The translations under genes were made by a program, and so were the position numbers. Below, piece by piece: positions 1 to 62,558 of a stretch of 62,558 bases of DNA. Position 1 is the first letter of the stretch; each line of letters begins with the position of its first letter. This DNA is from an uncultured Methanomicrobiales archaeon (lineage in GTDB: Archaea; Halobacteriota; Methanomicrobia; Methanomicrobiales; Methanospirillaceae): the NCBI GenBank assembly GCA_963758915.1, contig CAVWXH010000001.1, forward strand, positions 1 through 62,558, read 5' to 3'. A model generated the notes under the pieces. That model saw only the letters and a program-made list of their open reading frames with translations. It was not told the DNA's origin and made no database searches.

Positions 1-872
1 TCCCCTTCCGTATTGACCAGGACAATATTGACTGAACTGCCTTTAACGAACTTTACCCCGATTCCACCGGTCCCGCCAAATCCATATCCGGATTACATAT
101 AGTCCGTTCCCCACCGTTCCCGGATAACGAGACATGGGATAGCAAATACATCAGTGACACCGTCCCGGACCACATGAACCCGTGTGAGTCGAGAAATGTA
201 TCCATAACATTCGAGAACAACGGGACGGTATGCCTGGACCCGCTTAAAAGGGGTAGTATTGATACCACAGTCCAATTGTGGGTTTACAATTCATCCCACA
301 ACATATACAGCTTGAGCCCGGTGTGGAAATTTTCCCCGGTGAACAATATACCTTTAACTTCACGATCATTGCACCCTGCACGAATACAACGTGCAACCTG
401 ACAGCCCGTATGAGCAGGTATGCAACCGCAAAATCACCAGGGAATTATATTCGGGGATATTTACTGGGAAATTATTGAGGTATCAGACCAGATGAAACAG
501 GCAGTTAAAGTCCTCACGGTCAACCCAACAAAGGTTACCAATTCATTTGTATCGCTCAAAGGAAGCGTGAGAAACACAACTGTCCTGCCAGCCACACTCG
601 CAGCGGTTCGTCACACCACCAAACGGGAAAGAATCCGCGTACTCTCCAGCGCTAATACGTCGGATCTCTATGTTGCATGGATGGGAGATTCCAATGGACC
701 GCAGAACATGACCTCTCTTTCTACGGGGGTCCTGAATGCTGCAGAATCCCGGTTCCCGGCCAATTCAAAAGGCCAGGGGATCCCAATTTATCCACCTGGC
801 GGGAATGCTTCACTAGATAATGCCAAAAACGGTTATGAACCAGGTATTCTGGGCAATTACAATACACCTTGA
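1..872 (+). CDS. C-terminal part of an exported protein with an NBR1-type Ig-like domain, split by frameshifts
   Basis: ORFs 174-401, 278-478 and 420-872 read as consecutive pieces (YISDTVPDHMNPCESRNVSITFENNGT... / ...VEIFPGEQYTFNFTIIAP... / ...FGD) resembling an Ig-like NBR1/FW domain; start lies outside the window. Confidence 0.45.
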
Positions 873-1022
873 AGCGAACAGGACCTATATGTCCAGAAAA
901 CCTGTTGCAGGTCAAAGGGATTACCTTACAATTAACCCCTCCACTTTTACATAATATTGTAACTAATGTCCCCTTAAAAACCGGGGAATTCCCGAAAAAC
1001 CAGGAATTTTACTGTTTTTATT

Positions 1023-1670
1023 ATGCCCGGACAGACTGAGAAACTCAAGATCCATGCATTTAACAGGGATTACGTTGACTCTAAAAGCTGGTGTTATTTC
1101 GTGCTTGAAGTATGCCGGATACCTGCCAGATGGCATGGATATATCCTTTCCGGGGTGATTTTTTTAATCCTCGGGATCCTCTGCCTTGTCCTGACTCAAC
1201 AGGTCCTGAGCGTAATTCTCATTATTTTTAGTGCTCTTGCACTGCTACTGGGGATCCTCCTGATTGCAGCAGGTGTGTTTGTTGCAGGATTACGGTTGCA
1301 ATGGATCCCCCTGCTATTTTCGGGAATAGTCCTCATAATTATCGGGCTGGTATCAATCTTTTACCCTGCCATTGCTTCCGCTCTTGCAATCTATCTTATC
1401 GCCGGAATATCCCTCCTGGTGGGTTTCCTTATGGTGATCTATGGAACAATCTCGTTTGTAGAAACAAAAACGAGGGTCCTCATTGTTATTCTTGGTATTA
1501 TCCCCATTGTAATCGCTATCTACATGCTACTATATCCCTCGAGTGCTGCGGCATTGGTCTTAAGACTCTGGGGCGTTTTCGCCTGTATCCTTGGTATTGT
1601 GTTAATAATACAGGGACTCATGTTACGAAAATTAAACTATGAATTTGGCTGCAATGAAGCAGATACCTGA
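1023..1670 (+). CDS. HdeD/DUF308 family membrane protein
   Basis: About six hydrophobic helices with repeated 'GIVLIIIGLVSIFYP'-type units; true start may be further downstream. Confidence 0.75.
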   Translation: MPGQTEKLKIHAFNRDYVDSKSWCYFVLEVCRIPARWHGYILSGVIFLILGILCLVLTQQVLSVILIIFSALALLLGILLIAAGVFVAGLRLQWIPLLFSGIVLIIIGLVSIFYPAIASALAIYLIAGISLLVGFLMVIYGTISFVETKTRVLIVILGIIPIVIAIYMLLYPSSAAALVLRLWGVFACILGIVLIIQGLMLRKLNYEFGCNEADT

Positions 1671-1710
1671 CCATTTCATTTTTTTGTTAATGAGGGTTGA
1701 ATTTTTTAAT

Positions 1711-2208
1711 CTAATCCTCGAGATATCCTGACTGAATTTCTACCACTTCGGTGCTGTCTTTTGCTGCAGCGTATAACCTGAGTGGTTCTTCATTTACTTC
1801 GAGAAATCGCGGTCCCCACCCGAAACAACCGAGTATTCCTTCTGCCTGGACGGTCTCACCGAGAATTACCAGGGTGGCAGCAAAAGCCTCCACGGAATTG
1901 AGTTTCCACGGTCTTCCGAAATTAACCGGGTTTGCTGCCAGCAGGAAAGGGAGGGCTCTTTTTAGTCGCCAGCCTGAAACCGCTCCGGTGTCAAGTACCT
2001 CCCAGGAACAATCAAGCGCTGTTACCGATTGTACCGGGGAATCCGCAGGTGAGAGTGCCTGTTCCGCGGTCGGATCAAGAAGAAGCGTATTTTTTGGTAT
2101 CTGCGATATTTTTTTGAATAATTTCACCATACCCCGCCGCTCAAGCTTTTTGACCGTGCATTTTCTCGGGTCACAGCTGTTGTCACGATAGGCATAGAGA
2201 GGAATCAT
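1711..2208 (-). CDS. tsr3: 16S rRNA aminocarboxypropyltransferase Tsr3 (DUF367)
   Basis: CDPRKCT, LDCSW, RALPFLLAANPVNFGRPWKLNSVEA motifs. Confidence 0.93.
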   Translation of the reverse strand: MIPLYAYRDNSCDPRKCTVKKLERRGMVKLFKKISQIPKNTLLLDPTAEQALSPADSPVQSVTALDCSWEVLDTGAVSGWRLKRALPFLLAANPVNFGRPWKLNSVEAFAATLVILGETVQAEGILGCFGWGPRFLEVNEEPLRLYAAAKDSTEVVEIQSGYLED

Positions 2209-2238
2209 CTATGTTTTGTGAGAGCCTACATTCAATCA

Positions 2239-3093
2239 ATGTATGTGTTGATGTGCCCATGCATAATGGCCCCGTCATTGCGGGTGCCGGGGATCACCAG
2301 CGAGTCAGACCTCGACCTGTTCAGCCGCGCAAGGGCAAGGTGTGAACGTTTTGGTATAGATGTGGTGACCCTGCCCTGCCCTGAAACATTGTATCTCGGA
2401 AGGGACCGTTTACCCGGGACATTTCTTGAACGGCTGAATACACCCGGCTTCTTCGATCTGCTCGCAGACCTCGAAGCAGAAGTCCGCGACGTGATCCGGA
2501 CCAGGGGACCGCCACTTTGCATCATTGGCGTCAATTCATCCCCCACGTGCGGGGCAACTTCGACTCACTACGGCAGTATGGACGGTTCCCCTTCGAAAAG
2601 ACCGGGCAGAGGGGTTTTTCTTGACCGGTTTCCTGATGTGAAGGTCATCGATGTTTCAGTATTTGCCCGGTACAACGTTTACCTTGCGGCCCCCCTCTTT
2701 TCTGAAGCAGAAAAGCAGTTTAACCTGGTAATTTCGGACCTGCTAACCAGCCACTTTTTCCAGGTCTACCTTCCACAGGACGTGGGAGATGATAACCACT
2801 GCAGGGACGGGGAGGAACATAACCACATATTCGAAAGCCATGTTCATGCGCTTGACTCAACAGATCTCCTTGTCGCAGTTATTGATGGTGCTGATGCAGA
2901 CTCGGGGACTTCCTGGGAAATGGGGTACGCATACCGGCGTGGGATACCGGTATATGCCGTGCGGACAGATTTTCGCATCGCCGGACACCATGAGCTCGTG
3001 AACCTGATGCTTGAACAGTCCTCAACTGTAGTCAGGAACCCCTCTGACTTACCGGCGGTGATGAAGTCCCCACGTTGCAGAACAGACACATGA
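2239..3093 (+). CDS. DUF523 (TudS-like) domain fused to nucleoside 2-deoxyribosyltransferase domain
   Basis: N-half CPC...LPCPE...SSPTCG...GRGVF; C-half VYLAAPLFSEAE...YLPQ...DGADADSGTSWEMGYAY. Confidence 0.8.
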   Translation: MYVLMCPCIMAPSLRVPGITSESDLDLFSRARARCERFGIDVVTLPCPETLYLGRDRLPGTFLERLNTPGFFDLLADLEAEVRDVIRTRGPPLCIIGVNSSPTCGATSTHYGSMDGSPSKRPGRGVFLDRFPDVKVIDVSVFARYNVYLAAPLFSEAEKQFNLVISDLLTSHFFQVYLPQDVGDDNHCRDGEEHNHIFESHVHALDSTDLLVAVIDGADADSGTSWEMGYAYRRGIPVYAVRTDFRIAGHHELVNLMLEQSSTVVRNPSDLPAVMKSPRCRTDT

Positions 3094-3216
3094 GGTCCCC
3101 CCGGCAATTATCCCACTTCTCTTGTTTAGTTACTGACAGGGAGAAGCACCCGTCTTGTCTGGTGGCTGGTGTCCTTGGATAAAACCTATCTCCATAAGAA
3201 CCGTACGTTGTATGCA

Positions 3217-4185
3217 ATGTCTAACCTGAATGTGGCAGTTATCGGGTCACCTGACTATTCAAAAGAACTCGGAAAGATCGGGACTGTCAGCGATATCACG
3301 TTTTTCAACCTGAAAAAGGAAGAGGTCACGGTCACCATCCTTGAACCAAGCAGGTACCCTGAGAAACTGTCTTCGCTGTTTTATGCCATCTCGATGGCAC
3401 AAAAGGCGGTCCTGGTGGTGGATCAGATCAATTCCCAGTTTGGGGAGTCTGTCCTCATGCTCAATTGTGCCGGGCTCTCCAATGGTATCCTGATATTACG
3501 GAACTACATCACCCCTGAGCAGGTTGCACCCCTGATCAAAGACACCGTTGTCGGGGGCTATGAACTCTTCGAGGATGACCGTATGCGACTCCGTGAATAC
3601 CTCCTCGATGAAGCAGCAAAGATCGAGGAGAAGCCTCCAACCGCGACAACCCCGCCGGGTGCGATGCCCATCGATCATTCGTTCCCGGTAAAAGGGATCG
3701 GGACGGTCGCACTCGGGTGTGTTGTAAACGGGGTTATCAGGCGTCATGACAACCTCCATGTGCTCCCGACAAAACACATGGCCCTCGTCCGCTCGATTCA
3801 GAAGCACGATGCCGATGCGGACATCGCATACCCGGGAGACCGCATCGGGTTCGCGCTGAAAGGCGTGGAAGCAGAAGACCTGGAGCGCGGCTATGTACTC
3901 TCAAAGGACCCTGCCCTGACATCTTCATCCACTATCCACGGCAGGGCGGAACTGATAAAATACTGGCCTTCAGCGTTAAAAGAGGGAATGGTCCTGTATA
4001 TCGGGCACTGGATGCAGTTCCTCCCCTCCAAAGTCGCCTATGTTAATAATGCAGGTGACTGGCACCGCCCTGAGCTTACCTTGAAGACTGAGAAAGAACT
4101 GGTGTATCCCCCGGGAGCCCGTGCGATCCTTCACTATCTTGAAGGCGGGAAGTTACGGGTCGTCGGGACAATAACTGTCGAATAA
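3217..4185 (+). CDS. SelB-like / EF-Tu domain 2 protein with degenerate G domain
   Basis: IDHSFPVKGIGTVALG, VRSIQKHD, GDRIGFALKG, LERGYVL; no canonical GHxDHGKT. Confidence 0.8.
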   Translation: MSNLNVAVIGSPDYSKELGKIGTVSDITFFNLKKEEVTVTILEPSRYPEKLSSLFYAISMAQKAVLVVDQINSQFGESVLMLNCAGLSNGILILRNYITPEQVAPLIKDTVVGGYELFEDDRMRLREYLLDEAAKIEEKPPTATTPPGAMPIDHSFPVKGIGTVALGCVVNGVIRRHDNLHVLPTKHMALVRSIQKHDADADIAYPGDRIGFALKGVEAEDLERGYVLSKDPALTSSSTIHGRAELIKYWPSALKEGMVLYIGHWMQFLPSKVAYVNNAGDWHRPELTLKTEKELVYPPGARAILHYLEGGKLRVVGTITVE

Positions 4186-4309
4186 ATAAGTGTCAGGAAG
4201 CTGAATTATCCGCCCCACTATTTTTTCCGGGTGAAGAGCACTATTCTGCTCTTGCTCCGCCCAATGAATTTAAACGTAATACCTTCTCATCGTACACTGG
4301 TGAAAAAAT

Positions 4310-4879
4310 TTGCTTGAAGGATTGATACCCTGGATCATCGGGGGAATAATTGTCCTCATCCTCGTTATTCTTGTCCTCTACTTTGTGAGTATCTATAACC
4401 GCCTTTTCACTCTTAAAAATTCATCAGAGGCGACGTTAGGTCAGATCAGGGTAGCGATGAAGAAACGGCTGGACATGATTGACCAGCTCCTCGGGGCAGT
4501 AAAAAGTTATGCAAAATTCGAACAGGAGACCCTCCAGAAAGTAACCGCAATGAGGGCCAGCGTCGGTACTGCCGGCCCCGGGGACCTGAACAAGATCGAG
4601 CAGGAGTCCCGGTCCCTCTTTGGAAGACTTATCGCTGTCGCCGAGAACTATCCCGACTTAAAGACCAATACGACGGTACTGAACCTCCAGGAAGCGATTA
4701 AAAGCGTTGAAGATGAGATTGCCCGCCAGCGCTATACGTATAACAACATCTCGCAGCAGTTCAATATCCTGTGCGATACGATACCGTCCAGTTTCGTGGC
4801 ACGGATGATCGGGATGATGAAGTTAGATTACCTGCAGTTTGAAGAGCAGATCAATACACCGCCGAAGATTGAGTTCTAA
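4310..4879 (+). CDS. lemA: LemA family protein
   Basis: N-terminal TM helix, YNRL, KRLDMI, AVAENYPDLK, EDEIARQRYTYN. Confidence 0.93.
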   Translation: MLEGLIPWIIGGIIVLILVILVLYFVSIYNRLFTLKNSSEATLGQIRVAMKKRLDMIDQLLGAVKSYAKFEQETLQKVTAMRASVGTAGPGDLNKIEQESRSLFGRLIAVAENYPDLKTNTTVLNLQEAIKSVEDEIARQRYTYNNISQQFNILCDTIPSSFVARMIGMMKLDYLQFEEQINTPPKIEF

Positions 4880-4891
4880 GGTTGAAGGGCC

Positions 4892-6703
4892 ATGAGTGAG
4901 CTGAAGCAGATCGTATCCCTTGTCATTATCTCGTTACTGGCAGGTGCAGGGCTGATCCTCGTTGCGGGGGCATTACCAGGGCTGATTGAGGGAGACCTCG
5001 TGGTCAGCCACTACGATGCAGTTCTGCACGAAAACGGTACCCTGGCAGAGCGTTATGATTTTGTTGTGAAAAACAGCGGGCAATACCGGATGTTATTCCG
5101 GTTCTGGGAAGCCCCTCTTCTTACAACCCCTTCAGATACTCCGAATATAGAATTTGTGAGCCTGACGAATCCGCCTGGTACAACTGGTTACATAAAGGAC
5201 GCCGGTTCCCGGGTAATAATCGTTGGAAATGGCGGGGACCCGGCCCAGCAGGGAAAGATCCAGCAACTCGCCGAACTCAACGAACTGGGAGCCATCCAGC
5301 CATCTTATTTTAACGCGGGGACCTACACGCTCGAAACGGTGGTGATTGTTCACCCTCCCCTGGAATATGATGGATCAACTGCACACCTGAATCTTAAGCT
5401 CGTTGACCAGCACATCCCGTACCGGGATATCAGGATTGTCATTCCCGCCCGCTATGTGAAGGAAGTGTTCCCCCACCCGGCACACCTGACCGTCGAGAAG
5501 AGCGGGGACCAGATCCTCATAACCGGGTCTGCAGCGGGTGACGAGACCGTGGGTATTGAACTCCTGCTTTCGAAGGATGCGATCCAGGTAATGGATGGTT
5601 ACCCGGTATTTGTGGAAGACGTTGCCAGTAAAACGCGTGCTGCAAATCCCTGGTACAATAGTATCCCCTTACTACTGGCCGAAGCGCTCAGGGCCCTTGG
5701 AATTGTCGCTCTGATTCTGACGCCGTTTGTATTTATCGGGATATTCCACCGGTACGGGAGGGAAAAACTGTTTACTGTTCCAAAGTACCTGAGTTTTGTC
5801 CCGGACCCGGCAAAAAAGCCCTGGGTTGTGAACCTCCTGTTCAAGGGGGATGCGATGACGTTTGATGAGGATGGTTATTATGCCACCCTGATCGACCTTC
5901 ACCGCAGGGGCATTATCCGGATTACCGAGAAGGAAGGTGACAAGGGTGTTACCATTACACTGCTGGAAAAGGTACCGGATGATGCCTATGAACAGCGGGT
6001 GCTCGGATTTTTACAGGATATTGCGAAAGACGGGATTGTAGATACGGGAATCATCCAGGAACTGGCCAAAGAGGCAAAGACCAGCACGGGCTCCCAGTCA
6101 AAGATCCTGCAATACCAGCGGGAATTATCTGATGTGACGAAACGCGTTGACCCGAAACTGATAAACGAATATATTGTTGACGGTCGCGACCACATTATTC
6201 CCGTTGCATTAACAGGTGCTGCATTCCTTGCTGTAACTGTCTTATTCCTGATTATATCCCCTGTACTCACCCCGGTCCTGGTCCCTGCTGCACTCCTCTG
6301 GGGCGGGGTGGTTGTTCTGGCAGGAATTGCATTTGCATACCCGTCAACGCTGTTCGGGCACTGGAAGGATGAAAAATACAAAGAAAAACTGGAATGGGAC
6401 GCATTTGCATATTTCCTGTCTGATCTAGCCCTTATCAAACAGTATTCACCGTCGGATATCTCCCAGTGGGGGGACTGGCTTGTCTATGGGACTGCACTTG
6501 GGGTAGGAAAACATGTTGAAAAGGCAATGAGCGAGATGAATGTCCATATCCCGGAAGCCGGAGTGCCACTCGGCCTGATGCACGGGGCATTTGTCCCCAT
6601 AATGGCATTCTCTCCCCCATCGCAGGGTGGTAGTGGAGGATTCGGTGGCGGAGGATTTGGCGGCGGTGGCGGATTTGGTGGTGGCGGTGCAGGTGGACGC
6701 TGA
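4892..6703 (+). CDS. DUF2207 family membrane protein
   Basis: Directly after lemA; ATLIDLHRRGII, WLVYGTALGV and Gly-rich GGFGGGG tail. Confidence 0.88.
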   Translation: MSELKQIVSLVIISLLAGAGLILVAGALPGLIEGDLVVSHYDAVLHENGTLAERYDFVVKNSGQYRMLFRFWEAPLLTTPSDTPNIEFVSLTNPPGTTGYIKDAGSRVIIVGNGGDPAQQGKIQQLAELNELGAIQPSYFNAGTYTLETVVIVHPPLEYDGSTAHLNLKLVDQHIPYRDIRIVIPARYVKEVFPHPAHLTVEKSGDQILITGSAAGDETVGIELLLSKDAIQVMDGYPVFVEDVASKTRAANPWYNSIPLLLAEALRALGIVALILTPFVFIGIFHRYGREKLFTVPKYLSFVPDPAKKPWVVNLLFKGDAMTFDEDGYYATLIDLHRRGIIRITEKEGDKGVTITLLEKVPDDAYEQRVLGFLQDIAKDGIVDTGIIQELAKEAKTSTGSQSKILQYQRELSDVTKRVDPKLINEYIVDGRDHIIPVALTGAAFLAVTVLFLIISPVLTPVLVPAALLWGGVVVLAGIAFAYPSTLFGHWKDEKYKEKLEWDAFAYFLSDLALIKQYSPSDISQWGDWLVYGTALGVGKHVEKAMSEMNVHIPEAGVPLGLMHGAFVPIMAFSPPSQGGSGGFGGGGFGGGGGFGGGGAGGR

Positions 6704-7001
6704 AGCGCTGCCAACCAAATACTCTTGCCGTGAAAATCGTAAATCCAGCAACGTTGTGGGTTTCATAAAAATTGGCATTCATATTTTTGTAGGTTTGGTG
6801 CAATACCGAAGGTTTTCATGAACGTTTTTTTTGGTTACCGTTGTGGAACTGGTTAAAAAAATATGTTACATATGGTAAATGAGGTCCAATCGTCTGTCGA
6901 ATGAAACCATAACTATACAATATGCCTAAATCATCTCACCCGGTTTTTGTCCAATCAATCAGTTTAAGTTGAGTCCGGTAGTAGTTTCTGATCAGATCAT
7001 C

Positions 7002-7448
7002 ATGCAATACACCGAAGGAAAACCGGGCAGGGTTTTTATTGTCCGGGTAGACCATGGAGAAGACCTTATCGCCACTCTGATGCAGTTCATTAAGGACCAC
7101 CAGGTACACAGCGGCTATATCAGGTTCATGGGTGCGCTGGAGTCCGGACAGGTTGTCACGGGGCCGGAAGTCCTCTGTCTCCCCCCAAACCCACACTTTG
7201 AATCCTTTTCCGGGGGTTGGGAAGTGATCGGGATGGCCACAATTACGCCCGATATACACGGGCCCCACCTCCATATCCATGCATCCATAGGGCGTGGGGA
7301 ACAGGTACTGACCGGGTGCCTCCGGGGTGAGATTATCACCTATATTGTCATTGAAGCAGTTATCACCGAGTTGATCGGGGTCGACGTGCAAAGAGCCCAG
7401 GACCCTGTCACCGGGCTGTTACTACCAGCACTGAAACACGAGAGATAG
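7002..7448 (+). CDS. PPC domain (DUF296) protein
   Basis: VRVDHGEDL, FMGAL, WEVIG, PHLHIHASIG, LTGCL motifs. Confidence 0.88.
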   Translation: MQYTEGKPGRVFIVRVDHGEDLIATLMQFIKDHQVHSGYIRFMGALESGQVVTGPEVLCLPPNPHFESFSGGWEVIGMATITPDIHGPHLHIHASIGRGEQVLTGCLRGEIITYIVIEAVITELIGVDVQRAQDPVTGLLLPALKHER

Positions 7449-7527
7449 TTGCGATGAAGACCTGCAAAGAGATCCATCTATTCATTGTCTTCCAACTACC
7501 GCTGGATAACGAGAGCTCCCGATAACC

Positions 7528-9441
7528 ATGACACTTCCCCAGCCCCTTTTTCTGCCGATGACCAAAAAGGAGGGAGCGAAGCTTGGTATCGGACAGTTTG
7601 ACGTCATCCTTGTTACCGGTGACGGATACGTGGACCACCCCTCGTTTGGCACAGCACTAATCGGGCGTGTCCTTTGGGATGCCGGCTTCTCGGTCGGGGT
7701 TATTGCACAACCAGACTGGAAAGGTTCGGATGACCTGGTGAAACTGGGGGCGCCACGCTTGTTTTTTGGTATAAGCTCCGGGAATGTCGACTCGATGGTG
7801 AATAATTACACCCCGGCATTAAAGGTCCGGAATGATGATGTCTATTCTCCGGGTGCAAAAGGAATGGGAAGACCGGACCGGGCCACCACTGTTTATACTG
7901 ACCGGTTGCATGCCCTCTTCCCCGGGACCCCCCTGGTAATCGGGGGTATTGAAGCGAGCCTGCGCAGGTTTGCCCATTATGATTACTGGTCGGACTCAGT
8001 CCGTCATGGCATCCTTGCGGATGCACCGGCAGAACACCTGGTATTCGGGATGGGAGAGAAACAGGTCGTTACGATTGCACAGGCCCTTTCACGTGGGGAA
8101 CCGGTTGGGAGCCTCAGGAATATTTCCGGTACCTGTTACCGGATGCCACTATCAGAATGGCGGGGTTCTGATCATGAGGACTATGTCGTCCTCCCGTCGT
8201 TCAGCGAAGTATCAACTGATAAACTGGCCTATGCGAAGGCGTTCTCTCTTCATTACCGTGAACAGGACCCGTTCAGGGGCAGACCGGTTGCACAGGTCCA
8301 TCCAAAAACCGTAATTATACAAAATACCCCGGTACAACCACTGACAACCGACGAACTCGACCATATCTATGAACTCCCCTATTCGAGAAAACAACACCCG
8401 TTATACCGGGATACAATTCCTGCACTTGAACCGGTCAGGTTTTCGGTGACCAGCCACCGGGGATGCTTCGGGGGGTGTTCTTTCTGTGCTTTAACGCATC
8501 ACCAGGGAAGGATTGTGCAGAGCAGGAGCACAGGGTCCATCGTCCGTGAGGTTGAAGCGATGACCCGGATGCCGGGGTTTACCGGAATAGTCCAGGACGT
8601 CGGGGGGCCGACTGCAAACATGTATGGTGCGTCCTGTGATTCATGGATCCGCACTGGTGCCTGCGTTGACCGTAATTGTACCACCTGTAATAACCTTACA
8701 ACTGCACACGACAAACAGGTCACGCTCCTCCGGCAGTTGAGGGAAGTCCCTGGTGTGAAACGGGTATTTGTCAGTTCCGGTATCCGGTATGACCTCTTCG
8801 ATACCGATCGGGATGGTTACCTGAAGGAAATCGTGGCTTCGCACACATCCGGACACCTCAAGGTCGCACCGGAACATATTGTCAGCCATGTTACTGACCT
8901 GATGAATAAGCCCGGGAAAGAGTCATTCGAACACTTTTGCCAGAAATTCGAAGCATTGGGTAAGGTTACCGGGAAGGAACAATATATTCTCCCATATTTT
9001 ATGTCAGGACACCCCGGGTGCAGGATGGAAGACATGATTGCGCTTGCACTGTACTTACGGGACCACTCCCTGTATACCGAGCAGGTGCAGGACTTCACGC
9101 CGACCCCGATGAGTATCTCCACCTGCATGTACTACACGGGCCTGGACCCGTTTACCCTGAAACCTGTGTATGTCCCGAAAGGCCGGGAGAAACAGGTGCA
9201 GCGGGCGATGTTGCATTACCGGGACAGGGAGAAACAGGAACTCGTCAGGGAAGGGTTAACAATGGCCGGGAGGAGCGATCTCATTGGTCCCGGGAAACAA
9301 TGCCTGGTCACAACTTCTATCGGGGGCACCCCTGTAAAAAAATATCCCCAAAAGAGCCCTGGACCTCTATCCGGGACTGCAGGGCGCTCCGGCCGGAATA
9401 CAACACCCACTACCGTCACCCGGAGAAAAAAGCGAAGGTGA
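7528..9441 (+). CDS. ygiQ: YgiQ family radical SAM protein (UPF0313)
   Basis: VTGDGYVDHPSFG, GGIEASLRRFAHYDYW, RGCFGGCSFC, SGHLKVAPEH, QVQDFTPTP. Confidence 0.95.
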   Translation: MTLPQPLFLPMTKKEGAKLGIGQFDVILVTGDGYVDHPSFGTALIGRVLWDAGFSVGVIAQPDWKGSDDLVKLGAPRLFFGISSGNVDSMVNNYTPALKVRNDDVYSPGAKGMGRPDRATTVYTDRLHALFPGTPLVIGGIEASLRRFAHYDYWSDSVRHGILADAPAEHLVFGMGEKQVVTIAQALSRGEPVGSLRNISGTCYRMPLSEWRGSDHEDYVVLPSFSEVSTDKLAYAKAFSLHYREQDPFRGRPVAQVHPKTVIIQNTPVQPLTTDELDHIYELPYSRKQHPLYRDTIPALEPVRFSVTSHRGCFGGCSFCALTHHQGRIVQSRSTGSIVREVEAMTRMPGFTGIVQDVGGPTANMYGASCDSWIRTGACVDRNCTTCNNLTTAHDKQVTLLRQLREVPGVKRVFVSSGIRYDLFDTDRDGYLKEIVASHTSGHLKVAPEHIVSHVTDLMNKPGKESFEHFCQKFEALGKVTGKEQYILPYFMSGHPGCRMEDMIALALYLRDHSLYTEQVQDFTPTPMSISTCMYYTGLDPFTLKPVYVPKGREKQVQRAMLHYRDREKQELVREGLTMAGRSDLIGPGKQCLVTTSIGGTPVKKYPQKSPGPLSGTAGRSGRNTTPTTVTRRKKRR

Positions 9442-9442
9442 T

Positions 9443-9895
9443 CTATTCGCGCCCGCAGGTATGTGGCACATCCATCCCCTGGTTATCACACGGGGCACAT
9501 CGTTCAAGCTTTTCATCAATAATACGGTAGGCATTCGCAAGGACCGATGAGTTGGAGATCAGACCGGCAATGAGGATAACTTCAAGGATCTCGTCCCGCG
9601 TTGCTCCCTTCTTTAACGCGGCCTGCATGTGGTACCCGGTACAGTGCTGACACCTGAGTGCTGCCCCGACCGCAAGGCTGATCAACTCCACATATTTCGG
9701 GTCGAGTGCATTTGTCTGCGTCACCGTCCCCTTGTAGAGCAGGTGGGAGATGAGGACTTCAGGCCGTTCTGCCATTCTTTTAAAAATGAGGGGTGTCCGC
9801 CCGTACTCATGTTCAATCTCGTCCAGCCATTGACGCGAGGTTTCGAGGGCCCCCTTTGCTACGATCCCATTCAGTAATTCTTCAAATTCTGACAT
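9443..9895 (-). CDS. Carboxymuconolactone decarboxylase / AhpD-like protein
   Basis: LDPKYVELISLAVGAALRCQHCTGYH...GATRDEILE. Confidence 0.9.
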   Translation of the reverse strand: MSEFEELLNGIVAKGALETSRQWLDEIEHEYGRTPLIFKRMAERPEVLISHLLYKGTVTQTNALDPKYVELISLAVGAALRCQHCTGYHMQAALKKGATRDEILEVILIAGLISNSSVLANAYRIIDEKLERCAPCDNQGMDVPHTCGRE

Positions 9896-10168
9896 ATCAA
9901 TCACCCGTTTGGTACTCAGTTATCATACCGTTAGTGTTGAAAATACCTCTGAACGATTGGGACTGAGGATGTACCCATGGATTGGGAATCGTGGACCCCT
10001 GGATTCCACACAAATCATTGAAACGGCAGAAGGACCTGTACCCTCTCTCTCCCGGATTCTAATTCGTGAGCTGGTAAGTACCTGCTATTATAACCGGGAG
10101 GTACTATTTTCGTAATTATACGCACATATTTAACCAAGATTCGTTATACCAACCATTGGAGAATTTTC

Positions 10169-11329
10169 GTGAGATCCCGTCGAATTTCAATACTTATACT
10201 GGTCATCATTCTTTGTATCTTTTCCAGCTGCGTGGTCGCGGCCTCACCCCAATCAGTGGGAAAGTGGGCGGTTCCCGGTCATGACCTGGTAACAAAGCCT
10301 TCATCGGAAGGACCGGTGGGCCTTAAAGGCAACCTGATCAGGAATGGTGTAGCCGCAAATGTCGCTGTTTCAGAACCGGATAACGAATTAAAAGCCAGGT
10401 ACAATTTCCAGTATCGGAATATTTCCGCAACCGGGTGGGGATATGCGACACCAGGTAACAGGCCGTGGCCTTCGTCACAGGTAATTTCCTTATCCCTTGG
10501 CGGAACCGAAATTATCCAGGGGACCGGGACTGTCAGGTGTGTCGATAGTGAAGGAGGCATTTTTGGGATCATTACCAGCGAGGGCTATCATTATCTCCCT
10601 TCAAACCTCCCGAAACAATATGCAAAAGACGGGCTTAATGTTCAATTCAAAGCATACAAAATGCCGATTAATCCTGCCTATCGTATGTGGGGCAGTCCGA
10701 TACGGATCATCTCCATTTCCCCGGACCCGGTAAATGAAGGAGTAATCGAAACTACCGGCACCGTGGAATGGGTACCGCTTGAAGGAGGTTTTTATGGCAT
10801 CATTGCAGATGACGGCACACAATACGACCCCCTGAACCTCCCGAAAGAATATGCAAAGGACGGGTTCCGGATTGGGTTTACGGCCGTAGAAGAGCAGAAT
10901 ATGGCCAGCATTCATATGTGGGGGACGATTATAACCATTACAGGCACTACACCCATCAGCCAGGATGGGACTTTTTAAAAAGGGTGTACTTGTTGATTAC
11001 AAACGTACCGGTGGTTTTGCAGGGTTTGACGATCACCGGACGGTATTCGAAGACGGGGCCGCTGTGGTTACGACAAAAAACGGAGGGGGCCGCTGTACAC
11101 TATCCTCAGAAGAGTTGAGTGATCTTATAGCACTTTTTGAGTCATCGGGATTTAATTCGGTCAATCAAATAGACCTCCGATGATCAAGGTCAGTGGCAAC
11201 GACTTCTTCTTTTATTCCATTGAATTCAGGGACCATAAGATTAAAGCAATTGAATACGCCTTCCCAGACACACTTGATCCCGTAATCCAAGGTCTCAATA
11301 ACCTCGTGCTCCAGGCAACGGGGAAATAA
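10169..11329 (+). CDS. Exported protein with two tandem repeat domains plus a C-terminal emfourin-like domain; two apparent frameshifts (~10975, ~11175)
   Basis: Signal peptide; repeats GTVRCVDSEGGIFGII...NLPKQYAKDG and GTVEWVPLEGGFYGII...NLPKEYAKDG; continuation YKRTGGFAGFDD... then DFFFYSIEF...LDPVIQGLNNL to TAA at 11327-11329. Confidence 0.55.
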
Positions 11330-11535
11330 TCCCTTTCTCTCTCACGACTCACCGGAAAACGGGAGGCACCCCCGCATTCAATCCATTTTTTATCAGTTTT
11401 ACGAAATGCACGGAACCCTTCATTCCAGCATCGTGGCGAATAGGTCATGGGACTCTTCTGGATAAAATCTCTTCAGACCGCCCGGGGCTTGAAGGATGGA
11501 ACAAAAATGGACAATATCACTCAGTTCTTTTTGGT

Positions 11536-12333
11536 TCATAATACTTCATCCATGCTGCCGCTCCGGTACCCGGCGAGATCGAGCGTCACGTAGGAGATCC
11601 CGATCACTCTGAAGCGATAAAGAACCTCTTCCCTGATCGCAAGCAGTTTTCCAAAGTCTGCAGGGAGGACCTCGATCCTGGCAACCCGGCCGTGCAACCT
11701 GACCCTGAACTGTACGAAGCCTCTATCAGCAATAAATGCCTCTGCCCCTTCAATCATGTGGAGGCTGGCAGGAGTAATCTCATCCCCGTATGGGATTCGT
11801 GACGCGAGGCATGCATCTGATGGCTTATTCCAGACCTCCAGGTCATAATCCCGTGCAATCTGCCGGATCTCTTCCTTGGTAATCCCTGCGATGATGAAGG
11901 GATGGATAATTCCCTCATCAGTTGCAGCAGCAAGCCCGGGCCGGTGCTCACCTGAGTCCGATACATTGATCCCGTCAGCAATACAGGCAAGGTCGTAGCT
12001 CGCTGCCATGGCCTTCAGGAACCCTGCCGAGATTTTTTTGCAGTGATAGCAGCGGTCAGGTGAATTGTTTCGAATGGTTTCGTGTTCCATGTGTGGGACT
12101 TCGACAATATCGAGTGTTATTCCAAGATCGCTCGCGATTTTTTTTGCTTCTGCCACAGCAGCCCTTGATACCAGAGGGCTGTCGAGGAGCACAGAGCGGC
12201 TCCTGTTCCCCAGTATATCACGGGCAAGTACTGCAAGAAGCGTGCTGTCGACACCGCCTGAAAATGAGACAAGCATCGACCCACAGCCAGCGATAACACC
12301 TTCAAGGTCTCTTTTTTTATTTGCAATGGTCAT
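11536..12333 (-). CDS. larE: ATP-dependent sacrificial sulfur transferase LarE
   Basis: SFSGGVDST PP-loop, RCYHCK, HRPG, ACLASRIPYG, GYRSGSM. Confidence 0.93.
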   Translation of the reverse strand: MTIANKKRDLEGVIAGCGSMLVSFSGGVDSTLLAVLARDILGNRSRSVLLDSPLVSRAAVAEAKKIASDLGITLDIVEVPHMEHETIRNNSPDRCYHCKKISAGFLKAMAASYDLACIADGINVSDSGEHRPGLAAATDEGIIHPFIIAGITKEEIRQIARDYDLEVWNKPSDACLASRIPYGDEITPASLHMIEGAEAFIADRGFVQFRVRLHGRVARIEVLPADFGKLLAIREEVLYRFRVIGISYVTLDLAGYRSGSMDEVL

Positions 12334-12394
12334 TGGTCACCAGGATTTGGAAAAAATCAGACTTTTTATACACTACCGTATGGTATAGTCCGGA

Positions 12395-12739
12395 TCAGAT
12401 GCTGCAAGGCCCCTTTCCGTCTTCAGTACCAGCGCACTGGTTCTCCTCGCCTTCACGGAGCTGTCGGCAGATCACGCATATCCGCTTGACAAGGTTTACC
12501 TCCTTTTTATCTTTTAAGTCCTCTGCAAGATGTTCGATAGATCGCTTGACATCGTTCTCAAACTCGATCCGGTATCCACGCTTCCCTGAAAGATACTGCG
12601 AGACGGCAGACGGGGCAATCCCGAGCATCCGTGATGCTTCAACCTGGGAGACCCCGCATTTCACAAGTTCAACGGCAATAGCCGCCCGGATAGCAGGTAA
12701 TATGTCCCAGACTACTTTCTGACATGGAGCTTCCATCAC
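12395..12739 (-). CDS. Archaeal HTH transcriptional regulator (XRE-like, Cys-containing)
   Basis: PCQ...LPAIRA...SQVEASRMLGIAPSAVSQYLSGKRG...ICVIC. Confidence 0.88.
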   Translation of the reverse strand: MMEAPCQKVVWDILPAIRAAIAVELVKCGVSQVEASRMLGIAPSAVSQYLSGKRGYRIEFENDVKRSIEHLAEDLKDKKEVNLVKRICVICRQLREGEENQCAGTEDGKGPCSI

Positions 12740-12892
12740 ATCACAACCATTATGTTATCTGAAGCGTGAGATAATAACAATGTATTCACAATTGTGAATG
12801 CATGTTATATAAGAAAAAGATTCTGTCCTACAATTGGAGGTGCCCCGGGGTCTAAAACCTCTTATTGGGTATGCTCCAATGCCCCTCCCTGG

Positions 12893-13831
12893 TCAGACGA
12901 CGATATTGGTATCAGAAAACGGCTTGATTTTTATCAGGATATAGTCACGCATGCGTGAGGGCCTGACATCCGCAACAGCCCCGATTGTTATGCCGTTTTC
13001 GATCTCGCATTCCCTGACGAGTCCTGCGTACATGTCATACGGTAACTTGATGCGGAGCCCGGCTATCTGGACTGTTATCGGGGTCGGGGATGTTACGTCT
13101 TCAATGTCCGGGACCTGTTCCGTAATTATGTCCATGAGCCGTGCCGGGGAAACCGAGAGCGGGTCCTTTGCAATCTCTTCCCGCCGGGCGTCAAGGACAC
13201 GGGTGATTTCGGCAACGATTTCCTCCAGCTTCTCAATCTCCTCAGACTCTTTCGTCCTGTGCATGAACCTGCCCACGTTCCCCACGTAGCCGGAAACCGG
13301 CGGGTCGATGATCTTCTCGAGTGCCTCCTTCGAAGGACCCCCGCAGACGACGATCGGGACTTCAATACCCCTCCTCAGGACAGGTAGTTTTTTCTCGATG
13401 CATGTCTCGAAATTGCCGAGCATGAAAAGTGCGAGGTCATGTTCGTTAATCACGTCACGTTCCTCGTCGTTCAGCTGGGCAATCCTCTTCCCGAATCCTC
13501 TTGCGAGCCCGACCATGTTGGTCTTCGCACCATTTCTCCTGATATATTCAGCCACGTCACAAGAGGCATGGGGGAGGTGGTGGATCTCAAGGCTCATGGT
13601 GACAACGGCGATCTCAGTCCCCACCAGCGATGCGGGGAGGATATCGCCCATGAGGGGTTTTCCGATGGCGCGGATGAGTTCGATGTCATCCCGTGGTACG
13701 AGTGCCTGGAGGACTACTTCCTGTGCGACGAAATGTTTCTGGATAATATAGCCGCCGACATCCTCGATAAGATCCACGATCTCATCGTGGCGGTATATTC
13801 CACCTTTGTACGTAACCGGGACAAGGATCAC
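12893..13831 (-). CDS. mmp7: Methanogenesis marker protein 7
   Basis: YKGGIYRH, HHLPHASCDVAEYIRRNGAKTNMVGLARG; position in marker operon. Confidence 0.92.
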   Translation of the reverse strand: MILVPVTYKGGIYRHDEIVDLIEDVGGYIIQKHFVAQEVVLQALVPRDDIELIRAIGKPLMGDILPASLVGTEIAVVTMSLEIHHLPHASCDVAEYIRRNGAKTNMVGLARGFGKRIAQLNDEERDVINEHDLALFMLGNFETCIEKKLPVLRRGIEVPIVVCGGPSKEALEKIIDPPVSGYVGNVGRFMHRTKESEEIEKLEEIVAEITRVLDARREEIAKDPLSVSPARLMDIITEQVPDIEDVTSPTPITVQIAGLRIKLPYDMYAGLVRECEIENGITIGAVADVRPSRMRDYILIKIKPFSDTNIVV

Positions 13832-14409
13832 AGGCTCTCACCCATTAATCTGAATTTTTCTGAAAGGAGCGGGGTAATGTCCTCATCAATTGTATTTTCA
13901 CTCGCGACATAGTAGAACTTCCCGTTTCCATAGTATTGCCGCCGTACCTTGAAGCCTTCCGGGGCAATGGTCTGCATCGCATAGATCAGGTCTTTGTACA
14001 GGGCCTCACTCGGGTCACTCACGACCATGTCAGGCAGGCCCTCTGATTCATTTCGTTCGATCGGCATGACGATTGTCAGCCTGTCCGGCTGGTCAACCCT
14101 GGCCTGCCCGAATTTATCCCAGAGTATTTTTAGCAGCGGTGCGAGGTACGCTTCATTGGCGATCGATATCGTCACCTTGTTGTCCTCGATATTCAGGTCG
14201 GAAAAATCCCTGACCGTAACAAGACCTGGCAATTTCCTTGTAGTGCCTGCGGCTGCAAATATCGGGACTGACGGGTCAATGAACACATGGATCTTTGCCA
14301 CGACCCTGACGAGATCATGGTCCAGGAGCACCGTGGAGACGATCCGCTGGTAGTACTCACCCCCGAGGGGTTCCGGACATTCTACCTCAAAATAATCGAG
14401 CGCCCCCAT
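13828..14409 (-). CDS. mmp17: Methanogenesis marker protein 17
   Basis: VECPEPLGGEYY, APEGFKVRR, YVASE; between mmp15 and mmp7. Confidence 0.9.
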   Translation of the reverse strand: MGALDYFEVECPEPLGGEYYQRIVSTVLLDHDLVRVVAKIHVFIDPSVPIFAAAGTTRKLPGLVTVRDFSDLNIEDNKVTISIANEAYLAPLLKILWDKFGQARVDQPDRLTIVMPIERNESEGLPDMVVSDPSEALYKDLIYAMQTIAPEGFKVRRQYYGNGKFYYVASENTIDEDITPLLSEKFRLMGESL

Positions 14410-15648
14410 CTACTTCTCCCTGATGAACCCGGATGAAAGGAGTGCAGAACCCACCGCACCAATATACTGCGAATAGGGGGGTACGACGATCTCAGTCTGC
14501 AACAGTTCCCCCATCGCAAATACAAGCCCCTTGATCAACGATGTTCCACCTACCATGATCACGGGCTCCCTGATGTCCACTTCCTGCAACTGCTGCTCAA
14601 ACACCTGTTCAGCAACGCTGTGGCAGGCGGCAGCAGCTACATCTTCCTTTGAACTCCCGGCTGCAAGGGCGTTTACAAGGCTCTGGGTACCAAAAACGAT
14701 ACAATAGCTGTTCATTGCTACCTGCTTTGACATCCCTTTGAGCGCAAGAGGCCCGAGCTCAGTGATATCGACACCAAGGCGCTTCGCGGTCATTTCAAGG
14801 AACCTGCCACTTGCCCCTGCGCAGATACCGCCCATGGTAAACGTCCCCGGGATACCATCCTGTACGCTGATCGCCTTGTTGTCCATCCCGCCGATATCGA
14901 TTACGGTCGAAGGCCCGTGCTGGCAGTCTGCAAGGAATACCGCACCCTTGGAGTTCACCGTCAGTTCTTCCTGGATAAGGTCCGCCTTGATCTTCTCCCC
15001 GACAAGGAACCTGCCGTACCCGGTCGTGCCGACAGCCTGGATCTCTTCCCGTTTAACTCCTGCCATATCGAGTGCCTGTTGTATCGCGGCATTGGAACTT
15101 TCGAGCACATCGGTCGTTGGTAACCACCCGGTACCGATAATTTGGTTATCCCTCATCACCACAGCCTTCGTAGTACTGGAGCCTGAATCCAGCCCAAGAG
15201 TAAGCCCGACCTGGGTCTCCCTCGCAAGCAGTGCTCTCCGCCGTGCGATGGTGGTCAGGGCCTCCATCCGTGTTAGTAAGGTCCCCGATGTGGTACGTTC
15301 GGTAAATGAATAGCTTACGACCGGGAGCTTGGAGTTCTCATGGATGTACCTCCTGAGCTCGTTCCGGACAATAGCCGCCTCGGCACAGCGGAAACAGGTC
15401 GCGATAAAGACTGCATCAGCCTCGACCCGCCCCTCAACAAGTGCCTTTGCACGGGCAATTGCCAGCTTGAGGTCAGGGCTGCGGACATCAAGGCCAAACG
15501 CGGTGAAATCCCGTTTGATATCTGCGAGACTGATATCCGGGTAAAAAATCTCTGCATCAACCGCTTTGGCAGCCTGGTCAATCTCTTTCTGGACCCCACT
15601 ATATTCAGGACCGCATGAGAGTTGTGCAATACGTACAGGGGTGGTCAT
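14410..15648 (-). CDS. mmp15: Methanogenesis marker protein 15 (CoA-substrate activase-like ASKHA ATPase)
   Basis: [57 protein letters not shown]. Confidence 0.95.
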
Positions 15649-16091
15649 TTCGTCCTCCCTAGTCCAACAAGGAAATCCCTGATCGCTGCAACAAACTCTG
15701 CCCCTTCTGCATCAGTTTTTGGATAATTCAGTTCCAGCACAGGAATATCGCGTTTCTTCAGAAGGAATATGATCAGTTCGTTCGTCCGGGCACAACCCAT
15801 ACAACCGAAGGCAAGATCGGCATCGTGGATGATGATACCGGCTTCAGCGTCCTCGATCATCGGGCCATAGAGTGACATCCGGCCCCTGACACCCGAGGGG
15901 ACCTCAACAGCTGCGTATTTAAGGCCTTTTTTAGGGTCTTCCGGGCTTATCTGGAGAGGGGGGGATTCAAGACCTGCGGTCTGGATATGTTCCCGTATTG
16001 ACTGGGCCGCACTCAGGGGTGTGTGGCCGAACCGGGCAACAAGGTCAGAGAGGATCAGGCTGGTAGCGGGATAAATAAAAACTTTCGCCAT
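15645..16091 (-). CDS. mmp5: Methanogenesis marker protein 5
   Basis: [34 protein letters not shown]. Confidence 0.95.
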
Positions 16092-16095
16092 GTTT

Positions 16096-16554
16096 TCAGG
16101 GCTCCTGTGCTTCGACTATTTTTTTCAGCTTGTCAATATCGAGTTTCGATTCCGGACCCGGAGTTGGCGGGTGAGGAATCGATGTTATATCACGTTCGGG
16201 GAGTGCGTGGAGCCCGTACGAGACGTGGCGGATAAGGGAAATTTCGAATTCATGCCCGAAAAACCCGGGCCTCGCACCGCCAAGGTTCGCACGACAGCGC
16301 CGCGGGTCCCCGGGGGGGAACCCCCTGTCTTTTACAAAGATATGATCGGGATCAAGCTCCCGTAATGCAGTGATTATTTTCTCCACTCCCTCTGCAGTTC
16401 CCGTGACCTGGAGCCCAAAACAGGTCTCCTTGATCATCGCACCTTCCGAGATCTCGTATGCCCTGACGGCCAGGTCCTGTGGTGTCATCTCCGGTGACTC
16501 CACGAATACGTATTTCGTCACCGTACCCTGGTAACGGGGTATGTATGCACTCAT
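16096..16554 (-). CDS. mmp6: Methanogenesis marker protein 6
   Basis: IKETCFG, HIFVKDRGFPPGDPRRCRA..GGARPGF. Confidence 0.93.
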   Translation of the reverse strand: MSAYIPRYQGTVTKYVFVESPEMTPQDLAVRAYEISEGAMIKETCFGLQVTGTAEGVEKIITALRELDPDHIFVKDRGFPPGDPRRCRANLGGARPGFFGHEFEISLIRHVSYGLHALPERDITSIPHPPTPGPESKLDIDKLKKIVEAQEP

Positions 16555-18077
16555 CCCTTCACCTCCCTGATAAAAACGATATCTTTCTCCCTGATATTTT
16601 TCAGCACGCCGGGGTTCGTGACCCTGCCGATAATATTGGTCCCCTCAAACGGCTCTGATGTCGGCCCGAACTCTTTATGGGGTGATACCCTGATCCCGAC
16701 AAGCCCTACCCCTTTCCTTGCCTCATTGGTCATGGCCAGGGCGCCTGCCGGTACCTCGTCCTGCGGGGTGTTTTCAGGGATAATTTTCACGCTTTTCGGT
16801 ATTAGCGGCTTGAAAAGGTATACATCGTCAAAAATAAAAAAAGCCGGTACCTGCCCGACATTATGTGACCAGAGGCCAGTAAGGAAACGGAATATCTCAC
16901 AGGTCTCCGGTGCATTTACATCATCGAGGACAATGTCAATCACCCTGGAGAGTGGTTCGGTAACCAGTGATACCGTTCCCCCCGCAAGGACCTCGAGCGT
17001 AGTCCCCGGGACCTGCCCGACAACGACACGGTCACCTTCCTGGTTATCAACGTGGGTTTTAATTCCTCTTGCTGCCGCTGTCTTCAGGGCATCCCCGAGC
17101 GGGAGTCCGATCAGGTCAAACCGTGGTGGTGATGCCTTTACAGAGAATATATTACCCGCCTTTGCAAGACGGGCAATTTCTATCCCGTGGACCACCTGGG
17201 CAACTACCGTATGGGCAGGGTTACTCGGGACATCAGCCGTGTATATATACACGGCACCCTTTGCCTGGCCCTTTGTACGGACGGTTACGGTACCCTCCCG
17301 TCTTGGCCCCTTCAACTCCGGGGGCACATCAATCTGGGTCCGGCGGCCATCAAAAATGTGGGTGCTCGCGGCCCTTCCTACATGAAACGTCCCGTCTTCC
17401 AGTGCGAGGAGCAGGTGTTCGACACTTGCTGCGCAATTCGTAACAATATGGTCCTCCTCGTACCCCTGCACGGAGAGATCAACGTGGGTAACAATCTGCA
17501 TCCCCTCTTCAAGCAGGATGTCCGGGTCAGTCGTAGTGAAAGAACGGGTGGTGTCGGCCCATGCGATAACAGGGACCACTTCCGTTACCCTGTCCCCCGT
17601 GCCCCAATGGTCCAGCACCCCCCGGCCGGACACCACTCTTCCGACCACTCCCCCGTTTTCACCGGTGCCGTGGTCTGCGGAATGCCGCATCCTTGAGAAA
17701 ATGAGGTATGACTGTTTCGGATCATATCCCCCGCACCCAAGTATGAGGTCCCCCCGCTCGTACAGATGGGGTCTCCTGTCCGGGACAATTTCAGAAGGGA
17801 ACGGACCGAAAGCGGCACTATACCGGTCTTCCCAGTGCAGTTTCAGGCGTTCTATAAAACCGGGACCTTCCAGGGGTATACGGCCCGATGAAGGAATTTC
17901 GACCCGTATTTCACCTTTCGAGGTCAGAAACTGAAGGTTCTCTGTTGTTTCCTTTTGCTGCGTACCCGGCCGGATCACTGCCACACAACAGAGCGGGTCC
18001 CTCCCGGTGATCACCGAAGCGAGCCTGCTTCCCTCTGGCACCTCAAGGCTCTCCCCGTCTACCCGGATCCTGACCAT
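16551..18077 (-). CDS. mmp3: Methanogenesis marker protein 3 (cyclophilin-like folds)
   Basis: AAFGPF, GAVYIY, HTVVAQV, PENTP, EFGPTSEPFEGTNIIG. Confidence 0.92.
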   Translation of the reverse strand: MVRIRVDGESLEVPEGSRLASVITGRDPLCCVAVIRPGTQQKETTENLQFLTSKGEIRVEIPSSGRIPLEGPGFIERLKLHWEDRYSAAFGPFPSEIVPDRRPHLYERGDLILGCGGYDPKQSYLIFSRMRHSADHGTGENGGVVGRVVSGRGVLDHWGTGDRVTEVVPVIAWADTTRSFTTTDPDILLEEGMQIVTHVDLSVQGYEEDHIVTNCAASVEHLLLALEDGTFHVGRAASTHIFDGRRTQIDVPPELKGPRREGTVTVRTKGQAKGAVYIYTADVPSNPAHTVVAQVVHGIEIARLAKAGNIFSVKASPPRFDLIGLPLGDALKTAAARGIKTHVDNQEGDRVVVGQVPGTTLEVLAGGTVSLVTEPLSRVIDIVLDDVNAPETCEIFRFLTGLWSHNVGQVPAFFIFDDVYLFKPLIPKSVKIIPENTPQDEVPAGALAMTNEARKGVGLVGIRVSPHKEFGPTSEPFEGTNIIGRVTNPGVLKNIREKDIVFIREVKG

Positions 18078-18095
18078 CTTCGTCTCCCGCCTGGC

Positions 18096-19709
18096 TCAGG
18101 TCGCTGCCGGCTTACTCATGACTTCACGTTCTTCTTCCGTGAGGGTTGCAAGTACCTCAGCGGTCTTTCCAATTGCAACAATTTTGCCCCCCCGCATCAG
18201 TGCCAACCGGTCACAGACTTCTCTCACAAACTCCATGTCATGGGAAACGACAATGAAGGTCTCCTCCATCTCGTCCCGTGAATGCAGTATTGAGTGTTTT
18301 ACATCGAGTTTTGTGATAGGGTCCATTGTCCCTGTCGGTTCGTCCAGTACGACAAGTCGTGGCTCGCGGATCAGTACCTGGGCGAGTGCCACCCGGTGTC
18401 GTTCCCCTTCGGAAAGCTGTGACGGGTAGCGGTCAAGGATCTCCCTGCTCTTCTCTTCGGAAAAGCCTGACATCCGGAGCGTAATAACTGCTTTTCGTAT
18501 CGCGAGCTCTTTAGGGAATTCAAGACCGATCGCATCGGTGAGGTTATCAAGCACCGTCCGGTGTGGGAACAGGTCATATTCCTGGTGGAGCAGCCCGATA
18601 TAACCCTTGGCCCGTCCCCGGTACTCAATTCCCGGTTTTGTCATATCGATCCATTCGTCCCCGATTTTAATGTTCATTTCACCGGATGTAGGCTCGATGA
18701 TCCCGGAAATGATCCGCGAAAGCGTGGTCTTTCCTGCGCCACTTTTACCGATGATACCAAAAATTTCCTTGGTAAAGACATCGAACGTAACTCCGTTCAC
18801 AGCCTTTACCACCCCGCGGTCAACAGAGATGTACCGTTTGATGACGTCCCTTGCAGAGAGGATCTGTTCACCAATCTCGGCTGCCGCGAATTCCTCCTGG
18901 TCATTGTAGTCCTTCATGAACTGTTGTATGACCTCGGCAGGAGTGCCCAGTGCAGTAATCTTTCCATCCTCAAGGAGCATTGCCCTGTCAGCAACATCCT
19001 CGATGACCTGCGAGAAATGGGAGGTGACGACCATTCCCATGTTCTCCAATCTTGCAGCCTCGAGAAGCATGGCATGGACAACTTTCGCGGTGCCGGGGTC
19101 AAGGGTACCGGTCGGTTCATCTGCAAAAAGGACGAACGGCTCTTTCGCCAGCTGGCGGGCGAGTACTACCCGCTGTTTTTCACCGCCGGAAAGGTCACGG
19201 GCGATATGCATCATCCGGTGGGAGAGGCGGACCTGGTCAAGGAGGTCTGCCGCACGGTTGATGGACTTATCAACCGGGTAATTGATATCATCGAGTGCAT
19301 GAAGGACGTTTTCGATAACCCTGTCGTCCCCGTAGAGTGCAAACGTCCTCTGGAACATGATCGCCGTACGGTTCATAATACGGCGTTTCATAGCGGTATT
19401 GGCCTCATTCCAGAAATCAACGTCGAGCGATTTGAGAGTTCCACCACACGTTGGACATACCTTGCCGTTTTTGCTTGGTACATCAAGGTAATCGCAGCCA
19501 GTACATGCCGCAACATGGTAGATGATCGCTCCGCTCGTCGGTGGTGTCTCCACCCCTCTCATGAGCTGCATCAGGACTGTTTTCCCAGCGCCGCTCCTGC
19601 CGATAATTCCAAGTATTTCTCCTTCTGAAAGTTCAAAAGAAATGGTATTGAGGATTCGTTTTCCGTCAAAATCCATGCACAGATTTTTAACGGTTATCAG
19701 TGGGGCCAT
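18096..19709 (-). CDS. atwA: Methyl-coenzyme M reductase system component A2 (dual ABC ATPase)
   Basis: Two ABC cassettes (GRSGAGKT, GKSGAGKT), CxxC...CxxC insert, HIARDLSGGEKQR; heads the marker operon. Confidence 0.95.
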   Translation of the reverse strand: MAPLITVKNLCMDFDGKRILNTISFELSEGEILGIIGRSGAGKTVLMQLMRGVETPPTSGAIIYHVAACTGCDYLDVPSKNGKVCPTCGGTLKSLDVDFWNEANTAMKRRIMNRTAIMFQRTFALYGDDRVIENVLHALDDINYPVDKSINRAADLLDQVRLSHRMMHIARDLSGGEKQRVVLARQLAKEPFVLFADEPTGTLDPGTAKVVHAMLLEAARLENMGMVVTSHFSQVIEDVADRAMLLEDGKITALGTPAEVIQQFMKDYNDQEEFAAAEIGEQILSARDVIKRYISVDRGVVKAVNGVTFDVFTKEIFGIIGKSGAGKTTLSRIISGIIEPTSGEMNIKIGDEWIDMTKPGIEYRGRAKGYIGLLHQEYDLFPHRTVLDNLTDAIGLEFPKELAIRKAVITLRMSGFSEEKSREILDRYPSQLSEGERHRVALAQVLIREPRLVVLDEPTGTMDPITKLDVKHSILHSRDEMEETFIVVSHDMEFVREVCDRLALMRGGKIVAIGKTAEVLATLTEEEREVMSKPAAT

Positions 19710-19774
19710 TCTTCACCTCTTGTAGATCATGTAACGTACGGGCATATTACTTTTTATATACAGATATGTCCGGA

Positions 19775-20587
19775 TCATGAACCCTGGAGTCTTCTCACGA
19801 TCTCGACCACTTCGCTTACGTTCTTCACCACATGTCCCGCCGTCTTGTATAACTCGTCGGGTTTTCCCCCCGCCTGCTCCTCGGTGAGAATTGCAATGTC
19901 TGCTTTTTTCATGGCGCACAGGTCGTTGATGCTGTCCCCGACCATCACCACCTGGTCGAATTCACACTGGAGGTCTGAAACAATCTGCGCCTTCATGGAA
20001 GGTGTCGCGACCCCGTACACCCGGTCACGCGGAATACCCAGGTAATCCGCCATCCGTTCGAGTTTCGCGACCCTGTCACCGGACGCGATGTAGGTAGGAA
20101 CACCCATCCTGTGCAGGGTTGAGATGGCCTCCTTGGCGCCCTCAAACGGCCTTCCCCCGGTTGTAATCGTAAACTCAATGCCGTGTAAGGCCATGTTCAG
20201 GATGACCCCGCTGTTCATCGTCACAACAGCCTCACGGCTGCAGTTTCTCCAGACATCACGGATGCACTGCTGGAGGTCACCGACCAATGCATAGGTGTCA
20301 TTATACAGGGTGTCCCCCACCTCCTCGGCGGCGACGACCTTCCTCGTGCAGCTGATCCCAAACCCGATATTGTTCTCGACAAGGTATGCTGACAGGAGTA
20401 TATCCGGTGGTGTGTCCATTAGCTCTCTCGAATGGAGGTGCATCACCACAAGCACCCGTTCAGGCGAACTGAACGTGAGCATTGTTGTCTCGATACCAGG
20501 TAACAGCTGGTTGTTGAGCACATCTTTTGCCACCCGGTAGGTATGGAGCAGGGTACCGGCACTATCAAAGACTACCGCGACTGACGT
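19775..20587 (-). CDS. HAD family hydrolase (soluble P-type ATPase-like)
   Basis: In-frame upstream extension SVAVVFDSAGTLL supplies HAD motif I; IASGDR and MVGDSINDL motifs; the apparent start codon at 20587 reads ACG. Confidence 0.85.
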   Translation of the reverse strand, partial: TSVAVVFDSAGTLLHTYRVAKDVLNNQLLPGIETTMLTFSSPERVLVVMHLHSRELMDTPPDILLSAYLVENNIGFGISCTRKVVAAEEVGDTLYNDTYALVGDLQQCIRDVWRNCSREAVVTMNSGVILNMALHGIEFTITTGGRPFEGAKEAISTLHRMGVPTYIASGDRVAKLERMADYLGIPRDRVYGVATPSMKAQIVSDLQCEFDQVVMVGDSINDLCAMKKADIAILTEEQAGGKPDELYKTAGHVVKNVSEVVEIVRRLQGS

Positions 20588-20641
20588 TGCAAATCACTCC
20601 CCATAAACTCTTTCTAGTTATTTATCCTTGAATGAAGCTGG

Positions 20642-21598
20642 ATGGTCCTTACTGATACTGCAGACAAGATAAAGAGCATGGAGATCAGGGGTGCCGGGCG
20701 GATTGCCCGGGCTGCCGCACTCGCTCTCGCAGAACATGCCGAATCACTTAATACCACCGATATAACTTTATTTTCCAGTGAGATGAGGCGGGCAGCTGAC
20801 CTTATGGCAGGGACAAGGCCAACCGCGGTCTCGCTCCCGAATGCGGTAAATATTGTAATGGCATCAATAGCCCATGTTACCGCCGTGCCTGAAGCAAAAA
20901 TGGCGATTGGTTCGAAAGCCCGTGAATTTGTCCAGTCCTCGAACCAGGCGGTCGAACGCATCGGAAAAATCGGGGCCCGCCATATCAGGGACGGGGATGT
21001 AATCCTCACCCATTGTAATTCCGAGGCCGCACTTGCCTGTCTTATCGAGGCAAAAAGGAGCGGTAAGGATTTTTCCGTTTTTGCCACGGAAGTCAGGCCA
21101 AGGAACCAGGGGCTCCTCACTATCCGCGTGCTCAATGAAGCAGGGATCAAAACAAGTTTTATTGTCGATTCTGCGGTCCGATCGTTCATCAACGATATCG
21201 ACCTGGTAATAACCGGTGCTGATGCGGTCACCGTGAATGGTGCGGTAGTCAACAAGATCGGGACCTCCCAGATTGCGCTTGCCGCCCAGGAAGCCCGGAC
21301 GAACTTCGTTGTCGCCGCAGAGACCTACAAATTCGCGCCAAGGACAATCCTTGGGGAGCTGATCGAGATCGAAGAGCGTCCGGCAGGTGAAGTGCTCTCT
21401 GATGATATTGCGAAAAACCTCCCGCATGTGACCGTGCGGAACCCCGTGTTCGACGTGACCCCGGCGGAGTATATTGACCTGATCATCACTGAATCTGGGG
21501 CCATTCCACCCCAGATGGCCTACATTATTATCCGGGATTATCTCGGGTGGGAGATATCTGAATTTGGGAAGGAATTTGATATCGACCACCATGATTAG
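20642..21598 (+). CDS. Ribose-1,5-bisphosphate isomerase (eIF-2B family)
   Basis: MEIRGAGRIA, TRPTAVSLPN, LTHCNS, EVRPRNQG, NKIGT, NPVFDVTP; adjacent to RuBisCO. Confidence 0.93.
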   Translation: MVLTDTADKIKSMEIRGAGRIARAAALALAEHAESLNTTDITLFSSEMRRAADLMAGTRPTAVSLPNAVNIVMASIAHVTAVPEAKMAIGSKAREFVQSSNQAVERIGKIGARHIRDGDVILTHCNSEAALACLIEAKRSGKDFSVFATEVRPRNQGLLTIRVLNEAGIKTSFIVDSAVRSFINDIDLVITGADAVTVNGAVVNKIGTSQIALAAQEARTNFVVAAETYKFAPRTILGELIEIEERPAGEVLSDDIAKNLPHVTVRNPVFDVTPAEYIDLIITESGAIPPQMAYIIIRDYLGWEISEFGKEFDIDHHD

Positions 21599-21610
21599 GA
21601 GAAAATTACC

Positions 21611-22810
21611 ATGTCAGATGTCATTGGATCATATTATTTCAGGCCCAGGGGAGACACCACCCCCGAAGGGGCAGCTCAGGCCCTTGCCGACGAAGAGACC
21701 ACCGGTACCTGGACCGGTATTACCACACGGATGGAATATATCAAGCACCTTGACGGGGCCGTGATTGATGTAATACCTTCAGGCAAGGGGTATATCACCC
21801 GGATCAGTTACCCTGCGGATGTCTTTGAGCCCGGGAACGTCCCACAGTACCTATCGGTCGTTGCAGGGAACCTTTTCGGCCTTTCGAGGCTGGAAGTAGT
21901 CAGGCTCCTTGATTTCTCACTCCCTGACTGCCTTGTCCCGTTCAGGGGACCTAAATACGGGATCCCGGGTGTACGCCGGATGATAGGAACAACGAAGAGG
22001 CCGCATGTAGGAACTATCATAAAGCCAAAAGTAGGGCTCACACCGGATGATACCGCCGCGGTTGCCTACCAGGCAGCAATAGGTGGTATTGACCTCATTA
22101 AAGACGATGAGACCCTTACCGACCAGAAATTCTGCCCGATAGAAGAAAGGCTGCCGAAAGTGATGGCGAAACTTGAGGAAGCCAGGGATGAGACCGGTCA
22201 CCAGGTGCTGTATGCAGTCAATATCACTACCCGGGGGGACCAGATTGTCGAACGTGCAGAACATGCCATTGAACTCGGGGCGAATATGATCATGATCGAT
22301 GTGATTACCGCCGGATTTGGCGCACTCCAGGCACTTGGGGAGGAACCCGGGATCAGGGTACCGATCCATGTCCACCGGACGATGCACGCGGCAATGACAA
22401 GAAACCCTGAACATGGCATCGCCATGAGGCCCCTGGCCCGGCTGGTGCGGATGCTTGGCGGGGACCAGCTCCATACCGGGACCGTGAGCGGGAAGATGGC
22501 CCACGCCGCTGAAGAAGTCACCGGAGACAACCGGGTACTGACCGAACAGGCATTCGGGATGCAACCCACATTCCCGGTTTCAAGCGGGGGCCTTCATCCT
22601 GGCAAGGTTGAAAAGGAGCTCGCCACGCTCGGCACTGACATAATTCTCCAGGCCGGAGGGGGCATCCACGGGCACCCTGCAGGGACTGCTGCAGGGGCCC
22701 GGGCCATGAGGCAGGCAGTAGATGCGTTCATGGCAGGTATTCCGGCCCGGGAATATGCAAAGGATCACTTTGAACTGGAACAGGCCCTCAAGTTATGGGG
22801 CACAAGCTGA
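21611..22810 (+). CDS. rbcL: RuBisCO large subunit, archaeal form III
   Basis: GTIIKPKVG, DLIKDDE, HVHRTMH, loop-6 Lys in HTGTVSGKM, SSGGLHPG, QAGGGIHGHP. Confidence 0.88.
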   Translation: MSDVIGSYYFRPRGDTTPEGAAQALADEETTGTWTGITTRMEYIKHLDGAVIDVIPSGKGYITRISYPADVFEPGNVPQYLSVVAGNLFGLSRLEVVRLLDFSLPDCLVPFRGPKYGIPGVRRMIGTTKRPHVGTIIKPKVGLTPDDTAAVAYQAAIGGIDLIKDDETLTDQKFCPIEERLPKVMAKLEEARDETGHQVLYAVNITTRGDQIVERAEHAIELGANMIMIDVITAGFGALQALGEEPGIRVPIHVHRTMHAAMTRNPEHGIAMRPLARLVRMLGGDQLHTGTVSGKMAHAAEEVTGDNRVLTEQAFGMQPTFPVSSGGLHPGKVEKELATLGTDIILQAGGGIHGHPAGTAAGARAMRQAVDAFMAGIPAREYAKDHFELEQALKLWGTS

Positions 22811-22829
22811 GTAACAGAGAGGTGCGGTT

Positions 22830-23651
22830 GTGGAGATCGAATTTACAAAACTACATGGCAATGGCAATGATTTCATCCTGATCGATGAGTATGAACGGGT
22901 GGTTATTCCCGACCCGATGAAAGGAGAATTTGCCGCTTCATTCTGTGACCGCCATTTCGGCATCGGGGCAGATGGTGTGCTTTACCTCTCTAAGGCAGCT
23001 GGTAAGGGAGACCTGAGGATGCGCCTGTTCCAGCCTGACCAGAGCGAGGCGGAGATGTGTGGAAATGGTGTCCGCTGCTTCGCAAAATATGCGTATAACC
23101 ATTCCATGATTGGTACGAAAGGGGTTATCGAAACAATGGCAGGCCTGATGCCTGTTGAAATGAATTTCTCTGACGAGGAATTCATGGTAAAAGTCCTCAT
23201 GCCTGAGCCGAAATTTGACCGGAAGGATATTCCGGCAACCGGTTCCGGTGATTATGAAGAGAAGATTGCAGAGTATGACGTATTTGCAGTGAATACAGGT
23301 GTACCTCACGCGGTCATTTTTGTTCCGTCGGTTGAGGCGGTTGATATTACTACGGTTTCGCCAGGTATACGGCACCACAAGACCTTCCCTGCCGGCGCAA
23401 ATGTCAATTTCGTTGAAAGGACCGGGGCCGGTGAGATACGAATCCGTACCTACGAGAGGGGTGTTGAAGATGAGACCCTGTCGTGTGGTACAGGAGCCAC
23501 CGCGTGCGCAGCCGTGGCGCATAATCTTGGGTATGCAGGAGAATCCATCCACGTAGAGACGGAAGGGGGTCCGTTGAATATCTACCTCGGGAAGGAGACA
23601 TTCATGGAAGGCCCCGCGAGCACCGTGTTTACCGGAACCATCATATTCTGA
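22830..23651 (+). CDS. dapF: Diaminopimelate epimerase
   Basis: FTKLHGNGNDF, GIGADG, EMCGNG, NTGVPH, YERGVEDETLSCGTG. Confidence 0.97.
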   Translation: MEIEFTKLHGNGNDFILIDEYERVVIPDPMKGEFAASFCDRHFGIGADGVLYLSKAAGKGDLRMRLFQPDQSEAEMCGNGVRCFAKYAYNHSMIGTKGVIETMAGLMPVEMNFSDEEFMVKVLMPEPKFDRKDIPATGSGDYEEKIAEYDVFAVNTGVPHAVIFVPSVEAVDITTVSPGIRHHKTFPAGANVNFVERTGAGEIRIRTYERGVEDETLSCGTGATACAAVAHNLGYAGESIHVETEGGPLNIYLGKETFMEGPASTVFTGTIIF

Positions 23652-23706
23652 TTTATTTCACTAACATTGACAGCCTGCATTGTTTTGGAAAAAAAGGAGC
23701 CATATA

Positions 23707-23862
23707 GACAGGAGGGGGCTTCACCCCTCCCTGCCCCACCCCCATAACGATATTCTGTGGACAGGGTCCATCCGAAGTTTCAGAGATGTAGGGAACAGTC
23801 TCTATCCAAATCGGGGCAGCCACAGCGGCGGGCCATGAGCCCCGGGAGCGTGAGTAAATTTT
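23707..23862 (+). repeat. Dispersed structured intergenic repeat, copy 1
   Basis: gacaggagggggcttcacccctccctgccccaccccc...ctctatcc...agcggcgggccatgagccccgggagcgtga. Confidence 0.9.
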
Positions 23863-24141
23863 AGGATACCCTTAAATCTATAAGATTGATTGTAGTGCCT
23901 GACAAAAAAACCATTTTATTGCTAAAATATGGTAATTACAAAGGGCAGGAAACAATGGGTCGTTCGTTCGCAGGGATACACACTGGTCTAATGCTTCAAT
24001 AGATCATGATTTATTTCGATGGAACCTGGCGGAATAAAGGAACCGGCAGGAGAGGTTCCACCCCATGGATACGGGTAATGTTAACAGTGTTATCAACAAT
24101 CAGACCTGAGCAATGCGGTCCTTTATTTGATATTCAGATTT

Positions 24142-24846
24142 TTACTCCTGATCCGGTTCAACATCCCTGGTGTTTCGTATCCCGGTACCGGTAATCTCAA
24201 AATCAAAGAAACCCCCTGCAGGGAGTGAGCGGTGTTTCATGAGGGTCGCACGGCGCACCTTCCCCTTTTCCCGGTTGAACATGATGATTGCTTTCGATAT
24301 GTGCTCGAGTGCCGTGCCGCCCAGTCCGGAATAGGTATTTTTTACCACGTCCATGTAGACCTGGTTGGTCACAACCACCGGTATCCGGTATCGTTTGGCA
24401 AACCCAAGGAGAAGCACGATCTGCCGCGTAAGTTTCTGCATGGCATCCCTCCCCTTCTCAAGGTTCGTCCGGTAGAGAGCCGTTGCAGAATCCACGATGA
24501 TCAGGCCGACATTCCGGGTCCTGAGCACGGTATCCATCCCGGCAATCATGACCCCCTGCTGGTCAAAATCTGTTGGTTCATAAATATAGAGGTGTTCGGC
24601 GAGTGTCGCTGCATGTGCGCCTGCTATCTGCCGGAACCGTTCGATGGAAAAACCTTCGGTATCGATGAAGACTACAGATTTACCCGATACAAGGCAGTTT
24701 ACGGCGGCGAGTATGCAGGCTGAACTTTTCCCGCTTGCCGGTTCCCCGAAGAACTGGGTGATGGTACCAGGTTCGAACCCCCCGTTCAGCAACTGGTCCA
24801 GGTCAGGGCTTCCGCTCGGTACTCTTCCCGGGTCCGTTGATATCAC
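24142..24846 (-). CDS. radB: DNA repair protein RadB
   Basis: LDQLLNGG, GEPASGKS, FIDTEGFSIERF, IIVDS, TNQVY and the RadB-typical KHRS motif; start uncertain (GTG 24846 or ACG 24837). Confidence 0.93.
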   Translation of the reverse strand: MISTDPGRVPSGSPDLDQLLNGGFEPGTITQFFGEPASGKSSACILAAVNCLVSGKSVVFIDTEGFSIERFRQIAGAHAATLAEHLYIYEPTDFDQQGVMIAGMDTVLRTRNVGLIIVDSATALYRTNLEKGRDAMQKLTRQIVLLLGFAKRYRIPVVVTNQVYMDVVKNTYSGLGGTALEHISKAIIMFNREKGKVRRATLMKHRSLPAGGFFDFEITGTGIRNTRDVEPDQE

Positions 24847-26032
24847 CTGCCACACGTCCAGGGAGCGTTTCCCATGCCCGTTGTTCGATTTTCCGGATGA
24901 GTTCCCTTGCGGGAATTCCCAGTTTTTCTGCATGGGTGCGGGCATCATCAAATTCGGCCTTAAGGGTGTAACACCTGTCCCCGATCCACCCGCATTTTAC
25001 CGGGACTTCTATGGTGGTCCCGCTGATGTCCAGCCTGACCGCCTCAATCGTTCGCCCCGCAATAAAACGGTGGACCGAGGGGGTACAGCGGACACCGAGG
25101 GTGCCAAGTTCTGAGGCCATCACTCCCGCAAGCCGGCCCGAGTCCTCCTCACGGCAGATAACCCTGACGAGGTAACCTCCCCGGCCTTTCTTCATTATAC
25201 AGGGAATTGCACTGGCATCCCTCGCCCCGGCGTTCATAAGCACGCAGATTGCGTTGGCGATGATCTCCCCGCTGACATCGTCAACATTCGTCTCGAGCAC
25301 ATCAACCCGGTCCAGGCTGAGTTCCCTGGTTTTTTCCAGCAGCACCACCCGGAGGACATTCGGAATACCGGGAGGGTCCCGGGTTCCTGCCCCGTAGCCG
25401 ATACCGGTAACATTCACCGGGCCAAGTCCATCCGGATTTATGGTTGCAAATTCTGCGAGGAGTGCTGCCCCGGTTGGTGTACACAGCTCACCGTCCGACG
25501 GGGTTCCATGCTCACACATGAGTCCTGATCCCTTCAGTATTGCGATGGTCGCTGGTGCCGGGACCGGCATCGTCCCGTGGGATCCGGTAATAATACCTCC
25601 ACCAACTGCGACAGGTGTTACCGCAACGCCATCCGGTTTAAGGGCATAAAGGGCGGTACAGGCACCAATCACATCCGCAATCGCATCATCAGCTCCTACC
25701 TCGTGAAAGTGGACCAGGGTCCCATGTACTGACTGCTCGGCTTCTGCTATCCTCCGGAACACCCTAATCGCCATCTCAATTGCGGGTTTTGGAGCCCGGG
25801 CACTCCTGACGAGTGCGAGGACCTCCTCAAGTGTCCGGGAACACGTTGTTGCATGGGTCTCTGCCCGGACAGCCTGTATTCCCGCCCGGTCCACGATGGA
25901 AAAAGACGGGTCTGCGACAACCGACCGCATCGCATCCGCCACGGTTTCCCTGTCAGCACCAAGAGAAAGCAGGGCACCGGTGACCATGTCCCCGGCGGCA
26001 CCATGGAACGGTTCAAAGAGAAGATATCGCAT
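24803..26032 (-). CDS. larC: Nickel pincer cofactor biosynthesis protein LarC
   Basis: GAAGDM, VHFHEVGADDAIAD, HGTMPVPAPAT, ELCTPTGAA, LETNVDD, MKKGR. Confidence 0.95.
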   Translation of the reverse strand: MRYLLFEPFHGAAGDMVTGALLSLGADRETVADAMRSVVADPSFSIVDRAGIQAVRAETHATTCSRTLEEVLALVRSARAPKPAIEMAIRVFRRIAEAEQSVHGTLVHFHEVGADDAIADVIGACTALYALKPDGVAVTPVAVGGGIITGSHGTMPVPAPATIAILKGSGLMCEHGTPSDGELCTPTGAALLAEFATINPDGLGPVNVTGIGYGAGTRDPPGIPNVLRVVLLEKTRELSLDRVDVLETNVDDVSGEIIANAICVLMNAGARDASAIPCIMKKGRGGYLVRVICREEDSGRLAGVMASELGTLGVRCTPSVHRFIAGRTIEAVRLDISGTTIEVPVKCGWIGDRCYTLKAEFDDARTHAEKLGIPARELIRKIEQRAWETLPGRVAGDINGPGKSTERKP

Positions 26033-26078
26033 GATTCTAACAGTACATATAAATTCCTGCATATATGATCTTTCTGGG

Positions 26079-28499
26079 ATGCCTGAAATTCACCTAAAAG
26101 TCGATAGTGCCTACCCTGGTGACCAGGGTGGCGGAAAGGCCCGGCTCGACCCGGAGACGATGCTGTTTTTAAAAATCTCTCCCGGCGACCTTGTGGCCAT
26201 TGAAGGAAAGCGAAGGACTGTGGTGAAGGTGTGGCGTGCATTGCTCGAAGACTGGAACCAGCATAAAGTCCGGATCGATAATTTTTCGCGGACGAATGCA
26301 GGGGTCGGTATCGGGGACACGATTAAGATCACCAGCCTGAAAGAAGAGATCGAGGCGAAAAGGGTCTTACTCGCCCCCCCTGAAGACCTCCCGAAGAATA
26401 TCCAGGTCTCAAATAACCCCCACGTCATCAACAGCCTGATTGATTTCCCTGTTGTTAAGAACGATCAAATCCCGATCATGGTGGGTCTGCCCTTTATCCA
26501 GCCCCAGATCGTTGCCTATAAAGTGGTCGATATTGAGCCTGAACAAGCTGTCATCATCACAAAAAATACCATCATCGAGTTTTCGGAGAAGCCGGCTGCA
26601 GGGTTCGAGGGGCTGAAACGGATCTCCTATGAGGATATTGGTGGTCTCAAGGATGAACTCCAGCGCCTGCGGGAGACCATTGAGCTCCCGATGCGTCATC
26701 CCGAACTATTCCAGAAACTCGGGATAGAACCCCCGAAGGGTGTATTATTGTTCGGGCCCCCCGGGACAGGCAAGACGTTGATTGCAAAGGCCGTTGCGAG
26801 CGAAAGCGGTGCCCATTTCATCTCAATCGCCGGACCGGAAGTGATCTCCAAGTATTACGGGGAGAGCGAACAGAGGCTCCGCGAGGTATTTGAAGAGGCC
26901 CGGGAAAATGCACCCTCGATAATCTTCATCGACGAACTGGACTCGATTACTCCAAGAAGGGAAGAAGTGACCGGGGAGGTTGAACGGAGGGTGGTCGCAC
27001 AGTTGTTAACGATGATGGACGGTCTCGAGGAGCGGGGCCAGGTGGTCGTCATCGGTGCGACGAACCGGATTGATGCGGTTGATCCCGCGTTAAGAAGGCC
27101 GGGAAGGTTTGACCGGGAGATCGAGATTGGTGTCCCGAGTGAACTTGACCGCATAGAGATTATGAAGATCCACACCCGTGGAATGCCGCTTGCCGAGGAC
27201 GTGAAACTAGAGGACCTGTCACAGCAGACCCACGGGTTTGTGGGTGCTGACCTTGCAGCACTCGCCCGGGAGGCCGCCATCCGGGCGCTGCGCCGTTACC
27301 TCCCAAGCATCGACCTGGATGAAAAGGAGATCCCATCGGAGATCCTCGATACGCTCCATGTGAAGGCGACAGATTTCAGGGGCGCACTTCGTGACGTGAG
27401 CCCAAGTGCGATGCGTGAGGTCATTATCGAAGTGACCCACATCAAGTGGCAGGATGTCGGAGGACTGGAATCGGCAAAAGAGGAGATCCGCGAGACCGTG
27501 GAATATCCTCTCACCGAGCGGCAGCGGTTTGATGACCTCGGGATCCAGCCACCAAAAGGGGTCCTGCTGTACGGGCCTCCCGGTACGGGAAAGACCCTTA
27601 TTGCCAAGGCAGTTGCCAACGAGAGTGGTGCGAATTTCATTGCCATCAGGGGACCACAACTGCTCTCAAAATACTGGGGGGAGAGCGAACGGGCAGTCCG
27701 TGATATCTTCAAGAAGGCACGGCAGGTAGCACCGGCCATTATATTTTTTGATGAGATGGACGCCATTGTCCCGCACCGCGGGGCTAACCAGAACTCCCAT
27801 CTCCTGGACAGTGTCCTGAACCAGATCCTCACGGAAATCGACGGGCTGCAGGAATTAAAAGATGTCATCATCATGGGTGCGACAAACCGCCCTGACATGA
27901 TAGACCCTGCACTGCTCAGGGCCGGGCGGTTTGACCGCCTGGTGTATATCGGTGAGCCCGGTCTTGAAGACAGGCAGAAAATAGTAAGGATCTACCTCCT
28001 ACAGATGCCGATCGATGGGTCTGCCCTCTATGAAGTGATTAACCTCACGGATGGTTTTGATGAAGCTGCACTTGAATCTCTTATTGAAAAAATGGGCGTG
28101 AATACAACGGTTACACTCGATGAAGCCAGAGTATTCACTGACTCAGTTGAGAAAAAAGAAGGGGCCTCGCTCGACAGGGGTACAAGAAGAAAAGTCCTGT
28201 GGGAAATGATGAAACAGAACGGGCTCTCATTTGAGGACCCGAAACTGCAGGAATTTATCAGGCAGCTTGCAATAATGACTGAGGGATATGTGGGATCAGA
28301 CCTCGAACTGTTATGCCGTGAAGCAGGGATGCTCGCACTCCGGGAAAGGAGTACCGTCGTCACCCTGAAGCACTTTGAATCGGCCAAGCAGAAGATACAC
28401 CCGACGATGAACCAGAATATCAGGGAATGGTACAAAAAGATCCAGGACTCCTTCAAAGGAGGCCTGCCAAAGGAAGTGCAGCCGCCGGAATACCAGTAA
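26079..28499 (+). CDS. cdc48: CDC48/VCP family AAA ATPase
   Basis: N domain plus two AAA modules (GPPGTGKT twice, [21 protein letters not shown] and [10 protein letters not shown]). Confidence 0.96.
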
Positions 28500-28726
28500 T
28501 CCTTTTTTTCCCTTTTCAGACATGGATATTTTTTTGGTACATGGTAGTCATTTCCAAAGTATTATTGGGCATAATCAGGTAATTGTCCTCGTATTGGCAG
28601 TATGAGAAATTCCGCTCAAACATCTGAAAGAGCACCTTTTTCATAGTCATCTATGGACCAAAGGCTCATGGCAGGCTTGGTAATAATCCTGCGGATACTC
28701 AAAAAATAAGTTGATCTGACTGCTTC

Positions 28727-28880
28727 GACAGGAGGGGATTTCATCCCCTCCCTGCCACACCCCCCGGAAAGATATTCTGCGGTCCGGGACCATCCGAAGG
28801 TTCAGAGATGAAAAAGAACCGTCTCTATCCCAACCAGCCCCCAAAGCGGCAGGACTGATCTCCGGGAACGTGAGAATTGT
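28727..28880 (+). repeat. Dispersed structured intergenic repeat, copy 2
   Basis: gacaggaggggatttcatcccctccctgccacaccccc...ctctatcccaacc...aaagcggc...ccgggaacgtga. Confidence 0.88.
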
Positions 28881-29072
28881 ACGAAAAAATTCGTCGGTAA
28901 GATAGCAGGTCATCATTTTTACCAAGCGCTTTTCATTGTTTCCCGGCCCCCGGAATTAACGGCATTTACCAGAGACCCCGTTCGAACGAGGAGATGCCGA
29001 TACAAATTAAAAAATGAACACCTATATACCGCAGGGTCAAAATTGTTTTACCGGGGCGTAACGGTTCTCACC

Positions 29073-30603
29073 ATGTCAAATATCACCACCCTCCTCGATG
29101 CGAAAAGTGTTCCATCAGCGAAAGCTGCGCTAATCTGCCCATCGGGAAATGTTACGCTATCATACGGGTTCCTCAGGAGCGAAATGAACCGCATTGCAAT
29201 GGGTCTTTCCTCACTTGGGGTCAGAAAGGGCGATCGCGTGTGCATCTATCTCGATAGCTCCCCTGAGTACCTCATCAGCTATTTTGCGATCTGGCGGATT
29301 GGGGGCATTGCCGTGCCCACGAATATCGTGTACCGCGAGGAAGAGCTGCTCCATGCGATCGTTGATGCAGGGGCATGCGCAATTATTACCGATCCGAGGG
29401 GTGCCGGTATCATTGAGAATATCCGGGAACACCACCCTCTTGCATGCCACGTCATCAGTACCGGTAGCGGGGGCCAGGGCATGGTCGAATGGGCTTCTTT
29501 TCCTGAGGCTCCTGCACAGATGCGGGCGACCAACTGCAGCCTTGATGACCTGTGCCAGCTTCAGTATACGGCTGGAACAACCGGTCGGCCGAAGGGTGCA
29601 ATGCTCACGCACGGGAACTGGATAACCGCCCTCGATACGGAATGCGAGGCACTCCGGATCACTCCTGATGATGTATACCTTGGAATTTACCCGATGGGCC
29701 ATGTCGGGCTTTCGTGGGGGCTGGCCGTGCTCCGTGCCGGGGGCACGTACGTGATGATGGAGCGGTTCGACCTTGAGCAATACCTTGCCCTCGCCAGCCA
29801 TTACAAGGTGACGATACTTGCCGGTATGCCACCCGTCATACACTCACTTGTCCATAGTCCCCCCGGTACCGAACAACAGACTTGCCGATGTCCGGGTGAT
29901 CATTTCGGGTGGAGGACAGCTCCTGCCGGCAATATGGGAGATGTTCGATCAGCGGTTTCACATCCCTGTAGCGAACTCGTATGGGCTTTCAGAAACGATA
30001 GTGATCGGGTCAGGTACCACCACCTTACCCGGGTACCCGCACCTTACCCGCGGTTACCAGAGCGTGGGAGTCGCCGTGGGGTACACTGAAGTCATGGTCG
30101 TGGACCCGGATAACCCTGTTCTGGAACTTGACCCTGGTGAGACCGGGGAGATCGCTCTGCGTGGCCCTTCCGTTGCAAGGGGTTACTGGAATATGCCCGG
30201 GGCAACAGCGGAGGTCTTCCGGCCTGATGGCTGGTTCCTCACCGGAGATATCGGGCACCTTGACAATGAAGGTGTCCTCTTCATTACTGATCGGAAAAAA
30301 GACATGGTCATCATGTCGGGCTGGAAGATTTACCCTACCGAAGTTGAGAATGTTATTATCCAGCATCCCGGGGTAGCCGATGTCGCGGTCTTTGGTATCC
30401 CGGATGAAAGGAAAGGGGAACTGCCGGTAGCAGCAGTGGTTACCCGGACCGGGACCCCTGTTACTCCCGAAGAGCTCGACGAATTCTGCCGGCTGCACCT
30501 CGCCGGGTATAAAATTCCACGGAGGTTCATAATTACCGATAACCTTCCCCGGGTGAACGGATGGAAACTGCTCCGGCGTGCTCTGCGCGAGAAGTATGGA
30601 TAA
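29073..30603 (+). CDS. Acyl-CoA synthetase / AMP-binding enzyme, split by one frameshift near 29880
   Basis: YTAGTTGRPKG in the first ORF; SYGLSE, TGDIG, DRKKDM, PTEVE in the second ORF. Confidence 0.88.
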
Positions 30604-30671
30604 TCGCGCGGATTCAGAAAAAGGCTTATAATCCTATATAAACCAATAATCCATACGGGGGTTTTCCTTCT

Positions 30672-31256
30672 CTGTCCAGGGAAAATAAAAGAACTACTGG
30701 TATAAATGGTCTGGACCAGGCTCTGGAAGGTGGTTTTCCAACCGGGACAACGGTCCTTGCACTGGGTTCAGCGGTGTCCGGAAATGACCTCCTGGCCCGG
30801 CAGTTCTGGCAGTCTGAGGGTGAGGAGGGCACCTACATCATGCTTGACGCCGAGGTGCAGCCCGGGATGATCGACGGCAGGGGTTTTACTGCCGATGAAT
30901 TCATAACAAACCTGAACGGGCAGAAACTCGTGATTGATTCCCTCTCCTCGCTGATCCTTAAATACGGTATCGATGCCGGAGTACAATGCATCCTTTCGGC
31001 AAGGGATGTCGCTGTAACCAGGAAGGCGAATGTGGTTTTTACGTTCTACCCTGAGCTCCATCCACGGGTGGAAGAGATCCTCGTTATGAGGGCTGTAGAC
31101 GTTATCCTCGAATTAAAAGAAGTAATCTTCATGAACGAGATCGAACGCCAGCTCGCAGTACACAAAATTACCGGTATGGCGGTCCCGAGACGGCTGATAC
31201 CGTTCCTCATTAACGAAAAAGGGATCGAACTCTCAACGACTTCAAGAGTTGTGTAA
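30672..31256 (+). CDS. RAD55/KaiC-like ATPase-fold protein with degenerate Walker A
   Basis: In-frame upstream extension KRTTGINGLDQALEGGFPTGTTVL, then VIDSLSSL and ERQLAVHK...GIELST; no ATG/GTG/TTG ahead of the extension (CTG at 30672). Confidence 0.8.
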   Translation: MSRENKRTTGINGLDQALEGGFPTGTTVLALGSAVSGNDLLARQFWQSEGEEGTYIMLDAEVQPGMIDGRGFTADEFITNLNGQKLVIDSLSSLILKYGIDAGVQCILSARDVAVTRKANVVFTFYPELHPRVEEILVMRAVDVILELKEVIFMNEIERQLAVHKITGMAVPRRLIPFLINEKGIELSTTSRVV

Positions 31257-31319
31257 TTGAATAAAAAAGGACTTTTTTGAAACCCTTCGGTGTCATAACA
31301 AATAAGAGGGAAATTCGAA

Positions 31320-31518
31320 GACAGGAGGGGGTTTCACCCCCTCCCTGCCCCACCCCCATTAAGATATCATTCGGGTAGGGTTTCCCGAAGGCTCATTAAT
31401 TCAGAGTATTTTGGGATAGCCTCTATCCCAACCGGGGTCGCCAAAGCGGCGGGCCATGAGCCCCGGGAGCGTGACGAAATTTTGGAATTACCAATCTGCA
31501 AGATAGATTTGAGAGGAT
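31320..31518 (+). repeat. Dispersed structured intergenic repeat, copy 3
   Basis: gacaggagggggtttcaccccctccc...ttcgggtagggtttcccgaa...tgggatagcctctatccca...gccatgagccccgggagcgtga; tail shared with copy 5. Confidence 0.92.
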
Positions 31519-31557
31519 TTCTATTGAGTTAATCTCCAAGTAACCTTGCGTCACTTG

Positions 31558-32472
31558 TTATTTTATGGTAATCTCATTCCGGACGACTGTTGCTGCAGAG
31601 ACCATGTTCGTTAATTTTGCGAAGGCCGCATCCCGGGTCTGCATCCTGAGTCCACAGTCAGGGTCGATCAGCAGCTGTTCCGGTGCGAACACTTCAAGGC
31701 CTTTCCGGATCCGCGATACAATGGTTGCTGTACTCTCTACTTCCGGGCTCGAGGAGTCTACACAGCCGTACCCGAGCATTTTTCCCTTCAAATCTTTTTC
31801 TGAGAGCAGGTCAAGGTTACCGGGATTTTTTGCAAATTCGAGATCGATAATATCTACCGGCATTGACAGGACCTCATCAATGACGTCCCCCAGGCCACCA
31901 CAGACATGGAGACATACCGGTATACCAACTCCTGAGGCGATCCGTTGCAGGGCTTCACGGCCCGTTGGCAGGTCTGCAGCACCGGTTGAAAAGATCGGTT
32001 CGTCTACCTGAACCATGCAGACCCCGTTTTCTGCAAGTCCCTGTACCTCTTTCGCGATCGCAACTGAAAGGTCGAGGGCAAGCTCCTCCTTGTTCCGGTA
32101 GACTTTTGAAGAGAGATGGAGTGCATGGGCAAGTGTGGTCGGACCGGTGACGATCCCCTTAACCTTTACTGATTTTCCGAGGGCAAACTTCGTATCGGCT
32201 GCGGTGATGGTCGTTTCTGCGGGGAGCACCTTTCCAATCACTTCCAGACCCTTGATCCCCGGGAGGCGGTTCGTGAACAGGTGGACCATGTCCCCTCTCA
32301 CCTGGCCGTCAGAGATAATATCGATTCCAGCCTTGATCTGTTCTTCAACGGCAGTTTTCACGGCAAAGGAAAGGGGGTCAAAGAGTGACCTGATACCATG
32401 GCCCATGACTACCGGGTAACTGCCCACCACGGTCGTGGGGAGCATTACACCAAAAGAAAAAGTCTTTTTCAT
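31558..32472 (-). CDS. Archaeal core (MetE C-terminal-like) methionine synthase
   Basis: TTVVGSYP, DIISDGQVR, TGPTT, QVDEP, LHVCG, DPDCGLR; about 300 aa single domain. Confidence 0.9.
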   Translation of the reverse strand: MKKTFSFGVMLPTTVVGSYPVVMGHGIRSLFDPLSFAVKTAVEEQIKAGIDIISDGQVRGDMVHLFTNRLPGIKGLEVIGKVLPAETTITAADTKFALGKSVKVKGIVTGPTTLAHALHLSSKVYRNKEELALDLSVAIAKEVQGLAENGVCMVQVDEPIFSTGAADLPTGREALQRIASGVGIPVCLHVCGGLGDVIDEVLSMPVDIIDLEFAKNPGNLDLLSEKDLKGKMLGYGCVDSSSPEVESTATIVSRIRKGLEVFAPEQLLIDPDCGLRMQTRDAAFAKLTNMVSAATVVRNEITIK

Positions 32473-33761
32473 GGCACCAGCCGATGTCGGTCCCTTGGAA
32501 ACAGCACGGCCTCACGGACATTGGAAAGACCGAGCATGGTCATGACAAGCCGCTCCACTCCAAGTCCCCATCCTGCATGAGGGGGCATCCCGTACCTGAA
32601 CGGGTTTAAGTAAAATTCGAAACTGTCTGAAGATAATCCCTTTGCGCGTATCTGGTGGACGAGCTGGTCATGCTGGTGGACACGCTGAGCACCGCTCGAA
32701 AGCTCCATTCTAGGGTGCATGAGGTCGAACGCTTTGCAGACTGAAGGATCGTCTTCGTACGGCATGGCATAATAGGGCTTTATCGCAGTCGGCCAGTCGG
32801 TAATGAAATAATGGACACCTATCTCCTCCCCGATTGCCTTCTCGGAGACCGTCCCGATGTCGTCACCGTATTGGATGTCCTCACCGGTGGCCCTCTTTGC
32901 AATCTCAATCGCTTCGGGATATGGGAGTCTCGGGAACCCTGCTTCCGGAATGTTGAAGTCCTGTATTTCAAGAGCTGACAACTGCTCGCCACACTGATCG
33001 GCAACTGTCCTGTAGGTCGTGATAACCAGGTCCTCGAGGACCTTCATTACCTCGAGGTGGTCGGCAAACGACATCTCCATGTCAATGGAGGTCGCCTCGT
33101 TAAGGTGCTTTGTCGTGTTATGTTCTTCAGCACGGAATATAGGGCCGATCTCAAATACCTTCTCAAACCCTGCGGCCATCATCATCTGCTTGTAGAGCTG
33201 CGGGCTCTGGTTGAGGAATGCCTCGCGCTCGAAATAGGCAATCGGGAAGAGTTCTGTCCCACCCTCTGTTGCGGCAGCGACAATTTTTGGTGTCGTGATG
33301 TTTACAAACCCTCGTGAGAAGAAAAATTCGTAGACTGCCCGTGTAACGGTACTCCTGATATGGAACACCGCACTAACACGCGGCCGGCGGGCATCGAGGA
33401 ACCTTGCATCAAGCCTGGTATCCAGTTCTGCGGGGACTTTTTCGACAACATCCAGTGGCATCGGGCTTGCGCTCAGGCTGATGATCTCGAACGACTCCGG
33501 TACGAGTTCCCTGCCTCCGGGCGCCTTATCAATTGGCTTCACCGGTCCGGAAACCCGGACGACGGACTCGCGGGATACCGCTTTTGCCGCTGCAAGGACC
33601 GATTCTGACGCTTTCTTTTTGGGTATTGTGACCTGGATGATGCCGGTCCTGTCCCGGATAAGTAAAAACGTGAGGCCGCCAAGGTCGCGAACTTCGTGGA
33701 CCCAGCCGATAATCTCTGCCTCACCGATATCGGGATGTACGGCATGTATTGGAATACGCAT
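32469..33761 (-). CDS. aspS: Aspartate-tRNA ligase (archaeal, probably non-discriminating)
   Basis: [46 protein letters not shown]. Confidence 0.97.
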
Positions 33762-33893
33762 ATCAAATCCAGTACATATGAAACGTGAGAGGTAATTGTT
33801 TTTGCGGGGTGAACCCCTCACAGGTAGGAATACGGAAGAATGCACGTGGTATTTCTCCGTGCACGGGACAGGATCCCGGGAAGAGATCCTCAA

Positions 33894-34871
33894 TTACCCG
33901 TTAAAAATTTTACCCAGGATCGCCTCCTCGGTCGATTCCTGCTTTTGAATTGCAGACCTCCAGTGATCAGGTTTTTCCCACCGGTACCAGTCCTGCATTG
34001 CCATCATGACAAGCCACCGGTTGGTAATATCGAGACCACATTCGTAGAGATCATAATAGAGATCAGGCCCTGGATTTTTGTTGAAATCTGAGTTGAGGCT
34101 GAGCTTGAGGATATTTGACATTGCATCGCCGACGACTTTCGTATGGTACCAGTGAGAACGACTCCAGCGGCTGTCCATCATATCTTTCATATCAAGCGCC
34201 CGGAACTGCTGGAGTTCCGGGATGTTGATCATGGGATTTAAGCGGTACTCAGAAAGGGTATAGGCAAGGAGCATATCCCTGGCATAGTAGATCGCGTTAT
34301 GCATCACATAATAACGCTGGGGCAGGGTCTCGTTTTCCTTTTCCAGGGCGTGCATCTCATACATGCTCTCCCTCATCAGGAGGTACACCTGCGAATTCCT
34401 CATCACCGGAAATTTCTTCGAGATGTAGATATTAGACAGGATTGACCATGGTAATTCAGAAAGCGTGTTCCTGAAGAGTAAAAATAGCTGGAACAGCAGT
34501 TTTTTCCGTTGCGCGATCTCAAGCCCCCGTGTATTTTCGTCCTTTAATAAATCAAAATAGACCTGCCTCATTCCTTCGGTTGCAGATGTTTCGTCAAATG
34601 AAAGAACCTGCAACTCCCCCTTCCCGGATGCAATACCCTTGAATAATAATTCGATGCAGTTTTTGGTGATGACAAAATCTTTCAGCATACCGAGTTCGTT
34701 GCTCGAAAACAGGATCAGGTTTTTCCCTGACCCATAGGTGTAGTCATCAACCAGGAGCCCCTGGTCAGGGATGTTGTCCTGGCGGCGGAGTGTAATACCA
34801 ATCCCCAGCAGTTCTTCGATGTGAGCGATCAGCTCAGTCAGTTCATCAGAGAGATTATAGGGACTGCTCAT
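33894..34871 (-). CDS. Hypothetical protein
   Basis: 325-aa ORF co-oriented with aspS; no motif recognised. Confidence 0.75.
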   Translation of the reverse strand: MSSPYNLSDELTELIAHIEELLGIGITLRRQDNIPDQGLLVDDYTYGSGKNLILFSSNELGMLKDFVITKNCIELLFKGIASGKGELQVLSFDETSATEGMRQVYFDLLKDENTRGLEIAQRKKLLFQLFLLFRNTLSELPWSILSNIYISKKFPVMRNSQVYLLMRESMYEMHALEKENETLPQRYYVMHNAIYYARDMLLAYTLSEYRLNPMINIPELQQFRALDMKDMMDSRWSRSHWYHTKVVGDAMSNILKLSLNSDFNKNPGPDLYYDLYECGLDITNRWLVMMAMQDWYRWEKPDHWRSAIQKQESTEEAILGKIFNG

Positions 34872-35130
34872 GGAGAATCACGCCTGGAATCAAGGGTATC
34901 GGAGTGCTGAGGTATACCCCTGTTTCGGTACACAGGGCAAAGGTACGCCCTGAGTTCGTTATTCTTTCTATATCTCTTTCGTGCGGATAAATTTTTCATA
35001 CGGCAGGGCAGATGCACAGGGGTATCAGGCCCGGGAAAATTTAGTTAATTTCTTGTGAAAAGATTGTATTCAGGTTCTGTTGACGTCCTCTAAACTCTGT
35101 CTTATTGTTTCAGTGGCATTCCGGGACTTA

Positions 35131-35282
35131 TTCGCACTCCCCTGGCTCCACCCCGCCGCTTTGGCGACCCTGGCCGGTATAGGGACTGGTATTGGAAGTG
35201 TTCAGGCACTCTTCAGGTCAACTCTTCTGAAAAATGTATCGTATCCGGCGTTGGGCAGGCCGGGGTGAACGCTCCTCCTTTC
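35131..35282 (-). repeat. Dispersed structured intergenic repeat, copy 4 (diverged, minus strand)
   Basis: Reverse complement reads gaaaggaggagcgttcaccccggcctgccc...ccctatacc...gggtcgccaaagcggcggggtggagccaggggagtgcga. Confidence 0.8.
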
Positions 35283-35447
35283 AAAGCCGTTCTGTTTCAT
35301 TTTTTTGATACACAGGATGTCAACAGAGCGGATCATTAAGATTTTTTGCAAGGTGGCGAAAAAAAGAAGACCCGGGAATATATGACCTGACTGTTGGCCT
35401 CCATCCCGATTGGGGCAACAATTCTCGCAGTAACTGAAAATAATCCC

Positions 35448-36167
35448 CTATTCTTCGGAACTCCCGGTACCGGGAGCGTTCAGCCCCTCATTATGGTGGT
35501 GCCGCCGGGAGGCTGCCTGGATCGCTGAACGGACAACCTGGGTGAAACCGGGGACTTCGGTCACGATGAAATGCCAGAGCAGAAATGGGTCGGCACCGAA
35601 ACGCGCCTCTGCAATACTCTGGCTGATCCCCTCCACCTCCTTCCATGGTGCAGCAGGGAACATTTCTTTTTGGGGTCCTGAAATCCTCCCGACTGCGAGG
35701 CTCATGATCTGCAGGCTTCTTTCACAAGCCCGGCGCAGTAATGATTCCCGTGTAAATGACTCGTACGCCATACCCTTGCACCGGGACTGGAGAAAGTCAA
35801 GTTCACCAAGAACCTGTACCAGGGCTTCCTGGTCCACTTCACCCATCTCGGGGTCGAACGATGCTGCTGAAGGGGACTCTGCAAGCACCCGTGTTGTGAT
35901 GAGGTAGATCCTTGTCGAAAAATACTCCTCAAGGTGCCATTTAAGGCCGAGGTAATGCCGGTAGGTCTCAAACCCGGGAGAAAATTCGACCATGAGCTCC
36001 ACGGCATCGACCGGGATCGCATCTCTCCGTGCGAACGCACCAAACATCCCGATTTTTTTAACCCCATACATACGCTTGATTATTGGAAAAATCGTGTTAA
36101 GCCCTATTAGGACTTCTTCCGCCATTGAAACGTCCGGCGCCCTTATTCCTGGTTTGACCATGCCCAT
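35448..36167 (-). CDS. Fused MNT nucleotidyltransferase-HEPN (DUF86) protein, both active sites degenerate
   Basis: YGVKKIGMFGAFARRD...VELMVEF...LEEYF; second half LRRACERSLQIM...FPAAPWKEV...LLWHFI. Confidence 0.8.
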   Translation of the reverse strand: MGMVKPGIRAPDVSMAEEVLIGLNTIFPIIKRMYGVKKIGMFGAFARRDAIPVDAVELMVEFSPGFETYRHYLGLKWHLEEYFSTRIYLITTRVLAESPSAASFDPEMGEVDQEALVQVLGELDFLQSRCKGMAYESFTRESLLRRACERSLQIMSLAVGRISGPQKEMFPAAPWKEVEGISQSIAEARFGADPFLLWHFIVTEVPGFTQVVRSAIQAASRRHHHNEGLNAPGTGSSEE

Positions 36168-36297
36168 CCCCGTATCTGAACCATTTTTCAGTTATAACCA
36201 CTTAAATCCTTTACTGGTGTCAGGCAGATCACCCGGGGACCATGGGTCGGAAGCAGTTATACCCGCCGTAACGCGCCCTCGGCCGGGCCTCAGGGAG

Positions 36298-37206
36298 TCA
36301 TCTGTTGTGTGCTTCAATAAGTTTGAAAATCCATTCCGCAAGTTCCTTGCTCTTTTCTTCGCTGGTCATCATGGTATCAAGACGTGTTGCGCCCGGGACT
36401 GTCACGGTATCCCGTTCGTCCTGGACAAACAGGTCGAGGAAGTCCCTGTACAATTCCCATGTACCAAGTGAGGAAGGCGAGAACCCCTTCGCTTTCATGA
36501 GTTCCCCTGCAGGACCACTGAAGGGGGCCTGCCCGATAAACGGGCTTACCGCGACGACGTACTGATCCCGCAAAGCCTCCTGCACACCCTGGCATTCAAG
36601 GATCGGTAGAATACTGGTAACCGGGTTACTTGGACCAATAATAACCGCATCAGCTTCGTTAATCGCCCGGATCACGTCCTCTGTCGCGGGGGGGGGTAAT
36701 TCAGGGACCCTTTTTACCGCGTCAACCGGTATGGAACCCTTACACCGCACCCAGTACTCCTGGAAATGAATAAATTCGCCCGATGACCTTACCATGGTGG
36801 CAACCGGTGAATCTGTCATGGGGAGCACCCCTGCCTTGATACCCATGTTCCGGCACAGGATGGTGGTCGCCTCGGTAAGGGATTTCCCCCGGGTGAGGAG
36901 GTCCGCCCGGGCAATCTGGACCGCACGGTCTCGGTCACCGATAGCAATATACTCGTCGGTCCCAAGGTCGAGCAGAGCCTTGTGAGTGAGGAAGGTATCA
37001 CCGGCAATCCCCCACCAGGTCTCCGTATTGAGGATCCCGGCAAAAAGGTACATCACCGTATCAATATCAGGTGACAGGTGTGCCCCCGATATCCAGACAT
37101 CTTCTGCGGTGTTCACCACGACATTGATCTTCTGGTCACCGGTGAGAGACCGGACACCGCGGAGAAGTTTTGGTGTTCCTGTCCCGCCGGAAAGTAAGGT
37201 AATCAT
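36298..37206 (-). CDS. cofD: 2-phospho-L-lactate transferase (F420 biosynthesis)
   Basis: [49 protein letters not shown]. Confidence 0.96.
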
Positions 37207-37258
37207 TACTCAATAGGTTTATCTTCTCTATATCAAGATTCTTTAGCGGTCACGAGGG

Positions 37259-38464
37259 ATGAAATCGATTAAGGACCCGGTCCACGGGTATGTGGAGGTA
37301 GATACGCCAGCCATCACGCTGCTTGACTCCCCGCTGCTCCAGAGGCTCCGCCATATCAAGCAACTGGGGTTCTCCTACCTTGTATACCCGGGAGCGAACC
37401 ACACCCGGTTCGAGCACTCACTTGGCACGATGCACCTTGCAGGGGTAATGTGCCGCCAGCTCGGGGTGCCGGAATATGACCGCCTGCTTATCGTAACGGC
37501 GGCGCTCCTCCATGATATCGGGCATGGTCCCTTTTCACATTCGATTGAGCCGGTTATGGAAGAGCTGACCGGCCGGAGCCACCACCGGATTGGAAACCTG
37601 CTTAAATCCGACACCCTGGCACCCCTGCTTGAAAAAATCGGGGTTGACAGGAACGAGCTCGGAGAGGTCCTTGCAGGGGATCACCAGTTATCTGGCATCA
37701 TCCACGGGGAACTTGATGTTGACCGGATGGATTACCTGCTGCGGGACGCCCACTACACGGGTGTACCGTATGGAACGGTCGATGCCCAGCGGCTCATCAG
37801 GAGCACACTTCTCTCGGAAGAAGGTATCGTTATCCACGAAAGCGGGATCAATGCTGCCGAATCGCTCCTGATTGCGAGGACACTGATGAGGCCTGCGGTT
37901 TATTTTCATCATGTCAGCAGGATTGCGGAGACCATGTTTAACCATGCTGTCTTGCGCCACCTGGAAAACAAGTCCCCGCCCGAGGTAACCGGGATGATGC
38001 ACATGGATGATGTCTCCTGCATTCATGCTCTGCGTACTTCAGACTGCAGCATCACAAGGGAGTTTGCGGAAAGAATATTCTGCCGCCAGCTCTACAAAAG
38101 GGCACTCTACGTGGGCCGGGAGCAGGTTAATATCAAGGCACTGACCGAATACCGGGGAATTCCGGCACAGCGGGAGATCGCGGAAGAAATTGCTGGAATC
38201 GCTGGTGTAGACCCGTCAAAGGTGCTCGTGGATATACCGGAACTTCCGTCAGGGATGTCGCTCCATGTCCAGGTTAAAAACCGGCACCGCGTGATGGAGC
38301 TGGCGGAAGTATCACCACTCCTGAATACCCTCAATGATAACAGGCTGGAACAATGGCGACTCGGGGTGTATACCCCGCCGGAACTGACCGACGAGGTGGA
38401 GATAATCGCGTCATCGGTCTTCCATGTGAAACCCGTGACCCTGCAGGATAAATTACCCGTTTAG
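37259..38464 (+). CDS. HD-domain phosphohydrolase (dNTPase-like)
   Basis: IKDPVHG, QRLRHIKQLG, HTRFEHSLG, LLHDIGHGPFSH, DVDRMDYLLRD. Confidence 0.93.
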   Translation: MKSIKDPVHGYVEVDTPAITLLDSPLLQRLRHIKQLGFSYLVYPGANHTRFEHSLGTMHLAGVMCRQLGVPEYDRLLIVTAALLHDIGHGPFSHSIEPVMEELTGRSHHRIGNLLKSDTLAPLLEKIGVDRNELGEVLAGDHQLSGIIHGELDVDRMDYLLRDAHYTGVPYGTVDAQRLIRSTLLSEEGIVIHESGINAAESLLIARTLMRPAVYFHHVSRIAETMFNHAVLRHLENKSPPEVTGMMHMDDVSCIHALRTSDCSITREFAERIFCRQLYKRALYVGREQVNIKALTEYRGIPAQREIAEEIAGIAGVDPSKVLVDIPELPSGMSLHVQVKNRHRVMELAEVSPLLNTLNDNRLEQWRLGVYTPPELTDEVEIIASSVFHVKPVTLQDKLPV

Positions 38465-38549
38465 GCCCGGCCACGTCGTGCCTTTCCTCCGGAAAAAAAC
38501 GGAAGTCTAAATAGCGATAAAAGAACATTTCACAACGAGGGGGTTTTTA

Positions 38550-38993
38550 GTGACCGAAGACTGGATTATTATAGTAACCGGAGTGGTTTCGGTAGCAATT
38601 GTCATCTGCGCCGTATACCTCTATACCAACGGCCGTGAACGAAAGCTCATCGGGGACCGCCATAAACTGAAAGTGTACCAGGAATTTTTCCACGCGGTAA
38701 CAGACCTCAACACTGCAGGAAGTGATCCTGACCGGCTTATCCGGGCAAAGATGAGGCTGGCCTATATCCTCGATACGATGAACCTCGTCGCAGGGCCGGA
38801 GGTACTGAAATCCATCAATGATTTCCTTGATTTCCTGAACGAGTGCACTGATGGCGAATGTGATGTGCTCAAGGAGCTGAATATCCTCAATGGCATCGTC
38901 CGGGACATGAGGGATGAACTTGACCGTAAAGGGTCGAGAGGGCTCGATGAGTCTGAGTTCAGGTTCAGGTTTTTTATCCCGAAAAACCGCTGA
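38550..38993 (+). CDS. Hypothetical membrane-anchored protein
   Basis: N-terminal hydrophobic helix followed by a helical domain. Confidence 0.7.
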   Translation: MTEDWIIIVTGVVSVAIVICAVYLYTNGRERKLIGDRHKLKVYQEFFHAVTDLNTAGSDPDRLIRAKMRLAYILDTMNLVAGPEVLKSINDFLDFLNECTDGECDVLKELNILNGIVRDMRDELDRKGSRGLDESEFRFRFFIPKNR

Positions 38994-39229
38994 ATAATAA
39001 AAATAATTTGAAATATCCCTTTTTCCGGGTTTTAATGTAACATTATTTCGATGAGAATCAGGGTTGCATAAGTTCTTTCATCCTGAAATCTCACTGTATT
39101 GTAGAGCAGGGAAATGCCTCGGTCCCTTAATTGTGTCCGGTGATTCCGGGAAACTGCCCGGGTAACAACGGGACCATTGGGAGGTACCGGGAGGTTATCC
39201 CTTCTATATCCTACATTTGGTGACCGGGA

Positions 39230-39790
39230 GTGACAATGAAGAGGACATTCGTCGTTGGGGTGACAGGGGCAAGTGGCGTGATTTACGCCAAACGGCTCCT
39301 CGATGTGCTCTGTGAAGAGGAGAACGTCCACCTGATAACAACAAGGATCGCCCGGGATATTGCCCGGCATGAAGGTGTGGCCCTTGACGGGTACAACGCG
39401 GTGTATCATGATGAGGACGGGATGGGTGCAGGAATTGCAAGCGGATCATTCCGCCATGACGGGATGGTGGTAGTCCCCTGCACGATGAAGACCCTTGCTG
39501 CCATCAGTAACGGTTTTGCTGACAACCTGATTACGCGGGCAGCTGATGTCAGCCTGAAAGAAGGCAGGAAGTGTATACTCGTGCCCCGTGAAATGCCCCT
39601 CTCGCGGGTCCACTTAAAGAACATGCTCGCTGCAGGTGAATCGGGCGCCACGATCATGGTCGCAAGCCCCGGGTTCTACCACCACCCGAAGACAATCGAT
39701 GACCTCGTGGACATGGTGGTCGCACGAATTCTGGACCATTTATCAGTCGAGCATTCCCTCTGTTCCCGGTGGAGTGGTTACGATGCGTGA
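39230..39790 (+). CDS. ubiX: Flavin prenyltransferase UbiX
   Basis: GVTGASG, IASGS, PCTMKTLA, LITRAADVSLKE, LVPREMP, PGFYHHP. Confidence 0.96.
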   Translation: MTMKRTFVVGVTGASGVIYAKRLLDVLCEEENVHLITTRIARDIARHEGVALDGYNAVYHDEDGMGAGIASGSFRHDGMVVVPCTMKTLAAISNGFADNLITRAADVSLKEGRKCILVPREMPLSRVHLKNMLAAGESGATIMVASPGFYHHPKTIDDLVDMVVARILDHLSVEHSLCSRWSGYDA

Positions 39791-41019
39791 ATTCATTGAA
39801 ATAATGCGTGAAGCCGGGGAGGTTACCGATATCGACCAACCCGTCGATATCAGGTTTGAAGCGCCAAAAATGGCGGCGAAAACCGATAAGCTGCTATTGT
39901 TCCATAACGCGGCAGGTCATAAGGCCGTCATGAACGTGACCGCCACAAGAAAGGCCCTCTCCCTCGCCCTCGGAATAAAAGAGTCAGATATCGTAAAAGA
40001 CCTTTCGACGAGAGAATGCGGCGGCCGGGTTGTCGAGGAAGGGGACCTGAAGATGAGCAGGACAGACTTCTCCCAGATTCCCGTCATGACACATTTTCCG
40101 AAGGATGCAGGCCCCTATATCACGTCAGGAATCGTGTTTTCCCGATACGGGGACGTTGAGAACGCGTCCATTCACCGGATGCTCGTCATTGATAACGACC
40201 ATGTCAGCTGCCCGTCTTGTTGAGGGACGCCATACCCATACGCTCCTCCGGAAAGCGCTCGCGGAAGGAAAGGAACTCCCGGTGGCCATGGCGATCGGTG
40301 TCCACCCGGCGGTCACCTTTGCCAGCTGCTCCCGTGTCGCCTGGGGCGATGAACTTGCATTTGCCGCAACACTGCTTGGAGGAGAACTCCCGGTAAGACG
40401 CTGCCCGAACGGGGTGCTCGTCCCGGATGCAGAGATCGTGCTGGAAGGTTACATCGGCAGCGAACGGCATGCGGAGGGTCCGTTTGTCGATATTACCGGG
40501 ACATATGATGTCATCAGGAACGAGCCGGTCATCAGGTTCACCGGGATGAGCCTGAAAAAAGAGGCAATTTACCACGGGATCCTCCCGGCCGGCAACGAGC
40601 ACAAACTCCTGATGGGTGCCCCATACGAGCCTATTATCTATCGCGCAGTGGCAGGAGTCACGGAAGTAAAAAATGTCAGCCTTACCCGCGGCGGGTGTGG
40701 CTATCTCCATGCCGTGGTCCAGATCAGGAAAAATACCGAGGGGGATGCTAAAAATGCAATTATGGCAGCGTTTGCCTCACACACCTCGCTGAAACATGTT
40801 GTAGTGGTCGATGAAGATATTGACATTTTCAATCCCGAGGACGTCGAGTTCGCCGTTGCGACAAGGGTCCGCGGAGACAAGGACTGCATGGTGATTACGG
40901 GCGTCCGGGGGTCTTCGCTGGATCCATGCAGGCTTGAAAATGGTACGAATGTAAAAATCGGCCTCGATGCCACGATGGAAATGGGAAGAGAAGCAAAATT
41001 TATAAGGGCCGGGTGGTGA
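39783..41019 (+). CDS. ubiD: UbiD family decarboxylase (probable anhydromevalonate-phosphate decarboxylase), split by one frameshift near 40205
   Basis: DAGPYITSG, NASIHR in the first frame; AEIVLEG, EGPFVDITG, VVVDEDID, GSSLDP, KIGLDAT in the second. Confidence 0.9.
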
Positions 41020-41023
41020 TATC

Positions 41024-42184
41024 ATGGAGCTCGACCGGGAGGACGAACTTGTCCTGAACGGGGAGTTCGGGGAGACCAGGAAGATGATGATGGAGATACT
41101 GGTCGCTCTCGGCAAGGTCTTCGGGGCCGATCGGATGATCCCCATCAGGAGTGCCCAGGTGAGCGGGGCGTCCTACAAGACAATCGGGGAATACGGGCTC
41201 CAGTGGCTCAAGGCCCTCGATGCACGTGCGGCGGTCCCTGCCGTACTGAACCCCATTGGAATGGACCGTGAACGATGGCGGGAGATGGGGGTCTCACCGG
41301 ACTTTGCAAAGAAACAGGCAGAGGTGGTATCTGCCTACGAGCGCCTGGGAATACACCTTGACTGCACCTGTACACCGTATTATCATACGATCACACAATA
41401 TGGTGACCACATATCATGGTCGGAATCGTCTGCGGTCGCGTACTCGAACTCGGTGATCGGGGCCCGGACCAACCGTGAAGGGGGCCCGAGTGCACTTGCG
41501 GCTGCAATAATCGGGAAGACCCCCTATTATGGCTTACACATTGTGGCAAACAGGAAACCCGGGCTTGTCATCGATGTGGATGGAACGGGGACCCACGATA
41601 CCTCGTGGTACGGTGCTCTCGGGTATATTGCAGGTAAGGAAGCGGGGAACAGGATACCGTATTTCCGGGGGATACGTCCTGACCGCGACCAGTTGAAAGC
41701 CCTTGGTGCGGCCATGGCTGCAAGCGGGGCGGTTGCCCTGTTCCATGTTGAAGGTATCACTCCTGATTCGAGGGTGTTCTCCTATGACCTGAAGGGCCTT
41801 GATACAATCCCGGTGGAACAGAAGGAGATCAGCGACCTCTATAAGGATATCCCGGTTGATGCAGTGGCAATCGGGTGTCCCCACTGTTCTCCTGATGAAC
41901 TCGGTATGATCGCTCACCTGCTCGAGGGGAAGCATGTGAATAAACCCCTGTACGTGTTTACCTCGAGGGCCGTCGCAGGGAACTCACGTGGTTTTATTGA
42001 GACCATTGAACGGAGCGGCGCACGGGTATATGCCGATACCTGTATGGTCGTCTCGCCCTGCATGGATTCCTACCAGTCGGTCATGGTAAACAGCGGGAAG
42101 GCATTTACCTATGTCCCGAACATGTGTGGTGCGGCATCACGGATCGGCACGCTTGAAGAGTGCATCAGCGTTGCATGTTCATGA
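41024..42184 (+). CDS. Aconitase X large subunit (DUF521; probable phosphomevalonate dehydratase)
   Basis: QVSGASYKTIG, CTCTPY, WSESSAV, GARTNREGG, IGCPHCS, DTCMVV, NSGK. Confidence 0.92.
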   Translation: MELDREDELVLNGEFGETRKMMMEILVALGKVFGADRMIPIRSAQVSGASYKTIGEYGLQWLKALDARAAVPAVLNPIGMDRERWREMGVSPDFAKKQAEVVSAYERLGIHLDCTCTPYYHTITQYGDHISWSESSAVAYSNSVIGARTNREGGPSALAAAIIGKTPYYGLHIVANRKPGLVIDVDGTGTHDTSWYGALGYIAGKEAGNRIPYFRGIRPDRDQLKALGAAMAASGAVALFHVEGITPDSRVFSYDLKGLDTIPVEQKEISDLYKDIPVDAVAIGCPHCSPDELGMIAHLLEGKHVNKPLYVFTSRAVAGNSRGFIETIERSGARVYADTCMVVSPCMDSYQSVMVNSGKAFTYVPNMCGAASRIGTLEECISVACS

Positions 42185-42283
42185 ATTTTTTTGGGTGGGG
42201 CAATCGAAAAATCCATGACCCGTTAAATTATATTGAATTGAAATTCCCTGTTATTTACCTGCAGGGAAAGCGAAAAGCAGTAC

Positions 42284-43408
42284 CTATATGCCGGCGAGGA
42301 ATTGCGGGACAAATATAACCGCGAAATAGATCATCATTGCTATGATTCCCACCGGGATTCCAATTTTTGCCCACTCCTTACTCGTAATCCCGATTTTTCC
42401 CGCAGAAATGATATTCGGGATATTTCCCGGTATCAGCATCCCCCCTGCAATTATAAGGCCCATGAGGGCACTTTTTATCTGGAGCTCTGAAAGGACAGGG
42501 TTAATCTCGGCAGCAGCGAGGGTTGCGTTGTCAAGCACCGCTGAGATCATGTTTACCCAGTATAACCCTGCAGAGGGAATCGGCACGACATACTGCACGA
42601 TAAGGGGCTTGAACCCTTCACCGAGAAAGATCAGGGCCACGATAAAGACATAGATCTTCACTGCACGGATTCCGACCTCTGCCAGCGAGTCCCGCCTGAG
42701 CTCGCATGCCAGTGATTCATCCGATAATCCGCTCCGGTGATAGATGACCATTCCCACGATACCAAGGGCAATAATCCCCGGGATAATATAGAGGCCAAGG
42801 AGGTTAAACAGGAAATCAAACCCTGCGTAATACGGGGGACCGGAGAGCCGTGAGGTGGCAATGGTTGAAAGTGGTTCACCTAGGGGCGTCAGTGCAGCAC
42901 CAAGCCCGATCGAGAAACAGGCGACCACCGTGACACTGATCTTATCCCCCCTTTTGACGGGAAGGGCACAGACCATCTCAACAAGCACCAGTGCTGCGAG
43001 GATGGCGGATATCAGGCTGGAGACAAGTCCGAGTATTACAATGATTAAAAAAATAAACACCGGGATCGAGGTGTGGGCGACAGTCCAGATAATTGCCTTG
43101 TGGACAGCATTGAAACAAAAATACAAAAAAAGCCCGAAAATCAGGACAATCTGGACGATACCCACCGGCACCCCAAAGACCGTCGTGATAACAAGCGGTG
43201 CTGTAAGGGCTTCGATCACCACTTCCGTGGTCCAGCCAAATGTATATCCTTCGATTGTTGCAAAACCGGAGATGGTAAGGGCAAGTATTCCGCAGCCGAG
43301 GAGAAATACCTCGAGGTTCTGCTCAACCTGCCGGAACCGGAACGGGCAGATCAATACTGCCAGGAATACGGCAAACAACCCGATATCGACGAGTATCGCG
43401 CTGTCCAT
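42284..43408 (-). CDS. DUF1646 family membrane protein (putative cation transporter)
   Basis: VEQNLEVFL, GLGAALTPLGEPLSTI, SAVLDNATLAAAE, GGMLIPGNIPNII. Confidence 0.9.
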   Translation of the reverse strand: MDSAILVDIGLFAVFLAVLICPFRFRQVEQNLEVFLLGCGILALTISGFATIEGYTFGWTTEVVIEALTAPLVITTVFGVPVGIVQIVLIFGLFLYFCFNAVHKAIIWTVAHTSIPVFIFLIIVILGLVSSLISAILAALVLVEMVCALPVKRGDKISVTVVACFSIGLGAALTPLGEPLSTIATSRLSGPPYYAGFDFLFNLLGLYIIPGIIALGIVGMVIYHRSGLSDESLACELRRDSLAEVGIRAVKIYVFIVALIFLGEGFKPLIVQYVVPIPSAGLYWVNMISAVLDNATLAAAEINPVLSELQIKSALMGLIIAGGMLIPGNIPNIISAGKIGITSKEWAKIGIPVGIIAMMIYFAVIFVPQFLAGI

Positions 43409-43878
43409 TTATTAATAACCACCTCACAAGCCCGATAAATTTTATTGTACATTTGTCTCCATGTACATTATGGGCTAGCATGTGCCTCCCGTCCGACTAT
43501 CCAGCGGGCTTTGAAAAAACCGGTACGCAGGGTTCTATGTATCTGCGGTTTAGGACCGGGCAGAAATTCGTGTACAGGTTTCACATGTTCGTGCAATTTG
43601 TTTTCCAGGGCTCGATCATAAGTGACGACACCAAATCCCTTTCCGTTTCCTGTGCAGGATGATCCACATAAGAATCCCGTGGTACTAATGAATGAAAACA
43701 GACCTGATTCGCATCTGTGGGATCGGCATATAAAATGAAAGGTAAGGTGACTTTTTTAAATTGGCTGGTACGAAAAACTCCGGCAAAACAATCTGAAAGG
43801 CCACCTTCATCATCCTCATCTATGAGCCAGAGGCTCATAGCACGCTCTGTAGAATCCCTTCGTATAAAAAAAGAGGTG

Positions 43879-44080
43879 GACGCAAGGGGGTTTCACCCCC
43901 TCCCTGCCTCACCCCCATTAAGGTATTCTTCGGGCAGGGTTTCCCGAAGACTCATTGAATTCAGAGTATTTTGGGATCGTCTCTATCCCAAACGGGGTCG
44001 CCGGAGCGGCGGGCCATGAGCCCCGGGGAACGTGACTCTAATTTTGGAATTACCTAATCTGCAAGAGAAGTCTGAGAGGT
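43879..44080 (+). repeat. Dispersed structured intergenic repeat, copy 5
   Basis: Close to copy 3: gggggtttcaccccctccctgcc...ttcgggcagggtttcccgaa...ctctatccca...gccatgagccccggggaacgtga...ttttggaattacc. Confidence 0.92.
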
Positions 44081-44189
44081 TTTTTACAGTTCATATGAAA
44101 TCCGTTGTTGTCACAAGAGAGGTATTTTTAACCCGGGCAGTCCTGGTTTTACTAGGTGTCCATGGTCTTTAATCCGCCCGGATACAGAA

Positions 44190-45104
44190 TTGATAAACTG
44201 GTTTCGTGAGAGGTTTCTCGCAGACCCGGCAACAAGGGAAACAGGAGTGATGGGTATAATTCACAGGGTCTGGAGGGAAATCCGGAACAGGACACACTCC
44301 TATTCAAACGTGGATGACCTCCGGAAGGAGAAGGACATCACGGGACTGATCAAGGCCCTCGGGCATACAGACCTGGATGTCCAGTACCTGGCAGTTGAGG
44401 CACTCGGGGACTTACAGGATCCCACTGCAATTCATCCCCTTGTAACGATGCTCTCGGAAGACCAGTACAGTGCACTCCGGTGGAAATCTGCTGAAGCCCT
44501 TGTAAAAATCGGGAAAGATTCAGTTGAGCCGCTCATCGTCCTGCTTGGTCATCCGGACGGGGACGTCCGGTGGAAGGCTGCAATTGCACTCGGGGAGATC
44601 GGGGATGTCCGTGCCATTGATCCACTCATTGGTCTTCTCCGTGACCAGGACCGCTATGTCAAGGGGAGGGTGGCCGTCGCGCTCGGGATGATCGGACCTC
44701 CGGCAGTTTCTCCATTAATCAGGGCGCTCGGGGAGGGTGACGGGAGCCTCCGCTGGGGTGCGGCAATTGCGCTCGGGCGGATCCGTGATCCCCGGGCGGT
44801 TGCACCGCTGGTGCAGGCGCTTGGTGACAAGTATGAAAATGTGCGCTCCGAGGCACTGGCATCGCTGAAAGCAATGGAAAACGGGAATATCGACCTGTTT
44901 ATCCAGCTGTTAAACGAAGTAGGGAATGAGGCCCTGAAGGACTATATTGCACAGGCTCCTGAAGGTGAGGGACCCGACAGTCCCGTATTCACAGACTTTT
45001 TGCTCTCTATTGACCCTGATTTGAGAAAGAGGCTTACTATTGCCCTCATTGGTCTCGGTGACCCTGACCTCGGACCATTGATCCATGACCTTTCCGGTCA
45101 ATGA
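44190..45104 (+). CDS. HEAT repeat (PBS lyase-like) protein
   Basis: Repeated VRWKAAIALGEIGD.RA..PL units. Confidence 0.9.
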   Translation: MINWFRERFLADPATRETGVMGIIHRVWREIRNRTHSYSNVDDLRKEKDITGLIKALGHTDLDVQYLAVEALGDLQDPTAIHPLVTMLSEDQYSALRWKSAEALVKIGKDSVEPLIVLLGHPDGDVRWKAAIALGEIGDVRAIDPLIGLLRDQDRYVKGRVAVALGMIGPPAVSPLIRALGEGDGSLRWGAAIALGRIRDPRAVAPLVQALGDKYENVRSEALASLKAMENGNIDLFIQLLNEVGNEALKDYIAQAPEGEGPDSPVFTDFLLSIDPDLRKRLTIALIGLGDPDLGPLIHDLSGQ

Positions 45105-45204
45105 CTGAAAAGGCAGGACCGTTATTTTTTCTTTCGTTCGGGGTGTTTTTTTAGGCTTCTGAAGCTCAACATGTAAAAAATAATTAATTATATGTCCTGC
45201 GACA

Positions 45205-45958
45205 ATGATTCAATTCACTGTGTACGGTACCTATGATTACTCATGCCACATCAGGGAGGAGGAGATCTCGATCGATGTCGAACGTTCCTCCCGCTATCTC
45301 ACCTACAAAAGAGTGTGCAGGGGTGAATCAGCGGAACGGACAATCGCCTCTGAAAAAGGGTCAATCATCATAAACCCCGTGGAACCACTGAGCCTTCCGA
45401 AGGAAGTGACACGGTACCTTGAGGTGCATTTTAACCCTGTATTTATCGAACCGGAGACAACGCTCCAGTTGTATCTTACGTTCCCGGTAGAGATCGGGGT
45501 ATTCATCCGGGCCAAGGAAGATAACGATCTTCTCGATGTTTTCTCGCCTGTATCAGCCTAAATACTCCCTATATGGTCCTCCCGATTACGGTCGTGTGAC
45601 CCGCTGGCACGAGAGTCCAATCTACCCCGGTCTCCCAAAAACTGATCCGCTCCGGGAAGGGGTGCTTGACCTTACCCTCATCAACAAGGGCAAGACATGG
45701 ATCGAGGTATCAAGAGCCGTCTTTGTCAATACCGGGATGACTATCTGGTACGGGGATTATGTCCTCATGTCGGCAAGAATGGAGCTATATTCGAACATGG
45801 TCGCGGAAACAAAGATTCTTTCCACACCCGGAAAAAACGGCATGACCCGGTCAATCTCCGCATATTCTGCAAGGAAAGTACCTGTTGTTGAGGTAGTGCC
45901 TGAAAAAGTGGAATTCCTGATGGAATTCGGGCTTGGTGACAAGATTGCAGACAACTAA
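45205..45958 (+). CDS. DUF432 family protein, split by a frameshift near 45550
   Basis: INPVEPLSLPK, TFPVEIGVF, then KYSLYGPP..G, DPLREG; sits upstream of mscS. Confidence 0.75.
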
Positions 45959-46799
45959 CAGTACCCTCGATATTGCCGCCATAGTAGCGAATGTAAAGGC
46001 GTATGATATCATCGCAATCGCTGTCATCCTGATCATTGCGGTAATAATTGCAAAAATTGTCACAACTTTTCTGAAAAAAAAGTTATCTGACCGGATGGAG
46101 AAATCCGACCTGAAAGTGGTGAATTCGATCGTATGGTGGTCGATCATCCTGATAGGTATTTTTTTCGCATCACCCCATTTCAAGATCGACCTGTCAGGTC
46201 TCCTTGTTGCAGGAGGAATATTAGCTGTTATTATCGGGTTCGCGAGTCAGAGTGTCGTGTCTAATTTCGTATCAGGGATCTTTCTGATCATCGAACGACC
46301 GATGAAAATTGGCGATAATATTAATATCGGGGATGTTACCGGGAACGTTGAGCATATCCAGATCCTCTCAACGATTGTACGGACTTTTGAAGGGATTTAT
46401 GTCAGGGTGCCGAACGAGAAAGTATTCACTTCCAATATCAAGAATTATGTTTCGAATGTGGCCAGAAGGTTTGATTACAAAATTGGAATCAGCTATCGTG
46501 ACGATGCTGACCGTGCTATCATGATCATAAGGGATATAATCGAACATGAGCCGTTCGCCCTTAAAAACCCGGAACCGCTGGTGTTCGTCGACAAGCTCGG
46601 GGATAGTTCGGTTGACCTTCTGATCAGGATATGGGCCCCTTCAAAGGAATGGTACGACCTGAAAATATCATTGCTGGTAAAAATCAAAACAACGCTTGAA
46701 GCAAACGGGATCGATATCCCCTACCCTCAACAGGTGGTCTGGGTGCAACAGGCACAGTCTGCTGAAAGAGGCAGGGGTCATGAAGAGAATGCCCGGTGA
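45933..46799 (+). CDS. mscS: Small-conductance mechanosensitive channel
   Basis: GFASQSVVSNFVSGIFLIIERPMKIGD, VPNEKVF, LGDSSV, GIDIPYPQ. Confidence 0.95.
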   Translation: MVTRLQTTNSTLDIAAIVANVKAYDIIAIAVILIIAVIIAKIVTTFLKKKLSDRMEKSDLKVVNSIVWWSIILIGIFFASPHFKIDLSGLLVAGGILAVIIGFASQSVVSNFVSGIFLIIERPMKIGDNINIGDVTGNVEHIQILSTIVRTFEGIYVRVPNEKVFTSNIKNYVSNVARRFDYKIGISYRDDADRAIMIIRDIIEHEPFALKNPEPLVFVDKLGDSSVDLLIRIWAPSKEWYDLKISLLVKIKTTLEANGIDIPYPQQVVWVQQAQSAERGRGHEENAR

Positions 46800-46857
46800 A
46801 AAAAGTTACCCGTAACTATGTGCGAGTTCCATTTCGGGTGAAAAGGAAGGAAAATCC

Positions 46858-47406
46858 ATGGATAATGAAGGAAAAGGAACTACAGAAACCGGGAAGCTGA
46901 TCGATGACTTCAACAGCCCGGATATTACCGTACGGCGGGCTGCAGTCCGGCGTCTCGGGGCAGCGGGTGAACAATCAGTACCTCCGCTTATCCGCTCGAT
47001 GCATGAAAACAATGACCCTGACTTCCGCTGGTACGCTGCAAGTGCCCTTGTGCTGACCGGCGAAACCGCCATAGAACCCCTGATCCTTGCCATGGAGGAC
47101 GACACCTCCCCTGAGTTCCGGAAGTATGCAGCTGCAGCACTCGGGCAGATCGGTGAGCCCGCGGTTGACCCTCTTATTGAAGCCTTTTCACGCGGTGATA
47201 AGGGGATGAGGGAATTTATCGCGCTTGCCTTGTGCAGGATCGGGGAGCCTGCCATCCAGCCCCTCCGGCAGCTGCTGCATAATAATGATGCAGAAATGCG
47301 TACCTGTGCAGAACTTGTCCTCTGGAAGATGGGCGAACCGGGTGTCCACGCAATGGTCACCGAGTATGACCCCGCTGATGCGGGAAAGGACAGTCAGGAA
47401 ACCTGA
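46858..47406 (+). CDS. HEAT repeat protein
   Basis: Repeated FRKYAAAALGQIGEPAV.PL units. Confidence 0.88.
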   Translation: MDNEGKGTTETGKLIDDFNSPDITVRRAAVRRLGAAGEQSVPPLIRSMHENNDPDFRWYAASALVLTGETAIEPLILAMEDDTSPEFRKYAAAALGQIGEPAVDPLIEAFSRGDKGMREFIALALCRIGEPAIQPLRQLLHNNDAEMRTCAELVLWKMGEPGVHAMVTEYDPADAGKDSQET

Positions 47407-47648
47407 TCCTCCTTGATTACTCCATATCCACCATGATGCTGTTTGAGCCTGGTGAGAAACGTGCAGGCAGGACTGCTTGAACCCTATGCATTACCCCTGA
47501 TCCAATTGTTAACTGTTATCAGGTCCGGCAATGTTCCGGTGTTGATAAACCGGGATACAATCCCTCCTGGTATTTTTCCAGTGCCTTTGTTCTGGTCGCC
47601 GCAGGTGATAACCCAAGAGATAAATCCCACCCTGTTCATGAAATTGGT

Positions 47649-50600
47649 ATGCTGCAGGTCTCACCGCTGATGGAACAATACCTTGCGGTGCTTCAGAATG
47701 GCCTTGAAGAGGCGATGGCGGTTGCACGTGCGGCGCGGGCACAGGGGCTTGACCCGAAGACCGTCCCTGAGATCCCGGTGGCAAATGACCTTGCGGACCG
47801 TGTTGAAGCGCTCCTGAATATCAGGGGGGTCGCGGCGCGTATCCGTGAACTGGAGGCCACGATGTCAAGGGAAGAGGTGGCGCTCCGGATCGGTGACGAT
47901 TTCGTCGCCTGCAAATTCGGGGAGACCGGCCCCCTGGAAGTCCTAGACCATGCAATCCGCACCGCAATGGCGCTCCTTACCGAAGGTGTGGTTGCAGCCC
48001 CAACGGAAGGGATTGCCAAAATTGGCCTGGGTAAAAACGATGACGGCACGGAATACTTAAAAATCTACTATGCGGGCCCGATCAGGAGTGCGGGGGGTAC
48101 TGCACAGGCACTATCAGTCCTCGTCGGGGACTATGTGCGGAGAGCGCTCGGTATTAACCGGTATATCCCGAGACAGGAGGAGATTGAGCGGTACATCGAG
48201 GAGATCCGCCAGTATAACACTATCATGAACCTCCAGTACCTCCCGAGCGAGAAGGAGATACGGCTTATTGTCAGCAACTGCCCGGTCTGTATCGATGGAG
48301 AAGGTACTGAACGGGAAGACGTATCGGGGTACCGGAACCTTGCCCGTGTTGAGACGAATACCGTCCGGGGCGGGATGGCGCTCGTGCTTGCGGAAGGTCT
48401 TGCATTAAAAGCACCAAAAGTCCAGAAAAACGTCAAAAAAATGAAAATGGACGGATGGAACTGGCTCGACGAACTGATTAGCGGTACGACGAAAAGTGAG
48501 GCAGAAGAGACCGGCCAGTCCGGTGTTAAGCCAAAAGACAAGTATTTGCGGGACCTTATTGCCGGAAGGCCCGTTTTCGCCTACCCTATGCGGAAAGGCG
48601 GGTTCCGTTTGCGCCTCGGGAGGTCCAGGAACACGGGTTTTGCCGCAGCCGGGCTCCACCCCGCCACGATGCATATCCTTGGGGACTTCCTGGCGGTCGG
48701 CACGCAGATGAAGACCGAACGCCCTGGAAAAGCGGCAGGGATTGTGCCGGTTGATTCAATTGAAGGCCCGACGGTCAGGTTAAAGGACGGGTCCGTGCTC
48801 AGGGTCGATGACAGTGACCTTGCCCGGGAGATCATGCCGAAAATCGATAAGATACTCGATGTAGGCGAGATCCTGATCAGTTACGGGGAATTCCTCGAGA
48901 ACAACCACCTGCTGGTCCCGGCGGCCTACTGTGAAGAGTGGTGGCTGCAGGAAGGTGGGAAAACCAGGCCTGAAAATGAGGCGGAAGCGATATCGATGGC
49001 GCGTTCCGGTACCTGCCTTCACCCCGCCTACATGTATTTCTGGGACGACCTCACCTGTCTGCAGGTAAAGACGCTTGCCGATTTCATTGCAGAGCATGGA
49101 TCGGTCGGGGAGACCGGCCTTGTGATCCCGAATGAGTTCATCTGTAAAGGTGTCCTCGAAGAGGCACTCATCCCGCATACCGTTCGTGACGGCCGGATCG
49201 TAATCAGGGACTATATTGTGCCCCTCGCGTGTCTTGGCCTTGGCAGTGACCTTACCCGTAACAGGGAGTGGGAGAATGCACCGATGGAAAATTCCCTCGC
49301 TCTTGTTACCCACCTGTCCGGTTTTACCATGAGGTCCAAGGCCGGGACCCGTATTGGTGGCAGGATGGGAAGGCCCGGCAAATCAGCCCCACGGAAAATG
49401 GACCCGGCAGTCCATGTGTTGTTCCCGCTTGGTGAAGCAGGCGGGACCCGGAGGTCATTCCAGCAGGCTTCCACCCATACCCTGGTCGCCAACAAGGACG
49501 GGGGTATCATTATTGTCGAGGCTGGCAGCCGCCGGTGTCCTGCGTGTAAGACCATGACCTACAAAAACCGGTGTCATTGTGGCGAACATACAAAACCCGT
49601 GTTTAAGTGCCAAAAATGCAGTCATGAGGGTGAGGAAGCCGAATGCCCTGCGTGTCACGTGGATATGTCCTGCTCGTCCACCTGTACCATTAATGTAAAA
49701 GAGGAGTACGCACTGGCGATAGCGCGTCTTGGTATCCGGGAGGACCAGGTGCAGCTGGTAAAGGGTGTCAAGGGTATGATCTCCCGTGAGAAGGCCATCG
49801 AGATGATTGATAAGGGGATAATCCGGGCACAGCATGACCTCTTTGTTTTCAAGGACGGGACGGTCAGGTACGACATGATCGACCTCCCGCTTACCCACTT
49901 CAGGCCCGACGAGGTGGGAATCACCGTTCCGCAGGCGATCAGACTCGGGTATGAACGTGACCTTTTTGGGACTCCTCTGGTTGAACGTTCCCAGGTGATT
50001 GAACTCCACCCCCAGGACATCCTGGTATCCGAGATCTGCGCCGATTACCTGGTTAAAATTACCCGGTTCATCGATATGATGCTGGTAAAATGTTATAACC
50101 TGCCGCCTTTTTACAACGTCAGGACGAAATCCGATCTTCTCGGGCACCTCGTAATGGGGCTTGCCCCGCACACGAGTGCCGGGGTACTTGCACGGCTTGT
50201 CGGGTTCACAAAGGCGAATGTCGGCTACGCTCACCCGTTTTTCCATGCTGCAAAGCGAAGGAACTGTTTCCATGGGGATACGGTGATCGATGTATATGAC
50301 GGGCGGTTATGGAAGAGTGTACCGGTACGCCAGTTCGTGATCGAGAATTTCGATATCAGCCAGCCAGGCCTTGACCGTCTCGGGACCTATTACTCAGACC
50401 CGAAGTCCTGTTTCTACACGAGGTCTGTTGACACCAACGGGATCATGCACATCAGGAAGGTTACTTCGGTATCGGTCCACCGGGCCCCTGCGGCTCTCGT
50501 CAGGATCGAGACCCGCCGTGGCAAGGAAATTGCGGTGACCCCGGATCACGCCATGCTCGTCTGGGACCTCGGGTACCTCCGAAAATTAAAAGCAATGGAA

Positions 50601-51515
50601 ATAAAGGCCGGGGACCCGTTGCCGGTAATGGAGGGGATGAATATCATCACCGATTACGTCAGGAGTGCCGAGCCGGTCCCCTCTCCCGAAGAACGTGTCT
50701 ACTGCATTACGGTTGCGGATGACCACACGGTCCTTGCAAACGGAATATTCACCGGGCAGTGTGACGGGGACGAGGACTGTATTATGCTCCTCCTGGATGG
50801 CCTCATCAATTTCTCCCGGTCGTTTCTGCCCGAGACCCGCGGTGGTTCGATGGACGCCCCGCTTGTCCTGACGACCCGGATTGACCCGGCAGAAATCGAC
50901 AAGGAAAGCCTTAATATCGACGTTGGGGCGTCATACCCCCTTGAATTGTACAGGGCTGCACAACAGTACACACACCCGAAAGACGTGGAACACCTGGTCG
51001 ACCGGGTCGAACGCCGCCTCGGGACACCAGCCCAGGTGGAGGGATTTTTCTACACTCACGGCACGACCAATATCTCGGCCGGGCCTGCTGAGTCTACCTA
51101 TACGAGGCTCGAGTCGATGCTCGAAAAGCTTGATGCGGAGCTGAAACTGGCCGAGGAGATCAGGGCGGTTGACGCGGACGATGTTGCCGAACGGGTGCTG
51201 AACACGCATTTCATCCGTGACCTCCAGGGAAACCTCAACGCCTTTTCAAAGCAGAAATTCCGCTGTACAAAATGTAACCAGAGCCACCGCAGGATGCCCC
51301 TTGCGGGGAAATGTATCAAGTGCGGGGGTAATATAATCCCGACCGTCCACGAAGGGTCAGTAAAAAAATATCTCGTGATGTCGCAGGACATCTGCAAAAA
51401 ATACGCGGTATCAGAATATACCCGGCAGCGTGTGGAGGTGCTCATCATGTCGATAGAGTCCACGTTCGGGACTGAAAAAGACCAGCAGATGGGACTTGCC
51501 GATTTCATGTCGTGA
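47649..51515 (+). CDS. polC: DNA polymerase D large subunit (DP2), intein-containing
   Basis: [37 protein letters not shown]|...|[15 protein letters not shown]-terminal Zn finger and PIP-like QMGLADF. Confidence 0.98.
50265..50759 (+). mobile_element. 165-aa mini-intein in DP2 (C1 ... C-terminal Gln, +1 Cys)
   Basis: Interrupts the conserved KRRN-CDGDED; CFHGDT block A, VTPDH block [19 protein letters not shown] blocks F/G; no endonuclease domain. Confidence 0.95.
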
Positions 51516-51659
51516 AGAAACGTAACATAATCGTCTCTATTAGCAGCCCTGGTTTCAGGGGTATCCGGGTTTCGGGAAATCATCTCCAAACCCTGGACAG
51601 CCGCCATCAACCGGTGATCTGGATATATGCTGTAATTACTGCTTAAAAAAGGGTAGTGG

Positions 51660-51953
51660 TTAGACTTCGAGGTCAGCTTCTATCGGACCGACAAAACCGG
51701 CAGCGATGTTATAGACGAATGAATAGATCGCTCCAATGATGAATCCCCAAATGGTACCACCGATTATTGCGATTACGAGGATTGCAACCGCACCCAGTCC
51801 TGCCATAGGGATCAGTTCCTTGGCGATAACACCCATACCCCCTATTACGAGAGCCATTATGATTCCCCAAATCAGACCTAAAATTAAACCTAAAATCGCA
51901 CCAATCTTTGCGACACTCATGACGTTAAAACTTTTTACTTTGTAAATTGCCAT
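51660..51953 (-). CDS. Small membrane protein (DUF3566-like)
   Basis: VMSVAKI, two TM helices, FVYNIAAGFVGPIE. Confidence 0.75.
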   Translation of the reverse strand: MAIYKVKSFNVMSVAKIGAILGLILGLIWGIIMALVIGGMGVIAKELIPMAGLGAVAILVIAIIGGTIWGFIIGAIYSFVYNIAAGFVGPIEADLEV

Positions 51954-52180
51954 AGTTCTTTTCACCTTCTGGAATGATTATGATTATATTTACCTCACAT
52001 TTAAAGAGTAGTGCTGTTTTATCAACGACTGGAATCTACTGATCGCCTGTTTGCTGTATCAACTGGAATTAAAGCTCCAATTGTAATACGACCGTGATGC
52101 CATAATGGCATTTTATTGAAAATATAATACTCTTACGTATACATTGTAATTTCAAATGTCTCGACAATTTCCAATGAAAC

Positions 52181-52266
52181 TCCATACCTCAAAACCTTTT
52201 ACCAACTGCGTCCAATATGTTTTCGCGCGAGGGTATCTAAGTGGCCAACAGAGGCAGACTCAAGAT
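52181..52266 (+). repeat. Duplicate of the tRNA-Leu upstream region plus 5' half (to the anticodon loop)
   Basis: 52181-52266 aligns with 52292-52377 at offset 111; tRNA part GCGAGGGTATCTAAGTGGCCAACAGAGGCAGACTCAAGAT at 52227-52266, then unrelated sequence. Confidence 0.92.
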
Positions 52267-52337
52267 ATCCTTACCAAGTTTGGCATAATATTCCAGACCT
52301 CAAAATCTTTTACTTCCTGCGTCCAATATGTTTTCGC

Positions 52338-52420
52338 GCGAGGGTATCTAAGTGGTCAACAGAGGCGGACTCAAGATCTGTTCCAGCAGTGGTTCGCGGG
52401 TTCAACTCCCTCCCCTCGCA
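52338..52420 (+). tRNA. tRNA-Leu (CAA)
   Basis: Acceptor GCGAGGG/CCCTCGC + discriminator A, D-arm TCT/AGA, anticodon arm GCGGA-CTCAAGA-TCTGT, long variable arm, T-arm GCGGG-TTCAACT-CCCTC (one mismatch); CCA not encoded. Confidence 0.88.
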
Positions 52421-52708
52421 CTTTGAACGAAATAAGGCATATTAGAGACTTTTCTTCCATCTTACATTGTTAGCTGTTATGCTGATTTGGAAAGCACATC
52501 GCTTTTTAATGACGGGTGGGATGCTCCTCGGAGGGGTCGCTGACCCCCCGGCCGCACGGGCCGCTGCCCCGAGGTTGTACCGGAATTACCTTCGAAAAAA
52601 GGACCGGAACCCATAGAATCGGTCGCACCACTGCCGAAGCCAGCGGGTTTTGTCTCCGAGGTGCTTCCTGGTTCTTTGGTTGACGGGATACGTTTAATCG
52701 GGCATAAA

Positions 52709-53263
52709 GTTCGCTTCGTCCGTTTCCTCGCTCCTCTTCGTTCCGCTCCGGTCCTCCTCCGCTCACATCATGCCCTGATTTTTCAGACAGTACCGGGGTG
52801 ATACAGACGGCCAAGACTTCGTCGCAGTGCTCCTCGTCATCGCCTGTCCCATCGCGGGCAACCGGGTCTGAAGACCCCATTGCATTCGCGGTAAGCAGTA
52901 ACGCCCGCTTTCCGCTACCGCTTGCGGGCTACTTGTGGAGGCCGAGGCCCGGCTGATGCCGTGCCACCTGCGACGGCCTGACCAAAACATGATAGGGTTG
53001 GGGGGGAGCACAGGACCCAGCGACGAGGCACCCGGTTACCGAGCGGAGCGAGGTCGTGGTGCCGAGGAGCGACATCGCTTTGATTCCTGGAATACTCCCC
53101 CCGGTCCGGCCAACAACAACCAGCGACGAAGACACCCGATAACGGCCGGCCAGGACGTCGCGGTGTCGAGGAGCGGCAGAGATCCCGGGCAACATACCCG
53201 CAGGGAAGGCCCTCGGAGACGGCCGGAGGCCGGCAGTGGGCCTTCCCGAAGGGCCACCGCAGG
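52709..53263. repeat. Left arm of a long degenerate inverted repeat (non-coding, hairpin-rich)
   Basis: 52709-52856 matches the reverse complement of 55991-56134; further co-linear blocks 53004-53013/55751-55760 and 53179-53205/55565-55592. Confidence 0.85.
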
Positions 53264-53365
53264 TTTTATATTACACCAATATACGCTGCGATATGATGCG
53301 ATTCACTTTCACACCACGCATGGCGATGCCTTATAACTTCTCACGCTAACAGTATATGTGGTGAA

Positions 53366-53381
53366 AGAAAGTGCTACAAAC
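53366..53381 (+). repeat. 16-bp direct repeat AGAAAGTGCTACAAAC, copy 1
   Basis: Identical to 55422-55437; overlaps the GTG start of the first operon gene. Confidence 0.9.
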
Positions 53382-53760
53382 GCTTTTTACCAAAATACAG
53401 CACGTCGGGACCGTGAAACTGTCCGGCGGCATGTTGAGAATAGATGTGAAAATCATACAGGCAGCGATCGCCCGTTCCGATGTATCCCGGCTCACCGTGG
53501 ACCAGGCACGGGTTATCGTCTGGGATATGACACCGGTATGGTCCGGATCCGGAGAACCTGTCGAAGCTGGGCAGGCATGGATCAATGCATCCGGCCGGGC
53601 GGTCATGTACAGTATACACGGCAGGCGGTATATCTCCCCGCTCTCACACATCCGGTCAACAATCGCAGGCTCACGGAAGTTTGCGAACATTTCCACAATT
53701 ACATGGGAGCCAATCGCCCAGGTATCAGAACAGAATGCACCTCTGGCGGTGTCAGCATGA
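53371..53760 (+). CDS. Hypothetical protein, first gene of the island operon
   Basis: 129-aa ORF; TATA-like cttataa upstream; stop overlaps the next start (ATGA). Confidence 0.7.
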   Translation: MLQTLFTKIQHVGTVKLSGGMLRIDVKIIQAAIARSDVSRLTVDQARVIVWDMTPVWSGSGEPVEAGQAWINASGRAVMYSIHGRRYISPLSHIRSTIAGSRKFANISTITWEPIAQVSEQNAPLAVSA

Positions 53761-54011
53761 ACAAAATCCCGGAAAGCGCCGGACTAATGATTTCCTCACT
53801 CTATGAGGAAGCAGCCAACATGCAGAAACAATCCGATCTTCTTAGATACGAAGCTCAGGAACTGCGATACCAGGCAAAGGAGATTGAGAACCAATATGAA
53901 TTTCAGGGTCCCTGTATCGGGTGTCCCCGATATAAGACCTGCTCCCTCTCCGGATCCTGTGGTGCAATGGATCGGTGCAAGATGGCCCGCGAGCTGGCAG
54001 GAGTGGCATAA
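53757..54011 (+). CDS. Small coiled-coil protein with Cys cluster (CxxC...C...C...C)
   Basis: MNKIPES...LRYEAQELRYQAKEIE...PCIGCPRYKTC..SC..MDRC; translationally coupled on both sides. Confidence 0.7.
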   Translation: MNKIPESAGLMISSLYEEAANMQKQSDLLRYEAQELRYQAKEIENQYEFQGPCIGCPRYKTCSLSGSCGAMDRCKMARELAGVA

Positions 54012-54229
54012 TGGCTTTCGTTGTCTATGAAATCGATATGGTGTCGGGGAAAATAGAAAACCCCAACACTTTTTCGACCGAAGAAGAGGCGAGGAATCAC
54101 GCTTTCGATATGGTCGAAGGGTGGCGCGAAGGAACAGACCGGATAGTAATTACAGGAAACATCTACTCCGTTATGACCGCATCCGGACCGCTCGACTTCG
54201 GTGCATTAATTCTTCGGGAGGTGGCGTGA
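54011..54229 (+). CDS. Hypothetical protein
   Basis: MAFVVYE...FSTEEEARNHA; TAATG overlap with upstream gene, SD ggagtgg. Confidence 0.7.
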   Translation: MAFVVYEIDMVSGKIENPNTFSTEEEARNHAFDMVEGWREGTDRIVITGNIYSVMTASGPLDFGALILREVA

Positions 54230-54562
54230 ATGGGTTCACACCCAGCATGGCTGCCATTCCGGCCCATGCATCATCCAATCCTTGCTTCCCGGTGTTCCGA
54301 TTGTTCGCAATACTCCTGCATACGCGAAAGTGGAAAACTTCCCTGTCACCATTGCGAGCGATACAACGGCGATGCCAGGTATGCGATTGACGGGTGCGAT
54401 TTCCCTGCAGGCGCAGAAGTCTGCGAGAACTGCGGTGCGGTCGTCCCAATCGAGGACCATATAACCGGGACAGAAGACCAGGGAGAGCCAGAGCGGGCCG
54501 GGTCCGTGAACTACTTCGCGGGATACAACTGTCCGGCCTGCGGCCATCATGCCGAGGTGTAA
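54230..54562 (+). CDS. Zinc-finger protein (four CxxC pairs)
   Basis: CSDC, CHHC, CENC, CPAC; SD ggaggtgg. Confidence 0.75.
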   Translation: MGSHPAWLPFRPMHHPILASRCSDCSQYSCIRESGKLPCHHCERYNGDARYAIDGCDFPAGAEVCENCGAVVPIEDHITGTEDQGEPERAGSVNYFAGYNCPACGHHAEV

Positions 54563-54772
54563 TGATGGAATACAAAATTTTTGTTAATAGAGGAATAGGG
54601 CCCCCAGCTCATCGCCGAGTGTATCGATCATAGTGCAGCGGTGGATTTCGCCGCAGTATATGCACATAATCATAATATGGGCTGGATGTGGTCGAAAGTG
54701 GCAGCCAATCAGATTGTCATCCGGCCCGGTTTTACGAACGGAAAACCACGTCTCCGGGGTGGTCGGGTATGA
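54562..54772 (+). CDS. Small hypothetical protein, probably with one frameshift near 54603
   Basis: MMEYKIFVNRGIGP then, after a frame change, QLIAECIDHSAAVDFAAVYAHNH...GGRV* whose stop overlaps the next ATG. Confidence 0.45.
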
Positions 54773-55209
54773 CCACCTCAACCCCTCAAACCTTCTGGAC
54801 CGAGGAGGACATTATCAGCCGGTACACCCGGGCCGATGGCCTGCGGGATGGTGAACTGATCGCAGCTCCCGAGGACCTCACCAGGCAGGCGGGGATCTCG
54901 ATCCCGGTCGCAATGACCCGGGCGGTATGGGCCGGGTATGTCAGCCCTCACTACCTCGAAAAGATGCCGGACCAGGACGAGATCGGCCGACTGTGGGATC
55001 TACTCTGGATGCTTCGATCAGCTGCCATGAGATCCAGAGGCAGCAGCGTTATCATATTCCGCGTGGCCTTTGAACTCCTCCGTGAAAAAGCCCGGGCGAG
55101 CGGGATTGTGTATATCCGGGGCGGCGAAATAGTCGAGCTGAAAGCGGTATGCGGTCCCGGTGATGACTGCGAACCAGTCATAACAGTTATGCTCCCTGCA
55201 GAGGACTGA
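54769..55209 (+). CDS. DUF6573-like mobile-element protein
   Basis: ISRYTRADGLRDGELI, PVAMTRAVW, QDEIGRLWDLLWM, LKAVCGPGDDCEPVITVMLPAED. Confidence 0.75.
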   Translation: MTTSTPQTFWTEEDIISRYTRADGLRDGELIAAPEDLTRQAGISIPVAMTRAVWAGYVSPHYLEKMPDQDEIGRLWDLLWMLRSAAMRSRGSSVIIFRVAFELLREKARASGIVYIRGGEIVELKAVCGPGDDCEPVITVMLPAED

Positions 55210-55215
55210 ATAGTA

Positions 55216-55410
55216 ATGGTTAGAGAGGCTAAAACCCCACCTCATAAATTTTATACAACAGATGAAGTGGCCGCGATGCTGCGTCTTCACGTCCAGACCG
55301 TCAGGACTCTGGTTTTAAAAAAGCGTCTTGGAGCGATAAAAATCGGAAAGGAATGGCGGGTTAGTGAAGAGGACCTTAACGAATTTATCAGAGAGAACAG
55401 GAACAAGTAA
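55216..55410 (+). CDS. Excisionase-type helix-turn-helix DNA-binding protein (HTH_17)
   Basis: YTTDEVAAMLRLHVQTVR...LGAIKIGKEWRVSEEDL. Confidence 0.92.
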   Translation: MVREAKTPPHKFYTTDEVAAMLRLHVQTVRTLVLKKRLGAIKIGKEWRVSEEDLNEFIRENRNK

Positions 55411-55421
55411 CTACGGCCGGT

Positions 55422-55437
55422 AGAAAGTGCTACAAAC
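55422..55437 (+). repeat. 16-bp direct repeat AGAAAGTGCTACAAAC, copy 2
   Basis: Identical to 53366-53381; starts 12 nt after the HTH stop and is followed by hairpin aaccgac-cgca-gtcggtt. Confidence 0.9.
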
Positions 55438-55510
55438 AGATAAAACCGACCGCAGTCGGTTAATCTATTGCATCCCTTTTCTTATCAGATTATCTACCAG
55501 GACAAATTTT

Positions 55511-56134
55511 TCCCTGCGGGGCGTCGCACGGTCCGGCCCTGATGGTCCGGCCATCGAGCGCCACCCCTACGGGCTTGTAATACCGGGATCTCATTTGCCT
55601 GCCTGCGCCCACCCGACAGCTCCCGACGGCCTGCGGATGCAGACCGTAACCGGGCTGCCTTCCCGCCCTGTTAGCATCCCCATCCAGAATATATCCTATC
55701 TCTTTAGAGGGCGGTGGGAGCACTCGGAGGTGACACGGTATCAACCGGGTCTGTGCTCCCTCCTTTCATACAGGCTGCAAGTGATAACGGTGAGCAGCCG
55801 ATATTTATTTATGTGTCATTGGGGGCCAAGCGGCCCGAGTGAACGCCGCTATGGGGTGTGAAGGTAACGAGACGTTCTCAAACGGCGAGTCCGAGCCCCA
55901 CATGCGTCGCGTGAACGAGTCACCGAGCGTCTGCACTTGTACGGTACTCAGCGAACGGGACATAAGGCCTCAGCCAGGTGTCCCGAAGTGTGATGGATCA
56001 GGCGATGACAAGGAGCATCGCGACGAAGTCTTGGCCGTCATTGTCACCCCGGTATATTCTGGAGAACCAGGGCATGATGTGAGCGGAGGAGGCCCGGAAC
56101 GAAATGAAGTGAAGTGAGGAAACGAGGGAGCGAA
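55511..56134. repeat. Right arm of a long degenerate inverted repeat (non-coding, hairpin-rich)
   Basis: Reverse-complement counterpart of 52709-53263. Confidence 0.85.
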
Positions 56135-56351
56135 AAATGATGCCCGATACTGTTGTAATAATCTCTTACGGTTTGCCAGGAACAATTAGAGACCGACGGA
56201 TAATTTATGAAAAGTGAAATGTCACAACGAACAGGTATTTTCCAATTGGGAGGTGGCTAACCTCCCGGCTCCCTCTGTGCCCCGAAGGGCAATTACTACT
56301 CTGTTGTAGAGCAGTATCAATATCTACGAAATTGTCGCCCCGGAAAAAAAA

Positions 56352-56534
56352 TTAAGTTGTTGAAGCAAACGAGCTCCACCTCATCCTCCCATTCACCACA
56401 AAGTTACCTGCAGCCCCAACCTTCTCCGAGGTCGCATGAACATACCCGAGTGCCGAGGTATTCCCAATCCCTATCAATGATCGTGACCCTGCAGCAAAGT
56501 TACCATAACCATTACCCGTCGATGAAACATCCAT
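56352..56534 (-). pseudogene. Orphan duplicate of the last 60 codons of the 58012-58769 gene
   Basis: Ungapped alignment with 58012-58194, about 80% nt identity by hand count, stop codon in the same position. Confidence 0.88.
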
Positions 56535-56620
56535 TCAAGTTCTATCTGGTTTATATCAATCAACCAGGTCTTCATAAGAGAACCTAACCTTTATCGTCCA
56601 GACAATCGTTGTAGGTTATA

Positions 56621-57506
56621 ATGGGGAAAATATTCTTAATTTTGCTTCTTCTTGTTTTTATTTCTCTAACGGGTTGTACCACAACCGTTCCAGATATTAC
56701 CGGAAATAACAGTACATTATCTCCAAATAACTCAGTTTTAAAAAATTCAAGCATGGCACAGGAAATTGCAGACAAGGTTATCACCCACGAAGAATCGTAC
56801 AAATTATACTCAACAAACGGAACTATCACCATACTCCGGACCGGTACTCCCCGGTCTTACTCGTTCACGCTCTATGCTCAACGGCCTGATCACTATTACC
56901 TGAGGCTGGGCGAACGCAAATGGGAATATCACCGATATTTTCATCACAACCGGATGGGACGAATATATTATTCATTCATCTTTCAACGAAACCCTGCATT
57001 TTCAAAAAGGTTTTGAACACTCTACAAAATATGATACGCCACGACCCCCACCATCGTATGACCGGGGATATGATATTCTGGAGCTGGTTACTTCTCCCTT
57101 ACGGGAAGGTAGGGATAATATTACCAGGAATCTCTCTGCAGAAGGAGATGGCGAATATTCAGTTGTTTTTTCGGCCGGTTCATTCGACGGGGCACTTCGG
57201 CCCATTATCCACATGACTGTCAACAGTTCGGATTATTCTGTTAAAGAAGTTGCAATCAATGGGCCGGAGAATAATCCTTTGATGGAGATTAGATTTAACG
57301 ATATAGAAACCCCCTCCCAATTCCCGGAATCACGTTTCGAATTGCCCCCTGGATCCGGACCCCTCATCGGCCACGATGTTACGGGATATACACCGCCACT
57401 TTATCCCATATTTGATTCACCACCGGCCGTTATCTACCCCTACCGGATTTCAACTTTTATAACGACCCCCTCCACCCCATCTATGACATCGGTTCCCGGG
57501 GTCTGA
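56621..57506 (+). CDS. Lipoprotein, LolA-like fold possible; several frameshifts
   Basis: Lipobox-like ISLTGC; end piece MEIRFNDIE...FPESRFELPPG; three overlapping ORFs read as one gene. Confidence 0.55.
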
Positions 57507-57558
57507 CAGATATTATCTGATATAAGAATAAATGTAATTTAATCGGGAAATAAAGTCC

Positions 57559-57966
57559 ATGAATCAATATTTGAAATATGTTGGAATAGGATTGCTGATT
57601 ATTTTCATCCTATGGAATATTTTCTTCTCATTTCTTGTATATTCTGGCGGGGGTTGCCCCCCAACGTATGTCGTCCAAAAGATTGGATCCACTTCAGTGG
57701 ACACAGTTTCCATACCAGATAATGGAGTGCATAACAATCCGCAGGATATATCTGAACATCCTGGGTTAGTGGCTGCATTCAACACTGGGAAGTCGATACT
57801 GCTCCCTATCGGCACGCTGGCAGATTTGATACCAGGAAGTTTTTTTGGCTCAAAATATGCAGATACCAGGATTCAGATTTGGGAACGAGGATATCTGGAA
57901 AAATACTATACTACCGTATGGGAATACAACGGCTCTTACTTTAAACTCGTTTCAACGCAATGTTAA
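57559..57966 (+). CDS. Membrane-anchored exported hypothetical protein
   Basis: N-terminal TM helix; DISEHPGL...WEYNGSYFKL. Confidence 0.7.
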   Translation: MNQYLKYVGIGLLIIFILWNIFFSFLVYSGGGCPPTYVVQKIGSTSVDTVSIPDNGVHNNPQDISEHPGLVAAFNTGKSILLPIGTLADLIPGSFFGSKYADTRIQIWERGYLEKYYTTVWEYNGSYFKLVSTQC

Positions 57967-58011
57967 ATGGACATCGATTTTGAATTGGATAAAAAAATAG
58001 ATTTTTAATAA

Positions 58012-58769
58012 TTAGACCGATGAAGCAAACGAGCTCCACCTCGTCCTTCCATTCACTGTGAAGTTCCCACCAGCTCCAACTTTCTCGTTAACAAGATGAA
58101 CATACCCTAGTGCCGTAGTATTCCCAATCCCAATCATTGATCGTGATCCCGCAGCAAAGCTACCGAAACCATTACCCGACGACGAAACATCCATCGCCAG
58201 CGAATCCGGCAGTTCAGTATCACCCTGGCTAATCGCACCGACTGACCGATACGAAAGCGAATCAGTCATGAACATCGTCGAAGTCCCTGCATACTCACAA
58301 TAAGCAGATTTGCTGAAATTAGCCCCCTCCTCATCGAGTGAGTCAGATCCACAAGTCACACCTGAAGTCGGTGACCCGACTGAATAAACCATCAACGACT
58401 CCGAGAGGATCCCGGGCCCCTGGCTGTCCACCTGCTGACTGTAGAGAACTCGAGTGTATCATCCGCCGACAATGACCTCTTACCTGAGTAAGTCCCGGGA
58501 CCGGCTACCAGGACAGATCCTGAATATCCACCTTGCAGGATCTCCTGCCCGATTCCAAGCGGTGGAGTCTTCGAAAGGTCCCCATCTGATGCGGTCCAGG
58601 TCCAATCGGATGAGTGGATAGCATCTGATCACCGGATGCCTGAATTGATACATCGCAAGAAGCAGCCTGGACCGGGGTAATCCCGGATACAAGCCACGCC
58701 GAGCACAACTGCTGCAAATATACAACCGCCGATGACCAACTTTCTCCGCTGGGATAGTCGCTTGATCAT
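58012..58769 (-). CDS. Secreted beta-rich (Ser/Gly/Thr-rich) hypothetical protein, several frameshifts
   Basis: ATG at 58769 overlaps the upstream stop; signal-like MIKRLSQRRKLVIGGCIFAAVVL..PVQAA; pieces join to ORF 58012-58431. Confidence 0.6.
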
Positions 58770-59157
58770 GTCGCCTCCGTCTTTCCCGAGCCCTTGATGA
58801 GCCCGTATTCTATGTCATACCAGGCAGATGGGACCGTGATTGTGTAGGTATCAAGCCTCTCCGCTTCTGCCTCCGCCACCTGCCGGAGAAGGCCCTCCTG
58901 CTCAATCGGCGAGTGGTCGAATGTGAGCCATCTCTTCGTACTGTCGGACATCTTGTAAGACCGGCCCGGGACCTCCGGTGGTGCTGTGGTCACCGTGTCA
59001 TCAGTCGGGTCGAAGTAGCTCAGTACTGGCTTGTAGTCTCTGTGGCAGCGGTAGCTGTTGCCATTGCTGTCGTCGCTTTCCTGTGCTGCACGTACGCGAT
59101 GAACGCCGCAGCGAGCGTAATCAGAATTTCAATGAGGTTGGTTAATTCCGGATCCAT
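58766..59157 (-). CDS. Small membrane-anchored protein, one frameshift near 59025
   Basis: MDPELTNLIEILITLAAAFIAYVQHRK... continues after a frame change as VLSYFDPTDDTVTTAPPEVPGRSYKMSD...YGLIKGSG. Confidence 0.65.
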
Positions 59158-59311
59158 GATATTCTCCTTTTATTTTCTCATGCTCCGCACGCAGGGCCTC
59201 GAACTCCGCACAAATTACTTCATACTTCCCGATTTTCTCGTAAATCAGGAAAAGTGAAGGGTAAAGCGGAAGTAAGACGCCGAGGATAAGGGCCGTAGTT
59301 TCAATATCCAT
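59129..59311 (-). CDS. 60-aa single-TM protein with charged tail
   Basis: SD ggagg, TM helix ALILGVLLPLYPSLFLIY, amphipathic charged C-terminus. Confidence 0.65.
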   Translation of the reverse strand: MDIETTALILGVLLPLYPSLFLIYEKIGKYEVICAEFEALRAEHEKIKGEYHGSGINQPH

Positions 59312-59389
59312 AGTGGACCTCCTCGAACAGGGGAGACCAAGAATAGAAGGAGCAGGGATGATCCGGCTCTCCCGTGTTCAATTAGCGGT

Positions 59390-59903
59390 TCAGGCAAGTG
59401 CGGGCTTTGTGTTAGCCCAGGTGTTCACGCGGGCAACTGACCAACCGCATTGTCCTCGGTCCGAGGATACAGTGACAGTCTTCCGGGTGAACGTGACGGT
59501 ATAATCTTCGCCGTTTGCATCGTGGCAATTCAGCGAAATTGAATACCCTTCGCCTTCAGTATCCTGAATGGGATCCCCACCGATTGCGGTTGCAAGTGCT
59601 GCATTTCCGACAAGTGCTGTTGCAGCTGCGGTATAGCCTGCAACAGTCGATGCCTTTGCAGTCGCAGATACCCATGTTCTTCAGGGTTGTGGGATTTTCA
59701 TAAACCACGCGGATTCCGAATGACTGTGTGCTACGGCTGACACCGGGGTGAGTTACACCGGCGACACTGTGGTCCACGCACTGGAATGCGTTGGTATCGA
59801 TGATACCCTGAACGAGGGTGTTTAACGTCGCTACATCAGCGATCTTGGTCGTAAGAGTACGGACCGACCGCTTGACATTTGCGCTCTGGACAAAATCTGA
59901 CAT
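59390..59903 (-). CDS. Ala/Thr-rich hypothetical protein, frameshifted near 59670 and 59460
   Basis: MSDFVQSANVKRSVRTL... continues in other frames as ASTVAGYTAAATAL...LNCHDANGEDYTVTF...VNTWANTKPALA*; SD aggag. Confidence 0.65.
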
Positions 59904-60178
59904 TTCGTTTTCTCTCCTGCCCCTTTTGGGACGTAAAAAGAGTAGGAAGGGGGATTAGAAAATGAAGGAGGCGAGCGTCACCCTGAAGAAAAATAGAATG
60001 AAGTTTGAGAAATCTAGGGGATTAGTTAGGGTTCGAACACCGCCCCTTCCTGTTCCTCCCATACAGTACGGCCAATACCGATTGCAAAGGAACTGTGTAA
60101 TTAGAAGAAAAAATAACTAGGTTCAATGCCCGGCCCTATTGCAGATTTCTCAAGTAAACAACAAGATTGTCAGTTCGA

Positions 60179-61189
60179 TCAGGTTTTTGGTTTACCCCTG
60201 ATTTCGAAAAACAAAACCTTACTTGTGGATAAAGTAGGGTCCTCTGCGTAAATCAAAAAAGTATCAGGATAAAACTGGTGCTGCGACGTATTCACATCCC
60301 ACGACCACGTCGTGATCCCACATCCCGCTGGTTTTACCGCTACATCCTGGCTGATACCTCCACAACATGGGAAAACCGAACCACCCTCATCGCATGTTTG
60401 ATTCTTCGGACAATGAACAATAGCAGCTGAAGCAATATTCAATGAAATTATCTCCCCGGGTGGTAAATTCGTGGTCCCGTTAAAGGAAATTATGTCTCCA
60501 ATATCATGAACGCTCACGGGACTGATGGTAATCATCGGCTTTTGCACTACAAGAGTAAGGTTGATAACACCCTCCGGACTGGATTTCCGGATCTCTTTTT
60601 CGACAATATTCGCGGCGTCGATTTCTGCCAGATAATTAATCATGACATCCTGGAAATTTATTATCCCGGCCCCGTCATACAGAATCTTGTCATTTTTCTT
60701 ACCGGTGGAACCAATTTTAATATCGTAGGTACCGTCAGATGAAGGGTATTCAAACAGAATCCGGTATGTGCCATTAATCATCTCCGAAGTCTGTTCGCCA
60801 TTCATCGTGAAATTAAATAATTTATCCTGCCGGATGGGAAGTGTGCCAAATGAAGCATAGGTATTACCAAAAATCCAGTACCGTATCATGGAAATATTCT
60901 CACGATCTGCAAATCCCTGGTATGAGAAAGGTTGTCCATTCAATATCGTAAATGAGCCGTTGTTTTCCTGCGGGCATTGCACCGCTATGTCTGAATCGGT
61001 GATTGTATTCGTTGGAGATGTATTCACCGGAATGTATGAGGACGTAATTGTCGGCGAAATGGTGAGTGTCGGAGCAGGTGTCCTAATGTTTCTGTCTGAA
61101 GACGGCTGCGAATTGATACACCCACACGATATGCAAAAAATCAGGACTAAGTAAATTATTGGAAAAATACTATGAATTTTGCTTGTCAT
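60179..61189 (-). CDS. Exported lipoprotein-like protein
   Basis: Hydrophobic signal ending ISCGC, Pro/Thr linker, Ig-like C-terminus (FNGTTNLPPGE...WSWDVNTS). Confidence 0.75.
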   Translation of the reverse strand: MTSKIHSIFPIIYLVLIFCISCGCINSQPSSDRNIRTPAPTLTISPTITSSYIPVNTSPTNTITDSDIAVQCPQENNGSFTILNGQPFSYQGFADRENISMIRYWIFGNTYASFGTLPIRQDKLFNFTMNGEQTSEMINGTYRILFEYPSSDGTYDIKIGSTGKKNDKILYDGAGIINFQDVMINYLAEIDAANIVEKEIRKSSPEGVINLTLVVQKPMITISPVSVHDIGDIISFNGTTNLPPGEIISLNIASAAIVHCPKNQTCDEGGSVFPCCGGISQDVAVKPAGCGITTWSWDVNTSQHQFYPDTFLIYAEDPTLSTSKVLFFEIRGKPKT

Positions 61190-61261
61190 TCGGCTTAATC
61201 CCTTCAAAAAAAAATGTTCTAGTAAAATGAAAGTGACCTCGAACTGCCCCTGATTCATTCA

Positions 61262-62169
61262 TTATTTGCGTAGCGATAATTTTGTATTCAAATGGCTGGG
61301 GGCCATCACACATGCCAGTGCCGATACCCCTGAAAACATAGACTGGGAGAATGTAGTCCGATTTTTTGAAAAAGGTCCGGAATAGTATTCAAGACTTATA
61401 TTGGTAACATTACCATAGGGCACCTCTGGCAGTTCCAAGCTCCTTCGGGTGTAATCAGCGGTATTTCTTTGTACGGCTCGATTTTTGGCCAATGTCCACT
61501 TACACGCAGAATATCTCCTCCTCCCCCTACCATTACAGACATACGGTCATTTACTATTGTCCCATTTAGTTTCCGCATGTAACTGATGACGACCGTTTTG
61601 GAAATTGTTGTGATATTTCCAACCTGGGATTTCTCCTCCGCCATGTCCAATTTGATTAAAAAGGGCATCGTCAGGCAGGAGCCCCGTATTTTTCAAATAT
61701 TCCTCCCCAACTGGGCGGGCCTGATCGTCATCCGGGACAAATTCTGGTGAATCAAGGGGATTTACATCCAGATATCGGGTTGAATTTACATATTCGAAAT
61801 ATCCGGATCCCAGGTCAATGGATAATTCGTGCCGTTCCTGATTGGTACTATTGTATTCCCTGATGATCCAACTGTTATCGTACATCTTCAGGTCACCCGA
61901 TATATTGAATTTCTCTGATAATTCCCCAAGTTTTTCTCCCGGGTCTTCCGGGATCACCCTGTAAACCATCATTGTCCGGGGATATTCCGGAAAGGATGTT
62001 GCCAACCCAACCGGTTCAGGGACCCAGTGGTTTTCTCCGTATGTCGGGACCGGAGTAGCCGGTTTTGAGTCCGTGGTAATGGTGGTATTATTTCCACCGG
62101 GACCTGGTTGCATACATCCGGCCGCAAAAGAAATAGCCCAATCAACAGAACAAAAAATAGTTTCCCCAT
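61262..62169 (-). CDS. Lipoprotein-like protein split by several frameshifts
   Basis: MGKLFFVLLIG...AAGCMQ signal; ORFs 61969-62181, 61547-62113, 61396-61668 and 61262-61492 overlap end to end. Confidence 0.55.
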
Positions 62170-62295
62170 ATTAATTCTCAAAATGATTCGGGAAATGATA
62201 AATCTTGGGTATTATATCATTAAAATTTTATAACTGCGTTAAAAAATGACAATCTGACACACAAGTGGTCGGAAAACTGAGAAATTCTGCTGTGT

Positions 62296-62558
62296 TTATG
62301 GCGATATCAGGTAAAAATCGCTATGGGTGTAAATATCATCTGTTGAAAAAACTGTCACATAATATTGTTGAGGCAGCCATCCGGTGGTATTGACATTGAA
62401 TATCCATTGGTTGATATCATTTCTACCTGCAATGATTGTTGCATTTCCAGCGACCCCATAAAATATACCGTCTGTTCTGGTTCGTTTTGCCCGGAAAAAA
62501 GTCTTCGGCAATCTCGATTTTCAGTTGTTCATCTGATCCCAGATTGGTTATTCCTGAA
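62296..62558 (-). CDS. C-terminal part of an exported Ig-like protein (partial)
   Basis: NQWIFNVNTTGWLPQQYYVTV resembles the C-terminus of 60179-61189. Confidence 0.55.

What the first reader, a model, noticed from the sequence alone, without database searches (positions are those of the whole stretch)
52709..56134. Symmetric module: 2-kb operon enclosed by two ~600-nt structured non-coding arms in inverted orientation
Seen: the regions on both sides of the 53371-55410 operon lack credible genes and are diverged reverse-complement copies of each other. The outer ~145 bp are close (caggcgatgacRaggagca..gcgacgaagtcttggccgtc...cagggcatgatgtgagcggaggagg). Co-linear blocks continue inward (gggagcacag at 53004/55760; gagatcccgg...cccgYaggg at 53179/55592; ggccgg...ccgcagg). 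The conserved blocks are hairpins while the spacers diverge, which suggests selection on fold. The arms are far longer and more structured than IS terminal repeats, and there is no transposase or integrase between them. Inference: paired single-strand origins/priming or processing sites, a duplicated large ncRNA, or the ends of an invertible or excisable unit of an undescribed Methanomicrobiales element. This is the best candidate for a new system in the window.
Basis: partly seen in the sequence, partly recalled or inferred. Interest (0 to 1): 0.8.

Follow-up and report, generated by a model that had tools for sequence, protein, structure and literature searches.

The report
Barcoded inverted-repeat mobile element, Methanoregulaceae
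The symmetric module is one copy of an undescribed small mobile element of methanogenic archaea, whose long inverted arms enclose seven small genes and whose first gene's start is exactly copied into a hairpin loop at the far end, a likely antisense control.

Summary
The inverted arms are real. The outer 157 nt are 80-82% alike. The inner parts are homologous only by a family profile (E 8e-9). The module is not unique. A second copy lies on contig C10, and copies of 3.0-4.2 kb occur several times per genome in related Methanoregulaceae MAGs. All 11 complete copies keep ORF1 (a novel 129-aa protein), ORF2, ORF6 (DUF6573) and ORF7 (excisionase-type HTH). No transposase, integrase or Rfam RNA was found. 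The interior occurs in both orientations next to the same flank, including at the same tRNA-Leu site in two genomes. The new finding is a 12-17-nt word spanning the ORF1 start codon. It recurs exactly just after the ORF7 stop in 14 of 15 genome copies and 5 of 5 metagenome copies, yet differs between copies. The second copy sits in the loop of a hairpin that pairs only on the antisense strand (98 of 99 cells, 18 of them G·U). A sister family in Methanoregula, carrying an ArdC-like gene, has the same layout in 18 of 24 loci. My best reading is a mobile element with long terminal repeats whose first gene is checked by a convergent antisense RNA specific to each copy. Transcription, strand and the mobility enzyme are not shown.

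The parts
52338..52421 (+). tRNA-Leu(CAA). Its 3' end faces the element, 275 nt away.
   Evidence: ARAGORN and Rfam tRNA at 43 bits. The same tRNA and flank sit next to a copy in another genome, L050.
52481..52696 (.). 'Flank' outside the left arm that travels with many copies, on one side only. The last 78 nt (52619-52696) are the most widespread part.
   Evidence: 81% identical to C10:144393-144609. Found beside copies in L038, L040, L042, L043, L047, L048 and L053. Short pieces occur in many genomes of the genus.
52697..52853 (+). Left outer inverted-repeat unit 'U' (terminal repeat).
   Evidence: There are 7 matches in the window's own genome, and 14 of 101 family genomes have a match. The terminal motif is also seen at arm ends of the sister family.
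52854..53262 (+). Left inner arm, non-coding. It holds block B2 (~52880-52985), invariant B3 (53018-53071), covarying hairpin B4 (53123-53174) and near-invariant B5 (53197-53253).
   Evidence: Alignments. Pair counts. No conserved frame. B3 occurs exactly in 22 stretches of genome contigs and 29 of metagenome contigs, and in none of viral contigs.
53263..53365 (+). Promoter and leader of the operon. It has TATA-like boxes at 53265-53272 and 53331-53338 and a GGTGA ribosome-binding site.
   Evidence: Read from the sequence and from conservation. The last ~65 nt are the only non-coding part conserved with the sister family. The promoter role is inferred.
53366..53381 (+). Barcode copy 1 (DR1). 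This 16-nt word spans the ORF1 GTG start, from -5 to +11.
   Evidence: Exact repeat D3. It is the only positionally conserved non-arm repeat, present in 11 of 11 elements.
53371..53760 (+). ORF1, 129 aa. A novel, strongly conserved protein whose first 2-5 residues vary between copies.
   Evidence: 65-87% identity to the first sequence over 11 other copies. Only 10 clusters match among 1.84 billion representatives. No Pfam, PHROG, NCBIfam or PADLOC hit.
53757..54011 (+). ORF2, 84 aa. Coiled coil with a Cys-rich tail. Kept in all complete copies, and a relative is present in the sister family.
54011..54562 (+). ORF3 (72 aa) and ORF4 (110 aa, zinc-ribbon-like). Variable members of the operon.
54641..54772 (+). 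ORF5, 43 aa. A variable member.
54769..55209 (+). ORF6, 146 aa, DUF6573.
   Evidence: Pfam PF20213, E 1.4e-24. There are 97 homologues. The AF2 model has pLDDT 89.7, with no clear fold match.
55216..55410 (+). ORF7, 64 aa. Excisionase-family helix-turn-helix protein.
   Evidence: HTH_17, E 2.2e-16. TIGR01764 at 49.9 bits against a cut-off of 28.8. PHROG excisionase families.
55411..55455 (-). Hairpin that forms on the antisense strand. Its arms are 55411-55421 and 55445-55455. The 23-nt loop carries barcode copy 2 (DR2, 55422-55437).
   Evidence: 98 of 99 cells paired, 18 of them G·U, and 4 pairs changed on both sides, in 9 distinct copies. The hairpin is also in the minimum-energy fold.
55456..55991 (-). 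Right inner arm (type B). It has a conserved stretch with a T5 run at 55507-55511, a B5-like part at 55504-55594, and a B2/B3-like part at 55646-55871.
   Evidence: nhmmer E 0.033 and 8.4e-9. Conservation among copies.
55992..56148 (-). Right outer inverted-repeat unit 'U'.

Best explanation
The module at 52697-56148, plus a one-sided flank from about 52481, is one copy of an undescribed family of small elements (3.0-4.2 kb) in Methanoregulaceae. These elements are mobile or horizontally moving and sit integrated in the chromosome.

Shown:
- The family has several diverged copies per genome. Each has long inverted arms and a conserved operon of small genes.
- The interior lies in either orientation next to the same flank.
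- Copies often lie near tRNA genes.
- An exact word that differs between copies is shared by the ORF1 translation start and the loop of a hairpin just after ORF7. That hairpin pairs only on the antisense strand.

Inferred:
1. The arms act as long terminal inverted repeats. Their invariant blocks and repeated 8-9-nt motifs would be recognition sites for element or helper proteins. Recombination between the arms flips the interior.
2. Each arm ends in an inward-facing transcription unit. The left one drives ORF1-ORF7. The right one gives a convergent antisense RNA.
3. The loop of that RNA pairs with the first ~15 nt of the ORF1 message, including the start codon, and holds back ORF1 translation. 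This would be copy-specific, like the RNA-based immunity or copy-number control of phage P1/P7, satellite P4 and many plasmids.
4. Movement needs an enzyme supplied in trans or one of the unassigned small proteins.
For: Family and copies:
- A second full copy lies at C10:144393-148022, 82-88% identical.
- The terminal unit U matches in 14 of 101 family genomes, and in 8 of 11 other genomes of the genus.
- Inverted U pairs 2.8-4.0 kb apart occur on 6 further contigs.
- All 11 complete copies keep ORF1, ORF2, ORF6 and ORF7.
- The copy in G056 is 97.3% identical over 3.2 kb, while host DNA flanking the C10 copy is about 90% identical to the same genome.

Orientation:
- The flank lies on the ORF1 side in 4 copies and on the ORF7 side in 4-5 copies.
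- The same tRNA-Leu(CAA) and flank site carries the interior in opposite orientation in G000 and in L050.

tRNA neighbourhood:
- Six places in this family have a tRNA within ~310 nt.
- In the sister family, 7 of 20 loci have a tRNA within ~1 kb.

Barcode:
- An exact 12-17-nt word is shared in 14 of 15 distinct genome pairs and in 5 of 5 distinct metagenome pairs, with at least 13 different words.
- It is the only positionally conserved non-arm repeat, present in 11 of 11 elements.

Hairpin strand: 98 of 99 cells pair and 18 are G·U. Those 18 would be A·C mismatches on the sense strand.

Sister family (ORF1 35% identical):
- 18 of 24 loci have a 13-15-nt word at the ATG repeated in a hairpin loop 1.2-2.1 kb downstream. 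The variable second codon matches at both sites.
- 19 of 24 have flanking inverted repeats of 160 nt or more.
- 15 of 18 have an A-run just before the hairpin, which is a T-run after it on the antisense strand. 11 of 18 have a sense-strand T-run before it.

Pairing energy: the predicted duplex is -29.8 kcal/mol for cognate pairs against -18.1 for non-cognate pairs. The cognate partner ranks first in 11 of 15.
Against: - No transcript start, end or strand was seen. The RNA-library data are contigs only and may hold DNA.
- No promoter for the antisense strand is established.
- The G·U argument also fits folded single-stranded DNA.
- Specificity is imperfect. The window's ORF1 leader is predicted to pair as well with the C10 antisense loop (-30) as with its own (-30).
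- One genome copy (L087) and one sister locus (L188) have mismatched words. Five sister loci show no word.
- No target-site duplication was seen, no att-like tRNA repeat and no empty site. No mobility enzyme was found. Mobility therefore rests on copy number, varied contexts and the high identity between species.
- The two arms of one element are only 72-94% alike, so they are not kept identical.
- Identical copies would collapse in MAG assemblies, so copy counts and the apparent distinctness of words within one genome are biased.
Confidence: 0.5

Rival explanations
1. The two matched words are crossover (core) sites of a recombination system. Conserved inverted sequences flank a variable spacer that must be identical in both partners, as with heterospecific lox/FRT spacers. 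Alternatively the site folds on one DNA strand, like integron attC. Recombination between the words would excise or exchange the 2.06-kb operon as a cassette between fixed arms.
For: The words are direct repeats that bracket the whole operon exactly. The second word is flanked by an 11-bp inverted repeat. Copies are mosaic. A metagenome copy is 98% identical to the window in ORF6-ORF7 but 91-92% in ORF1, ORF3 and ORF4, and it carries a different word at both sites. ORF7 belongs to the excisionase family.
Against: No recombinase is present. No arms were found without an operon: all B3 pairs on one contig lie 2.4-2.8 kb apart. No circular junction was seen. The first word has no comparable conserved inverted repeat and lies in coding sequence. 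The all-G·U bias of the hairpin is not expected for a double-stranded protein-binding site.
Confidence: 0.15
2. The arms work as folded single-stranded DNA, either as single-strand promoters or as priming sites for complementary-strand synthesis. The element would enter cells as one strand, like the Frpo/ssi sites of the leading regions of conjugative plasmids. Having the arm in both orientations would serve whichever strand is transferred.
For: The sister family carries an ArdC-like gene (ArdcN and MPTase-PolyVal domains). ArdC is known to me as an ssDNA-binding anti-restriction protein of conjugative plasmids (recalled). DUF6573 lies among small early-type genes on a phage contig. Hairpins with compensatory changes occur in the arms. 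Frpo is described as a structure that mimics double-stranded DNA upstream of early anti-defence genes (PMC11541004, passages read).
Against: No transfer or rolling-circle gene lies in or next to the element. No archaeal promoter-like duplex was found conserved in a hairpin. The left arm does not fold better than shuffles. Single-strand transfer is not known to me in this order (recalled).
Confidence: 0.12
3. Each arm is a gene for a large structured non-coding RNA of about 500-700 nt, and the operon between them is incidental.
For: Blocks of 54 nt (B3, invariant) and about 57 nt (B5, nearly invariant) are kept in 13 copies whose ORF1 proteins are 65-87% identical to the window's. Contigs of three RNA libraries cover parts of both arms, including an adaptor-flanked 138-nt piece at 52821-52958.
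Against: No Rfam family matches at E<=1. The consensus fold has almost no covariation term (-0.61 kcal/mol), and a predicted B5 helix has 4 uncompensated breaks. Wobble pairs in B4 do not favour one strand. The arms of the sister family are not detectably homologous. The arms are always tied to the operon apart from solo terminal units.
Confidence: 0.1
4. The module is not mobile. It is an ordinary chromosomal locus copied by segmental duplication, and the inverted arms are a by-product.
For: The C1 and C10 copies lie within larger paralogous regions (window 56244-59968 matches C10:159277-162508). No target-site duplication or empty site was found.
Against: Up to six or more diverged copies occur per genome, in different contexts. 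One copy is 97% identical between species whose flanking DNA is ~90% identical. The family is present in only 14 of 101 family genomes.
Confidence: 0.04

Closest known systems
RNA-based immunity of phages P1/P7 (c4 RNA) and satellite P4 (CI RNA), and antisense copy-number or fertility control of plasmids (CopA, RNAI, FinP). All recalled; not read here.
   Same: A short regulator sequence is matched to a target at or near the ribosome-binding site of a key gene. The matched sequences differ between related elements and change together, which gives element-specific control.
   Different: Here the complementary loop is encoded 2 kb away on the opposite strand, at the far end of the operon, so the two sites appear as an exact direct repeat in the DNA. 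The host is an archaeon. No RNA has been observed. The regulated protein (ORF1) has no known function.
Transposons with long structured or subterminal-repeat ends (for example Mu, Tn7, Ac/Ds and En/Spm ends, and casposons). Recalled.
   Same: Long inverted ends carry repeated short motifs, with multiple copies per genome in varied contexts.
   Different: No transposase or Cas1 gene and no target-site duplication were seen. The arms of 380-740 nt make up about 40% of the element. The two arms of one copy are only 72-94% alike.
Invertible DNA segments and the yeast 2-micron plasmid (long inverted repeats flipped by a recombinase). Recalled.
   Same: A unique segment lies between long inverted repeats and is found in both orientations.
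   Different: There is no invertase or FLP-like gene. Inversion is seen only between genomes or copies, not within a population. The joints match fixed variants.
Leading-region anti-defence islands with Frpo/ssi single-strand promoters of conjugative plasmids (PMC11541004, passages read).
   Same: Clusters of small genes, including ArdC in the sister family, are preceded by long hairpin-rich non-coding DNA.
   Different: Frpo mimics bacterial -35/-10 boxes. No conjugation genes, oriT or evidence of single-strand transfer are present here.
Bridge-RNA-guided IS110/IS1111 recombination. Recalled.
   Same: A loop of a folded non-coding sequence within the element matches another site of the same element, and the two vary together between family members.
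   Different: There is no DEDD recombinase. The match here is one continuous 12-17-nt word that covers a start codon.

Membership tests
Insertion sequence / DDE transposon | Terminal inverted repeats | tested here: met
   157-nt inverted units, up to ~420-500 nt in other copies.
Insertion sequence / DDE transposon | Transposase gene inside the element | tested here: not met
   The seven ORFs gave no transposase family in Pfam, PHROGs, NCBIfam or PADLOC. The largest ORF is 146 aa.
Insertion sequence / DDE transposon | Target-site duplication at the ends | tested here: inconclusive
   No direct repeat was seen at ends lying in unique contexts. The exact termini are uncertain, and no empty site was recovered.
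tRNA-targeting integrative element (tyrosine integrase) | Integrase gene in the element | tested here: not met
   None among the ORFs. An integrase-like ORF lies elsewhere, at C18:38603-39805. It was read by eye and not scanned.
tRNA-targeting integrative element (tyrosine integrase) | Direct repeat of the tRNA 3' part at the far end (att) | tested here: not met
   No such repeat in L041, L038 or L048, nor in the window.
tRNA-targeting integrative element (tyrosine integrase) | Location beside a tRNA gene | tested here: met
   Six places within ~310 nt of a tRNA 3' end. In the sister family, 7 of 20 loci, on either side of the tRNA.
Site-specific invertible switch | Invertase or recombinase gene beside short inverted sites | tested here: not met
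   No recombinase family found.
Site-specific invertible switch | Both orientations present | tested here: met
   Seen between copies and genomes only. Not tested within one population.
Any Rfam RNA family | Covariance-model match | tested here: not met
   Only tRNA at E<=1 in 50000-58500 and in L006 and L007.
Trans-acting antisense RNA control | Complementarity of the regulator to the target's translation start, changing together between relatives | tested here: met
Trans-acting antisense RNA control | An RNA transcribed from the antisense strand | not testable with these tools
   Only unstranded contigs of RNA libraries could be laid. T-runs after the hairpin on the antisense strand in 15 of 18 sister loci are indirect evidence.
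IS110-type bridge-RNA element | DEDD/RuvC-like recombinase | tested here: not met
Casposon | Cas1 gene | tested here: not met

The most novel reading that the evidence does not exclude
The matched word is a guide, not merely a regulator. A folded antisense-strand RNA or single DNA strand from one arm would pair with the other end of the operon. That pairing would direct recombination, excision or copying of the cassette by small, so far unassigned proteins. This would be an archaeal nucleic-acid-guided mobile system with no known recombinase family. The long arms would serve as its single-strand origins or promoters.
Probability: 0.12. Interest if true: 0.92.

Novelty: new variant of a known kind. 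Interest (0 to 1): 0.72.

Why it matters
Mobile elements of methanogens of the order Methanomicrobiales are almost unknown. My three text searches found nothing describing this one.

- The family offers a compact, multi-copy system in which two sites 2 kb apart change together across at least 13 variants and two protein-level families. That makes it a ready natural experiment on nucleic-acid specificity in archaea.
- If the antisense reading holds, it would be, to my knowledge, a first case of element-specific RNA immunity or copy control in a methanogen element. It would also give matched seed and target pairs that could be used as orthogonal regulators.
- The element ties three unassigned protein families to one mobile context: ORF1, DUF6573 and an archaeal ArdC-like protein.
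- Its repeats explain contig breaks and rearrangements in these MAGs.

Tried and rejected
- Rfam at E<=1 gave only tRNA.
- The AlphaFold model of ORF1 was poor (pLDDT 43) and was not searched. The Atlas gave no usable hit for ORF1.
- The ORF6 model gave no Foldseek match at E<=0.001. VIA-align's best score was Z 4.6, to CdiA- and RelE/ParE-like toxins. That is below the level the tool calls meaningful, so I draw no function from it.
- A PDB sequence profile search gave nothing below E 0.1.
- Coding potential of the arms was rejected. There are no Pfam hits, no frame is kept, and copies differ by 1-nt indels and non-synonymous changes.
- The pairwise test of the inner arms was not significant. 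It was replaced by the profile test.
- Empty-site search: the two flanks of the C10 copy lie on different contigs in relatives, so no empty site was obtained.
- Target-site duplications were not seen, and no att-like tRNA repeats were found.
- The word repeat as a target-site duplication was rejected, because it supplies the ORF1 start codon within conserved surroundings.
- A conserved ORF starting at the second word was rejected, because the frame differs between copies (read).
- B3 gave 0 hits in viral contigs. ORF1 and the left arm gave no match in the plasmid or phage collections.
- The search for related loci with alignment A6 failed for lack of a conserved stretch. I used the single protein P0003 instead.
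- RNA libraries X18-X20 were laid as contigs only, with no strand, start or end. Parts without cover mean nothing. The 'opposite strands' joints 52902/55818-55824 match the fixed arm arrangement of G056b-type copies, not active inversion.
- The search of earlier findings returned nothing.
- The idea that co-resident copies must carry different words is not testable in MAGs, because identical repeats collapse. It is also weakened by the predicted cross-pairing between C1 and C10.

Full report
**Check of the observation.** The window equals contig C1 of an 18-contig, 2.38-Mb genome. The arms 52697-52853 and 55992-56148 are inverted repeats of 157 nt, 80-82% alike. Between them lie seven same-strand ORFs (53371-55410). 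The arm ORFs have no Pfam hit at E<=1, and no frame is kept among the 18 arms examined. Copies of the outer unit differ by 1-nt indels and by changes that would alter residues.

Inward of the outer unit, the window's two arms are too diverged for a pairwise test. The score gave z=2.7, and the best of 300 shuffles beat the observed score. I then built a profile from inner arms of other copies, leaving out the window's own left arm, and searched the whole genome. It finds the right arm in reverse complement at 55871-55646 (E 8.4e-9) and, co-linearly, at 55594-55504 (E 0.033). The arms are therefore old inverted duplicates along most of their length. Folding energy alone does not mark them out: z is -1.7 and -1.1 for the left arm and -3.3 and -2.7 for the right.

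**A family, not a single locus.**
- A second complete copy lies at C10:144393-148022 and is 82-88% identical.
- Solo outer units lie at C4:5142-5281 and C5:23230-23385, and a 70-nt piece at C10:156886-156955.
- The outer unit matches in 14 of 101 sampled genomes of the family, and in 8 of 11 other genomes of the genus.
- On six further contigs, two units face each other 2.8-4.0 kb apart.
- The records are Methanoregulaceae/Methanomicrobiales MAGs from freshwater sediments.
- Eleven complete copies (2945-4179 bp) all keep ORF1, ORF2, ORF6 and ORF7. ORF3, ORF4 and ORF5 come and go.
- One MAG (G056) has the invariant arm block on five contigs and another (G063) on six.
- The copy in G056 is 97.3% identical to the window over 3.2 kb. 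DNA flanking the C10 copy is about 90% identical to the same genome. This points to recent movement between species.

**The arms.**
- There are two arm types. Type A is the window's left arm and type B its right arm. They share the outer unit and occur as A/B, A/A or B/B pairs.
- In A/A copies the inverted repeat runs about 320-500 nt. Identity between the two arms of one element is 72-94%.
- Thirteen copies were aligned. Their ORF1 proteins are 65-87% identical to the window's. A 54-nt block (B3, 53018-53071) is invariant, and a 57-nt block (B5, 53197-53253) nearly so.
- B4 (53123-53174) is a hairpin kept through double changes in six of its pairs.
- The consensus fold as a whole has almost no covariation term. 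Four cells of a predicted B5 helix are broken without compensation.
- Short motifs recur in B3, in B4 and, inverted, in the outer unit (read).
- I read the invariant blocks as recognition sites rather than as helices. This is an inference.

**The genes.**
- ORF7 is an excisionase-family helix-turn-helix protein.
- ORF6 is DUF6573. A confident model (pLDDT 89.7) has no convincing fold match. A distant relative lies among small early-type genes of an IMG/VR phage contig.
- ORF1 is strongly conserved but almost unique, with 10 clusters among 1.84 billion representatives.
- No transposase, integrase, Cas1, replication or defence family was found.

**Context.**
- A 78-216-nt flank (52481/52619-52696) accompanies many copies on one side only.
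- The flank lies on the ORF1 side in four copies (window, L038, L042, L053). It lies on the ORF7 side in four or five (C10 with its orthologue L040, L043, L047, L050).
- tRNA-Leu(CAA) plus this flank is followed by the same arm in G000 and in L050, but the interior is reversed. This is what recombination between the arms would give.
- In six places the end of the element lies 86-312 nt from the 3' end of a tRNA gene: Leu-CAA twice, Leu-TAA once and Thr-TGT three times.
- I found no target duplication, no att-like repeat and no empty site.

**The matched word.**
- The 16-nt exact repeat at 53366-53381 and 55422-55437 spans the ORF1 start codon. It recurs 12 nt after the ORF7 stop.
- In all 11 complete copies the equivalent two places share an exact word of 12-16 nt. 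This is the only non-arm repeat found at a constant position.
- Over all loci, 14 of 15 distinct pairs share 12-17 nt. The exception, L087, shares 9 nt and differs by an indel.
- Five further distinct pairs from metagenome contigs share 13-17 nt.
- The word differs between copies, with at least 13 versions. It accounts for the variable first residues of ORF1.
- A chance exact match of 12 nt or more between two such short stretches is expected in well under 1% of copies (my estimate).

**The hairpin.**
- The second word lies in the 23-nt loop of an 11-bp hairpin (arms 55411-55421 and 55445-55455).
- In nine distinct copies read on the antisense strand, 98 of 99 cells pair and four pairs change on both sides. 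Eighteen cells are G·U, which would be A·C mismatches on the sense strand.
- The helix therefore forms on the strand opposite to the operon, where the loop is complementary to the ORF1 start.

**A sister family.**
- P0003, 35% identical to ORF1, has 44 loci in Methanoregula and related MAGs.
- In 18 of 24 loci examined, a 13-15-nt word at the ATG recurs 1.2-2.1 kb downstream in the loop of a GC-rich hairpin. The variable second codon matches at both sites.
- One locus has a 1-nt mismatch and five show no word.
- Nineteen of the 24 have flanking inverted repeats of 160-570 nt.
- The interior carries an ArdC-like gene and an ORF2 relative.
- Fifteen of 18 have an A-run just before the hairpin, which is a T-run after it on the antisense strand. 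Eleven of 18 have a sense-strand T-run before it. This is the pattern of two convergent transcription units.
- Only about 65 nt upstream of ORF1 are conserved between the two families. A TATA-like box about 33 nt before the start suggests a very short leader, so the word would be the 5' end of the message (inference).

**Expression data.** Three RNA libraries hold contigs on both arms and on the ORFs, for example 55091-55241 without a difference and an adaptor-flanked piece at 52821-52958. They give no strand and may include DNA.

**Reading.**
- The layout fits a mobile element with long terminal inverted repeats.
- Its first gene would be held in check by a convergent antisense RNA with a copy-specific seed.
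- Predicted duplexes favour cognate partners, at -29.8 against -18.1 kcal/mol. The cognate partner ranks first in 11 of 15. The window's leader pairs as well with the C10 loop as with its own.
- The main rival is that the words are recombination cores for a cassette.
- Folded single-stranded DNA (origins or promoters) and large ncRNA genes remain possible roles for the arms.

**Prior descriptions.** Text searches for DUF6573 (0 papers), for Methanoregula with inverted repeats and mobile (2 papers, passages of one read) and for ArdC in archaea (listing only) found no description of this element. The supplements of those papers were not seen.

Noticed in passing
window 52174-52266 and 52285-52377: Tandem partial duplication (89-92% identical) of the tRNA-Leu(CAA) upstream region plus its 5' half, 111 nt apart. 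An RNA-library contig shows a 'goes back 78' joint here.
   Followed up: no
G000 C18:38295-38565 and 38603-39805: A copy (75% identical) of the tRNA-Leu 3' half plus 237 nt of its downstream flank lies between a RuBisCO-like gene and an integrase-like 400-aa ORF, followed by PIN- and primase-like ORFs. It looks like the far end of a larger tRNA-Leu-integrated element. The protein names were read by eye and not scanned.
   Followed up: partly
G000 C10:148023-156885: An 8.9-kb block (cupin-like, sulfite-reductase-like, TrmB-like and hybrid-cluster-protein-like ORFs, read by eye) is bracketed by the full terminal unit and a 70-nt partial unit in direct orientation. In G018 and G077 the same genes are arranged differently around a unit. 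The units seem to be rearrangement points.
   Followed up: partly
G000 C4:5296-5455, C5:23398-23555, C10:157631-157780: A second repeat ('X', about 150 nt, GC-rich with hairpins) often lies just outside the arm opposite to the flank. It has no Rfam match.
   Followed up: partly
window 56244-56534 and 58007-59968: DNA to the right of the element is paralogous to C10:159277-162508 (87-90% identical), and 56361-56534 repeats at 58021-58194. The element therefore sits in a larger duplicated region.
   Followed up: no
L151:4893-5804 and other loci L149-L192: Methanoregula MAGs carry an archaeal ArdC-like gene (ArdcN plus a zincin peptidase domain) inside the sister element. It is present in one copy in each of two closed chromosomes.
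   Followed up: partly
window 47649-51515: A 1288-aa ORF looks like the large subunit of DNA polymerase D with an inserted intein-like stretch. This was read by eye and not scanned.
   Followed up: no
L183 (record titled Spirochaetota MAG, 1041-bp contig): A sister-family ORF1 that is 90% identical to P0003 sits on a short contig binned as a bacterium. This is probably a binning error.
   Followed up: no
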